DNA of 64,000 bases from Neoechinorhynchus agilis. Its lineage: Eukaryota > Animalia > Acanthocephala. The notes under the pieces were generated by a model. The model was not told the DNA's origin, did no database searches, and worked only from the letters and a program-made list of their open reading frames with translations. A program made the translations under genes and the position numbers. The stretch is from assembly GCA_051530055.1 (NCBI GenBank), contig CM121342.1, positions 6,926,864-6,990,863 of the forward strand, in the 5' to 3' direction. This document shows positions 1 to 64,000 of this stretch, piece after piece; the first letter of the stretch is position 1; each line of letters opens with the position of its first letter.

Positions 1-299
1 CTGTCGCGAACAGACAAGCTATCAATTAGGTCAACAACATTACAACCTCAGTTGAACTATACCACACATTCTTCTCTGCCCAGCTGAATAGTGCTTTCAA
101 CTGTATGTGCACCATCATGAACCCTTTTTTGAACCGCATTCGCATTCTCTGTCTCAGACAGCTAACATATTATGGTCAACAATCTTTTGCATACGCGCAT
201 CCATAGAGCTTTCAATTATGTCACGTACCATCATGTTGTAGCCGCATTCTTCTCTGTCGCTACAGACACTATCAAGTTAGGTCAACAACATGAATTTTC

Positions 300-1950
300 G
301 GAATTTTTTCAATTATACTTAAATGAGATTTTTTACCAATTGAAGTGCAAACTCAGCCGCGGTCACTATGTCGAAATGATACCAGATTCCGTCAGAAAAA
401 TTATTAGAAACAAATACCATTAGAGAGTTTGAAGTTATCCCACAGCTTGAAAACGACTTTAGCCTGAGATTGTGTGGATCTTTCATAACAGAATTTACCA
501 CAGGGCAGTTAATTTTTCGAATTTTCGTTGGATTTGAACAGAAGTACGAGTTGGCATTTTTCAGCTCGAGTTCATACGTAATCGATGCGATCTTTTTTCG
601 GATATGTTCCGCCATATATCCAAAAGATGGTTTGTCTCTTGAATCGTCCCATGTACCTCGAATTCCTTTTTGAAGTTATCCGCGGCAACGAGATGTCTAT
701 AATAAGTGTACAGAGTTTCGATGTGTTCGGGATTGAAACTCATAAGCGACACTCTTCCTGGGGATATAACACCCAATACTCTCTCGATCGATAATATGTC
801 ATTAATCTGTCGCTTTCCTCCTTGCTGAGCTTAGTTGAATGTTTCTTTGAATCAGTAAGAGCGAATTGTTTTGCGCATTGAAAAGCGGATCTTCTTTGTC
901 CGGGCGACTTTCGAGCAGCGATCTTTTTCGGCCAGTCATGGTCCAAAGATTCAGAACTCATGCCAAACAATGCTCAACAGTTCTGCAACTTCCTCCTTGG
1001 TCCAAGTATTTTTCAATCTTATGTCGAACTCAAGAATCCAAGAGTTTCTGCAGAAAAATAAGCACTCCACGGTCCATTCACTGTTCTACTAACAACATTC
1101 CAATCAACAAGGTCGACGTAATTTGTAGAAGTAGAAGACTCGAGTTCATCAATAAAATCAACATCCGATAGATTTGAGAGGTGGGGAAATCGAATTCGGA
1201 GTTGATTAACAACAATTTCTTGCAATGTCGTGATACAAGCAAGCGACCGTGCGCGTTTCTAGCTATCAAATAGTGGAAGTCGTTAAGTTCCAAAAAAGGG
1301 ATCGTCGACATCTATCGCATTGATTACTGTATTTTTACATAAATGATTCGAAAAAGACTTTAAAGAAAATATCCTGTCTAGCAATCTCTTCTTCTTTAGC
1401 TTTAAATTGATGTCCCAAGTAACATATAAAATCATCCAGTTCAGTCAACTTTTTATCGATTATTTCATGACATAAAAGATTTGAAATCAACAATTCCTCG
1501 CAGCAACACGAGCTTCTTCGGAAAGTGGTGATTGGTCAACGCAAAGACTGGAACCTATATTCGAATCGTCTTGCGGATTTCATGCTTATTGCTGCAAAAT
1601 CGAACTCAATCTTTCCAGTTATAATAGTTTTACCTCGAACCACGTTTCATCAGAAATTTTCAAGCCGAATAGAGCAATTAACCGAAAATCTCGTCGCCGA
1701 CAACATGGAGCAACATTGGGAGGAGAAGTTCTAATTTTATCGAACGGACGTTGCGATAAGTAACGCATTAAGCAAATTTTAAAAGAATTTGTAATCGATA
1801 TTTCGTGATCTTCAATCTTTACAACTTGAGAAATGATATGCCGAAATTTGATAAAAAATACAACAAAAATGATAACAGTGTTATGTAGGAAAAGGTGAAA
1901 TTCAATTAGATAAAACACAGATAATAACCTGATAAATATTAAAATCAATT
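300..1950 (-). pseudogene. SNAPC4: SNAPC4/SNAP190-like Myb-repeat gene, disrupted by stops and frameshifts
   Basis: Joining minus-strand frames gives DWNVVSRTVNGPWSA-F-CRNSWILEFDIRLKNTWTKEEVAELLSIV...DWPKKIAARKSPGQRRSAFQCAKQF...KLSKEESDRL. This resembles the Ra-Rc Myb repeats of SNAPC4 (DWEKIS...W...EWSREEE...WQKIA...RSAFQCLQKF). Several in-frame stops and 1-bp shifts are present; the boundaries are approximate. Confidence 0.55.
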
Positions 1951-2229
1951 CTGATTATATCTTCAGAGATTTAAATTGGTTCAGAAACCATTGAGGTGGC
2001 TTCTTAAATACAAAAAGCTTCTTTATTTACGATAACCGAAAAACAACGCCAAATAATGACATTCGTTAGTTTTTATGTGCTTTTTCATCTTTTTGTGGGA
2101 ATTAATTATTTGAGAAATTAAAAAACGACCATTGCCTGCGTGTAACCCCAGCGTACAAAAATAGGTTAAACTATATGGGAAAATAAAGTTAACAAAAGTT
2201 CATAATAAAAAAGAGCTACAAATTTAATT

Positions 2230-4930
2230 ATGACATCCCGACGTTGCCAGTATACTGGCAGCATTCCCTCGCCTTGTCGCAATTACTGATTCATTGACCC
2301 GAGGAAATTTCTCGAGCGCGGTTCTCCCGTCAACCTTTTTCGTCCCAAATCGTTGGAGGAGATCGCTGATGGGCCCAAGGCTCCATACGTTTCCACGGCC
2401 AAAGGGGCAATGGTAATTCCTTTGGAGCTCTCTTCTTGAACGCTTTCGTTCCTGCAGCTACGACCGCGACCTGGATAACTTTTTTGAAATCGGAAAATTA
2501 CTGGGTCGCATCCCAAAAAAAGCGGTTTTCCCTCCGCCATGGAAAAACCGCACCGTCAGGTCGCTTGCTTTATAGGCGGCATAAATTACTCGGCTCTAGA
2601 ATATTGGACACGTGAACGGAATCTAGGGCTTTACTCAAAATTGGGAGTTCAATTTTAGTTTCTTGGAAACTTCCCTCTGACATTTTACAACAGAGGCCGT
2701 GTCTTAAATTAGCGTCAACTATAAAGCCGCAGCGATGCGGTACTGGATACATCCTGGCCCAATCTTAAAGAAACTGCGACCCTTAACGTAGAATCCTCTA
2801 GAAGGGAGATGTCTATAATAAGTGTAAAGAGTTTCGCGTGTTCGGGATTGAAACTCATAAGCGACACTCTTCCTGGGGATATAACACCCAATACTGAGGG
2901 TTAAAGGGTCTATGAATTCAAGGATGATTTAGGGAAGAGCCCAGATTGGGATTACTAAGTGAGAGGACGAATTTCGAGGTAATTTCTTGAGATGCGGTAG
3001 TACTTCGTATGACGAAACTAAGGGGAGTGCCGACGAGTTGACAAAAGTTTCATATTTGGGCTTTTAAGATTTTGTGGGGTGTGATGTGGATCAGGGACTA
3101 AGGGCAAATCAGACACTGCGCGGATACCGAGGCGGCCAAAAGAGGTTGGAAACGTAGCCAGCCGCCAGCCCGTATCCGTAATATTTATATTAAAAAGTTT
3201 CTTTAAAAAAGAACGTAAAACCCCGTCGAGATCCGATAAAACTCTTTTCTCCCCGAAACACGGAGCAGCGCTCAACTTATACATCAATTTCAGGATGTAT
3301 ATGCAATTCTTTAAAAGGAAGAAGGCTTCGTGCGCCGACAGCTCACATGCTCTTGTACATAATAATTCGAGCTTCGGTATGTGGGCCTCGAGGTCCTTTG
3401 AGACATTTTCGGCGAAAATGGGGCTTCCGAGGAGATAAATTTCGTATTTTGTAACCTCGCGCACCCTGGGAGCAACTTGCCGAAAATCTGGGATGATCGT
3501 CGAACGTGAACTGCCATCGAATCCCTGAAAAAGGATTTCGCATTTTTCGAAATTCAGTTTGAGGCCCAAGTTTTCTGCTTCGCTTATAATCGTTTGTAAG
3601 TCCCCTAAAAAATCCTGGGGATTACCGCCGAGTGTGGCGTCATCCAGGTACCAGCCGTTGAAATGAGAAATTAGTGATTGTACCAATTCATTGATTGTAC
3701 ACGCGAATCCAATTGGACCAAGGGGGTCACCCTGCTGAAATCCACATTGGCCAAATAATCTGATTTTTGTATAGAAGAGGGTTTTATTGGAGTAGGCCGA
3801 TAAAAAGTAGGGGTAGCTTTCAGGGATAAAATCTTTGATGGAATCCAACATTTTCTCTCTGAGGAAGGAGTTGAAGGCGTTTTTAAAATCTAACTTTAAG
3901 ACGACCAAAGGAGCCTTTGCTACTTCAAGATGGTCGCGGAGTACGTGAGTAATGGCTTCGGCACCACAAGATGTGCAGCATCCTAGCTGGAAAGGCCTCA
4001 ACACCCCCCCCCCAATTTCTGCGAAACTTTCTTACATATTATTTTAACTGCAAGTCTCCGAAGAGTGCAGCCGATGGCGATGGGACGAATCCCGCCATCT
4101 TTTTTCGAAAGCCCACAAAGAGAAGCCGAGAAGAAAAGCCGGATTACGAATTCGCTAAGAGAACCCCGGGATGAAAGGGTCAACCACTCTGACCAGTGGA
4201 GATTCCAGGAGTTTACCCGCAACACAGGTCGAGAAGGATAACATATCTTTTGGGTGTTGAGGACGCAAACCGTCAGGTCCGTGTCCTGAAGCGTTGGCTT
4301 AGGAGGAAATAGCTTTTTTAAATTCATTGAGGGAAGTTGGGTCCGGCGCTACTTGTGGAAAGTTAAATACCGTCGCTCCATTAAAATTGGGTTGCTTATT
4401 TTAAAGAGCCTGATACGTGGCTTCATGGTTGGGGGCGAAATCTTCGGTTGAGGCTAAAAGTCGAACAGCTCCGCGGATGTCTCCATCGGATAATTTTGCC
4501 GAAACTCGCTCAATTTTATATACGGCGGAAAAATTAAAAGAATTTATCGATTTCGATATTTCGGCATAATATTGTGTCTTTATCAAGATTTCTTGTTATT
4601 TCGAAACCAAATATTGCTACGAATTGAAAATCTGCTTGACTACGATCCGATATTATAGCGTCTTCTAGTCATCGCTAAAGAACTGTTGCCAAACCAGATT
4701 TTAAAGTTGGTCTACTTTCCCATTTGTTTAAATGCTTTTCAATAATTTGTTCTTACTCAAAAATCTTCGGGAAGTGGAATCTGTGCTTTGCCAACATGCA
4801 AAGATTGGCACTTCTGTTAGAATCATCTTATGAATTCCATGCGATTTGCTGCAAAATGGATCTCTCAATCTTTCCATTGGTTCATTTACCAGGAATCATC
4901 TATAAGAAATTTTCAAAATGAGTACGTTTT
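2230..4930 (-). mobile_element. Degraded CRE-clade non-LTR retrotransposon (RT + C-terminal restriction-like endonuclease)
   Basis: RT motifs KKDGGIRPIAIGCTLRRL, LKLDFKNAFNS, GFQQGDPLGP and WYLDDATLGG in ORFs 3998-4327 and 3018-4004. Downstream STLRVAVSLRLG, PWRRGKPLFWDAT and PLAVETYGALGPSA are typical of the RLE end. Multiple frameshifts. Confidence 0.88.
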
Positions 4931-5376
4931 TGAATCGAAAATATACATTACTCCTCAACAGCAAATAAAATAATTAAACCAATGAAAGCAGAGTAAAGTA
5001 TACAAATGACAACATGGCGCAATATTCGGGCAGAGCCAATAAGCGGCTGCGTTTTGACTCAAACAAAGGCCATCACTGCCGAGTATTCTTATCCGAATAA
5101 ACAATACAGCCTTCGTTCAATTTTGTTGGGCAAAATTTAAGAGGTAATCTCTTTATTCGGATTACGATGCAGCTATTTTCTTAATTTGAATTTTTCGTTT
5201 GTTAACAACTCAGATTTCTATAACACGCCATAACTTGAAATAAAGTCAACCAATTTACTGTCTATTAAGTCTTTGAGTCCAATTTCAATAAAGAACGATT
5301 GATTTTTGTGTAACCAACGATCATCGCAATCAAACCAAAACAAAGAGTCTACTAATATATTAAACTAAATATCCTA

Positions 5377-6604
5377 TCAATCCTTCTCAGATTGTTTCTC
5401 GGAACGATCTTTCTCAGCCTGAACTTCTGCACTTATCCGCGCGGCAGATATTAACATTGAGTTCAATGTAGGCGTCCAATTCTTCGATGGAACATTCGAT
5501 GGTCAGTTTATTGCTTTGCTGGAGTAATTCACCTTGGGCCGACGATAAATTTATTAATCTGCCGGGGTTTGTAGTGTTTCTTCTAAGAAGGGCGAGGGTT
5601 TCAAAGGTTCAGTTGCACTTCGGTTTAGTGCTCGATTCTTGCATTCTGGTTCTCCGTGATTTTGTTCGTGGTTGTTGCTCAATTTGGTCTAACGGCACTC
5701 CGCGCTTTAAAGATTTTTGCCCTTGCTTAATTGAAGAACATTTAAGATCTCCTGTTCGCATCGCCGCTTTTTTAGTTTTAACGGCTGAACTTGTTTTTGC
5801 ATCCAAAAAACCTTCGATGATCGCACAGGAATTACAATAGTAAAGTTCATTTCGACGGTATCTGATTCGGCTTACAACAACTTTGCATCGATTGCATTGA
5901 CGTTGAACTTTTGCTCGTTTCGCCCGCGTAGAACTTGTTTCCGGGTGCTTGCGTTTTGTCGGTTCAATGGTTCTTTTGTTGAACGCTTCATTGAAACTGT
6001 CTTCATTTTGGTCTTGACTTTGCTCGACAGCAATATTCGTTTGGTCTTTTGGAATAATGGCTTCTATGCATTTCTCACAAAGACAGAGTCCACAATAATC
6101 AAACAATTTAGAAATTTCACTCATTCCACATTTAATGCAACATCGAATATCGCCAGTTTCTCCAGTCTTGTCTTCTAATTCTGGGTTCTGCTTCACTCGC
6201 TTTTTAGTATCTTCAATGTCGGTGTGAATTTCTACGGCGCCGTCAACTCTGTTCTCAATCTTTATCTTTCCCGCTTTTTTCGCATCGATACTTGTAACGG
6301 AATCATCGTTCAATACACATTTTACACTCACATTCGCAATCTTGCTTACATTGAGAAGCATTTTTAAACCGCTCAATCTTTCTGCCAAAGTTTCGTTGGT
6401 TTCTTTAAGTTCAACGTCCAGCAATCCCTGACGAGATATTTCTAGCCCTTGATTCACTTTTGGTTCACTGTCATGGCCGTCAATAATTTTGATATCGGTA
6501 AGATCGATTTGTTCAGTTGTTGACCTTTCTCGCTCTGCGTTCTCAAGCTTGTTGTCCACTTGAGCAAGAATTTCTTGAAGAACTTCAATAATCTCAGGAT
6601 TCAT
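5377..6604 (-). pseudogene. Orphan protein with Cys clusters, frameshifted paralog of 13298-14527
   Basis: Near-identical to the copy-2 ORF, but a 2-bp deletion (~5628) and a 1-bp insertion (~5499) break the C-terminal frame; the ORF track stops it at 5609. Confidence 0.6.
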
Positions 6605-7899
6605 TGTATAGTTTGCTGTTCTGAATATTAACTTAATAGATATTTTCGTTGAGGATTGGAGAATTGTGAGATGTTCGTAGTAATGCTCGTTAGCAATTGT
6701 AAATGTATTGGATACGCTTTTATTCTTTTCGCCATAACCCAAATATAACAAACAATTATTTATTTTGCTTATTTATTGATGACTATTTGCTGTAATTTCG
6801 CGATTATTATATAGCTTTACGAATCACTTGTTGATTATAACCGCTGCTTACATTTGAGAGAAATTATGTAAACCGTCGATCGTGTTTACGGTTCGGTTCT
6901 TTTCGCGATCATCATTTGATTATCAACAAAACTTAAATCGACGACACTTTTTGTAAGCCCAATAATGGTTTGATGGCATAGTTGATAAAATTTTCGTGCG
7001 GCGATTTCATTTCAAAAACAATACTTAATTTCCATTCATTGCATCCACATTAATTTTTTCATACGAGAACGCCACTTTACGAGTATTTTTATTCTGATTT
7101 TCTTGTCGACATTATCAACATCACTGTTTAATAAACAAACGAATTTTCTTCATCAGGTCTCTAGGTTTTTCGAAAAAAAACCTATTACGATTAATTGATT
7201 TCTATTTTTGAAGACTGGCCGGCGGGCAATTTTTCTTTATCTATGTTCGGCCTTTTTCACGGCTGATAATTTTCCTTGAGCCCACAGCCCACTGATCTGG
7301 TTCACGGAGGCGCATAAAATCACACAATACCCGGATTTTCAGTGACCAATTTTAAAACCGTGAAGTATTTTTTATAAAGAAATAAATAATCTTATGTTTT
7401 ATTTCTGCTTATCTTTGTGCACTCAGCTACCACTTTTAAACTTTAAATAGTCCAAAAATTAAAATAAGAGCCGAAAATGTTGATTAAGCACTATAGTAAC
7501 TCTAAATGTTTTGAAAGCTTTGAAGCTGTTTTTGGAAGTAACAATGCCGCTAAAAAGAAGAAATAGAAGAAAAAATGCCAGGATCAACACTAAGAAAAAA
7601 ATAATAAAATCTCCTTCGCTAAAACTTGTACGATGTCGCTTTTATAGATAAAGAGTTCAGAAAGTAAAATGCTTTCCTATAGGTTGAAATTCAGATCGTT
7701 AAACTAAAAACTGAATTGGCTGCTGTAAATGAAGGAGGAAAATATTACAAACTGCGTGTTCGGGACGCTGAACGAGTTATTGGCGAACTAAGCGAACGAT
7801 ATTCAAAGCCATCATCTTATATTGATATGCAACCAACATTAGAAGTTATTTCGTTTAAAAAGTTTAAATACCAGTAAATTCGGAAATTTATAGGCCATT

Positions 7900-8740
7900 A
7901 CGAAGCATTTTAAAAAATTGCAAGTTTCCTGAAAGGACGAATTAGAAGAGACTGAAAATAAGAGACGGGAACTGTTGAGTAATGTGATTTGCTGTGACCA
8001 GCGAGTTTTGAACGATCTTCTAAAACAACGACTGATAACAATAACCAGTGAGATCGAAAAGACTGTGTTGAATGCATTTTTGAAATAAAATTTCAAGATC
8101 ACGCACAGCTTTGAGTTTCCGACAATCGCCTCTGCACCACAAACTGTTCAGCAATCTAACTAAATGGGGCGAAGCAGCATCCCTATTTTCCGCGATCCTT
8201 TTATTTAAAATTTTTGCTGTTAAGCGGCGCAGAGTTGTTCCAATTGCGATGGAACGAATCCCACCTTCCTTTTTGCGAGGGCACACACAGATGCGCCGAA
8301 AAATAACTCAATTGCTTTCGGAATCAAGTCTCACCATGCAAATTGACCGACTAAGCGTTCCAATGCAATTTCAAGAGACTGAGCAGCGTCACATACTGAA
8401 AAGGAAGTCATATCCTTTAGGTGTTTTGGCCGCAACCCGTCTAGCCTGGGAGCTGATCCGTTAGCAAAAGAAGATATTACCATCTTCATTTCTGATTTCG
8501 ATGATAAAATATAAGGGATCGTATCGAAGAAGGAGGATTTAACGAAAAACTACCGTCCGCCGACAATCGGAAGTTTGGAACGAAGAGTTTGTTAGGTTTA
8601 TTCGTTATCTTTGGCGAGACTATCGATTGAAAATAAAAGACGAACTGCTCCTCTGATATCTCCGCCTGCGAGCTTTGAAGAAACGCTTCCAGCAAGCGAC
8701 CGATTTGAGTTTCGGCGATGGTAACGCTCCTGGACACACT
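7900..8740 (-). mobile_element. Second, older CRE-like RT fragment (copy 1)
   Basis: Fragments RKKEGGIRSIAIGTTLRRLTAK and (L)KFYFKNAFNTV, heavily disrupted. Confidence 0.7.
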
Positions 8741-9140
8741 TCCTTTATTTTAATTATTTAAAAATTCGATATGTTAAATATGTTAACTGCATGTTGAATA
8801 GATTGGAAAAACCTAAGATAAATCGTTTTATTGTATTTTTAGAGGGTAACGGAATTACTGAATTTTTAATCCAAAATTTTGCGCGATTTTTGTGTATAAG
8901 AAATTAACGGATTTATCGTCGGTCCAAAACCATACGGAGGCGTCCTCTACCAAGAACACACAACAAAATATCTTCTTTACTAACCAAAAACTTAAAATTT
9001 GGTTTACTAAAAGTCACTCAAGTGGTGAATGTGGAAGTTAAATTTGAACTTTTCTCAGCGCACCGGTGAAAAAAGTAATGTATTACTCATACATTCATCC
9101 TTCACGAGTTATCTCGATTTTTCGTCGTCGTTCATCCGCA

Positions 9141-11070
9141 ATGCTTCTTGTGCTTTTCTTAAATATTCTATTATTAATAATTCCACTAAGTCTTGTTTCA
9201 ATGGAACAGCATGGAAAAGAACCGAAATGCGAGATAACGCACTCGCATCCCATTTTAGCCTTTGGAATACGATGTTACGAAAATGATTCTGTTGGGAAAA
9301 TGGAATCGATTATTAATTTATTACGATCCGCTCAACGCAATCAAGAAAATTTTGTATTTAGTAATGTCGATCTTAAAGATATTCCGCAATATTTTGTTTT
9401 GTTATTTCCTCGAGTCGTAAAGGTAACTGTCCTTCATGAATACGAACAATCATACAGATCGTCAGTACTGAGCAATTCTTTACTTTATAAACTCAAACGT
9501 GTAAAAGAGTTAAATATAAAGAGAACTGGAATTGTCAAGATTGATGAAGACGCTTTTAAAGAATTTATGAGTCTTGTTCGACTAAGTTTGAGTTTCAACA
9601 GTATATCAGTAATTCCTGCCCAATTCCCACGGCAATTACCGTTATTGGAAATACTTCGTTTATCGAACAATATGCTAACAAGTGAAAGTATAAATGTTAT
9701 TTGCAGACTACGATACCTGAAACTATTGGATTTAAGTCATAATTTGATTGATCATTTAGGTTCGTCGCGCTCCGGCTATTTTTTACTATCTTGAGGAATT
9801 GTACATAGTTGGTAATCCAATTAAATCCGTAGACAAAATGGAATCGTTTAAAAATCTTCGTTATCTCCATATTACGTATCTCGAAAATGTCAACGATTTA
9901 TTTAGTCGTAAAGACCAATATTCCAAACTATATGAATTCATGGTCACAAATGGATCGGCTAAAGCGTTTGACACTAATTTGTTAGCTGCAGCGCCTCGAC
10001 TTGAAAATCTTGAGATTACGAGAAATCAATTAGAATCGATTCCAGCTGGAAATCAACAAACGAATGAAAATATAAAGAAATTTTCGTTGGCGTATAATCA
10101 AATAACATTCATCAACGAAAATGATTTCGATGACTATACAAGTCTTATAGAACTCCATCTTCCGCACAATAGGATTAATGGCTTCCATAGAAATGCATTT
10201 TCAAAGTTAACGAGATTGAGAGATATATTTCTTGATTATAATCAAATAAAGACGATCAGCTCGGGCAGTTTAAGGAATAATCGCCTACTGGAAATCTTCT
10301 CGATTAGTTACAACCAATTAAATCATATCCATTGCAATCTTTTTCGGAATACAGGAAAACTCCAATACGTCGATTTGTCTGAAAATCGAATTCGAGATTT
10401 GATTGCGAAAAATTCTCTAACTCATTCGATTGCATACGTCGCTTTACGAGGAAATAAAATATCATCAGTAACCTTTAGCCGAACAAAAAGTAACCGGACT
10501 CCCGCGAACTTCGGCCTTGATTCGGAGTTTGTCCCTCAATCAATTTTGATCGCGTTGAAGATCTATGGTAAAAACGCTACGAAGGTTTTCTCGCTAACAA
10601 ACAAAAACCTGACAACGTTCAGAGAAATAAACATGTTCGTTGCAGTCAATACTTTAATTTCACTCGACGTGACTAATAACCAAATAACTATGCTTGGACC
10701 AACCGATTTTTCGGGTTTATTCAATCTTAAATATTTTAGTCTTCAATCAAATATAATCACCAAAATAAAATCAAAAGCTTTTGAAGCTGTTAGCCTTTTG
10801 CAAGCTATCGATCTCAGTCAAAACAAACTCAGTACAATTCCAGTTGATGCGTTCGATGGATTGGGAAATCTTATATTTTTTAATCTGGCTGATAACAAAC
10901 TTAGAAGCATACCAGGAAGTCTTTATGATCTAAAAATGCCAAATCTCGTTTTCTTGAATGTTTCAAACAATCAAGTCGAATCCTTTAATATTGAACACTT
11001 CGCAATGATGAGATCACTGGGGCAGATAGTCGTCGAAGGAATGAAAATTGAAGCAACCTTTTATTACTGA
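9141..11070 (+). CDS. Intronless secreted leucine-rich-repeat protein, copy 1 (1-bp frameshift in T-run at 9779-9784)
   Basis: ATG at 9141 is followed by a hydrophobic signal peptide (MLLVLFLNILLLIIPLSLVS) and many LxxLxLxxNxI repeats, ending ATFYY* with no TM segment. Split into ORFs 9066-9794 and 9799-11070 by T6 versus T5 in copy 2. Confidence 0.85.
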
Positions 11071-11199
11071 ATTGTAAGATTTAATTATTAAAACGTTTCA
11101 TTGTAAGAGTCGTTTAAAGATGAGCGCAAAGAACATACAGAAATTAAAGGTGTAACATTTTAATCCATTGATTCAATGACATGAAGAATTTCTTTAGAT

Positions 11200-11500
11200 T
11201 GTAATTCTTGGTGTTTTATCATAAACTGGCTTCTCTCCCTCGAGCACAACACCTTTAAAATTTATCTACTGAAACGCCTCCGATATTTAGGAATCCCTTC
11301 ACCCGATCTCTACAAATTTTACTTCTGCTTTATTTTACCTTCCCCCGCCTGCGGTTATCCCGTATTTTGCAACGTTTCCAAATCTCAAATCTGTCATCTT
11401 AAAATGTTTCACCAAAGAGCCTCTAAAACTTGCGCATCTGACTTTCCCCTCTCTCACCGAATGCCTTGATGCTATTTTCATAAAACAATCAAAATACCAT
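11200..11500 (+). mobile_element. L2/Crack-like LINE RT C-terminal fragment (also ~19140-19440)
   Basis: Translates as YLLKRLRYLGIPSPDLYKFYFCFILP...YPVF...HQRASK, resembling the post-RT motif LYFLRQLKR.GVP..DL..FY...IRP of L2-group LINEs. Confidence 0.55.
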
Positions 11501-11629
11501 TTTTTAAGTTTTACTGGCAAGCCGGTATGTTATGATCATTCAATTTTAGTCAATCCCTTTCTTGTCCTGCTTATTTATTTAGGCATAAAGCCAAACCAAT
11601 TAAACCAGAGAAGTGATATAACCACATAG

Positions 11630-11823
11630 TCTCTAATGTCGGTTAAGAGTTTGTACATTCCTCCGGATCCTCAGATACCTCCAGGAGGCGGGACTCATCA
11701 GTGAGTTCCCTCCTTTCTGCGGTATTTCGTCCCCTTTGGCTGTGCGTCATTGGTGGTAACGGATTGGAACCACTTGACCCCTAATCGGGATCAGGGGCAT
11801 TAGTCCACTTGACCACCTCGACA
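11630..11823 (-). mobile_element. tRNA-derived SINE, copy 1
   Basis: Minus strand reads GTCGAGGTGGTCAAGTGG (A box)...GGTTCCAATCC (B box), followed by a non-tRNA body GGGGACGAAATACCGC...CTGATGAGTCCC...GGAGGAATGTACAAACTCTTAACCG. Confidence 0.7.
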
Positions 11824-13297
11824 CAACTACGAAATGTCAAACTCAGCCAGTTTATCGACTCAGGGTGAGCGCTGTGTTCTATTTTTTTTTAGTTTTACTG
11901 GCAAGCCGGTGACTAAAATTGAATGATAATCAAAATACCTATCAACGAGACCATCACAATTTCTACCAAATTTTATTCCCGTTTTCACACGAGCACAATA
12001 CTTGTAATCCTAATCCGTTTCATCCTCTCTTGACCTCGCACCTCCCTATATCTACGCTCCTTTTTCCATGCTGCCCAATCTTCTCGGATATCAGAACTTG
12101 AAATGAACCAGAGGAACGACCAACCTTGAAAACGCTCCTGCAAGCAATAAATACGAATTCCCACCAGAACGGACCTCCCAACCACGCAAACCGTCAGGTC
12201 CGTGTCCTGAAGCGTTGGCGAAAGAGGAAATAGCTTTTTTAAATTCATTGAGGGAAGTTGGGTCCGGCGCTACTTGTGGAAAGTTAAGCACCGTCGCTCC
12301 ATTAAAATTGGGGTGCTTATTTTAAAGAGCCTGATACGTGGCTTCATGGTTGGGGGCGAAATCTTCGGTTGAGGCTAAAAGTCGAACAGCTCCGCGGATG
12401 TCTCCATCAGATAATTTTGCCGAAACTCGCTCAATTTTATATACGGCGGAAAAATTAAAAGAATTTATCGATTTCGATATTTCGGCCTAATATTGTGTCT
12501 TTATCAAGATTTCTTGTTATTTCGAAACCAAATATTGCTACGAATTGAAAATCTGCATGACTACGATCCGATATTATAGCGTCTTCTAGTCATCGATGAA
12601 GAACTGTTGCCAAACAAGGTTTTAAATTTGTTCTACTTTCCCATTTGTTTAAATGCTTTTCAATAATTTGTTCTTACTCAAAAATCTTCGGGAAGTGGAA
12701 TCTGTGCTTTGCCAACATGCAAAGATTGGCACTTCTGTTAGAATCATCTTATGAATTCCATGCGATTTGCTGCAAAATGGATCTCTCAATCTTTCCATTG
12801 GTTCATTTACCAGGAATAATCTATAAGAAATTTTCAAAATGAGTACGTTTTTGAATCGAAAATATACATTACTCCTCAACAGCAAATAAAATAATTAAAC
12901 CAATGAAAGCAGAGTAAAGTATACAAATGACAACATGGCGCAATATTCGGGCAGAGCCAATAAGCGGCTGCGTTTTGACTCAAACAAAGGCCATTACTGC
13001 CGAGTATTCTTATCCGAATAAACAATACAGCCTTCGTTTAATTTTGTTGGGCAAAATTTAAGAGGTAATCTCTTTATTCGGATTACGATTCAGCTATTTT
13101 CTTAATTTGAATTTTTCGTTTGTTAACAACTCAGATTTCTATAACACGCCATAACTTGAAATAAAGTCAACCAATTTACTGTCTATTAAGTCTTTGAGTC
13201 CAATTTCAATAAAGAACGATTGATTTTTGTGTAAACAACGATCATCGCAATCAAACCAAAACAAAGAGTCTACTAATATATTAAACTAAATATCCTA

Positions 13298-14527
13298 TCA
13301 ATCCTTCTCAGATTGTTTCTCGGAACGATCTTTCTCAGCCTGAACTTCTGCACTTATCCGCGCGGCAGATATTAACATTGAGTTCAATGTAGGCGTCCAA
13401 TTCTTCGATGGAACATTCGATGTCAGTTTATTGCTTTGCTGGAGTAATTCACCTTGGGCCGACGATAAATTTATTAATCTGCCGAGGGTTTGTAGTGTTT
13501 CTTCTAAGAAGGGCGAGGGTTTCAAAGGTTCAGTTGCACTTCGGTTTAAAGTGCTCGATTCTTGCATTCTGGTTCTCCGTGATTTTGTTCGTGGTTGTTG
13601 CTCAATTTGGTCTAACGGCACTCCGCGCTTTAAAGATTTTTGCCCTTGCTTAATTGAAGAACATTTAAGATCTCCTGTTCGTATCACCGCTTTTTTAGTT
13701 TTAACGGCTGAACTTGTTTTTGCATCCAAAAAACCTTCGATAATCGCACAGGATTTACAATAGTAAAGATCATTTCGACGGTATCGGATTCGACTTACAA
13801 CAACTTTGCATCGATTGCATTGACGTTGAACTTTTGCTCGTTTCGCCCGCGTTGAACTTGTTTCCGGGTGCTTGCGTTTTGTCGGTTCAATGGTTCTTTT
13901 GCTGAACGCTTCGCTGAAACTGTCTTCATTTTGGTCTTGACTTTGCTCGACAGCAATATTCGTTTGGTCTTTTGGAATACTGATTTTTATGCATTTCTCA
14001 CAAAGACAGAGTCTACAATAATCAAACAATTTAGAAATTTCACTCATTCCACATTTAATGCAACATCGAATATCGCCAGTGTCTCCAGTCTTGTCTTCTA
14101 ATTCTGGGTTCTGCTTCACTCGCTTTTTAGTATCTTCAATGTCGGTGTGAGTTTCTACGGCGCCATCAACTCTGTTCTCAATCTTTATCTTTCCCGCTTT
14201 TTTCGCATCGATAGTTGTAACGGAATCATCGTTCAATACACATTTTACACTCACATTCGCAATCTTGCTTACATTGAGAAGCATTTTTAAACCGCTCAAT
14301 CTTTCTGCCAAAGTTTCGTTGGTTTCTTTAAGTTCAACGTCCAGCAATCCCTGACGAGATATTTCTAGCCCTTGGTTCACTTTTGGTTCACTGTCATGGC
14401 CGTCAATAATTTTGATATCGGTAAGATCGATTTGTTCAGTTGTTGACCTTTCTCGCTCTGCGTTCTCAAGCTTGTTGTCCACTTGAGCAAGAATTTCTTG
14501 AAGAACTTCAATAATCTCAGGATTCAT
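13298..14527 (-). CDS. Orphan protein (~409 aa from MNPEIIEV) with CxxC clusters and a basic low-complexity C-terminus
   Basis: Uninterrupted 458-codon ORF (13298-14674); first ATG at 14527. Motifs CCIKC...YCRLCLCEKC and CNRC...YYCKSC. No family recognised. Confidence 0.6.
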   Translation of the reverse strand: MNPEIIEVLQEILAQVDNKLENAERERSTTEQIDLTDIKIIDGHDSEPKVNQGLEISRQGLLDVELKETNETLAERLSGLKMLLNVSKIANVSVKCVLNDDSVTTIDAKKAGKIKIENRVDGAVETHTDIEDTKKRVKQNPELEDKTGDTGDIRCCIKCGMSEISKLFDYCRLCLCEKCIKISIPKDQTNIAVEQSQDQNEDSFSEAFSKRTIEPTKRKHPETSSTRAKRAKVQRQCNRCKVVVSRIRYRRNDLYYCKSCAIIEGFLDAKTSSAVKTKKAVIRTGDLKCSSIKQGQKSLKRGVPLDQIEQQPRTKSRRTRMQESSTLNRSATEPLKPSPFLEETLQTLGRLINLSSAQGELLQQSNKLTSNVPSKNWTPTLNSMLISAARISAEVQAEKDRSEKQSEKD

Positions 14528-15839
14528 TGTATAGTTTGCTGTTCTGAATATTAACTTAATAGATATTTTCGTTGAGGATTGGAGAATTGTGAGATGTTCG
14601 TAGTAATGCTCGTTAGCAATTGTAAATGTATTGGATACGCTTTTATTCTTTTCGCCATAACCCAAATATAACAAACAATTAATTATTTTGCTTATTTATT
14701 GACGACTATTTGCTGTAATTTCGCGATTATTGTGTAGTTTTACGAATCACTTGTTGATTATCACCGCCACTCGCATTTGCGACAAATTATGTAAACCGTC
14801 GATCGTGTTTCCGGTTCGGTTCTTTTCGCGATCATCATTTGATTATCAATGAAACTTAAATCGACGACACTTTTTGTAAGCCCAATAATGGTTTGATTGC
14901 ATAGTTGATAAAATTTTCGTGCGGCGATTTCATTTAAAAAACAATACTTAATTTCCATTCATTGTATCCACATTAATTTTTTCATACGAGAACGCCACTT
15001 TACGAACATTTTTATTCTGATTTTCTTGTCGACATTATCAACATCACTGTTTAATAAACAAACGAATTTTCTTCGTCAGGTCTCTAGGTTTACAGTTTCA
15101 TTAAGTACTCATAACTTTGTAACTTTTCATTTTGTCTTCGAACAAAAAGCCTTTGACGATTAATTGATTTCTATTTTTGAAGACTGGCCAGCGGGCAACT
15201 TTTCTGTATCTATGTTCGGCCTTTTTCACGGCTGATAATTTTCCTTGAGCCCACAGCCCACTGATCTGGTTCACGGAGGCGCATAAAATCACATAATACT
15301 CGGATTTTCAGTGGCCGATTTTAAAACCGTGAAGTATTTTTTATAAAGAAATAAATAATCTTATGTTTTAATTCTACTTATCTTTGTGCACTCAGCTACC
15401 ACTTTTAAACTTTAAATAGTCCAAAAATTAAAATAAGAGCCGAAAATGTTGATTAAGCACTATAGTAACTCTAAATGGTTTGAAAGCTTTGAAGCTTCTT
15501 TTGGAAGTAACAATGCCGCCAAAAAGAAGAAATAGAAGAAAAAATGCCAGGATCAACACTAAGACAAAAATAATAAAATCTCCTTCGCGAAAACTTGTAC
15601 GATGTCGCGCTTTCCTATAGGTTGAAATTCAGATCGTTAAACTAAAAACTGAATTGGCTGCTGTAAATGAAGGAGGAAAATATTACAAACTGCGTGTTCG
15701 GGACGCTGAACGAGTTATTGGCGAACTAAGCGAACGATATTCAAAGCCATCATCTTATATTGATATGCAACCAACATTAGAAGTTATTTCGTTTAAAAAG
15801 TTTAAATACCAGTAAATTCGGAAATTTATAGGCCATTGC

Positions 15840-16680
15840 GAAGCATTTTAAAAAATTGTAAGTTTCCTGAAAGGACGAATTAGAAGAGACTGAAAATAAG
15901 AGACGGGAACTGTTGAATAATGTGATTCGCTGTGACCAGCGAGTTTGGAACGATCTTCTAAAACAACGACTGATAACAATAACCAGTGAAATCGAAAAGA
16001 CTGTATTGAATGCATTTTTGAAATAAAATTTCAAGATCACGCACAGCTTTGAGTTTCCGACAATCGCCTCTGCACCACAAACTGTTCAGCAATCTAACTA
16101 AATGGGGCGAAGCAGCATCCCTATTTTTCCGCGATCCTTTTATTTAAAATTTTTGCTGTTAAGCGGCGCAGATTTGTTCCAATTGCGATGGAACGAATCC
16201 CACCTTCCTTTTTGCTAGGGCACACAAAGATGCGCCGAAAAATAACTCAATTGCTTTCGGAATCAAGTCTCACCATGCAAATTGACCGACTAAGCGTTCC
16301 AATGCAATTTCAAGAGACTGAGCAGCGTCACCTACTGAAAAGGAAGTCATATCCTTTAGGTGTTTTGGCCGCAACCCGTCTAGCCTGGGAGCTGATCCGT
16401 TAGCAAAAGAAGATATTACCATCTTCATTTCTGATTTCGATGATAAAATATAAGGGATCGTATCGAAGAAGGAGGATTTAACGAAAAACTACCGTCCGCC
16501 GACAATCGGAAGTTTGGAACGAAGAGTTTGTTAGGTTTATTCGTTATCTTTGGCGAGACTATCGATTGAAAATAAAAGACGAACTGCTCCTCTGATATCT
16601 CCGCCTGCGAGCTTTGAAGAAACGCTTCCAGCAAGCGACCGATTTGAGTTTCGGCGATGGTAAAGCTCCTGGACACACTT
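15840..16680 (-). mobile_element. Older CRE-like RT fragment (copy 2)
   Basis: Paralog of 7900-8740. Confidence 0.7.
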
Positions 16681-17081
16681 CCTTTATTTTAATTATTTAA
16701 AAATTCAATATGTTAAATATGTTAACTGCATGTTGAATAGATTGGAAAAACCTAAGATAAATCGTTTTATTGTATTCTTAGAGGGTAACGGAATTACTGA
16801 ATTTTTAATCCAAAATTTTGCGCGATTTTTTGTGTATAAGAAATTAACGGATTTATCGTCGGTCCAAAACCATACGGAGGCGTCCTCTACCAAGAACACA
16901 CAACAAAATATCTTCTTTACTAACCAAAAACTTAAAATTTGGTTTACTAAAAGTCACTCAAGTGATGAATAGTGGAAGTTAAATTTGAATTTTTCTCAGC
17001 GCACCGGTGAAAAAAGTAATGTATTACTCATACATTCATCCTTCACGAGTTATCTCGATTTTTCGTCGTCGTTCAACCGCA

Positions 17082-19008
17082 ATGCTTCTTGTGCTTTTCT
17101 TAAATATTCTATTATTAATAATTCCACTAAGTCTTGTTTCAATGGAACAGCATGGAAAAGAACCGAAATGCGAGATAACGCACTCGCATCCTATTTTAGC
17201 CTTTGGAATACGATGCTACGAAAATGATGCTGTTGGGAAAATGGAATCGATTATTAATTTATTACGATCTGCTCAACGCAATCAAGAAAATTTTGTATTT
17301 AGTAATGTCGATCTTAAAGATATTGCGCAATATTTTGTTTTGTTATTTCCTCGAGTCGTAAAGGTAACTGTCCTTCATGAATACGAACAATCATACAGAT
17401 CGTCAGTACTGAGCAGTTCTTTACTTTATAAACTCAAACGTGTAAAAGAGTTAAATATAAAGAGAGCTGGAATTGTTAAGATTGATGAAGACGCTTTTAA
17501 AGAATTTAAGAGACTTGTTCGACTAAGTTTGAGTTTCAACAGCATATCCTTAATTCCGGCAAAATTCCCACTGCAATTACCGTTATTGAAGATACTCCGT
17601 TTATCAAACAATATGCTAACAAGTGAAAGTATAGATGTTATTTGCAGGCTACGATACCTGAAACTATTGGATTTAAGTTATAATTTGATAGATCATTTAG
17701 GTTCGTCGCGCTCCGGCTATTTTTACTATCTTGAGGAATTGTACATAGTTGGAAATCCAATTAAATCCGTATACAAAATGGAATCGTTTAAAAATCTTCG
17801 TTATCTCCATATTACGTATCTCGAAAATGTCAACGATTTATTGAGTTGTAAAGACCAATATTCCAAACTATATGAATTCATGGTCACAAATGGATCGGCT
17901 AAAGCGTTTGACACTAATTTGTTAGCTGCAGCGCCTCGACTTGAAAATCTTGAGATTACGAGAAATCAATTAGAATCGATTCCAGCTGGAAACCAACAAA
18001 CGAATGAAAATATAAAGAAATTTTCGTTGGCGTATAATCAAATAACATTCATCAACGAAAATGATTTCGATGACTATACAAGTCTTATAGAACTCCATCT
18101 TCCGCACAATAGGATTAATGGCTTCCATAGAAATGCATTTTCAAAGTTAACGAGATTGAGAGATATATTTCTTGATTATAATCAAATAAAGACGATCAGC
18201 TCGGGCAGTTTAAGGAATAATCGCCTACTGGAAATCTTCTCGATTAGTTACAACCAATTAAATCATGTCCATTGCAAATCACTGAAATACAGGAAACTTC
18301 CAATACGTCGATTTGTCTGGAAATCGAATTCGAGATTTGATTGCAAGAAATTCTCCAACACATTTGATTGCATACGTCGCTTTATGGTTAAATAAAATAT
18401 CCGCAGTAACCTTCAGCAGAACAAAAAGTTACAAGGCTCTCGCAAACTTCGGCCTTTATTCGGAATACGTCCCTCAGTCAATTTTGACCGCGTTGAAGAT
18501 CTATGGTCAAAACGCTACGAGGGTTATATCGCTAACAAACAAAAATCTGACAACCTTCAGAGAAATAGACATATGGCTAACGATCAATATTTTAATTTCA
18601 CTCGACTTGACTGATAACCAAATAACTATGCTTGGACCAACCGATTTTTCGGGTTTATTCAATCTTAAATATTTGAGTCTTCAATCAAATATAATCACCA
18701 AAATAAAATCAGAAGCTTTTGAAGCTGTTAGCCTTTTGCAAGCTATCGATCTCAGTCAAAACAAACTCAGTACAATTCCAGTTGATGCGTTCGATGGATT
18801 GGAAAATCTTATATTTTTTAATCTGGCTGATAACAAACTTAGAAGCATACCAGGAAGTCTTCATGATCTAAAAATGCCAAATCTTGTTTTCTTGAATGTT
18901 TCAAACAATCAAGTCCAATCCTTTAATATTGAACACTTCGCAATGATGAGATCACTGGGGCAGATAGTCGTCGAAGGACTGAAAATTGAAGCAATCTTTT
19001 ATTACTGA
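17082..19008 (+). CDS. Intronless secreted LRR protein, copy 2 (net 2-bp deletion at ~18276-18285)
   Basis: Paralog of 9141-11070; ORFs 17007-18395 and 18313-19008. cattgcaaatcactgaaatac here versus cattgcaatctttttcggaatac in copy 1. Confidence 0.85.
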
Positions 19009-19564
19009 ATTGTAAGATTTAATATTAAAACGTTTCATTGTAAGAGTCGTTTAAAGATGAGCGCAAGGAACATACAGAAATTAAAGGTGTAACATTTTAA
19101 TCCATTGATTCAATGACATGAAGAATTTCTTTAGATTGTAATTCTTGGTGTTTTATCATAAACTGGCTTCTCTCCCTCGAGCACAACACCTTTAAAATTT
19201 ATCTCCTCGAACGCCTCCGACATTTAGGAATCCCTTCACCCGATCTCTACAAATTTTACTTCTGCTTTATTTTACCTTCCCTCGCCTGCGGTTATCCCGT
19301 ATTTTGCAACGGTTCCAAATCTCAAATCTGTCATCTTAAAATGTTTCACCAAGGAGCCTCTAAAATTTGCGCATCTGACTTTCCCCTCTCTCACCGAATG
19401 CCTTGATGCTATTTTCATAAAACAATCAAAATACCATTTTTTAAGTTTTACTGGCAAGCCGGTATTGTTATCATCATTCAATTTTAGTCAATCCCTTTCT
19501 TGTCCTGCTTATTTATTTAGTCATAAAGTCAAACCAATTAAATCAGCGAAGTGATATAACCACA

Positions 19565-19762
19565 TAGTCTATAATGTCGGTTAAGAGTTTGTACATTCCT
19601 CCGGATCCTCAGATACCTCCAGGAGGCGGGACTCATCAGTGAGTTTCCTCCCTTCAGCGGTATTTCGTCCCCTTTGGCTGTGCGTCATTGGTGGTAACGG
19701 ATTCGAACCACTTGACCCCTAATCGGGATCACGGGCATTAGTCCACTTGACCACCTCGACAC
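19565..19762 (-). mobile_element. tRNA-derived SINE, copy 2
   Basis: A box TGGTCAAGTGG and a perfect B box GGTTCGAATCC on the minus strand; same body as copy 1. Confidence 0.75.
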
Positions 19763-19989
19763 AACTACGAAATGTCAAACTCAGCCAGTTTATCGACTCA
19801 GGGTGAGCACTGTGTTCTTTTTTTTTAAGTTTTACTGGCAAGCCGGTGACTAAAATTGAATGATAATCAAAATACCTATCAACGAGACCATCACAATTTC
19901 TACCTCATTTTATTCCCGTTTTCACACGAGCACAATACTTGTAATCCTAATCCGTTTCATCCTCTCTTGACCTCGCACCTCCCTATATC

Positions 19990-20400
19990 TACGCTCCTTT
20001 TTCCATGCTGCCCAATCTTCTCGGATATCAGAACTTGAAATGAACCAGAGGAACGACCAACCTTGAAAACGCTCCTGCAAGCAATAAATACAAATTCCCA
20101 CCAGAACGGACCTCCCAACCCGATATTCTCAAACGAACGGACACATTCTCACCCGAACGAACCTCCCCCGACTGGATGGTCCCAACCGAATGGACATCCC
20201 TCCAACCAGATATTACCGCCAGAACGGACATCCCTCGACTGGATATTTCCATCCTACGGAAACGCTTTTTTGAACAATCGTGAACTTGATTGCTTGTGAG
20301 GACCCAAAAGTGCATGGTCCTCCTCTTCCTTCTTTGTATTTTTCAACAAAAAACGTGTTATTATACTCGGCTTCGTCCGGGATACATTTAGAGTCCTGTG
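19990..20400 (-). repeat. Dispersed repeat homologous to the 268-bp satellite at 51.4-52.9 kb
   Basis: The reverse complement contains caggagcgttttcaaggttggtcgttcctctggttcatttcaagttctgatatccga and tataataacacgttttttgttg...ttttgggtcctca. Both match the monomer and flank of the 51373-52790 array. Confidence 0.75.
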
Positions 20401-20639
20401 CTTTACATCTCGTACGAACACCAGCATTAGTGGTCATTACAGAGCTCTTAGATAGCCGGATAGTTTTTGTATTTGGTGAAGAAATGAACAAATTGTTCGG
20501 AAAAGTTGTCCATTTGAAAAGCATGGGAATGTCGACATGTGAGGTACAGGGGAATGTGATTGGAAAAACAAACTGATGATGAACCCGACGTGATTCGAAA
20601 CGTCTTTAATAAATAATCATTTACTGGGTGAAGACCTAA

Positions 20640-21150
20640 ACAATAATTCCGAAAAGCATAAGGTTTCTAAATGGATGCCTGCAACCATATTAATGGACAT
20701 AGCGAATGCCAAACTAATCGGGAATTGCAGCCGTTTGATCTCACTCGTAATGAAAGGTATTGTAGGGTTGAACACATCCATGACTGTAGCACAACCTTTC
20801 ATAATCTTTGCTAAAAAAGCGAGTCCCATTACACAATTTTGGAGGATCAATATTGCGCAAAGGCATATTATATGCTCCAATTTTAAGACACAGATTCTAC
20901 GGAGGAAGTTTTGAGGTTCATGCGAATTCAGAAATTCTGTTGGAAAGAATACATTTTGTGCAGGATTTGTGAGAGTGTCGATAGATTTGTAATGTCTAGG
21001 AGGTGCCTGGAATCCACTGTCATTTTGGGGAGCCAAAAAGATCTTTGAAAGAGCCATTCATGTTGTGTATAATTGACATGAATTGTGGGGGAAAACGTGG
21101 TCTTGTAGCTCGTTAAAATTGGCAACAACACTGCAAAAGGATGTGTCAAA
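20640..21150 (-). mobile_element. Helitron RepHel (PIF1 helicase) C-terminal fragment
   Basis: Minus frames give YKSIDTLT...FPTEFLNSHEP, LKIGAYNMPLRNIDPPKLCNGTR and IKRLQFPISLAFAMSIN...GIHLETLCFS, the standard Helitron helicase C-terminal motifs, frameshifted. Confidence 0.88.
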
Positions 21151-21299
21151 TTAAATCAGGCCAACCTTCCCGTCTCCAAGCGTAAGATTGAACACTAAGA
21201 ATAACCTTTGTGACTTATTTAAATAAGTGAGATGATTTAAGACATGCATTCAGTAAGTCGTCAGCAGCTGTAGATTTTGGAATCACGATAAATGTCTAC

Positions 21300-21560
21300 C
21301 GGTAGTCACAAATCAAAGAATTATTAAAACGCAGATCTTGCGGTGTTTGACAAACATCTCCATTGTTTTCTTTCCATACACGGCCGAATGAACACCCGCG
21401 GTCCACCGATTTCGGTCTGGAAAGCAGCAGATCGGCCACGAGATTACACCGAAATCGAAATAGTCCTGGGGGAGTAGTGAATGGTACACCTCGTCGAATG
21501 CTTTCGACCAATCCAATTGATTTGGCGGCTGAAGTAAGAGGCAGTATTGTCGAGGTTGCG
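21300..21560 (-). mobile_element. LINE (CR1/L2-like) RT fragment
   Basis: LDWSKAFDEVYHSLL...FGV matches the LDFSKAFDxVxHxLL RT motif. Confidence 0.6.
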
Positions 21561-22007
21561 TAGGGGCGTGTCATAAATGCAAAATACGGCGCCGGTTGCA
21601 GAAAATTTAGCCGGAAGCCGCATTTGAGACTCGGTACATTCTCCTCGTATTAAAAAAAATAGTCGTAAAATGCACTTTTGATATTGTTTCATCTTTTGTT
21701 CCCTCGTTGTTTCGTAGACACCCACTTCTGTGTATTTACAAGAACAGAATCATAAACTGGAAATGAAAACAAGTTTGCGTTTAATTTCGTTTTATTCTCT
21801 AACCATACATCGTTAAAGTTTCCCTGAGTATTCATTGGGATTCTAAACGACAGAATAAACCTATTGGACACTTCATTGGTTTTAGTATTCATTGACGTTC
21901 ATTTCTATTTCCACAAACGATTTAAGTGATATTTTGGGCGTAAATATTTTTGAATTGATGTCTTGGATTATTATCTTCGGCGGGGAAAAGATACTTTCTT
22001 TTGATTT

Positions 22008-22161
22008 AAATTCACTAATTTATTTCCTCGATATTTCACCTCCTGGATAATTCCGACATTTTCTCAAGGTTTCGTAAAGATTTGCGAAATAATGATAAAC
22101 CTTGTTAAAATGTCGGAATTTTCCGAGAGGTCAAATATCGACGAAATAAATTAGTGAATTT
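22008..22161. mobile_element. Foldback/MITE-like inverted repeat
   Basis: attcactaatttatttcctcgatatttcacctcctggataattccgacatttt is the reverse complement, with a few mismatches, of aaaatgtcggaattttccgagaggtcaaatatcgacgaaataaattagtgaat; caaggttt/aaaccttg extends the stem inward. Confidence 0.8.
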
Positions 22162-22259
22162 TTGAATCTGGGGGGTGGCAAAATTATCAAAAAAGAAAGC
22201 CTTTTTGTGCATTGCTTGTCCATTTTCCGACTATGGGAAACGCGTTCTCCGTTTTTGGA

Positions 22260-23380
22260 TTAAAAAATCTCCTTTTTTATTGTCTTGGTGACCGTTTTAA
22301 GTGCTGTTTTGAACATTTTGGACACTTCATTGACGTTCATCTCGATTTTCCACAAACGATTCAAGTCTTTTTCAGATCTCCTTTTCTTCGCTTGGTGACG
22401 GTTTTAAGTGCTATTTTGAACATTTTGGACACTTCATTGACGTTCATCTTTATTTTCCACAAACGATTCAAGTCTTTTCAGATCTCCTTTTTTTATTGTC
22501 TTGGTGACGGTTTTAAGTGCTATTTTGAACATTTTGGACACTTCATTGACGTTCATCTCGATTTTCCACAAACGATTCAAGTCTTTTTCAGATCTCCTTT
22601 TTTTCGCTTGGTGACGGTTTTAAGTGCTATTTTGAACACTTTGGACACTTCATTGACGTTCATCTCGATTTTCCACAAACGATTCAAGTCTTTTTCAGAT
22701 CTCCTTTTTTTATTGTCTTGGTGACGGTTTTAAGTGCTATTTTGAACACTTTGGACACTTCATTGACGTTCATCTCGATTTTCCACAAACGATTCAAGTC
22801 TTTTTCAGATCTCCTTTTCTTCGCTTGGTGACGGTTTTAAGTGCTATTTTGAACACTTTGGACACTTCATTGACGTTCATCTCCATTTTCCACAAACGAT
22901 TCAAGTCTTTCAGATCTCCTTTTCTTCGCTTGGTGACGGTTTTAAGTGCTGTTTTGAACATTTTGGACACTTCATTGACGTTCATCTCGATTTTCCACAA
23001 ACGATTCAAGTCTTTTTCAGATCTCCTTTTCTTCGCTTGGTGACGGTTTTAAGTGCTATTTTGAACATTTTGGACACTTCATTGACGTTCATCTCGATTT
23101 TCCACAAACGATTCAAGTCTTTTTCAGATCTCCTTTTCTTCGCTTGGTGACGGTTTTAAGTGCTATTTTGAACATTTTGGACACTTCATTGACGTTCATC
23201 TCGATTTTCCACAAACGATTCAAGTCTTTTTCAGATCTCCTTTTTTTATTCACTTGGTTACGGTTTTAAGTGTTATTTTGAACATTTTGGACACTTCATT
23301 GGCGTTCATCTCCATTTTCCGCAAACGATTCAAGTCTTTTCAGATCTCCTTTTTTTTCTTGGCTTGGTGAGTGTTTTTAT
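22260..23380. repeat. Tandem array, ~107-bp monomer (105-110), ~10.5 copies
   Basis: cttggtgacggttttaagtgc recurs at 22284, 22391, 22500, 22607, 22717, 22824, 22929, 23036, 23143, 23253 and 23363. Confidence 0.97.
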
Positions 23381-23541
23381 TGTTATTTTGGAGAACGCAA
23401 ATGATTTTCTATTCTCGAATGACCGCAAGACGCTTGCGTGCTCGCATAAATCCGTGTGAGACGTGTCATTATTTTTCTTGAGATGGCGTAGCTGGGCCAT
23501 AAATAGATTTTCCCATTTGGCGTCTGTGTGTGCGTGCGCTC

Positions 23542-23549
23542 TATAAAAG
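23542..23549 (+). promoter_or_regulatory. Candidate TATA box of the D-LDH gene
   Basis: TATAAAAG 48 nt upstream of the ATG, preceded by a GC/GT-rich tract (gtgtgtgcgtgcgctc). Confidence 0.5.
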
Positions 23550-23589
23550 CCTTCGTTTCTCTCGCTCCCGCATCCATTTTTCAGGCGAT

Positions 23590-24618
23590 ATGGCACCTTT
23601 TAAGCTGTTGATGTTCGACTCGAAGCAGTACGACGAAGATTACTTCAATTTAAAGTTGAAAGCCTTGAATCTGGACCAAAAGATTGAAATCACTTATAAA
23701 AGTGTTCGCCTTAATGAAGAAGAGGCTCAAAAAGTGTCTGGATTCGACGGTGTTTGTCTTTTTGTGAACGATGTTTGCGACGAAGCTACAGTCAGCGCAT
23801 TGGCCTCAAATAAGGTTAAACTTTTGGTTCTAAGATGTGCTGGATTCAACAATGTTGCCGTCAAACACGCTAATTCTCTGGGTCTAAAGGTTGTCCGTGT
23901 ACCGGCCTACAGTCCATTCGCAGTAGCAGAACATTCAGTCGCTCTCTTATTGACCCTCAATCGACACCTTCACACTGCATACAACCGCGTCCGGAACTCT
24001 AATTTCTCCCTGGATAACCTTGTTGGATTCGATCTTCATGGTAAAACTGTTGGCGTCGTCGGTACTGGTAAAATCGGCAAGTGTGCCATTGCCATCTTTA
24101 AAGGATTCGGTTGCCATGTTCTCGCTTTCGATATCTACGAAGATAAAGAAACTGCTTCCAAACTTCAATACGAATACACCAGTCTTGATCGTCTGTTAAA
24201 AGAAAGTGATGTGATCAGCCTGTATGCTCCTTTGACTAAAGAAAATTATCATATGATCAATTCGGAATCAATCAATAAAATGAAACATGGAGTCTACATT
24301 GTCAATACCGGTCGTGGTCCACTCATTGACGCAAATGCACTATTGGAAGGATTGAAAAATGGAAAAGTCGGTGGAGCTTGTTTAGATGTTTACGAAAATG
24401 AATCAGGAGTATTTTATAATGACATGTCTTCTAAAGTTCTCCAAGATGATGTATTAGCGAGATTTATCAATATGCCCAATGTTATCATCACTTCGCATCA
24501 GGCTTATTTGACCTCGGATGCTTTGGATGCCATCTCTTGTTGCAGTCTTTGCAATATTAAAGAATTCTTGGAGGAAAAGACGCTTACTAATGTTGTCACT
24601 GATGAAATGGTCATTTAG
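23590..24618 (+). CDS. ldhA: NAD-dependent D-lactate dehydrogenase, LdhA-type D-2-hydroxyacid dehydrogenase (342 aa, intronless)
   Basis: Motifs LRCAGFNNV, RVPAYSPFAVAEH, GFDLHGKTVGVVGTGKIG (Rossmann), NTGRG (Arg), LDVYENE (Glu) and ITSHQAYLT (His). Most plausible start is ATG at 23590. Confidence 0.93.
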   Translation: MAPFKLLMFDSKQYDEDYFNLKLKALNLDQKIEITYKSVRLNEEEAQKVSGFDGVCLFVNDVCDEATVSALASNKVKLLVLRCAGFNNVAVKHANSLGLKVVRVPAYSPFAVAEHSVALLLTLNRHLHTAYNRVRNSNFSLDNLVGFDLHGKTVGVVGTGKIGKCAIAIFKGFGCHVLAFDIYEDKETASKLQYEYTSLDRLLKESDVISLYAPLTKENYHMINSESINKMKHGVYIVNTGRGPLIDANALLEGLKNGKVGGACLDVYENESGVFYNDMSSKVLQDDVLARFINMPNVIITSHQAYLTSDALDAISCCSLCNIKEFLEEKTLTNVVTDEMVI

Positions 24619-24876
24619 AAGTTTGGTAAGTGCTTTTTCGCGAAATAAACAACAACATTTTATTCCGTTCTCAAAAATATCCATGAGTGAAGGTGAAATT
24701 GTTTTTAGAAAATTCTCAATAAAACTGATTGGCGCTTTTTTTACAATAAAAATATCATCGAATTTTGGAATTTAAACAGAATTTTAGATTCTAACGTCAT
24801 TTTTTAAGATGTGCTAAGCAACCTTTTCAATTTGAAGCAGAAAAAACTGCCACCAACTAGAATAAAGTGCACAAAA

Positions 24877-27800
24877 ATCAAAGGTTAATTCAGAACAAAA
24901 GAACCGAAATTTATACCACACTGCACCTTACAACATTGGGACTTGTTCGTTTAATCTGACCTCAGCCTCGATTTTATCCGCTTATTACCCCGGAATCGAC
25001 CTTATTTCTATTGGGGAAATTTTGTTCCGATTACACTCAAATCAAAGGTTAATTCAGAACAAAAGAACAGAAATTTACACCACTCTGCACCTTACAACAT
25101 TGAGACTTGTTCGTTTAATCTGACCTCAGCCTCGATTTTATCCGCTTATTACCCCGGAATCGACCTTATTTCTATTGGGGAAGTTTTGTTCCGATTACAC
25201 TCAAATCAAAGGTTAATTCAGAACAAAAGAACAGAATTTACACCACTCTGCACCTTACAACATTGAGACTTGTTCGTTTAATCTGACCTCAGCCTCGATG
25301 TTATCCGCTTATTACCCCGGAATCGACCTTATTTCTATTGGGGAAGTTTTGTTCCGATTACACTCAAATCAAAGGTTAATTCAGAACAAAAGAACAGAAA
25401 TATACACCACTCTGCACCTTACAACATTGAGACTTGTTCGTTTAATCTGGCCTCAGCCTCGATTTTATCCGCTTATTACCCCGGAATCGACCTTATTTCT
25501 ATTGGGGAAGTTTTGTTCCGATTACACTCAAATCAAAGGTTAATTCAGAACAAAAGAACAGAAATTTACACCACTCTGCACCTTACAACATTGAGACTTG
25601 TTCGTTTAATCTGACCTCAGCCTCGATTTTATCCGCTTATTACCCCGGAATCGACCTTATTTCTATTGGGGAAGTTTTGTTCCGATTACACTCAAATCAA
25701 AGGTTAATTCAGAACAAAAGAACAGAAATATACACCACTCTGCACCTTACAACATTGAGACTTGTTCGTTTAATCTGACCTCAGCCTCGATGTTATCCGC
25801 TTATTACCCCGGAATCGACCTTATTTCTATTGGGGAAATTTTGTTCCGATTACACTCAAATCAAAGGTTAATTCAGAACAAAAGAACAGAAATATACACC
25901 ACTCTGCACCTTACAACATTGAGACTTGTTCGTTTAATCTGACCTCAGCCTCGATGTTATCCGCTTATTACCCCGGAATCGACCTTATTTCTATTGGGGA
26001 AGTTTTGTTCCGATTACACTCAAATCAAAGGTTAATTCAGAACAAAAGAACAGAAATTTACACCACTCTGCACCTTACAACATTGAGACTTGTTCGTTTA
26101 ATCTGACCTCAGCCTCGATGTTATCCGCTTATTACCCCGGAATCGACCTTATTTCTATTGGGGAAATTTTGTTCCGATTACACTCAAATCAAAGGTTAAT
26201 TCAGAACAAAAGAACAGAAATTTACACCACTCTGCACCTTACAACATTGAGACTTGTTCGTTTAATCTGGCCTCAGCCTCGATTTTATCCGCTTATTACC
26301 CCGGAATCGACCTTATTTCTATTGGGGAAGTTTTGTTCCGATTACACTCAAATCAAAGGTTAATTCAGAACAAAAGAACAGAAATTTACACCACTCTGCA
26401 CCTTACAACATTGAGACTTGTTCGTTTAATCTGACCTCAGCCTCGATTTTATCCGCTTATTACCCCGGAATCGACCTTATTTCTATTGGGGAAGTTTTGT
26501 TCCGATTACACTCAAATCAAAGGTTAATTCAGAACAAAAGAACAGAAATATACACCACTCTGCACCTTACAACATTGAGACTTGTTCGTTTAATCTGACC
26601 TCAGCCTCGATGTTATCCGCTTATTACCCCGGAATCGACCTTATTTCTATTGGGGAAATTTTGTTCCGATTACACTCAAATCAAAGGTTAATTCAGAACA
26701 AAAGAACAGAAATATACACCACTCTGCACCTTACAACATTGAGACTTGTTCGTTTAATCTGGCCTCAGCCTCGATGTTATCCGCTTATTACCCCGGAATC
26801 GACCTTATTTCTGTTGGGGAAGTTTTGTTCCGATTACACTCAAATCAAAGGTTAATTCAGAACAAAAATATACACCACTCTGCACCTTACAACATTGAGA
26901 CTTGTTCGTTTAATCTGACCTCAGCCTCGATGTTATCCGCTTATTACCCCGGAATCGACCTTATTTCTATTGGGGAAGTTTTGTTCCGATTACACTCAAA
27001 TCAAAGGTTAATTCAGAACAAAAGAACAGAAATATACACCACTCTGCACCTTACAACATTGAGACTTGTTCGTTTAATCTGGCCTCAGCCTCGATTTTAT
27101 CCGCTTATTACCCCGGAATCGACCTTATTTCTATTGGGGAAATTTTGTTCCGATTACACTCAAATCAAAGGTTAATTCAGAACAAAAGAACCGAAATTTA
27201 CACCACTCTGCACCTTACAACATTGAGACTTGTTCGTTTAATCTGACCTCAGCCTCGATGTTATCCGCTTATTACCCCGGAATCGACCTTATTTCTATTG
27301 GGGAAGTTTTGTTCCGATTACACTCAAATCAAAGGTTAATTCAGAACAAAAGAACAGAAATATACACCACTCTGCACCTTACAACATTGAGACTTGTTCG
27401 TTTAATCTGGCCTCAGCCTCGATTTTATCCGCTTATTACCCCGGAATCGACCTTATTTCTATTGGGGAAATTTTGTTCCGATTACACTCAAATCAAAGGT
27501 TAATTCAGAACAAAAGAACAGAAATTTACACCACTCCGCACCTTACAACATTGAGACTTGTTCGTTTAATCTGGCCTCAGCCTCGATTTTATCCGCTTAT
27601 TACCCCGGAATCGACCTTATTTCTATTGGGGAAGTTTTGTTCCGATTACACTCAAATCAAAGGTTAATTCAGAACAAAAGAACAGAAATTTACACTATTC
27701 CGCACCTTACAACATTGAGACTTGTTCGTTTAATCTGACCTCAGCCTCGATGTTATCCGCTATTACCCCGGAATCGACCTTATTTCTATTGGGGAAGTTT

Positions 27801-28447
27801 TGTTCCGATTACACTCAAATCAAAGGTTAATTCAGAACAAAAGAACAGAAATATACACCACTCTGCACCTTACAACATTGAGACTTGTTCGTTTAATCTG
27901 GCCTCAGCCTCGATTTTATCCGCTTATTACCCCGGAATCGACCTTATTTCTGTTGAGGAAGTTTTGTTCCGATTACACTCAAATCAAAGGTTAATTCAGA
28001 ACAAAAGAACCGAAATTTACACCACTCCGCACCTTACAACATTGAGACTTGTTCGTTTAATCTGACCTCAGTCTCGATGTTATCCGCTTATTACCCCGGA
28101 ATCGAGCTTATTTCTGTTGAGGAAGTTTTGTTCCGATTACACTCAAATCAAAGGTTAATTCAGAACAAAAGAACAGAAACATACACCACTCTGCATCTTA
28201 CAACATTGAGACTTGTTCGTTTAATCTGGCCTCAGCCTCGATTTTATCCGCTTATTACCCCGGAATCGAGCTTATTTCTATTGGGGAAATTTTGTTCCGA
28301 TTACTCTCAAATCAAAGGTTAATTCAGAACAAAACCGACATTTGCACAACTCCGCACCTTACAACATTGAGACTTGTTCGTTTAATCTGGCCTCAGTCTC
28401 GATGTTACCCGCTTATTACCCCGGAATCGACCTTATTTCTATTGGGA
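24877..28447. repeat. Tandem array, 164-bp monomer, ~22 copies
   Basis: aatcaaaggttaattcagaac recurs at 25040, 25204 and onward. Monomers are highly homogeneous, with an 8-bp deletion near 26865 and degraded terminal units. Confidence 0.98.
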
Positions 28448-28628
28448 ATTTTGGGTAATTTTATACTTTTAAAATTCATCTTCTTAAAATTAGTAATTCT
28501 ATGACTGACTACAATGCATTTTGTCTGCGTACAATATGGGTTCGTTTTGTTTTTTCTGTAATTGGTTTATTCTCAAAAGGTTTATTGATTTACAATATAT
28601 ATGTTCAATGAACAATGTTTGAATGGTG

Positions 28629-31150
28629 TTAGACATGAGTTGGTTTCTCCTCAATGTAGGTTCCATTACTGACACTATGTGACATTCGGCTCATTCCGAG
28701 CATTGTTGCATGATCCGTTGCACTGATTGAAGGTAATCTTAGTGGTTGTCGTGATCCGGGTGCGTTTTTATAGTCATAGCTGGAACGCGAAATGCTGTTA
28801 TTTTTATGTTCTCCAATATTGTGGTTGTAGAGGTTTCCAAGAGACGAGTATGGTGGAGGTGATGGCTAAACAATTCTTTTTTAAACCGAATAATTTTGCA
28901 ATTGTAGTGTGCTTACCACTCTTATTTCAGACCGATCGATAGTGCTTCTATTTGCCCGTTCAACGTGAATGAGAGTGCCTCGTCCATTCGGGTAATCACT
29001 CATACTTCTTGGAATTGTTGCCGATCCATTTAGGAATCCATTTTGTTCCTCATTGGGTCGAACTGGATCGACGAATTCCACATGACCATTAAGCCCAATG
29101 ACGGACGTTGAATTGGCTATCAATGTCTTATGATTGAAACACTTTCTACCCTTTAACAATCTAAATATTCAAGATGGTTTATAGGACGACGTCTCCAAAT
29201 GCCTCCATTTCCATCGTAAAAATACTCACTTTCCTCCAAAATGGTCGCCTAAATTATTAGGACGAAGAAATGACAAACAACGAGTGACTCTTCTAGACGT
29301 ACTGTAGCAAGTAGACATTCGTGCCCATCGATTCCTTCTATGAATACATATTAGAATCGATATTAATATAAGGAAAATAACAGCTCCAAGCATAGATCCT
29401 GCTATAAGGGACGCAGCTCTTCTGAATCCCACATTATTTTCAGTAAGTGATCTTACGTTTGCTAAGAAATCATTTACGATGAGTTCAAGCGGACGGAAAT
29501 TAAAATAAGAATTACTTGTGAGGTGAATAGTGAACTTTTGCTCGTACGTTTGTCCATTCGCAGATCCACGACATGATATGTTAAAAGTGCCCGATGTTGA
29601 GCGTTGGAACTTATAATATCTTCCCGTCCCAATGATCTGCATAGATTCATCAGCAGTGTCATCGTCTGTTCTACTCCAAGTGATCAATGGTTCTGGGTAG
29701 GCAATTATTCCACATTTAAGAAGCATCGGTTGTCCGCTGTAATTGCTAATTACCGAGACATCATCTTCTCCTTGCTCTAACTCAGGTCCATCTAAACGAG
29801 AACATTAATCACATTTAGATATCCATCAATAACTCACATCTTAGTTTAAGAGACGAACTGACCGACGCAATCGTTGTTTCGTTAATCTTCTCTAAAAGAG
29901 AACAAACCAAAGATTTGCCATGATCAGATCGGCTCCAATGCTTATGCAATCTGGATTCAATTGACAATTTTTGTGAATAATTATCGAAATTGGCTACTGT
30001 GGTTTCGTCTTCAATGTCCTCATTATCGATTTGCCATCCGATTTTTAAGAAATCTTCAATCATTCCATATGTCGTATTGGTGGTTAGAACATTAAATTGG
30101 CAACTTGGTGCTCGGTGCCTCGGATCACGGACGTATTGTCCATTGATTGTGCGAGTTTCATAAATCGCGGAATCGTTTTTTATCGATGAAGTGTTTTCTT
30201 GGTCTTCAATAGCCGCTAAAACCAATTCAGCTTCATAAATCGGATTTGTTCTGTTTTGACTAGTGTACATTAGAGTGTAGAGGCCAATGTAGTTATTATC
30301 GAGAGCACTGATTTCCATCGTTCTATTTGTGAACGATAAACGGTCTTTTACGCTTTCACGGGTGAATATTTCCCTGGCGTATACGATCGTTCCGTTAAAA
30401 TGTACGATCGATAAGATGTAATCCGTAAGATTCTTAAGTTCAAACGTGTATGGAGCGTCGTAGAGTCCGACATGGATGTATTTTTTCATTGGTATATTAA
30501 TTGTGGTCGATGAAACAACTCTTAGTCCAAGGAAAATGAGGAGAACTAAAAGGGTTTATAATTGATAGAGCCTTTAAACGGCGAAAGCTACGCAAATAAA
30601 TCAACTATATCTAGGTTGTACAAATGTCAAATTAAAGAAAGATCTGTTGTGTGGTCTTTTTCTAAGCTTACATTTACTCGGACGAATAGCGACAAATTGC
30701 ATGTTGGTTGCCGAAGAGTTCAGAATGAAAAAAAGAAGACAGTTGGTGGCAAACGCAAATAAAATCAGAGGCGGCGCCAATATTTTACACGGTACATTCG
30801 ACTGCTACAAGTGTCTATCTCGACGACTACTCGGCCACGGGAATAGGTTTACCTGTCTACGGTCTTTAATTTTAAAGCAGACTGTATCAGCGGTTTCTAC
30901 CAATGGTCGTGAAGTGGTCAAGCAGTAGTCTAGACGTGGAACACAAAATTCGAATAAACATTTAAAAAAGAAGAAAAAAGGTGACGGTTTGTTAGCTGCT
31001 GCTGCCGCCGCCAAATGGTAAATAGTGAAAATTTTAAAATTGCGTATTTCAGATTACAAATAAAGGGTACTTTGGATGGCGACGTTTAAGGACGTTAATT
31101 GCTTAAAAACTATATTGAAATTAATATTTACCTAAGACCATGATCATCAT
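28629..31150 (-). CDS. Type I membrane Ig-superfamily protein (nectin/CADM/Neph-like layout), 5 coding exons
   Basis: Exon 31150-31132 (MMIMVL) splices in phase to 30545-29838 (signal, Ig-like D1, C2-set-like D2 with C...W...SLVC). A 46-nt intron leads to 29791-~29233 (LKCGIIAYPEPLITW Ig, TM LIAGSMLGAVIFLILISILICI). Two tail exons follow, ending PSPPPYSSL...EKPTHV*. Confidence 0.8.
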
Positions 31151-32699
31151 GCCTTATTGACTATGCAAGCGAGAGAGCTGTTGAAGAATTGGAAGGTAAA
31201 TTTGTTCTGTTACTGGTGTCGATGTGTCTCTAGAAATGATGGAGAGGAGTGTGAGGAAGATGGTATCATTAGTACTTTATAGCGTTGGGCAGTTGAGTGC
31301 GAGGTAAAGTGAGAGAACAATGATCACCATGTCCGACCGTAAAATGGTGATTGGAGTTGACCAGACACTCGCTGGTTAGGAGACATTGGAAGAATAAATC
31401 GGTTCATGGTCTTTGAAATTAAAACTATCTTAATTGTCAACTCCAGAAAAAAATACTTAATTTAAAAGGTCGGTATTCTACGCCTCAGATTCTGATTGGT
31501 CCAAGGCGGCCGTTTGATGTCTTTGTTACTTCCTGAAAAAAAGGCACGAGTGCAATTAAGAAAGGACATCAATTGATTGCGCAATCGAAAATAAAATTCT
31601 TCATTGAAATTAAAGATACTCAGTCAATCTCTACTTAAATCGTTCTTTCCCAATTTACTCAATGGCAATAAAATCACTTCGCCTGTTTTTTTCAGGAATA
31701 TGCTAGTTTTTCCCAATATTTCTCACTTTCACTATAGATACTGTCGGTTCAGCTATTTTTCATAGTAAACCGGACAAATCTTAATTTTGGCAAATTATAT
31801 GAAGAAATACGTCTTTGGGAAAGAAATCGTAGCAAATAGAGCAATTTTTTGGTTCATTGAGTAATTTTCCCGGAAAATGCGATAATCACATTAAAAAACA
31901 ACGGAAGGTTCAAAATAGATGAGACTTGAAGACACAACTGAGCAAAAAAATTGATTTCAAAATACTACGTCTTCGTTTTTGTGTGCGTGTTAAGAAAAGT
32001 TACAGTAGACAAGATATTTGGTTTGGTAGATCCAAGTGTTGTGCTCTAGTTAATAAATGAGAACCACAAGTTCTACGGTCAATGTCCTTCATTCCGAGAA
32101 CAGCTTCGAACTAATCCAAATATTATCTTAGTTGCAGTTTGATACAGGTTGGACTGCTTCATTAGTATGATAGTTGGACCGCAAGCTCAACGGTCCGCCG
32201 ATGGACAGATCGATCTGTCTGACGACAATCAACAAGTTGCCTATAATCAAAATGGATTATTATGGTATGTGTGAGGTATTGATGCCAGTTTAAGAACTTG
32301 AATATGTCATCCACGAAGGCGTTTGGTACAAAATCGATTCGGTCTAGTAGCACTCTGACCTCGTAGGGACAATGCGGACTAGACGACCCAGATAAGGTCT
32401 GCATTGAGCGTGACGGACAAAGGCCATCTTACTACCATAATAATACATTTGAGCAAAAAGCTTTATGCTCGATTATTGAACGGTCCATTGAGTGTAAAAT
32501 ACCCGAAAAAAATCCCAATTATAGGCGGGAAATACGCATTTCTCGTAGATTATGGTTTTAGGTGTTCTATATATCTCTAGATTATATCGAGAGCGACTCT
32601 CCTTAACGAAAAATACATCTATCATGAACCATACGGATCGTTTCGATATGAGCTCTATCACACAAACATCGCTAGAAAAAAAACTTTGGTGATCATCAA

Positions 32700-33298
32700 A
32701 ATAAAGAATTTTAAGCTTCAATGTTTAAAAAAGAAGAAACCTGAAAAGTCCGACGAAACGGACGAAATGTTGCGAGAACACTTGAATAAACGAACTTCTT
32801 TACAAAAACGGTCATTAGTTCTATAAAAATGAGGTTTTCAAACGTAAAAAAACTATGGATGTTCTTTAGTGATTATCAAAAGACTCTTTTAAGCTTCAAT
32901 GTTTAAAATGAAGAAACCTGAAAAGTCCAACGAAACGGACGAAATATTGCGAGAACACTTGAATAAACGAACTTCTTTACAAAAACTGTCATTAGTTCTA
33001 TAAAAATGAGGTTTTCAAACGTAAAAAACCCATGGATATTCTTTAGTGATTATCAAAAGACTCTTTTAAGCTTCAATGTTTAAAAAAGAAGAAACCTGAA
33101 AAGTCCGACGAAACGGACGAAATATTGCGAGAACACTTGAATAAACGAACTTTTTCACAAAAACTGTCATTAGTTCTATAAAAATGAGGTTTTCAAACGT
33201 AAAAAAAACTATGGATGTTCTTTAGTGATTATCAAAAGACTCTTTTAAGCTTCAATGTTTAAAAAAGAAGAAACCTGAAAAGTCCGACGAAACGGACG
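32700..33298. repeat. Tandem array, ~178-bp monomer, ~3.3 copies
   Basis: ttttaagcttcaatg recurs at 32709, 32887, 33064 and 33243. Confidence 0.95.
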
Positions 33299-33300
33299 TG

Positions 33301-33398
33301 GTTGTTTTGTGGCCAAGAAATTGAAATGATTTTATATGCACAATCTTGTTTGTACGCTTTTAAGAAATGATTTCAATTTCTTGCCCATAAAACAACCA
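33301..33398. mobile_element. MITE-like element with ~33-bp terminal inverted repeats
   Basis: ggttgttttgtggccaagaaattgaaatgattt pairs with aaatgatttcaatttcttgcccataaaacaacc (3 mismatches). Confidence 0.7.
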
Positions 33399-35010
33399 AT
33401 ATGAACAGTTCAATATTGAACCATTTGAATAAATAACGACTTCTTTACAAGATCTATGGAGCAAAATGTCCCGGACGAGGTATGAAACGTCTTAAAAAAA
33501 GAAACATCGATTTTTCTCTAATTTTTGCGTAAAAACCATTGTCAGAGGATGCAATTTATAAGATAATGTAGAATAAAACGCTAATTTTTTTGAGTTCATG
33601 GATGATCTTGCCGTTTTGCATATTATCCAGTCATGGCAAGACACGCCCACCGTGAAATGTACACTATCATGTAATAGCGATTAGGCGTGCAATTGTTGAT
33701 TTATAGTTTCATTGGACGGACGAAGGACACTATAATTTCTGAAATGACCATCTTGGGATAAATATTTTGTTTTATTACCAACTATTTTAATGTTAACTAT
33801 TCAGCAGTAATTAGAAGAGAGCATTGTAGAATACATCACTGGTCAATGCTGTACATAAAATCTGGGAAAAAATCCTTTTAAACTTTTCCAAGTAGTCATT
33901 TTGGCGCACTGAAAAATATGCGATAATCGAATTTGAGCTTTTTTGAGCAAATATTTTTTATCTCAGAACTGAGATTTTTTAATATTAGCGTTGGTATTCG
34001 TCTCGGCTTAGTCCATGCAAAAGATATTGCAATCTCGGACATGATGTGTTACGGAGAAACACCGGATGCATATCGACTATGCTATATGGAATTTTTAATA
34101 GACAAAATAAATCAGTTAAATTCTTTTTTTTTATGTCTAACAATAATAGTCAACGTTTCGTAATTTAACTCGGTTAAAAAGTCGTGAACTCAAACGGGTT
34201 TTTTTTATCTTTTTTGCCTTAGTTTAATTTTAAAATCTCGTGCTGAAACTTTAAATTTGCCTTAAAGTTGACGCCTTTGCGCTGATCAACTAGATTTTTA
34301 AGCACATTCCAGAAAAACTTACAAGCAATTCCGAAGACTTCAATTCGCTTTGACCAAAACAATGAATATTATTAGCTTCATTTTTAAAGCAAACAACCAG
34401 TTAATTGTGATATACTTCGACGTTTTAAGAATCTTTTCCATTTAAGCAAATTTGATTTGTCGGACCTTCTCTTTTAAGCGATTTTCATGCTCAAAAAATG
34501 TACTATTCTCACGATTATGTAAAATTCTTATTATCTTTTTTGGGCATCCAGTAAGAAGGACAAAGAACTTTTCTGCAAAATGTGCAGTTTTGCCATTCAA
34601 ATTTTATTAGTTAAAACCAAACGCTTTTCATTCGAATAAATTCCACTGGTGCTTAATCTGTAATTTTCGCTGAATTCTTTTTTAAGAAAAATGTACGCTT
34701 TCCTTAACTCGTTTCTCAGAAAACAAGTTAATGTTACAGGTTTTTTTTATTCTGTGTTGCTTCTTCGAGAATCCTTTCATTCCATCAATAACTTAGACTA
34801 CAAGGTACCCTTGGTCCGCGTTTCATTTTGTTTACAAAGTCGAATTACTCCAAAAAGTTGGTTTCCGTTCAAAGACTCAATAGACTAATTTAGAGATATT
34901 GAGATTCTCGATTGAACTCCTTCAAAAAATTTGCACTTAAGCAAAACAAGCTTAGATTAGTTTGGAAACCAAAAAACACATACACATTGGAGTTACCGAA
35001 CGGATTTAAT

Positions 35011-38000
35011 TCAACTCTCGATCTCTGGTTTTACTTTGTCGATGCGTACAAATACACCATGATCTTCTTTACAAGTGAAATATCTAGTTCCCATGAGGAC
35101 ACCATCATTTCGACCATCTTTTGTGTCAAGTTCAACTCCTATCCATATTCCCGGTTTAAAATCGGTTTGTCCTATAAACCTTACATTGCCCGATTTATTC
35201 CTGACACTGTTGGTGCTTACAATCACTCGGACGCCTTCATATAACCAATTGGGAATCTTGCTTGGATATCTATTCCTTTTACGTTTACAAATTTCAGTGT
35301 GATCCATTATTGTTGTCACATCTTCCTCTTCTTCAACCGTATTAACCGAACCAATAATTGTCCCTGTATCATCCGAAGCAATGGTTTCAACCTTTTCATC
35401 GATATCGTTCCGTTCTTCGCGGTCGTTTGTAGACTCGTCTACTCAAAGGAGGATTTTATTTGACGTAATTAGATAAAAGCGTTCAATAAAATCTTAAAAT
35501 TTGATGCTAAAATCCAAATAATACTTAAATAAACTTTGCCTTATTACCGATTCTGTAGCAATTTTCGATTCTTTGAAACTTTTTTGATAAGGACTAGAAA
35601 AAATAGGGGCATCTCCGAGAACTCACTTATCACGTCGTTTTTCGAATTTGTAAAAACAATTAATCAATAATCTAATGTCTTGAGTTTCACGAATAAACTC
35701 GAACTAAATTTACAATTCTTTAAGAAACAATCCATACCTTCCGATGTTACATTGGCAATTGTATCGCAGTCAGTATCTTCCTTTTCTTCAGGTTGAGTAA
35801 TAGACCTTTTCGGTCTTCCTTTCCGGTTCATTTGATCCAGAATTTCCTCGTATGCATTTAACTGTAAAAAAGTGAGAGCCAACCATTTTTTAAAATTGAA
35901 AGTTCAAATCACGAACCTGTCTTTTATATTCAAGTGAAAAGTCTTCATTGACCGTCCGCATACAATCAAGGTACTCTTCAACCCACGAGTTATCATTAGC
36001 ACGTTCATCGGACTTATCTTCGGTTTGGTCAAAAATTTGAAATCCATTGTTTACCGCAACCGATGCTAACGTCGATGAGCTCTCAGTTCGACGAAGACTA
36101 TTGGGTAATTTCGCAATTAACTCGAATGTAATTCCACAAGAGTAACTATTGAACGGATGAACGTTAGCGGTCTGCGTATTCATGACTGTTGAAGATAACA
36201 CCGGCGTTCCGATTGTGTTCATTATTTTCTTAAAAATAGACGATCCTACGTTTAAATTAGCCGTGGATCTCCGGGTAATCTGAAGTGCTATACGTTTCCT
36301 AAGCACAAGATTACGGCACTGTGCAGATTCCGAGAGCTGTATGCGAACTTTGATAACTACAAATACGAACATATCGTTGTCCGTTAGACGATTTAGCGCT
36401 GTCGAATCGTGTAAGGATGGATCCCAATGTGCTAAAATAGATCCAGGAGTAGCGTGCTGTAGGATGGGAAGCTCAAGGAAAGCATCGTTTTCCTCTTCGT
36501 CGTCTAACCGGACTTCCAACTCGGTGTTCAAAGCATTATCATCATGCTTAAGATCAAGGAAAAATATTGGAATATGCTCTTCCATTCCAATCGGCGGACG
36601 CCAATCTGCAGGGGCTCCTGGGATACCACTGCCAGCTGCAGGAATCTCGACTGCATTTTGCTCAGTAACGAGGTCTTTAAGACGAGCCATTAATTTCTCT
36701 TCTTGTTCGAGCTGACTCGGTGACTTATTTTGGATTTTGCTTATCTCATCGATACTCTGCAATAGGATTAAAACTAAACATGTGTCCAGAGGTTTGTTCG
36801 GTATAATTTTCTAATGGTTTCACTGGTCATCATCCGTCTGAATTTTTACTAATAAAGTCATCCACTACAACATTGAGCCCATTAAATTTTCACCTCTCTT
36901 TCTAATTAGAGTATCGACGATTTAACCGCTTTAATTGTGACTCTAGATGGAACCGTCGATGACCGAGTGCCGCTAACCATTCTGTTTTTAAAAGCTCCAA
37001 GTGTTTATCATGATACGAATCCAATTTCGATCCATAGGTACTTAGACGTGAACATCGAATTGCACCAGCTTCGACGCTTAAAATATTGTTTACTTTTATA
37101 GGATAACTGTACCGATCTTTGGTGCACGAAACTCGCACTACAATCCTATGGGATTGTCCTTGTCTAATTTTAAAAAATCCTCCGCATGACAGTGATTTTA
37201 GATTGTATCCGGACAATGGTACCGCGACCCAAATGCCAGCTTCGTTCAGTTCTTGGATTTCTAGCCACATTGTTAGATGGCAAGACATTGATGTCCATTT
37301 CTCAGCTAGTGCCGTTAGTAGTTTATGGTCTGAGAAATCGTCCTCATCAAATGAGTTCGACGGTGTCCGAGATTTCGTCTGTGGAGAATTCATTGCATGT
37401 CCATATACTTGAAGAGAAAAGACGCCACCATTTTCAGCAAGACGGTTGAACCTCGCAATCTTCTCTTTATCCAGCAGACGAAATATCTAGGATTTTTGTA
37501 TGAGACGTGCTTTCAATTGCGCTGTATGTTCCAAACGAACGCTCAAGGGGAGGGGGGAAACAAACTGCAAGATGCCTTCGAAGCAACAATTTTACTCGTT
37601 GCGACGACAAAGACGATAGACGACACTGAGTGCTGGGAATGTGGTTATCTGAGTATTAAACCGCTTTTTGGATTTAACAGTGGTGAATTTCGGTAATTTC
37701 TAACTATGAAATCTATTTATAACGTCCAATGAAGAGAGTTTACTTTTGGGAATCTCAAATTTAAGAAAAATACATTAGAATTGGTGTGCGAATTGGACGC
37801 ATTTGAATCGACAGGTCGTTTGATGGTGTTCATGAACAAAAGTTCGAAAAATGCGTTAAAAACAAATAACGATTACAAAAACATGAGCTACTCACTAATA
37901 TTTTAAGACGAAATGTTTTTATTCAACTCATAAAAATTTTAAATCACAAAGACCATAATTCTTAAGAAGTACTCACACGAATACGCATATAAAAATTGAA

Positions 38001-39490
38001 AACAAGAATTTTAAAAGTTATAATTTGTTTATGCAGTCGTTGGAAACTTTAAAAGGATTGTTCTAAAAACTCGCTTCACTTACATTCTTATGATTAAACA
38101 TAATCATTGATTTGTTAGAAAACCTGATAGCTCGTTCGCTAGATGATTGATGCTGACTTTTGACAATAGTTGGTTCTGCTTCATCAAAGAATGTGTATTG
38201 ACAAAAGACATTGTTTGTCAAGTGGAAAGGTAGATCCGTGGCATCTCGAATACGAATCTGAAACTCAATGAACTTAAATGCGATTTTATAGAAAGTAACC
38301 TGAACACTTAAGGAGCTTTCGGGTGAGCATTTGTTATCCACGAGTCGTCGAAGACAAACGTTTAATCTACCAACGATCTAAATGAATTTCTAAATTGAAC
38401 GATTCTTCATATACTCACCTCGCCTTGCCTATTAAAGATCGGTGATGGATATGTGAACGTAATTACTTGCTCAAGGGCTGGCTTCAAAATAACAAACGCT
38501 ACTCCAATGAGACAATGAAGACGTTCATCAACATTTGTTGGTCTTTTCGTTAAATCACGAAACATGCGATATAAGTCGTTTGTCTAATTAGCGATTATAA
38601 ATGTCGTTTGCGAGCTTCAAAGTACGACTAACATCGTGATTTAAAGCGTCTTTTTTAAGTCGCTTTGTGTAGAAATCTCGCATTTTCTCAAGGTAGGTTT
38701 CGAAATCATCTACACTCATTTCGAACGATGGCCACTTTTCGTTTTTTAAAGTGGCTGTTATGATAACCTCGGATATCATTGGATCCTGAATCAAAAGGAT
38801 TTTTAACGAGGTCACAAAAGAAAATATTAGAAATATGTTCTTTTATAAACTTTTTAGTACTTTCTTCGCCGAAAATTCCCTCCTTTGACCACTTTCCAAA
38901 ATAAATCTTACCTCTTCGGTCTTCACCCGGTAAAGTATTTATTAAAGACGTTTCGAAACCATTAATTCTAATCATAAAGCCCGGAACACATGTATTATGT
39001 TTGGTGATGAGAAGAATAGATATTAAATTTATTAATTCAAAAATATTTGCTACGTTTAATCGGACTTCTTCAGCAGGTTTCTACAATTTAAGCTCATGTC
39101 TAAACAAGAAACCTGAAAAAGTCCGACGAAACGTAATAAATCAATTTCTACTTCAAAATATCGACAAATCATATCGAGAGAAAATCCACATCGGGATGAT
39201 AACATCGTCAAAAAAATCTTACCTCATTAAAATGAGGTCGGATGTTTTCCTTTGGAATCTTTAATTCAATTGCATATTTGCAGTTAGCATTCAATTGTTG
39301 AGCTAGATAGTTTCCTTCGATCACAAGAGCATTTGCTCGCATCAGATTATTTTTGACATTTAAAATATTATTTTTGAAGTTTAAGGTCCTAAAACGTCGA
39401 ACAAAGTGATTTTGAATAGGAAGAGAAAAAAACAACGTACGTATCAGTGACCCATTTATCGATTCCATAACCAACACCCGAACTGTTGGG
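35011..39490 (-). CDS. KIF13: KIF13-like kinesin-3 stalk/tail (coiled coil, C2-like, DUF3694-like, CAP-Gly); motor and FHA exons not found
   Basis: Multi-exon. Motifs LMRANALVIEGNYLAQQL, LIGVAFVIL...IFNRQGE, IRDATDLPFHLTNNVFCQYTF, SLQVYGH...KWTSMSCHLTMWLEIQELNE...GGFFKIRQGQSHRI, GIPGAPADWRPPIGMEEHIPIFFLDL, WDPSLHDSTALNRLT...LVLRKRI, and CAP-Gly GIWIGVELDTKDGRNDG...YFTC. Confidence 0.9.
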
Positions 39491-41243
39491 AGATGCCATT
39501 TATCTAAGGTCTAGACTTTAACAAGAATCAGTATTAAGTCTGAAGAGTGTGTAACATTTGTGCCCTTAGAAGCAACAACCAAATGAAGGTATGACTAAAT
39601 TTGACAAGCTTGGTGGTATACGTAGCCCTTGTCACGCTTCCAAAACTGTGAGTTTGGTTACAAACACTTTTTGAAGGTGTTCAACATTTGTGGAACAACG
39701 TGAGTGTTCGGTGAATTTTGGTACAAAATTGCGAACCATTTTGTTTGAAGTCCGACGGACGAAATATTCGGAATTAATCTCTCTTTTTATCATCAAACAA
39801 AAATATAATAATAACACATATTTCTTAATCCACGCGGTTGTTGATTATGGAGTGGATTACGAGTTCGAATAAGTGAGAAAGTCGGTGATATTCTTGTAAG
39901 GTTGGATCTTTTCGGTTGATGGTATGGAGAAATGAGGGGGCGGGACTTTGGGGGGGAGGATGAAATGAATTGGGATTATTTTGCTCATGTGAAAAGGATG
40001 GTTCCGCCGCCGATGAAAAGTGACGAATTATTGATGTGTTTTCCCGTTGATTGACGGACAAACTCTGCATTTTACATTGAATTAAGATGATTGCGTGATG
40101 AATTGACATTAAAAAAAACGTTTTTTACTATATGTTTAGCTCTTATTTTGATTGGTTCTTTTTGTTATTTCGCTCGCATTTTCGGATCATACGGCGAAAA
40201 CTCGACGCTACCTGAAAAACCTAAAAATAAACTTTTTCGTCGATTTTAACATATATATATATATTAACAACCCTGAATTTGTTTATTGTAATAATATTGA
40301 GTAAACATGGAGAATTTATAATTATGGAAACTATCGACACATGGAGGATAATCAATAAAGAGACGTTACCGTTCAGCTCGTAAATGATCTTTGAATTACT
40401 TTAAATTGGAAAAATAATAATAATTATGGGTGTAAGGGTCAATTTGGGGAATAGTGTTTAAAATTTTATTTAGATACTTTGGACTTTTATTGTGTTCACT
40501 GGGACATTTCGCCTATGGTCACAATCTTCGATCCACAAAAATTTATTTTTAAAAAAATGCAACTGCGTTTGATAAACTCAAAAACAAAAGCATTTCATCT
40601 CATGATGCTAAATATGAATCAATAACAATCTCCCATTTTACTAATATATAATTCTGAAGGGTTTCTCACTTAAGTCGAAGTAGCGTACTTATTCTTTATT
40701 AAATACATTGATTTCTCATTTCTAAACCTCTTCTAGACTAGTTTTACGTTTTCTTTATGTCTAGAATGAAAAACTTTATTTGTTTTTGACCTGATTCATA
40801 TTTTCCATTGTAAATTACACACACAGTAAAGATTCTTTGTTTAAAAAATAAATGTCGTAGATTTTTCACCTTATACGCTCGAAATGAAGCTGAGAAAAGG
40901 TTGTTCTCCTACAACTATAAAATAATTTTGACGCTAGCGATCTCATTTAAAATTAAATTTCAACCGATCAATAAATAATCAAATTGTTAATGAAGAAATC
41001 GTTCTGTGAGGAGTATTGCCTTGCCATGAAATAATCACTAAAATGTACAGGCAGCATTACAAAAAATAAAATAACATGAAATATTCATGGTTTAAAAGAC
41101 AACATATGAAAATCAGTCCTTCGCCGTTTTACAATTACTTCCTTAATAAGAACACTTTTGATGGAATGTGTAAACCAAAGCAAGGCAAAAACTCATACCC
41201 TTTCCGCAACCTTCTAAATAAGGAAAAAAGATTTATTTGTAAC

Positions 41244-41342
41244 CATGCAAATTTTCGAGGCCTTAACCTCCATATCAAAAGCATTGTTTGTAAGTTTTTA
41301 AATATGTGTGAGAAGGTGGTTGAGACCACGAAAATTTGCATG
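41244..41342. mobile_element. Short foldback element, related to 45565-45760
   Basis: catgcaaattttcgaggccttaacc pairs with ggttgagaccacgaaaatttgcatg (3 mismatches); the spacer contains cattgtttgtaagtttttaaatat. Confidence 0.75.
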
Positions 41343-42519
41343 TAAATAAATCTCGAGGAGGGAAAAGCTCGCCGTATATGGATAAAATGAACCCCTCGAA
41401 GGAAAAACTCGATTGAATAACGAAAAAGGTTTCAGGACTTTTGATTCAACCTGTGGAATACCCATGTCTAGAAAAATTAAAAGTAACAAAATAATTGTCA
41501 TTTCCCTGACGCTGCAATGATATTTTCGACACCTCTACTGCTCAGCTGTCCTATTAGTTTGATTATTTCTATTGACTTTTCTTTATATGATTGAACTTGC
41601 CTTTTCAGATTATTTTATGGCTGCACTTACACGCAAGATTAGTAAAAAAATAGGATATTTAAATCAAGAATAATAAAGGACCAATAAAATTTAGGCTCTT
41701 GATAAAATCCATTTAAAGTAAACAGAGCGTAACTCTGGTGGTTCACCACGTCCAAAGAAGCAGAGAGTCCAGGTAAAATACGTTTTTAAAATAACAATCA
41801 AACGTTTTTCATATTCATTTCAATTCATGACACTCTAGTCCCAAACATCAATGCGATTTGCTGTGAATCATACCTCGTAAAATTGATTGATTAAATTTTT
41901 CTTTACATTTGCTGCTTGGCTCAGATGGATAAAAATCGTTTTAATTCTATACAGATGAAGAGATTTACAAATTTTATGATGTACAAAAAATCAGAAGCAT
42001 AAAATAAAGCTGATGTACATGTCTATGGTTTGGAAGATCCTTCATAAAGAATAAAGATTGAAACAAATAGTAATCATAGATGGAAAAATCCTTCGGGATG
42101 ATCAAAGTATAATTTTGGACTGATGAAGCTACATATTCTCGTTAAAATATTTCAAATAAATCAAATATGTTTTCGCCGGGAGTAAGTTTACCAAAATTAT
42201 AAAACAAATCGAGCCATTTTTTTGTAGGGATGTAAATCATTAGTTTTAAATAGAGTAATTACTCTGTCTATTCGGTACTTTAAAATGATTAAGTGCTTTG
42301 TATATCACAGCTCGATTAACTGGGTCAAATTCTTTGTTTATGTCTGATAAAACAATTAATTATTTGGTTTAAATTATTGAGGCTGAAGGGGTAAAATTCT
42401 TCGCATCGTTATGAAAAAAACGATAAATCGATGATGTAATTTTAAATAATTTCTTAGAAGTTGATGAGAATCAGTGATTTCCTTAAAAAACCGTTGTATT
42501 TAAGTATTTGATCATTATT

Positions 42520-42860
42520 AACTCCACCAAGAAAGGTCCCAAGCCCGGTTGAAAAAGGAGCAGGGTTGGCGTCAGGAAGGGCATCCGGCTGTAAAATTCT
42601 TGCCAAATTTTGACTCAATGTAAAACCAACAACCGAATAAACCAAAGGAGCGACGCGCAAGTTCTTTGCCCGGAGCTTGTGTTAAATCATTAATAAAGTT
42701 TGGAAGTGCGAAGTAGCATGGAGAAAATGGAAATAGTGGGAAATCGCCGACGAGGAAGGCCGAGGAAACGATGGTTAGATTGCATCAAACAGGATAAATT
42801 GGTTGTCGAATGAACCGCAACCTCTCTCTCGAGAGAAAAATGCGTGAGAAGAAGATCATT
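42520..42860 (+). mobile_element. Non-autonomous RTE-related/V-domain-like SINE
   Basis: ggtcccaagcccgg...gggttggcgtcaggaagggcatccggctgtaaaa resembles, from memory, the V-SINE/RTE 5' module. The 3' part encodes GNRRRGRPRKRWLDCIKQD, the RTE ORF C-terminal motif. Confidence 0.6.
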
Positions 42861-42961
42861 AATTATAGTTAGAATGCGCCAATAATTTTTATAACAAAAT
42901 TGTTCATTAGTGTATATTAAAAAATCAAGTTTAACGCAAACACTCATGTATAAAATCAGGA

Positions 42962-44129
42962 TTAAAACTTTTTGTTCCTCCATATAAGTTCGATTGGATC
43001 ATTGTCCACATATGACATCTCACATTTTTCATTATCTAAATCTAATTCATGGTTAAATTTAAATTTCATTAAAAAAAAGATGCTTTTACCTGTCGAACCA
43101 CTTTGTTTAACTAATCTACGGGTACCATGGCGTAAATGTAGTTTATCCTGGCGATCGTTGTGATAAGAACGCCGTTGAATTCTATACCTTGAGGAAGCAC
43201 CTCTGTTGACAATTTCATCGCAACTTGTCGCAGCCGAACGTGCTTCTGCTTGATTTAACTGTTGCTTTATTATATCAATATCATGAACAAGCTCATCAAC
43301 AACTGATTCCAACTGAGACAAACGTACCTCTAATCCGTCCATGGGTTTCAAAAGTGGAATAGATGGCTCAATATGAACAAAATCCGCCATTAGTAAACGA
43401 AATCCAAACTTTAGGTCCCGATTGTCGAACGATGATACTACTAAGGTTATTGAACCTTCATCTTCTTCGCTCATGTCTACATCGATGTTATCAAAAAGAC
43501 CTTTAGTTGAATTTGTTTCACTGTATATCGCACGGAAAACCAACTTAATTAAAGAATCTACATCGATTAACAGTGCTCCTCGGTTTTGGTGCTGGGGAAG
43601 TTCGATTTGAGTACGGCGTATTATGCGCAGCATATCAGATAAACGAAATTTCCGAAGGTAAGCAACTCCTGAACGTTTTTCAAACACGCGAATCAGCAAA
43701 CTATTGTCGTTTCTATAATGCTTTGCACTTAAGAATAATTCCCTGCCTCGCATTGAACGTTTTATCCATGATTTATGTTTTTGTGAAATTATTTCCGATG
43801 ACTAAAACGAAGATCCGAAAAGTCCGTTATAAAAAATCGAAAAAAAAGCCGAAATGTGTGAACTTCAATGAATTTACAATTCAAAAACTAAATTTACAGA
43901 AACCTTCAGTAGGCTACATTTAATTTTTTAGAAATTAAAAACCTCAACAAACCTCAGTTTGTTTTTGCATTGTGGAAATCCAGCGATCCACTCGTGAAGC
44001 ATTTTGCGAGCTAAACCGCTGTTGTGCTCGTGTGGTTAAACCGGATTTATGTGAGTATTCTTGTGGGAAACGGTGGACCACATTTGTGTTAAATGAAACT
44101 CGTTTATCAATACCGTTCATAGGATACAT
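42962..44129 (-). CDS. Hypothetical protein: globular domain plus coiled coil
   Basis: 263-aa ORF 42962-43753 (LEVRLSQLESVVDELVHDIDIIKQQLNQAE coiled coil). ORF 43944-44129, ending in a possible donor, may be an upstream exon; splicing is not resolved. Confidence 0.55.
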
Positions 44130-45564
44130 TCTGTAACGATCTGAACCGAGAACGTTTTGTTTCTACACATTCGAATGTGCTAATGGCTGTTCTTCGAGTT
44201 TGCCGGATGGTATACATGTCGCTATACAATATTGTACCCTCGATGAGGTTAAATGGAGACGAACAAAGGTTCACAATGAGAAATGCGTCTCGATCTAGAC
44301 GTTCAGGTTCATCAAGCTACAATTAGTGTCACATTTCACATCCAGTTTCCTTGATACTCATCAAACCTATTTCAACAAGCTTTCTTTAGAGAGAAAAAGA
44401 TTTTGCAATGGCTGTGAAATTAATTACAAGTATGAAAAATTGCGTATTTGAGCAGGAACTGAAGTTTAAATAAAGAATGTGAAATGATCTTAAAAAATTG
44501 AAAACAATCTCTTATGCTTTATGTATCAACCTATAGGAAAACTTATATTTTTTGCTGAAAAATTTGTGATAAATTTAAAAACAAACTGAATTACAGACTG
44601 AATATCCGGTTCCCAAACAAGTTATATATGACAATCTAAACATTTTACATTACTTTTTTAAATATAAAATTTGAACTCTATGTATATGTTTAAAGTTATA
44701 AATTTGAGTGGATTAATCAAAAACGATTTTGGTTTCTCGATTTAAAGCCTTAAAAAGCATCGAAGAATGTCTAAATTTTCAGTATAGAAAATATCAGCGG
44801 TGAAATTTCTGCCAAAAAAAGGTTTATACTCACCAAATAAAAGCAGTTCAAGTAATTTTTAATGTAATTAGTAGGTTAAAAAGTTCTAAATGTGTATTAA
44901 TAATAGAAAACATTTAAAACTCAAGCTTTTGGTTTTAAGGCTGATGTCTCATCTATTCGTTAAACTCAGAAAATCGTCGCTTATTTGACATATTTTTCAA
45001 CTTCAAAATTATCGAGATTACTTCTTAAGCCGGGCGAAATTTGGTCATTTACGATTTACAGAAAAGTTCCAAATTGATTTATTATAACAAAAAGGCTAGT
45101 TTATTGCCACGACTTATTATATTGTCATTTAAGTAAATTGTAAAGATGTTCATCATTTTCACCTCTTTTTTTTATAATAATTGATTCATTTGATAATTCT
45201 CGGCCTTCGCGTATACCACTTCAGTCTATCTAAAATGCACCCAAGAAGCACTCAATTTCGTTTAAATTTTTTTAAGTTAATGTAGCAAAGCAAAAAAATC
45301 CGATTTTTTATGAGATGAGTACAATTAAATGTTCCAATGGACGAGAAACTATGCGGAAATGTACAATATACTGTGAGTTTTTCATACTAATTTGCACTCT
45401 CCGCTTTTGTCCATGTTATTTTATCCAATTTTTCAAGAAATCCGTCACGTGATAAGAAACAAAATCCAATTTCGCAAACTTTTGAAAATATTTGCATGAC
45501 TTTGAAAATATGATATGGATCAGAAAACGATAGTATAATTTAATAAATATTCAGTGAAATGGAT

Positions 45565-45760
45565 ATTTGTTTTGTGCGGACACCCAGACGTTTTTTATTA
45601 TGCAAATTTTCGGAGAGCAAAGTCTCCCTCTTCAGGCTTTTGGTCATTGCTTGTAAGTTTTTAAATATTCGAGAGCAATGACCAAAAACCTGAAGAGGGA
45701 GACTTTGCTCTCCGAAAATTTGCATAATAAAAAAAGTCTGGGTGTCCGCACAAAACAAAT
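45565..45760. mobile_element. Near-perfect foldback element (87-bp arms, ~22-nt spacer)
   Basis: 45565-45651 is the reverse complement of 45674-45760 with about 2 mismatches; spacer tgtaagtttttaaatattcgag. Confidence 0.9.
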
Positions 45761-46219
45761 CTCGTTTCACCCAACAGTAATAATGAATGAAATGGATATG
45801 TGGGCCCAAATTTAATTTCGTTACAACTCGTATTTGGTGCCACTGTTTGCTTAACCATCGAAAAATCTAAAGTCTCTAATAGGTACAAATTTTATTCTCT
45901 ATCTTGCTGAATTCAACAAAATGCAATATTTAAATATTAACTTAGGTCGACGAAGCACTATTTTATAATTTTAATAACCATTAAAAATATTAAGGAATGA
46001 AAGTATTCGTTTTTTTTCGAATATTACTTTCCCTTTTCTACATGAAATCGCAAAATTTAATGTAGAAAAAGCCGATTTGTCTAATAACACTTTTTTGGAC
46101 TTATATATTTTATTGAATATTTTGTGAATTTGTAGTGTTCAACGACCGCACAGGAAAGTGAAAATTATTTTTTTAATCTAAGCATAAACACAATCAGAAG
46201 ATTATTTGAGAGTATATTG

Positions 46220-46624
46220 TCAGCTAGAAGTATTTTGAAGCACTTGAACCATAAATTTAAAGAATTCTGTCCAAGAAACCTGTATGAAAAGAAGAGTTCA
46301 CCTAATTTTTGTCAAATTCAACCAAAAACCTACAGTTCCATCTCTGTCCGTATCCATTTTATCCATTTGTTGGTTCACTACATGAGGATCAGCATTTATT
46401 CCGTTGGATTGAAGTGCACTGAGCATTTCGTTCCTGTCGATATTCCCTGATTTATCCTGATCAAATGCGTTGAAGGTCGTCGCAATATTGATCATTTGCG
46501 ATGGTGAGAGAAACGGATAGATTGATAGCTTTACTTCTGAGTGACTTGATGGTGGTCGAAACGAATGTCGACCATGACCTCCTGTAGACTGTCTATATCC
46601 ACTTGGATGTTGTCCGTACGACAT
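46220..46624 (-). CDS. Two-EF-hand calcium-binding protein (116 aa, 2 exons)
   Basis: EF loops DQDKSGNIDRNE and DTDRDGT|VSWTE. A 54-nt GT-AG intron (46333-46280) joins in frame to VSWTEFFKFMVQVLQNTSS*. Confidence 0.88.
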
Positions 46625-47877
46625 TTATATAGGGTTCAAGATTTTACGAATAGGATTGCAAAAAGTTCTTTGTTTAAAAGACCTAAAACCTTACTTGCTC
46701 ATGCACAGGCAATGTCTCATCGAAAGCACTCGTTTGTTTTATTTGGTGATTCATTGTGTGCATCATTTTAGTTTCTTTAGAAAATCAAATGAACCTCGTC
46801 GATTTTAAAAGAATTTAATTAATATTTTAATCCTTTAAATGTATGAGAAAAAATTTTACAATGAAGAAATACTTTGCGCTTTCTAGAAAAAAGCGAGAGA
46901 AATGTTTTTAAACTCAAATAGCCTTCATGAGTCTTTTCGGTTCTTTATTTTCAGAATAACCACGAATAACGCAATCCTTTCGATATATTCTTAAAAGCAA
47001 ATGAGAAAAATTAATAAAAATTCGTAATTTTTTATGGAGAAAAATGCGTTAACTTTATTTACTCAAAATCGAGTCTGCAACTTTTTTTTGTCTCAGATAT
47101 AAATATAATGTACATTCTATATTTCAACGGAAGTTGCAATTAACATCTAAAAGAACTTTTTAATGATTATTTGCAGAAAAATCGAAGATGGATCATTAAA
47201 TATATGCTTACATCATCGACTATAGTCAAACGATGAAACTTTTAGTCATTGATTTGCTAAATGATAGTCCGACGAAACATACAGTGATTTGAGAATTCTG
47301 TGTTTTATTTAAAATTGAAAAGAAGAAAATATTAATCATGGAACGAACAAACGAAAACCAATAGTTTCCGGATTTACACTCAAGGAACGTCAAAGCTTCC
47401 ATTAAAAAATATATTATAAAGCCATGCTGATTGACTATTTCACTTTCAATAAAAAAAAATACTTTTTTATTTGTGCAATTCACAAATTTTGGAAGCTTAA
47501 CGCATTATCGTATTTAAAGTCTTAATGGAGCTGGGCATTAGTTTTGACTAGAATTATTAGTTGCTTCAAAGCTGGTAAATAATTAAAAGAACATATAAAA
47601 AAGCAGAAAAAAAGGTGATTATATAATGATGATATGCCATTCAAAACAAAGTTACGAATCAACAGTAAGTTTTAAGAAAACAAAAACTTGAACACATAAC
47701 CAAGTTGCGATTCTCGATAGTATAAAAGTACGTCGTTGCTCATGTCAATCACTTTAGTCGTTTCATTTTCAACATCTCCAAACCTTTTTGATTATCGTTC
47801 TTAATATTTTTATAACTTTTAGGTGAAAATCAAAGACAAAAGCAGGAAACCAGAAAACTTTACAACTGAGGAAATCC

Positions 47878-48747
47878 ATGAGTACAGATACACGAAAACG
47901 TAAAGCTGAAAATGGCGACGACCAGCCACGAGACAAGATGTTTAAATCGATAACAAGAAATCCTAAATTTCACCCGGAACCGCAAGACCTATTTGAGGAC
48001 GAATGTGCTTTGAACAGCGAAGAAGATGCTCAGCGAGTGATCGAAGGTCTCGGAAGGAGTTTAAGGAAACACGACAAAGATGGAATCAATCGGTATCTTA
48101 ATGATTTCATGGCATCTACATTTATTCAAGTGCGAGCCATGGAAGCTTATCAATCTTCAATGAAGAATGAAAGGCTTCTACGGGGACGTTACAATAAACA
48201 ATTTGAAGAGCTGATCAACAAAAGATTTTATATGCGTTTGTCCTTAAAGCATTCAGCTGTAAAGGAAAGACCTCATCGAAATAATCCGAAGACTTCTAAG
48301 GAAAACAAAAGTGAGCGAACTAGAAATCCTAAATTTCACCCGGAACCGCAAGACCTATTTGAGGACGAATGTGCTTTGAACAGCGAAGAAGATGCTCAGC
48401 GAGTGATCGAAGGTCTCGGAAGGAGTTTAAGGAAACACGACAAAGATGGAATCAAACGGTATCTTAATGATTTCATGGCATCTACATTTATTCAAGTGCG
48501 AGCCATGGAAGCTTATCAATCTTCAATGAAGAATGAAAGGCGTCTACGGGGACGTTACAATAAACAATTTGAAGAGCTGAGCAACAAAAGATATTATATG
48601 CGTTTGTCCTTAAAGCATTCAGCTGTAAAGGAAAGACCTCATCGAAATAATCCGAAGACTTCTAAGGAAAACAAAAGCGAGCGCTACAAAACGTTCAAAA
48701 GTGAAAAGCTCAATGTCCTTAAAAGAACCGCCTCAAGTGAATTGTAG
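47878..48747 (+). CDS. Orphan 289-aa protein with an in-frame 366-bp (122-aa) internal tandem duplication
   Basis: agaaatcctaaatttcacccgg at 47956 and 48322; the basic N-terminus RKRK is NLS-like. Upstream exons are possible (acceptor-like ttttag at ~47822). Confidence 0.6.
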   Translation: MSTDTRKRKAENGDDQPRDKMFKSITRNPKFHPEPQDLFEDECALNSEEDAQRVIEGLGRSLRKHDKDGINRYLNDFMASTFIQVRAMEAYQSSMKNERLLRGRYNKQFEELINKRFYMRLSLKHSAVKERPHRNNPKTSKENKSERTRNPKFHPEPQDLFEDECALNSEEDAQRVIEGLGRSLRKHDKDGIKRYLNDFMASTFIQVRAMEAYQSSMKNERRLRGRYNKQFEELSNKRYYMRLSLKHSAVKERPHRNNPKTSKENKSERYKTFKSEKLNVLKRTASSEL

Positions 48748-49087
48748 AATAATGGGAACTATAAATTGTAGAATAAACTTAAAGAAAATAAAAGCTTGTC
48801 CATGAATTTGAGATAACTGAGACTTGAAATCAATATCAGCGAGGGAACCAAACCTTTTTAATGAAGAGTAAACGAGCGAGTTTAATCTCAAAAATATACG
48901 CAACTTTGAGGTCTTTAAGTAACACACAACCCCCAATTAAATTAAATTTTCCTACAATCACCACCGTCCGCAAAATTGGAGCTTCGCTCCTTCTTCGGCT
49001 GTCGCTATCACGCCAGCAGCATTGCCTCGTAAACTTGTTAGATCTCATTTTAAAAGCTGCCTTAAAACTACACGCCATTCAATGTTT

Positions 49088-49855
49088 AAAGATTTATTGT
49101 AACCTCAGGAAAGCAGAGTTCAAAGACAATAACGAGTAGAATTAAGAAAGGTGAAGAAAAGATCAAGTCAACAGTTATGCCGAAATTTATGAGTCGTGGA
49201 GTGAACCAACCGAATACGACTTTAATACCCGGCAAATTGACTTGAATGCAGTTTCATAAATAGATAATGCCGCGGATCAAAGTTGTGATCCTGATTGATT
49301 TGGGGATTTCTTGCATCCTGGCCGGTTAACACAACATGGAATTAACATTTAATTTGCTGCCTAGAAAGTCAAAGAGGAGTTGGGCATTAGTTTTGACTAG
49401 AATTATTAGTTGCTTCGAAACTGGTAAATAAAAGAACATAAAAAAAGCAGAAAAAAGGTTATTATATAATGATGATATGTCTTTCAAAATAGACTAATAA
49501 ATCAAAATGTCGATATTCGAGGAGGTACCTGGGTATATGATCAGAATTATTGTTTATGTCTTCATTCGGTAAAGTTTTTTCGATTAAAGACGAATTAAAC
49601 ATCGTCGGGTTCATCATCGGCTTGTTAGTTATTAAAAGACGTTTCGCATTCGCATAACAGAGCGTTAGAAGCTGAAATTTAAGAAGATTTATTGTAATTT
49701 CAGGAAAGCAGAGTTTAAAGACAATAACGAGTAGAATTAAGAAAGGTGAAGAAAAGATCAAGTCAACAGTTATGCCGAGATTTATGAGTGGTGGAGTGAA
49801 CCAACCGAATACGACTTTAATACCCGGCAAATTGACTTGAATGCAGTTTCATAAG
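49088..49855. repeat. Local direct duplications (~170 bp at 49088/49683; ~110 bp at 47528/49375)
   Basis: aagatttattgtaa...gcagtttcataa occurs twice; gggcattagttttgactagaattattag...gatgatatg occurs at ~47534 and ~49381. Confidence 0.85.
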
Positions 49856-51372
49856 GAGATAATGCCGCAGCTAAACCCCATTCTTTGCTTAGAGGGTGGA
49901 TTAACTCAGCTCCGGGACTTATACTAACCAAACACTGAGACCGTCTAACTCACATCGAATTATACTGCGAGTAAGCGGTCCAGCGGGATTCCCAGATCCT
50001 AGAACGAAGCGTACGGATCCACATTTTACAAACAAATTCGCTGTTCAGAGGATCGATCTAGCAGTAAATACGAGTTCGAACCCAGATGAAATGAGAACTT
50101 TCATGACCAAATACTTGAATAAGCTAAAGAACTTAAATCATTCGAAACTAATTAGCAATACCAATGCAAAGGACAGAGGAATTGAAATTTCAGTTCGCTT
50201 CATCATCATTTGATTTATTTTGCGATGATGGAATTACAAATCAGTTTCGATTGAATTAATCCAAAACGTAATAACACAAAAACGTGATAATTGGGAGACG
50301 AAGGGTAAAAGGCGAAGCACAAACGATTAATTGAATTATTTCAAGTCCTCTAAATACAAATTTTATTATTTTACATAGTGTAAGCGCTTAAATTCGCTCA
50401 AGTGGAGATGCAAAGGAACATAAAATACTCGTAGACGGGTACAAAACATACAAAAAAGGTGAGATGCAATAATGGATTTTATGGCTTCTAAGCGGAAAAG
50501 ATTTGTTTTGGAATACATTATGAACTTTGTTGAGGTTGTGGAGGCCATAGTAATCGATGACTATGTTGTCCTGCGAGAATCCATCCCGATTTTCGTCTAC
50601 AGGGAGCAATCTTTAGATTATGGAGACCAAGATAACAAAAGGGGCGATCATCACTTTTGTTTCTCCCTCTTATAAATATAAAAATTCTCATCTGAATATG
50701 AGAAGCACCGGATCCCTCGAGTTCTGAGTGAAACTTTGGAGGTTTTTCTGGCTTTCTGGAGGAGTATGCAATCCAATGTTGAATAAATTAGACGTCCTGT
50801 CACTTTGGTCGAAAAAGCTTGGATGTTAGATGCAGTTCACCTATCCTGGATCTCTCGTTCTGGCGTTGTTGCGGATATCTTTTGCGGACAGAACCGCCAA
50901 CGTTGTACTGAGAGATTTACAAAATGATATTCAAAGAATCATCGCAAAGATTAATGTCAACATTTTGCGATAGGAGTTTTCGGGACAAGAGACGTTTAGA
51001 ATTGTGTAAAATATCGATAAAAAGATCTTTTTATATACGAAAGGTGCCGTATAGACTGACCTCGAAGCGATGCGGTTATCACACACTACTTTTTGAAAGT
51101 TGAAGAACGATCCAGATTTGAGCGAAGGATAATAGAAAGCGCGAAGTTGAAGTTTCCACGCATAAAAACCTGCCTTTATCTGAGGACCGCTTCTTATATA
51201 AAAATCTAGCCATTCCGCATATAAACACGAGGAAGTACTGATAAAATTGATTGAGATTGGTATTCAAATGTCGTCAAATGTATTGTCTTAGTGGGCTGTT
51301 AAAAATAATGATCGATTTGTTGAAGCTGTGACCGTCTCCAGTAAACTCCTATGAAATTTGGTATGACTAATA

Positions 51373-52790
51373 TAATAATAACACGTTTTATTTGTTGATT
51401 CACAAAGAAGAGGAGCCAAGTCTCCCTTTTGGGTCCTCATGAACACTCGAATTAATCTTTCTATCGATTTTGGACTGGATTACGAGTCCGTCCGGGTGAG
51501 AAATGGTGGTTATTGTTTTTTCAGGAGCGCTTGGAAGATTGGTCTTTCCTCAGGTTCATTTCAAGTTCGGATATCCGAAATCGACAACATTTTCGTATTC
51601 TATAAAAGGTGCTTCCACGCGATTATTAACCGTGGCACTGTAATAATAACACGTTTTATTTGTTGATTCACAAAGCGGAAGAGGATCCAAATCTCCCTTT
51701 TGGGTCCTCATGAACACTCGAATTAATCTTGCTATCGATTTTGGACTGGATTACGAATCCGTTCGGGTGGGAAATGGTGGTTATTGTTTTCAGGAGCGCT
51801 TGGAAGATTGGTCTTTCCTCAGGTTCATTTCAAGTTCGGATATCCGAAATCGACAACATTTTTGTATTCTATAAAAGGTGCTTCCACGCGATTATTAACC
51901 GTGGCACTGTAATAATAACACGTTTTATTTGTTGATTCACAAAGGAAGAGGAGCCAAGTCTCCCTTTTGGGTCCTCATGAACACTCGAATTAATCTTGCT
52001 ATCGATTTTGGACTGGATTACGAATCCGTTCGGGTGGGAAATGGTGGTTATTGTTTTTGTAGGAGCGCTTGGAAGGTTGGTCTTTCCTCAGGTTCATTTC
52101 AAGTTCGGATATCCGAAATCGACAACATTTTTGTATTCTATAAAAGGTGCTTCCACGCGATTATTGACCGTGGCACTGTAATAATAACACGTTTTATTTG
52201 TTGATTCACAAAGAAGAGGAGCCAAGTCTCCCTTTTGGGTCCTCATGAACACTCGAATTAATCTTGCTATCGATTTTGGACTGGATTACGAATCCGTTCG
52301 GGTGGGAAATGGTGGTTATTGTTTGTAGGAGCGCTTGGAAGGTTGGTCTTTCCTCAGGTTCATTTCAAGTTCGGATATCTGAAATCGACAACATTTTTGT
52401 ATTCTATAAAAGGTGCTTCCACGCGATTATTGACCGTGGCACTGTAATAATAACACGTTTTATTTGTTGATTCACAAAGAAGAGGAGCCAAGTCTCCCTT
52501 TTGGGTCCTCATGAACACTCGAATTAATCTTGCTATCGATTTTGGACTGGATTACGAATCCGTTCGGGTGGGAAATGGTGGTTATTGTTTGTAGGAGCGC
52601 TTGGAAGGTTGGTCTTTCCTCAGGTTAATTTCAGGTTCTGATATCCGAAATCGACAACATTTTTGTATTCTATAAAAGGTGCTTCCACGCGATTATTGAC
52701 CGTGGCACTGTAATAATAACACGTTTTATTTGTTGATTCACAAAGAAGAGGAGCCAAGTCTCCCTTTTGGGTCCTCATGAACACTCGAGT
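51373..52790. repeat. Tandem array, ~268-bp monomer, ~5.3 copies
   Basis: taataataacacgtttt at 51373, 51641, 51910, 52179, 52445 and 52711. Confidence 0.97.
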
Positions 52791-53197
52791 TCTGATTTGC
52801 TAAATGAGATTGGCCATTGATTTTGAAGTGGATTACGAGTCCGTTCGATTGAGAATATCCGGGCGGGTTGGAAGGTCCCTTCTAATGGTAATTAATAGTT
52901 ATTGCTTGCAGGAGCGCTTTAACAGGTCATAACTAAATGAGATCATAATCGAGGGCATTTTAGAAAACGAAATGAACGAACTTGGGCACATTGGTCGAGA
53001 TATGGTCCTTGGTGAGGTCCCCGATCCCTTTTTGGCCAACAATATTTTTTGAAGCATCAAAACATCGCATTCGTAACAACAATTAACAGAAAATTAAATT
53101 GGTTTTTTATTTGAGTGCTGCTTTCAAAAGAAAAACATGTTATTAGGAGTACAAATTCATCACTAGTAAACACAATCAGATATTATTTGCCGTTCAA

Positions 53198-56100
53198 TTA
53201 CACTTCATAGATCTCAGCCACCAGAAAACTGTTATCGTGGTCGATCACATCACACAGAATGTCTTGATCACATAAACCAAAATCATCCTTTGTACGAATT
53301 ACGACTCTTGCTGTTGTTATTGACAAATTGCCACTATAAGACAATCTTCGTAAAGCTTCTTTCCCCAACTCAGCAACGGTCCTTGAAGCGTCAAAAGGGA
53401 CTATGATTTTTTCAATTACTTCTTTTGAACCTCGACTAACCGCCTCAATACAAAGTCTACGAAGATCCCGCGGTCGCGAAACGTTTGCTTCAACATCTTT
53501 AAGGTTTACACTTCTAAATACAGAAGTTTTTTCTGTTGATTGCTCGTCGCTTTCTTGCTTTTTCGTTTTTGCGAACGGCGGACGAGGGTCACAGCGAACT
53601 CTATCGCTAGACTTTCTCTTCAATGGTCGATCACTTTTTGGCGAAGAATCCTGTGAGCAATCGTTATCATCAGTCACAAACGGACTATTGTAAGCCAATT
53701 CACTTACAAATGCACCCCTTTTGTTAGCTCTTTGTGAGGGTAGTAAAGATTTTTGAAGATCGTTCCATGGAAGGATTTTACGCCGGACACCTTCAATCGC
53801 ACTTCGATATATTTGCGTTGCACTTGTTTGTTGACTAATTATAGGCATCGGATCATCCAATGGAGCGCTGCATTGACTGTTTCCGTTCGATTGTTTTCCT
53901 CCGACGTCCGCTTCAATTTCTACATCCGATGGCTTATAGTCGGGAAATACCGACAGAATATGAGCTAACATTCTTGATTCCAATTTGAAACATTTGTCCA
54001 ATTCATCTTCGGTCGGACGGGATTTTATATCGGGATTGGATTCTCGTTGCGCTCTACATACCCTTAGATCTTATGTTGACATTTTTAAATACAAAAAAAT
54101 CAAGGCAAGAGACATAAAAGCAGAAACTATATTTAAAGTTTTGAACAACGATTAGTCGATTTTTCTGATTGCTTAGTTTCATTAAATGTTTAGAATTGGC
54201 ATCTTTTTTGAAAAAAAGAAGAAATGAAAACGATCCTGACACACTTTGTTTTTTTCTTAAAGAGATTTCCGATTCATTACAATGGCTCATATAAACTCAA
54301 TTACAAAGAATAATTTTCTCTCGGTTTCAAAAAACCCCAAGAAGAATAGATTGCGTTAAACTGGATAGAATTTGGCGATTGCATACTTAGTCTACTAATG
54401 AATTGTGGACCCGAGAAAGCGAAATTCGAACCTAAAAAGAAGGCAAAGGTTTGTCGACACAAGTTTTAGATCATCAAGAGGAGTTTTTCCTTCCATACTC
54501 CGAATGGCTGGATTAGCGCCATGATCCAAAAGGAGTTCAATCATTGCAAGAAGACCATTTTGGCAGGCATCGTGAAGTGGCGTTATTCCCTCAGCGGCTC
54601 CTCTATCGTTTATCGCACCTCCATGTTCTAATAAATATCTAGCCACTTCCAAATGGTTATGATTGATAGCTTCATGGAGTGGGAGCCATCCATTATTATC
54701 TCTTACATTTATCGGATGTCTACTTGCTTCAATGAGTTTCTTAACGTTTTTCAGTTGACCGCGAATGCATGCCAAATGAAGGGGCGTCTCTCCTTTCGCG
54801 TTCCGGGTAACATTTACTTGTCCATTAGGAGCCGAAGTGATTGATGCTTGCAGAGTAGACCGTTCTTCTAATAATTCTGACACAGCAGAAGATGAATCAA
54901 CACTGGACTCGGTGGATTCATCAGTTGATCCTAGTTTCTCAACGTCACCTAATCGATCTCCGGACTCAGATATAGTACGTTCAACATCACTGGTGTCATC
55001 ATCAAATGATTTCTTTGCATATAAAAACTGTTCAAGTGCACTTCTATAACCAATACGGTTTCGCTGTTCAATCGCTTTGATTGCTTCCTCGATAAGTGCA
55101 TAGATGTCCCTTTTTCCACCATTGCTATTGAGCTTACAAACGGCGAGATCAAGTAAGATACGAGGTGATCGTTTAAGTGCGATACTTTTTTCATAAAACT
55201 CACAAGCGTTTGCGAATTTACGTTCAGCCTTACAAACATGGCCACTGAGCACGTAAAAACGTTGTGCAATCATCGATTCATCAGTTCCATTGTTTAAAGC
55301 GGACGGTGGCATCTTTTCAAGAACTTGCCTAGCTTTATCTGGCATTTCTAATTTTAAATAAATATCCGATAGTTTCAAAATTGAACGATGGAACTCATCA
55401 CTGGAACCACGGATAATGTCGCGATGTCTTAATAGTCTCTTCAAATTCCGGGATTTCATTTTGAGTTCCTCATTCACACCTGAAGGCTTTAAATATACAG
55501 CAGCTGATTCAAGCGTCCGTTTGGCACCATCCAAATTATCGAGATAAATCTGGGTTTCAGAATAATCACAAGCCCATAGCACGTAGATATCCTTTCCCGC
55601 TCTTTTAGCACATTTGTGAGCGGTCGTGGAGAGAATATGAATTGCTCGATCAGCCCCATTGCTCCTTCTCAATATAGAACATATCGCGGAAAGGCATCGA
55701 AACAATTCTTCAGAATGATTGTTCTCTTCTGCGATCTCTTTTGATTTCTGTAAATGAGCCACAGTCTCTCGGGGACGATTTAGTTCGTCTACAATCAATG
55801 CCAAATTCAAGTAAAGTCGAGATTCCATTGCTGTACCACCTTCTTTGAACTTTAGTGAACGTAAGGTTAAAGTTTCGGCTTCATCAAGCATTTTCCGACT
55901 ACCCTCTTTCCACATCATCTTAAGATCGCATCCACGGATATAGAGAAATCGCCCTAATGTCAGATATGCACGTTGTAGTTCAGCGTTGTTGCCGGTGGCA
56001 TTTTCAACGTATTCACGAAAAAACGGCTCAGCTTCTAGCATCCATCCGTTGTCCATATAGACTTCACCGATCATGCGCTGAATACGAGCTCGGTCAATCT

Positions 56101-56269
56101 TACGTTCAGTCAACTCGAGAGCTTCTTTTAAGTGGAAAATAGCATCCGAGCTCCGGCCTAATTCAATCAGTGTATCAGCGATCTCGTTATGCTTTTCTAA
56201 CAACTGAGATTTACGAAGTGAACCGGTTGTTAGTTTTCGTTGCAATGCTAACAGCTTCTTTTCTGACAT
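53198..56269 (-). CDS. TONSL: Tonsoku-like protein (TPR-like helical N-terminus, 3 ankyrin repeats, UBL-like domain); C-terminal LRR domain not found
   Basis: ANK region RNAKGETPLHLACIRGQL...GWLPLHEAINHNHLEVARYLLEHG...EGITPLHDACQNG matches TONSL. The second exon (~54065-53198) ends in IVPFDASRTVAELGKEALRR...LCDQDILCDVI...LVAEI, the TONSL UBL pattern. Exact intron junctions are unresolved. Confidence 0.88.
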
Positions 56270-56659
56270 TGAATCTGAAGTAACGGAATTGAGGAGAGAT
56301 AATAATAAACAACAAAAAAGGGACTTAAAAAAGAAACATTAAAGGTTTTAACAGATTCAATGCTTGTTACGAGACTCTAATTAAAAACAAAGTCATACGT
56401 CGCTTAGTTATCGAGCAATGATTCAAAGAAAATGACCCATATGAATTTATTTTTTCATTCCAGTGGACATTGTAATGGCCATATTTATTTGTTATGGAAA
56501 ACCAATTACGAATCTATTCCAAAAATTCGAAACGATTTATAAGAAGTGTAAGAGATATTAAAGAGGCAAATCGAAGGCAATTTTATGGTCAGAAAAATTA
56601 TTCTATTGAAATTCCAGTATCGAATTAACTCCAATTCACAATGGTTTTACTATAGAAAA

Positions 56660-58460
56660 ATAAAAATTATTCAAAAAATGCTTCACAAAAACCAATGAAA
56701 TTCCTAAAAGAAAGCTTTCCATCTTTTGCTCTTGATCCAAAGAAATTCGAATATAAAAAAGCGGATAATTGTAAAGCACAAAAAAAGTTTTACAACAAAA
56801 ATTATTTAAAAAAAGCTTCACTAAAAGGAAGGAAATTACTAAAAGAAATAAATTTCCCATATTTTGCACTTGATCATAAAAAAATCGAATATAAAAAAGT
56901 AGATAGTTGTAAAGCATAAAAAGTTTTGCTACAAAAATAAAAATCATATATAAAAATGCTTTAGTATAAAGAAGGAAATTCCTAAAAGAAATAAATTTTC
57001 AATGTTTTGCACTTGATAAAAAAATAGTCGAACAAAAAAGTAGATAGTTGTAAAGCATAAAAAGTTTTGCTACAAAAATAAAAATTATATATAAAAATGC
57101 TTTAGTATAAAGAAGGAAATTCCTAAAAGAAATAAATTTTCAATGTTTTGCACTTGATAAAAAAATAGTCGAACAAAAAAGTAGATAGTTGTAAAGCATA
57201 AAAAGTTTTGCTACAAAAATAAAAATTATATATAAAAATGCTTTAGTATAAAGAAGGAAATTCCTAAAAGAAATAAATTTTCAATGTTTTGCACTTGATA
57301 AAAAAAATCGAACAAAAAAGTAGATAGTTGTAAAGCATAAAAAGTTTTGCTACAAAAATAAAAATTATATATAAAAATGCTTTAGTATAAAGAAGGAAAT
57401 TCCTAAAAGAAATAAATTTTCAATGTTTTGCACTTGATAAAAAAATAGTCGAACAAAAAAGTAGATAGTTGTAAAGCATAAAAAGTTTTGCTACAAAAAT
57501 AAAAATTATATATAAAAATGCTTTAGTATAAAGAAGGAAATTCCTAAAAGAAATAAATTTTCAATGTTTTGCACTTGATAAAAAAATAGTCGAACAAAAA
57601 AGTAGATAGTTGTAAAGCATAAAAAGTTTTGCTACAAAAATAAAAATTATATATAAAAATGCTTTAGTATAAAGAAGGAAATTCCTAAAAGAAATAAATT
57701 TTCAATGTTTTGCACTTGATAAAAAATAGTCGAACAAAAAAGTAGATAGTTGTAAAGCATAAAAAGTTTTGCTACAAAAATAAAAATTATATATAAAAAT
57801 GCTTTAGTATAAAGAAGGAAATTCCTAAAAGAAATAAATTTTCAATGTTTTGCACTTGATAAAAAAATAGTCGAACAAAAGTAGATAGTTGTAAAGCATA
57901 AAAAGTTTTGCTACAAAAATAAAAATTATATATAAAAATGCTTTAGTAGAAAGAAGGAAATTACTAAAAGAAATAAATTTTCAATGTTTTGAACTTGATC
58001 CAAAAAATCGAATAAAAAAGGCGATAATCGTAAAGCATAAAAAGTTTTGCTACAAAAATAAAAATATATATAAAAATGCTTTAGTATAAAGAAGGAAATT
58101 ACTAAAAGAAATAAATTTTCAATGTTTTGCACTTGATAAAAAAAAGTCGAACAAAAAAGTAGATAGTTGTAAAGCATAAAAAGTTTTGCTACAAAAATAA
58201 AAATTATATATAAAAATGCTTTAGTAGAAAGAAGGAAATTACTAAAAGAAATAAATTTTCAATGTTTTGAACTTGATCCTAAAAAATCGAATAGAAAAAG
58301 GCGGATAATCGTAAAGCATAAAAAGTTTTACTATAAAAAGAAAACATATAAAAAATTTCAGTAGAAAGAAGGAAATTCCTAAAAGAAGTAAATTTCCATC
58401 TTTTGAACTTGATCCTAAAAAATTCGAATATAAAAAGGCGGATAATTGTAAAGCATAAAA
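56660..58460. repeat. Very AT-rich tandem array, ~140-bp monomer, ~13 copies
   Basis: gtagatagttgtaaagc at 57040, 57181, 57320, 57461, 57602, 57742 and 57881; edge units are diverged. Confidence 0.96.
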
Positions 58461-59104
58461 GAAAGGTAAAAAGAAGGAAACAAAAACGAGAGGAGGAAAG
58501 ATGCTCCTACGAAACTTTTTCAATGGAATGAAAAGGTTCTCTTTGTTTCAAAACATTCTGAATCTATGAAGAGGAAAATGGAAACGTTAATGAATCGGGA
58601 AGACTGTTTTATCTTAAAGCGTTTATTGGAAATCAATAAATTAATGCGGAATGATCGATTCTTCTTCTTATATTAAAAAAGAGGTAATTCGATGTGTTCG
58701 TTTCTCCTCTTTACCGAATTCCCCACTGCTTCAATGGTAAAAGGACTACCAAGACCGTTAAATTTGCGATTTAACTTTCATTTGGTTCCGGGTATGATGA
58801 TGATTTCGATACAATGGCCCTCTCCTGGACGACTTCGATGATAAAGACGGTTTCGCCGATGAAGATAAGTTAGACGGCGAGGCCGTCTCAGATTGGTAAA
58901 GTGAAGAAAAGAACAAGAGTTTTGTCATACAGACGAATTTAATGACCCTACCCATCTTTTTGACGGAACCGTGACAGCTCAAGATAAAAAGGGTTAGAGT
59001 CGACCGGGGAATTAAGTTTTTTTTGGCAAGTGACTTGGTCATCAAACTTTTGAATTTTTTTGTGGGTCTCTTTAAAAATGCTTAAAACGCTCAAAGTTTG
59101 ATTT

Positions 59105-59985
59105 CTATGAGATCACAATCTAAGAATTTTTAAATTTGGCGAATTAAAACTGCGTTCCGAATCTCTTTTTCGATTATTACGGCATTTACGACTTTTCAGT
59201 GTCCACAAATGCGCTTTTCCGATTATTTGGGCTATCGAAACTTAATTTAACTTTAGAAAAATCTCTATTTCATATGGAATTTTATGGCGAATGTTTATTT
59301 TAGATTTCTATTTGAGCTCGTACTTTTGTACATAGCGATTTTTGGAGAATTTGCAATGTTTTCGGTACGCAAATTGCTTATTTAAAGTTTTAATTTTATT
59401 TCTTTGATCACAATCTAAGAATTTTTAAATTTGGCGAATTAAAACTGCGTTCCGAATCTCTTTTTCGATTATTACGGCATTTACGACTTTTCACAGTGTC
59501 CACAAATGCGCTTTTCCGATTATTTGGGCTATCGAAACTTAATTAAACTTTAGAAAAATCTGTATTTCATATGGAATTTTATGGCGAATGTTTATTTTAG
59601 ATTTTTATTTGAGCTCGTACTTTTGTACATAGCGATTTTTGGAGAATTTGCAATGTTTTCGGTACGCAAATTGCTTATTTAAAGCTTTAATTTTATTTCT
59701 TTGATCGCAATCTAAGAATTTTTAAATTTGGCGAATTAAAACTGCGTTCCGAATCTCTTTTTCGATTATTACGGCATTTACGACTTTTCACAGTGTCCAC
59801 AAATGCGCTTTTCCGATTATTTGGGCTATCGAAACTTAATTTAACTTTAGAAAAATCTCTATTTCATATGGAATTTTATGGCGAATGTTTATTTTAGATT
59901 ATTATTTCAGCTCGTACTTTTGTACATAGCGATTTTTGGAGAATTTGCAATGTTTTCGGTACGCAAATTGCTTATTTAAAGTTTT
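59105..59985. repeat. Tandem array, ~296-bp monomer, 3 copies
   Basis: gatc(a/g)caatctaagaatttttaaatttggcg at 59111, 59406 and 59703. Confidence 0.96.
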
Positions 59986-60789
59986 GCTGTTGTCGGAATT
60001 TTTAATAAAAAGTAATAATGATGATTTGAGCCTTGATCAAGATAAAACATAGAGATAAAATAATCAATTGATCAACCTTTATGCGTGGTTCGTTTTGTGC
60101 TTACACCTTTGGTCCAAAAATACTTTTTAGATTGTTTTTTATTAATAAAAAATTTTGGTTCAGTATGAAAATAGCGATATTGATTGGGAGTAGACAAAAA
60201 TCGATTACAAATATTAGTTTCGATTTTAATGTAACATATGTTTCCTTATCTTTTGATTTCTCAAGCGTTTAATGGCTTTAACCCGCAAACAATGTAAAAG
60301 CGCTTTCTGGCTTTCATCTCAATTGCTACTTGTCAATCTCAAGTACTTTTATCCGAATTACCTGCTCAACGTATTTTACCAATCATCTTGTCAATCAATG
60401 AATACCTGAAGCCACGCCTACCAACAAATCGGGCAAAACATTTTGTCTAATTGCAATTTTCACTCTCATTCTCTTACACACAAAAATGAGCTTACCTTTC
60501 GCTCAGGGCGTTCAATTTACACTGAGAGCAATTCACAATTTTGCGGTTGATTTATCCTCGAGCAAAATCACAATTGATTCGTCTCTATGATAGGGAAGGC
60601 GTGGTTTTTATCATGATTAAAACAAAACGATAAAAGATGGAATCATTGTTTATTGATTTTTATCGGGAAATTTCCAAGGGCAAACTAGAAATGAGGTTAA
60701 TTTAACCATTTATTTTTTTGATAATTTTTTTCCGACTAATTGAACGGCAAATTTTTTGCGGTCTTTTATTTATGTTAAATCGCATACAC

Positions 60790-60950
60790 TCATGGCCTTC
60801 CCACAGTTCGGAGGTGCTCAGCTGCACACTAAGGGCCGGGGCCTATGGGCGATCTCAAACCTGATCCCTGCCCTTCCAGCAGCCTAGCGACCGGTAGATT
60901 TGAACCATCGACATATTGAACGCGCTCACACCACTCGTCCACTGGGTTAC
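60790..60950 (-). mobile_element. Second tRNA-derived SINE family (degenerate)
   Basis: GC-rich island. The minus strand has an A-box-like TGGACGAGTGG and a B-box-like GGTTCAAATCT, followed by a non-tRNA body. Confidence 0.5.
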
Positions 60951-63804
60951 GATCTTTAAAACGAGTCAATTAAATCGATTTTTATGTATTAAAAAAAGCT
61001 GTGAACTAGCAAATAAAAAGAATTCAGTACAGATACAGAAACGAATATTAATATGTTTTAATGTGTTAAACTTGACAGCGAATTAATAACATTTCTCGGA
61101 TCTTAGAAACACCCTAATTTAACACATAAAGCAAATATTCGTTTACTTTTCTCCAATTGAGCAACATTTGAGTGTGAACACTCAATAATCTATATTTGAT
61201 GATGGTGATAAGAAACTCCATGGTCGTGCAACCAATCAGCTTTCAGCATTTTATCTAACCATCTAGTAGACGTAGGCGTGCTCTATGAGTACACTCACTC
61301 ATTCGTATTAATCTACAAGCAATCGGTTCAGAAGATGTTCGACGCACTCTTACTGATCACAGCAACAATATCAATTGCAATTATTCAGAAATTGGACTTT
61401 TACATGTTCTTAAGTGTTACAATCAGTGTAAACATTGAACCAAGATCAACGAATCAACGAAGCCGAAACGTATATTCAAAGAAATTCACCGAGAAACTGC
61501 TAATAATTGCTCAAGAAATGTCCTAAAAGAACGATTCCACAAATAAGGTTTTGATGCATATTTTAACTATTAAAATCGTATTGTTTGAATGTACACCCAA
61601 AATCAGTCCGCCATTTCATCTATTTTCCACGGAAATGCATTTTTCCCAATGATTCAGTCTTCTACTCATTGTTTAAAAATAAATTTCGTACATGTTGCGT
61701 TCTAAATAGTGTTTTAAGATAAAAAAAAGGGTTCATCATCAGTTCTAAAATACAAGTGGATGTCAGTTCGAAACATCAATTGGAACAATAAAAGTAATCT
61801 GCGCTGCGCAGAAGCTGTCCAGAAGCATAAGTGCATCAAATAAACCAAAATCTACTAATCGAATAAAAAAAAACAATTTTACCAACCATAGAAAGGGAGA
61901 GTTTGGGTATTGAGGAGCTTAGAGATCGCTCAAACTCAGCTTCTACTTCTCTCCCCCATTCTTAATTTAGGATTCATTAGAGTCTCAGATTTTGGATCGA
62001 CATTTTTAAAAATTGAAATAATTCTATTTTTAAAGCTGTCGATTGGTTTCGGGTTTTTTTTGCTGTGGATACTCAGACACAAAATTGTGCCTCCGAAATC
62101 AGTCGGATCTTAAAATAAAATCATTATAAAACAACCAACATGAACAATTCAATGTTCAGCTGCTTATTTTAACGCAATTGGAATCTAGGTGATCCCTTGA
62201 ATATCTACAGCAAAAACGTCGGATTTAAAAATCATTTTAATTTCCTCGTTCTTAATAGTCATAAAGTACGTTAAAAATATAAAAGAGTCTTATTTGGGCA
62301 GTTCAAATTAATATTAAAATAGATAATAAAAAAACTTTAAATATTAATATTTCCAATGAATATTTTTTAACCTTGAAGCATAAGTCACTAAGGTAATGCA
62401 GATAAGACATTATTTCTAAGACTCGAAGCTTCATATTTCAATGCGGCATCCCTAAGGAAAAATATTGTGAAAAAGATATATAAAGTCGGTTTTACTGAAG
62501 GTATCACGACGAAAAGTGATCTTCTCCCATTACACGAGTTTCAACCGCTTTTTTCTTATTTTCCTTAAAAAAGAATTTGGGGCTCAAATTTTGTACAATT
62601 TATGTTAATTACAACAAAATTGCAAAAAATAAAGTTAATAAATCAAAAGCTTCGAGCATTTCTCGCGCACAACTTAGCGATTATTTTGGCTGACTGAATA
62701 TGTATTGTTCTCTTTAATAGTCTGCCAAAGGTAAAAAATACACAATAAACCGTCAATTTGTTGTAATTTTGGAAATATGCGTTTGTCAAAGTTCAAAAAG
62801 TAAAAAAAGGCAATTTGTTGTCCGCTTTTATTGGAAGAAATATTGATTTTGAACAAAATCTAACACGTATTTTAGCTTCTCTTTAAGCTTCTTTAATTCT
62901 CTCGCAAATTTTCAGTTGGTTAAAAAGTATTTTAGTATAAATTCGTTTCAAAGCTGCCGCCAAAGCTATTAAGGTCATAAAATATTAGTTCAGGCTGGAA
63001 GCACTTATCTCTATCACGGGTGAGATCAAAGAATCTTTGAGCACCTCAAAAGATCCGATTTTTGCCTTAATTGCTTTATTTGCTAACGCCCATAAAAAGG
63101 TAAAGTCAATAAAAAAATTATTTCTGTTCCAAAAATATAATACAAAGATCGCTGCAGGCATTTCATCAAGAATTGGTGGCTATTGTTCATCTCTAAAACC
63201 TTTCCTATTGTTTTTTGAAGTTTTGGAGAAATTACTAAGCTTCGATTAATATAACCATGGAAAAAGATGAAAATATTTGCATTTTATATATCACAAATTA
63301 AATTTTTGAGTTGTAATAAATTAATTTTTTTATTGTAGGACGAATACAGCTCGTGGACATAAAATCTCTGTTACATCGCTAAAAATTCTCAAATTGAAAA
63401 AGCAATTTGTCTAGTAAGCTAAATCGCTACAAAAATGCAGCAAATTTGGATTTATATGCCGATAACCCAACATAACTGAAAATTAATCTTATGACACAGA
63501 ACGAATCCAGCATTTTTAAACTAGAAACTCTAATTATACAATTCCGAGTTTTTACTTGGCAATCGTAGGAAAAAATTTACGCAAAAAACAACTCATTAGA
63601 CTCATTTGGCCACATTTATGAATTAAGGATTGTGGGAAAAGTTATGAGGAGGGAATATTATTTTATCACTCAGATCAAAAGTTTTCTTATGTATTCTGGC
63701 AAGTGTTTTAGAACCTTCCCTTACTCAGCTTTTTCCTTTAAAGGCACACAGCCAACTAATATCTTTGATCAGGGAAACACATAAAATCACCTGAATTCGG
63801 AAAC

Positions 63805-63870
63805 GTACGGTTATGAGTTTTGTACATTTTTACGGGTTTCCTCCTTTCAACGCTATTTCGTCCCCTTTAT
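63805..63870 (-). mobile_element. Internally deleted remnant of the 11630/19565 SINE family
   Basis: cggttatgagttttgtacatt...tttcctcctttcaacgctatttcgtccccttt matches cggttaagagtttgtacatt...ttcctcccttcagcggtatttcgtccccttt. Confidence 0.6.
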
Positions 63871-64000
63871 TTCTAAATCAGAGATGCTTAAAAGAAAAAG
63901 ATTAAAAGTTCCATTTGATAAGGATGGCGAGTTTAAACTCATTCTTTTTTGTCGAAGCATTTCATTACGATGGAAGCATATTTCCTTTTTTTATTTCTAA

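Follow-up and report, generated by a model that had tools for sequence, protein, structure and literature searches.

The 64,000-nucleotide stretch of Neoechinorhynchus agilis DNA analyzed here (the window) carries, at 23590..24618 on the + strand, an unbroken coding sequence for a D-lactate dehydrogenase (D-LDH) of 342 amino acids plus stop, hereafter DLDH1, which was delineated from the list of open reading frames and from Pfam and PDB searches. Its start codon is the first ATG in an open frame running from 23530. The protein matched the Pfam domains 2-Hacid_dh_C (PF02826, 7.6e-55, residues 117-305) and 2-Hacid_dh (PF00389, 3.6e-24, residues 13-336), and its top solved structure was the D-LDH 5z21 (2.4e-101, residues 3-337). 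Structure matches to D-LDHs ranged from 1e-93 to 1e-101, whereas glyoxylate reductase, PHGDH, and CtBP matched at 1e-42 or worse. The motifs PAYSPFAVAEH, DVYENE, and TSHQA start at residues 105, 266, and 301, respectively. The domain, structure, and motif data agree with the complete LdhA-type reading frame with all catalytic motifs described in the initial annotation of this DNA.

The GxGxxG motif of DLDH1 reads GTGKIG (residues 158-163), and the catalytic Arg-Glu-His corresponds to R242, E271, and H303, which are invariant in an 11-sequence alignment of the clade described below and are the same residues in 5z21. D181, the conserved Asp of the betaB-alphaD loop, which specifies NADH preference in LDHD enzymes (PMC6303947), is also invariant across this alignment. 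The pyruvate-favoring LDHD pocket is formed by Phe in beta3-alpha3, Tyr in beta5-alphaA, and Tyr/Phe in betaG-alpha5 (PMC6303947); F58 (in FVND), Y107 (in PAYSP), and Y306 (in TSHQAY), whose structural equivalence was read from the alignment, are kept in the clade. The bacterial LDHD enzymes of E. coli (LdhA, 3wx0/5z1z), Fusobacterium nucleatum (5z21), and Pseudomonas aeruginosa (5z20) match DLDH1 in length and in the two-domain architecture of 2-hydroxyacid dehydrogenases, align with it over their full length within the range given above, and share with it the Arg-Glu-His, the GxGxxG, the NADH-specifying Asp, and the pyruvate-restricting Phe/Tyr (PMC6303947). DLDH1 scored below the curated cut-offs of NCBIfam PRK08605, PRK12480, and vanH_gen (212/356, 181/579, and 250/540 bits, respectively); since these models describe particular bacterial groups, DLDH1 was not filed under them. 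As judged from domains, motifs, and structure matches, DLDH1 is an LdhA/LDHD-type NAD-dependent D-lactate dehydrogenase, as first proposed, and the literature lists this subfamily only for bacteria and lower eukaryotes, with no metazoan (PMC6303947). We infer its enzyme activity, D-stereochemistry, and subcellular location from these features: DLDH1 is predicted to be a cytosolic NADH-dependent enzyme that would convert pyruvate to D-lactate and regenerate NAD+ for glycolysis.

Several sequence patterns resembling gene signals lie close to the coding region. The putative TATA-box-like motif TATAAAAG (23542..23549, +) is 48 nt 5' of the ATG, and the 3' splice-acceptor-like ttttcag (23578..23584, +) is 5 nt 5' of it; both had been reported upstream of the ATG and were located there. 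A polyadenylation-signal-like AATAAA (24644..24649, +) follows 26 nt 3' of the stop codon. In the deposited gene model (P0001, 371 aa), which belongs to a set produced by BRAKER with mRNA-seq hints (PMC12690905), ttttcag is the acceptor joined to an upstream exon. Six-frame mapping of the P0001 N-terminus placed this putative exon at 20675..20757 (+), where 28 codons plus one base are followed by GT (the donor reads aaag/gtattg); the putative intron (20758..23584, +; GT..AG, 2827 nt) contains a 107-bp tandem array. The 28-codon extension is missing in the 75%- and 63%-identical orthologues (P0002 and P0003), which start with MAPFK/MANSFK, corresponding to the ATG at 23590. Since the putative upstream exon is not conserved in these orthologues, it may belong to the 5' UTR or be an artefact of annotation. 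Accordingly, the initial view of DLDH1 as a gene without introns holds for the conserved coding region, which is unbroken, but not for the deposited model, which adds the exon across the 2827-nt intron.

YnAG sites like ttttcag also occur directly 5' of the ATG in a second N. agilis paralogue (DLDH2, below) and in DLDH1 of the acanthocephalan Pomphorhynchus laevis. Spliced-leader trans-splicing was considered as a possible reason for the ttttcag before the DLDH1 ATG. A rotifer-like leader pattern resembling the 5' end of contig L002 showed no genome-wide enrichment (7 matches vs 31 for the reversed control), and the two best leader-pattern loci in the genome were unlike SL RNA genes.

Two tandem arrays without assigned strand were identified by TRF on either side of DLDH1, an upstream array at 22267..23390 (107-bp unit, ~10 copies, 94% matches) and a downstream array at 24875..28453 (164-bp unit, ~22 copies, 96% matches). 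DNA searches of the worm's own genome found copies of the 107-bp array only at C2:6949130-6950205 and of the 164-bp array only at C2:6951738-6955316; both are satellites confined to this site rather than repeats scattered through the host genome. The arrays are present on both sides as originally noted, but their designation as host arrays is no proof of host origin. Because they are confined to the DLDH1 locus, they are uninformative on host origin by themselves, and we dropped them as markers of it.

The location of DLDH1 in the worm chromosome was assessed from its surroundings and composition. DLDH1 sits on a 16.4-Mb scaffold of an assembly built from ONT, HiFi, and Hi-C data with 96% k-mer completeness (PMC12690905), and the 64-kb window contains no N runs or assembly gap. 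It is flanked by LRR_8, Ig C2-set, kinesin DUF3694, and EF-hand genes. Of the neighboring genes said to be spliced, the kinesin gene supports the claim, as its DUF3694 domain is divided over two open reading frames. The GC3 of DLDH1 is 0.39, compared with 0.31-0.40 in neighboring exons, and its relative synonymous codon usage correlates with that of host exons (+0.54), whereas that of a planctomycete homologue does not (-0.24), in agreement with the host-like codons noted at the outset. A contaminant or assembly artefact, with a piece of bacterial DNA wrongly joined into the worm scaffold, is suggested only by the bacterial-like family and the intronless coding region, and nothing positive speaks for it. 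It conflicts with the gap-free sequence between animal genes, with the host-like GC and codon usage and the TATA-like and AATAAA-like motifs of DLDH1, with the orthologues of a second acanthocephalan that was assembled independently, and with a paralogue on the same chromosome 6.3 Mb away. We therefore regard contamination as effectively refuted, its probability being negligible. The gap-free window, the animal-gene flanks, and the host-like GC3 and codons bear out the assignment of DLDH1 to an animal chromosome: it is a resident, long-domesticated worm gene, physically integrated among host genes.

Orthologues and paralogues place DLDH1 in a wider family. The P. laevis DLDH1 orthologue is 63% identical and intronless and lies on a 329-kb contig. 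A second paralogue, DLDH2, which has an N-terminal presequence (first ~35 residues) and is probably mitochondrial, is present in both N. agilis and P. laevis; N. agilis DLDH2, within C2:683,000-685,000, is the same-chromosome copy mentioned above. Bdelloid rotifer copies have two short introns and adjoin fn3/DSCAM-like and EF-hand genes. No intron position is common to the bdelloid, P. laevis, and N. agilis copies. P0002, P0004, P0014, P0065, and P0121 were assigned to acanthocephalans or bdelloids by tree position only, and the DLDH2 exons were compared separately, not as a joined spliced model. The P. laevis orthologue, the shared paralogues, and the bdelloid copies together show that the gene is not an innovation of one parasitic lineage. 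As for the initial idea of D-lactate fermentation serving hypoxic or parasitic life, a tie to parasitism was not sustained, as the same family is vertically inherited in Syndermata, including free-living bdelloids, and both acanthocephalans have two paralogues. The DLDH family is old within Syndermata and is neither a recent nor a parasite-specific capture. A duplication in the acanthocephalan stem would have given rise to a cytosolic DLDH1 and a presequence-bearing DLDH2.

In all trees built, the acanthocephalan and bdelloid sequences formed one exclusive clade. The most careful tree (IQ-TREE, LG+C20 PMSF, 100 rows) supported Syndermata at 97/97, Acanthocephala at 98/91, Bdelloidea at 100/100, and DLDH1 and DLDH2 at 100/96 each, and the exclusive syndermatan clade was also recovered by FastTree with 369 rows (support 98). 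Its SH-aLRT support was sensitive to model and sampling, falling to 70 in a quick C20 tree and to 9 in a fast LG tree. These two values speak for a rival reading in which bdelloids and acanthocephalans each acquired the gene independently from related donors and the joint clade is a long-branch artefact. Bdelloids are notorious for foreign genes, and their stem is long (0.71 in the careful IQ-TREE tree). In addition, DLDH1 is no closer to bdelloid proteins (48-52% identity) than to bacterial ones (48-55%), and acanthocephalan-bdelloid identity overall (48-54%) equals identity to bacteria. Nevertheless, the joint clade is exclusive throughout, is strongly supported under the best model and search and with the 369-row sampling, and has a topology that mirrors the species tree, separating Bdelloidea from Acanthocephala and, in both paralogues, Eoacanthocephala from Palaeacanthocephala. 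We consider two acquisitions unlikely and favor a single origin of the syndermatan family.

To collect homologues outside Syndermata, 1.84 billion representatives were scanned exhaustively with HMMER, and word-indexed searches were run as well. The next-best scorers after the syndermatan sequences were bacterial, among those named or placed by context, and the closest sequences outside the clade came from bacteria of many phyla (47-55% identity among named or context-checked matches; 47-54% for the best 80 prokaryotic species-representatives). No non-syndermatan animal was present among the best 120-150 matches listed, a result that rests on databases with uneven coverage. Identity of DLDH1 was 46% to ichthyosporeans and 43-46% to dinoflagellate-like sequences. 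The top HMMER representatives (604-694 bits) were rejected as closer relatives, since they are multi-domain dinoflagellate proteins with summed scores; per domain, dinoflagellate copies scored 250-390 bits, compared with 470-490 for bacteria. The expectation that the nearest relatives outside rotifers and acanthocephalans are bacterial is supported by these searches and identities, and the phylogeny proposed as a check yielded an exclusive syndermatan clade, with no broadly distributed metazoan clade among the matches listed.

The sister group of the syndermatan clade was a polytomy in the careful IQ-TREE tree. Its neighbor shifted with sampling among planctomycete-like sequences, a PVC/cNMP-fusion group, and dinoflagellate-like sequences, so that no donor lineage was identifiable in these trees. 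A protist donor, such as an alveolate or dinoflagellate-like prey organism or symbiont, would explain the dinoflagellate-like neighbor seen both in the quick C20 tree that included named bacteria (SH-aLRT 94) and in the fast LG tree (69), and an AU test did not reject a joint clade with protists (p = 0.13). Conversely, the protist group was separate in the careful 100-row tree, in which other sequences break its branch, and both the per-domain scores and the identity of just 43-48% place dinoflagellate copies farther away than bacteria. Since the syndermatan and dinoflagellate-like groups both have long branches, attraction between them is likely, and we judge a protist donor very unlikely.

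We also considered vertical inheritance, in which an LdhA-type D-LDH of early eukaryotes or opisthokonts was kept in scattered lineages (Ichthyosporea, chytrids, algae, dinoflagellates, and Syndermata) and lost in nearly all other animals. LdhA-type proteins do occur in the holozoans Amoebidium, Sphaeroforma, and Creolimax, as well as in a chytrid, a haptophyte, a green alga, and dinoflagellates, and extreme gene loss is known in acanthocephalans (PMC12256650), so patchy retention is not absurd. In AU tests, all run with --fast searches under LG+F+G4, sparser holozoan sampling gave no rejection of common clades with protists (p = 0.13) or with Amoebidium plus the chytrid (p = 0.28), nor of a clade of all eukaryotes (p = 0.07). 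With three ichthyosporeans, by contrast, the Holozoa (p = 0.037) and Opisthokonta (p = 0.030) constraints were rejected (delta lnL 87-92), although a rejection of the clade with Ichthyosporea at p = 0.03-0.04 is marginal. Other observations also disagree with vertical descent: the best 120 matches of an ichthyosporean query included no syndermatan or other animal protein and were filled by bacteria, syndermatan proteins are closer to bacteria than to any protist group, intron positions are not shared and several copies are intronless, and many independent losses across Metazoa would be needed. Vertical inheritance therefore seems improbable to us, while retaining some weight.

From the non-animal nearest relatives, we infer a foreign origin of the DLDH family. 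This part of the initial proposal of a foreign bacterial gene is probable, whereas a bacterial donor went undemonstrated, given the polytomy, the dinoflagellate-like neighbors, and the marginal rejection of vertical descent. An ancestral gene would have entered the rotifer lineage, intronless, from a non-animal, bacterial-like donor, and host composition, promoter, and poly(A) signals would have been gained later, as would introns in some lineages. The whole account, that of an old foreign-type D-LDH that became a duplicated syndermatan family and displaced the animal L-lactate dehydrogenase (L-LDH), appears to us reasonably likely.

Rotifers and acanthocephalans are well known to carry foreign genes, and one further case is therefore unsurprising in itself. 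Non-metazoan-flagged proteins amount to 4.8% in P. laevis and 6.4% in Rotaria magnacalcarata (PMC7310846), and these concern the same animal group and the same type of evidence as DLDH. That study found a single D-LDH transcript as the only sign of lactic fermentation in P. laevis and is silent on the origin of the D-LDH, the two paralogues, the sharing with bdelloids, and the missing L-LDH (PMC7310846). Compared with the bacterial LDHD enzymes, DLDH1 differs in residing in an animal chromosome, in its host codons and eukaryotic-looking promoter and poly(A) motifs, and in belonging to a Syndermata-only clade with a sister paralogue that has an N-terminal presequence. The chloroplast D-LDH of Chlamydomonas reinhardtii (4zgs), described as the sole eukaryotic LDHD that had been investigated by 2018 (PMC6303947), is fermentative, belongs to the same subfamily, and has an organelle-targeting extension, as acanthocephalan DLDH2 seems to have. 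However, it is farther from DLDH1 (1.8e-75 vs 1e-101 for bacterial enzymes) and comes from a plant-lineage alga in another clade. Anaerobic Neocallimastigomycota gut fungi are reported to have a D-LDH obtained via horizontal transfer (bioRxiv 10.1101/487215; PMC10978972); they resemble the worm as eukaryotes of an oxygen-poor gut that use a bacterial-type D-LDH interpreted as acquired, but they belong to another recipient kingdom and represent an independent event, and the trees built here do not include the fungal sequences.

The FAD-dependent mitochondrial animal D-LDH (LDHD/DLD1 type, EC 1.1.2.4), the enzyme of Cristescu et al. 2008 (PMC2570690), also uses D-lactate and occurs widely among animals but belongs to an unrelated family of FAD-binding oxidases. 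Because that paper treats the unrelated FAD type, it says nothing on DLDH1, and placement of DLDH1 in its vertically inherited invertebrate D-LDH clade was dropped. Whole-genome searches of N. agilis with TIGR01771 and Ldh_1_C, performed exon by exon with bacterial-weighted models on one assembly, revealed no L-LDH. The only loci found were those of malate dehydrogenases (MDHs), namely cytosolic MDH (TIGR01758, 210 bits, one exon) and mitochondrial MDH (TIGR01772). NAD-dependent D-LDH activity is classical in molluscs and chelicerates. Since no L-LDH was detectable in the N. agilis genome, DLDH1 is probably the worm's lactate-forming step and would have displaced the canonical animal L-LDH in this role. 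A tentative extension, in which we place somewhat less than even confidence, is that in acanthocephalans, and perhaps in all hemirotiferans, a foreign D-LDH replaced L-LDH, glycolysis ends in D-lactate, and one copy is mitochondrial.

These findings would put DLDH1 at the terminal step of glycolysis in a worm that leans heavily on fermentation in the host gut and in whose genome the usual animal enzyme for the lactate step is undetectable. If the displacement is true, a core end-step of animal glycolysis has been taken over completely by a non-orthologous enzyme, and the worms are predicted to excrete D-lactate rather than L-lactate. Elaboration of the old DLDH family into cytosolic and presequence-bearing copies would mean that a captured gene was built into a compartmentalized metabolism. 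The displacement would also provide an enzyme target without a counterpart in the vertebrate host. To our knowledge, vertebrate hosts have no LdhA-type NAD-dependent D-LDH, which makes DLDH1 a rational candidate target against acanthocephalan aquaculture pests.

Finally, N. agilis DLDH2 contains an insert for which the sole junction restoring consensus length is AA..AG (L005 1835-2086). The ends of this insert pair at -12.5 kcal/mol, a value that ~4% of shuffled or random controls also reach, and the fold of the entire insert is unremarkable (z = 0). A GT-AG alternative (L005 1841-2086) would add two residues.

The DLDH1 reading frame runs uninterrupted through 342 codons of the window's forward strand (23590–24618), and every LdhA-type motif quoted in the initial annotation was found in its place: PAYSPFAVAEH at residue 105, DVYENE at 266, and TSHQA at 301. 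The catalytic triad R242/E271/H303 is present, as are GTGKIG at 158, D181, and F58. The top solved structure for the product was the D-LDH 5z21 (2.4e-101, full-length alignment); other fermentative D-LDH structures (3wx0, 5z1z, and 5z20) also aligned full-length at 1e-93 to 1e-96, versus 1e-42 or worse for glyoxylate reductase, PHGDH, and CtBP. The NCBIfam D-LDH and VanH models matched, yet under their curated cut-offs, and their names were not applied to DLDH1 because these models were made for particular bacterial groups. The conserved pocket residues Phe58, Tyr107, and Tyr306 argue for pyruvate as the predicted substrate (PMC6303947).

In a word-indexed protein search, the DLDH1 product corresponded to ACOME3_006269, a Neoechinorhynchus agilis protein whose contig measures 16.4 Mb. 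Two putative signals reported earlier, the TATA-box-like motif TATAAAAG (48 nt 5′ of the ATG) and the acceptor-like ttttcag (23578–23584, 5 nt 5′ of the ATG), are indeed present on the + strand, and AATAAA lies 26 nt 3′ of the stop codon on the same strand. The deposited model has 371 aa, with 28 extra N-terminal codons from an exon at 20675–20757; its GT..AG intron of 2827 nt encloses a 107-bp-unit array and ends at the ttttcag acceptor. This extension is not conserved, since both P0002, the nearest protein, and the Pomphorhynchus laevis orthologue start at the position equivalent to ATG 23590, and it may be an artefact or a 5′-UTR exon mistaken for coding sequence. No contig on record encodes the exact 342-aa product. 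All three acanthocephalan D-LDH genes inspected carry a pyrimidine-tract–AG acceptor-like site 1–7 nt 5′ of the start codon (window 23578–23584 for DLDH1; 1387–1399 of the N. agilis DLDH2 stretch L005; 9985–9993 of the P. laevis stretch L001). Such sites could reflect 5′-UTR introns or spliced-leader trans-splicing; a rotifer-like spliced-leader pattern was not enriched in the N. agilis genome (7 matches versus 31 for the control).

The N. agilis assembly comprises 46.2 Mb in 102 contigs, and the window occupies G000:C2:6926864–6990863. It matches the published assembly, which combined ONT, HiFi, and Illumina reads with Hi-C and reached a k-mer completeness of 96% (PMC12690905). The 64-kb window contains no N characters. 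Upstream of DLDH1 lie an LRR_8-rich tandem gene pair on the + strand, each member split into two long ORFs (9066–11070 and 17007–19008), and a probable retroelement fragment, a reverse-transcriptase ORF on the − strand (3018–4004; RVT_1, 2.5e-14). On its 3′ side, DLDH1 is followed by an Ig C2-set exon, a kinesin gene, and an EF-hand exon. The kinesin gene must be spliced because its DUF3694 domain is divided between two ORFs, bearing out for this gene the earlier description of spliced host neighbors. Codon usage also proved host-like, as had been proposed: DLDH1 has a GC of 0.40 and a GC3 of 0.39, within the range of neighboring exons (GC3 0.31–0.40), and its RSCU correlation with them was +0.54 versus −0.24 for a planctomycete homologue. 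With a gap-free window, animal-gene flanks, and host-like GC3 and RSCU, contamination is excluded for practical purposes. Satellite-like tandem arrays flank DLDH1 on both sides (107-bp unit, 22267–23390; 164-bp unit, 24875–28453), with different units and 94–96% matches. Their presence was noted correctly in the initial annotation, but they occur only at this locus in the assembly and are therefore uninformative on the origin of the gene. The upstream array contains long open frames on both strands, which are probably meaningless.

Among the nearest proteins, P0002 (a UniParc entry) is 75% identical to DLDH1, and the P. laevis orthologue P0003, intronless and on a 329-kb contig, is 63% identical. 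P0004 (58%) comes from a Logan contig, L002, which ends in a Nextera adapter left untrimmed in the public assembly (CTGTCTCTTATACACATCT, 1284–1302). N. agilis itself carries a second copy, DLDH2, on the same chromosome, 6.3 Mb away and matching in two pieces (L005 1402–2769 = G000:C2:683401–684768, + strand). Its first exon opens with 34 residues (5 basic, 0 acidic, 10 Ser/Thr) that look like a mitochondrial presequence. DLDH2, with a P. laevis gene and the transcript-like P0014 as orthologues, is probably a mitochondrial NAD-dependent D-LDH; if so, this would be unusual for an animal. The DLDH2 frame is broken within the invariant PAYSPYAVAE motif. In the genome sequence, an AA..AG insert of 252 nt (L005 1835–2086) gives the sole junction preserving consensus length, and its ends pair at −12.5 kcal/mol, a value reached by ~4% of controls; an alternative GT-AG junction (L005 1841–2086) would add two residues. 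The P. laevis DLDH2 paralogue (P0123/GJ496_003586) was deposited at 492 aa as a mis-fusion, in which an unrelated exon of 125 aa, located 17 kb upstream, was joined to the D-LDH (L011 5001–23323, WNNJ02003330.1). The actual catalytic part is one open block at about L011 22295–23323 with an acceptor ahead of it, and the separate presequence exon lies near L011 17767–17877, ~4.3 kb upstream.

Bdelloid proteins (Adineta ricciae, Rotaria) are 49–52% identical to DLDH1, and acanthocephalan proteins are, by raw identity, no closer to bdelloid ones (48–54%) than to bacterial ones. The syndermatan sequences formed one exclusive clade in all seven trees. Its support was 94 in a quick PMSF tree (121 rows), 98 in a FastTree with all 21 syndermatan rows (369 rows), and 92 in a fast LG tree (69 rows); branch support was not computed for the fast LG trees of thinned sets (55–58 rows). 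With 80 named bacteria (110 rows), support was 9 under fast LG and 70 under quick PMSF, and this variation with model and sampling is a weakness. The careful IQ-TREE (LG+C20 PMSF, 100 rows) gave 97/97 for the syndermatan clade, 98/91 for Acanthocephala, 100/100 for Bdelloidea, and 100/96 for each of DLDH1 and DLDH2, of which the bootstrap values are rough because the ultrafast bootstrap was short of convergence at search end (correlation 0.945). The D-LDH topology matches the species tree for Bdelloidea versus Acanthocephala, consistent with Hemirotifera, a concept cited in PMC12256650. Since, in addition, the DLDH1 and DLDH2 groups each hold N. agilis and P. laevis, their duplication is older than the Eo-/Palaeacanthocephala split. 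DLDH1 is a member of an old syndermatan family, bdelloids included, that has been passed on vertically, and a parasite-specific capture was not borne out.

Bdelloid D-LDH genes take up ~1150 bp to encode 346 codons, with a pair of short introns (~55 bp) that follow residues ~210 and ~280. These genes neighbor fn3/DSCAM-like and EF-hand genes. The two tandem A. ricciae genes (L013 4163–5256 and 6001–7150, CAJNOR010004039.1; bdelloid subgroups A and B) arose independently of the DLDH1/DLDH2 duplication. No intron position is common to the bdelloid, P. laevis, and N. agilis copies, which fits an intronless ancestral gene with introns gained independently.

Outside the syndermatan clade, profile-search scores dropped from at least 526 bits to at most 491, for unnamed or bacterial sequences. 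An exhaustive HMMER scan covered 1.84 billion representatives, and dinoflagellate proteins headed its ranking; they were rejected as closest relatives, as their scores were summed over multiple domains (250–390 bits per domain versus 470–490 for bacterial proteins); P0205–P0208 (a Breviolum cluster, Scrippsiella, and MMETSP transcripts) have 2–3 tandem LdhA-type domains in 628–952 aa. Protein-atlas neighbors of the DLDH1 product were bacterial clusters throughout, and P0106, a near neighbor, has a planctomycete-like operon context. The best 80 species-representative prokaryotic genomes (47–54% identity) include Verrucomicrobiota, Clostridia, Planctomycetota, Bdellovibrionota, Bacteroidota, and Cyanobacteria. 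Many bacterial D-LDHs are ~490 aa with an N-terminal cyclic-nucleotide-binding domain, PF00027 (P0129, P0148, P0211–P0217, P0450, and others), one being named from a Lentisphaeria MAG; P0379, an abundant cluster of 310 members, is annotated as an HPr–D-LDH fusion in Eubacterium.

No non-syndermatan animal with an LdhA-type D-LDH was among the matches listed in any search, and LDHD has been recorded from bacteria and lower eukaryotes only (PMC6303947). Three members of Ichthyosporea (Amoebidium, Sphaeroforma, and Creolimax) do have LdhA-type proteins, as do a chytrid, a haptophyte, and a green alga, and vertical descent with massive loss is a live minority explanation for the syndermatan genes. 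AU tests (LG+F+G4, fast searches) gave p-AU values of 0.13 for one clade with protists, 0.28 with Amoebidium plus a chytrid, 0.07 for all eukaryotes together, and, with three ichthyosporeans, 0.037 for Holozoa and 0.030 for Opisthokonta. An ichthyosporean query returned neither animal nor syndermatan proteins among its best 120 matches. The sister of the syndermatan clade was a polytomy in the careful IQ-TREE and shifted with sampling among planctomycete-like, PVC/cNMP-fusion, and dinoflagellate-like groups. Taken together, the sequence comparisons make a non-animal origin of the family likely, although well short of certain. Of the horizontal transfer first proposed, what stands is a bacterial-type D-LDH that is integrated in the host genome and likely foreign in ancestry, but the trees single out no donor lineage and the family is an old syndermatan one.

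Across the whole N. agilis assembly, the L-LDH model TIGR01771 had one match, which at 34.9 bits fell short of the 303.6-bit cut-off. Ldh_1_C matched four places on contig C1: two loci examined in detail score as cytosolic MDH (TIGR01758, 210 bits, one exon) and mitochondrial MDH (TIGR01772), and the two weakest matches (25–32 bits) fall at about 10.18 and 10.42 Mb, in the vicinity of the mitochondrial MDH locus. L-LDH was thus not detectable with TIGR01771 and Ldh_1_C, two of the four Ldh_1_C places having been examined. This agrees with the P. laevis study, where a D-LDH transcript was the sole pointer to lactic fermentation (PMC7310846); fermentative metabolism has been described for acanthocephalans (PMC12690905, PMC7310846). 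Since no L-LDH is detectable, we infer that DLDH1 acts as a cytosolic pyruvate reductase, which would regenerate NAD+ in acanthocephalan fermentation, and that acanthocephalans should produce D-lactate. Foreign metabolic genes are already known in Syndermata; the twist here is the apparent displacement of L-LDH by D-LDH, alongside a putatively compartmentalized paralogue pair.
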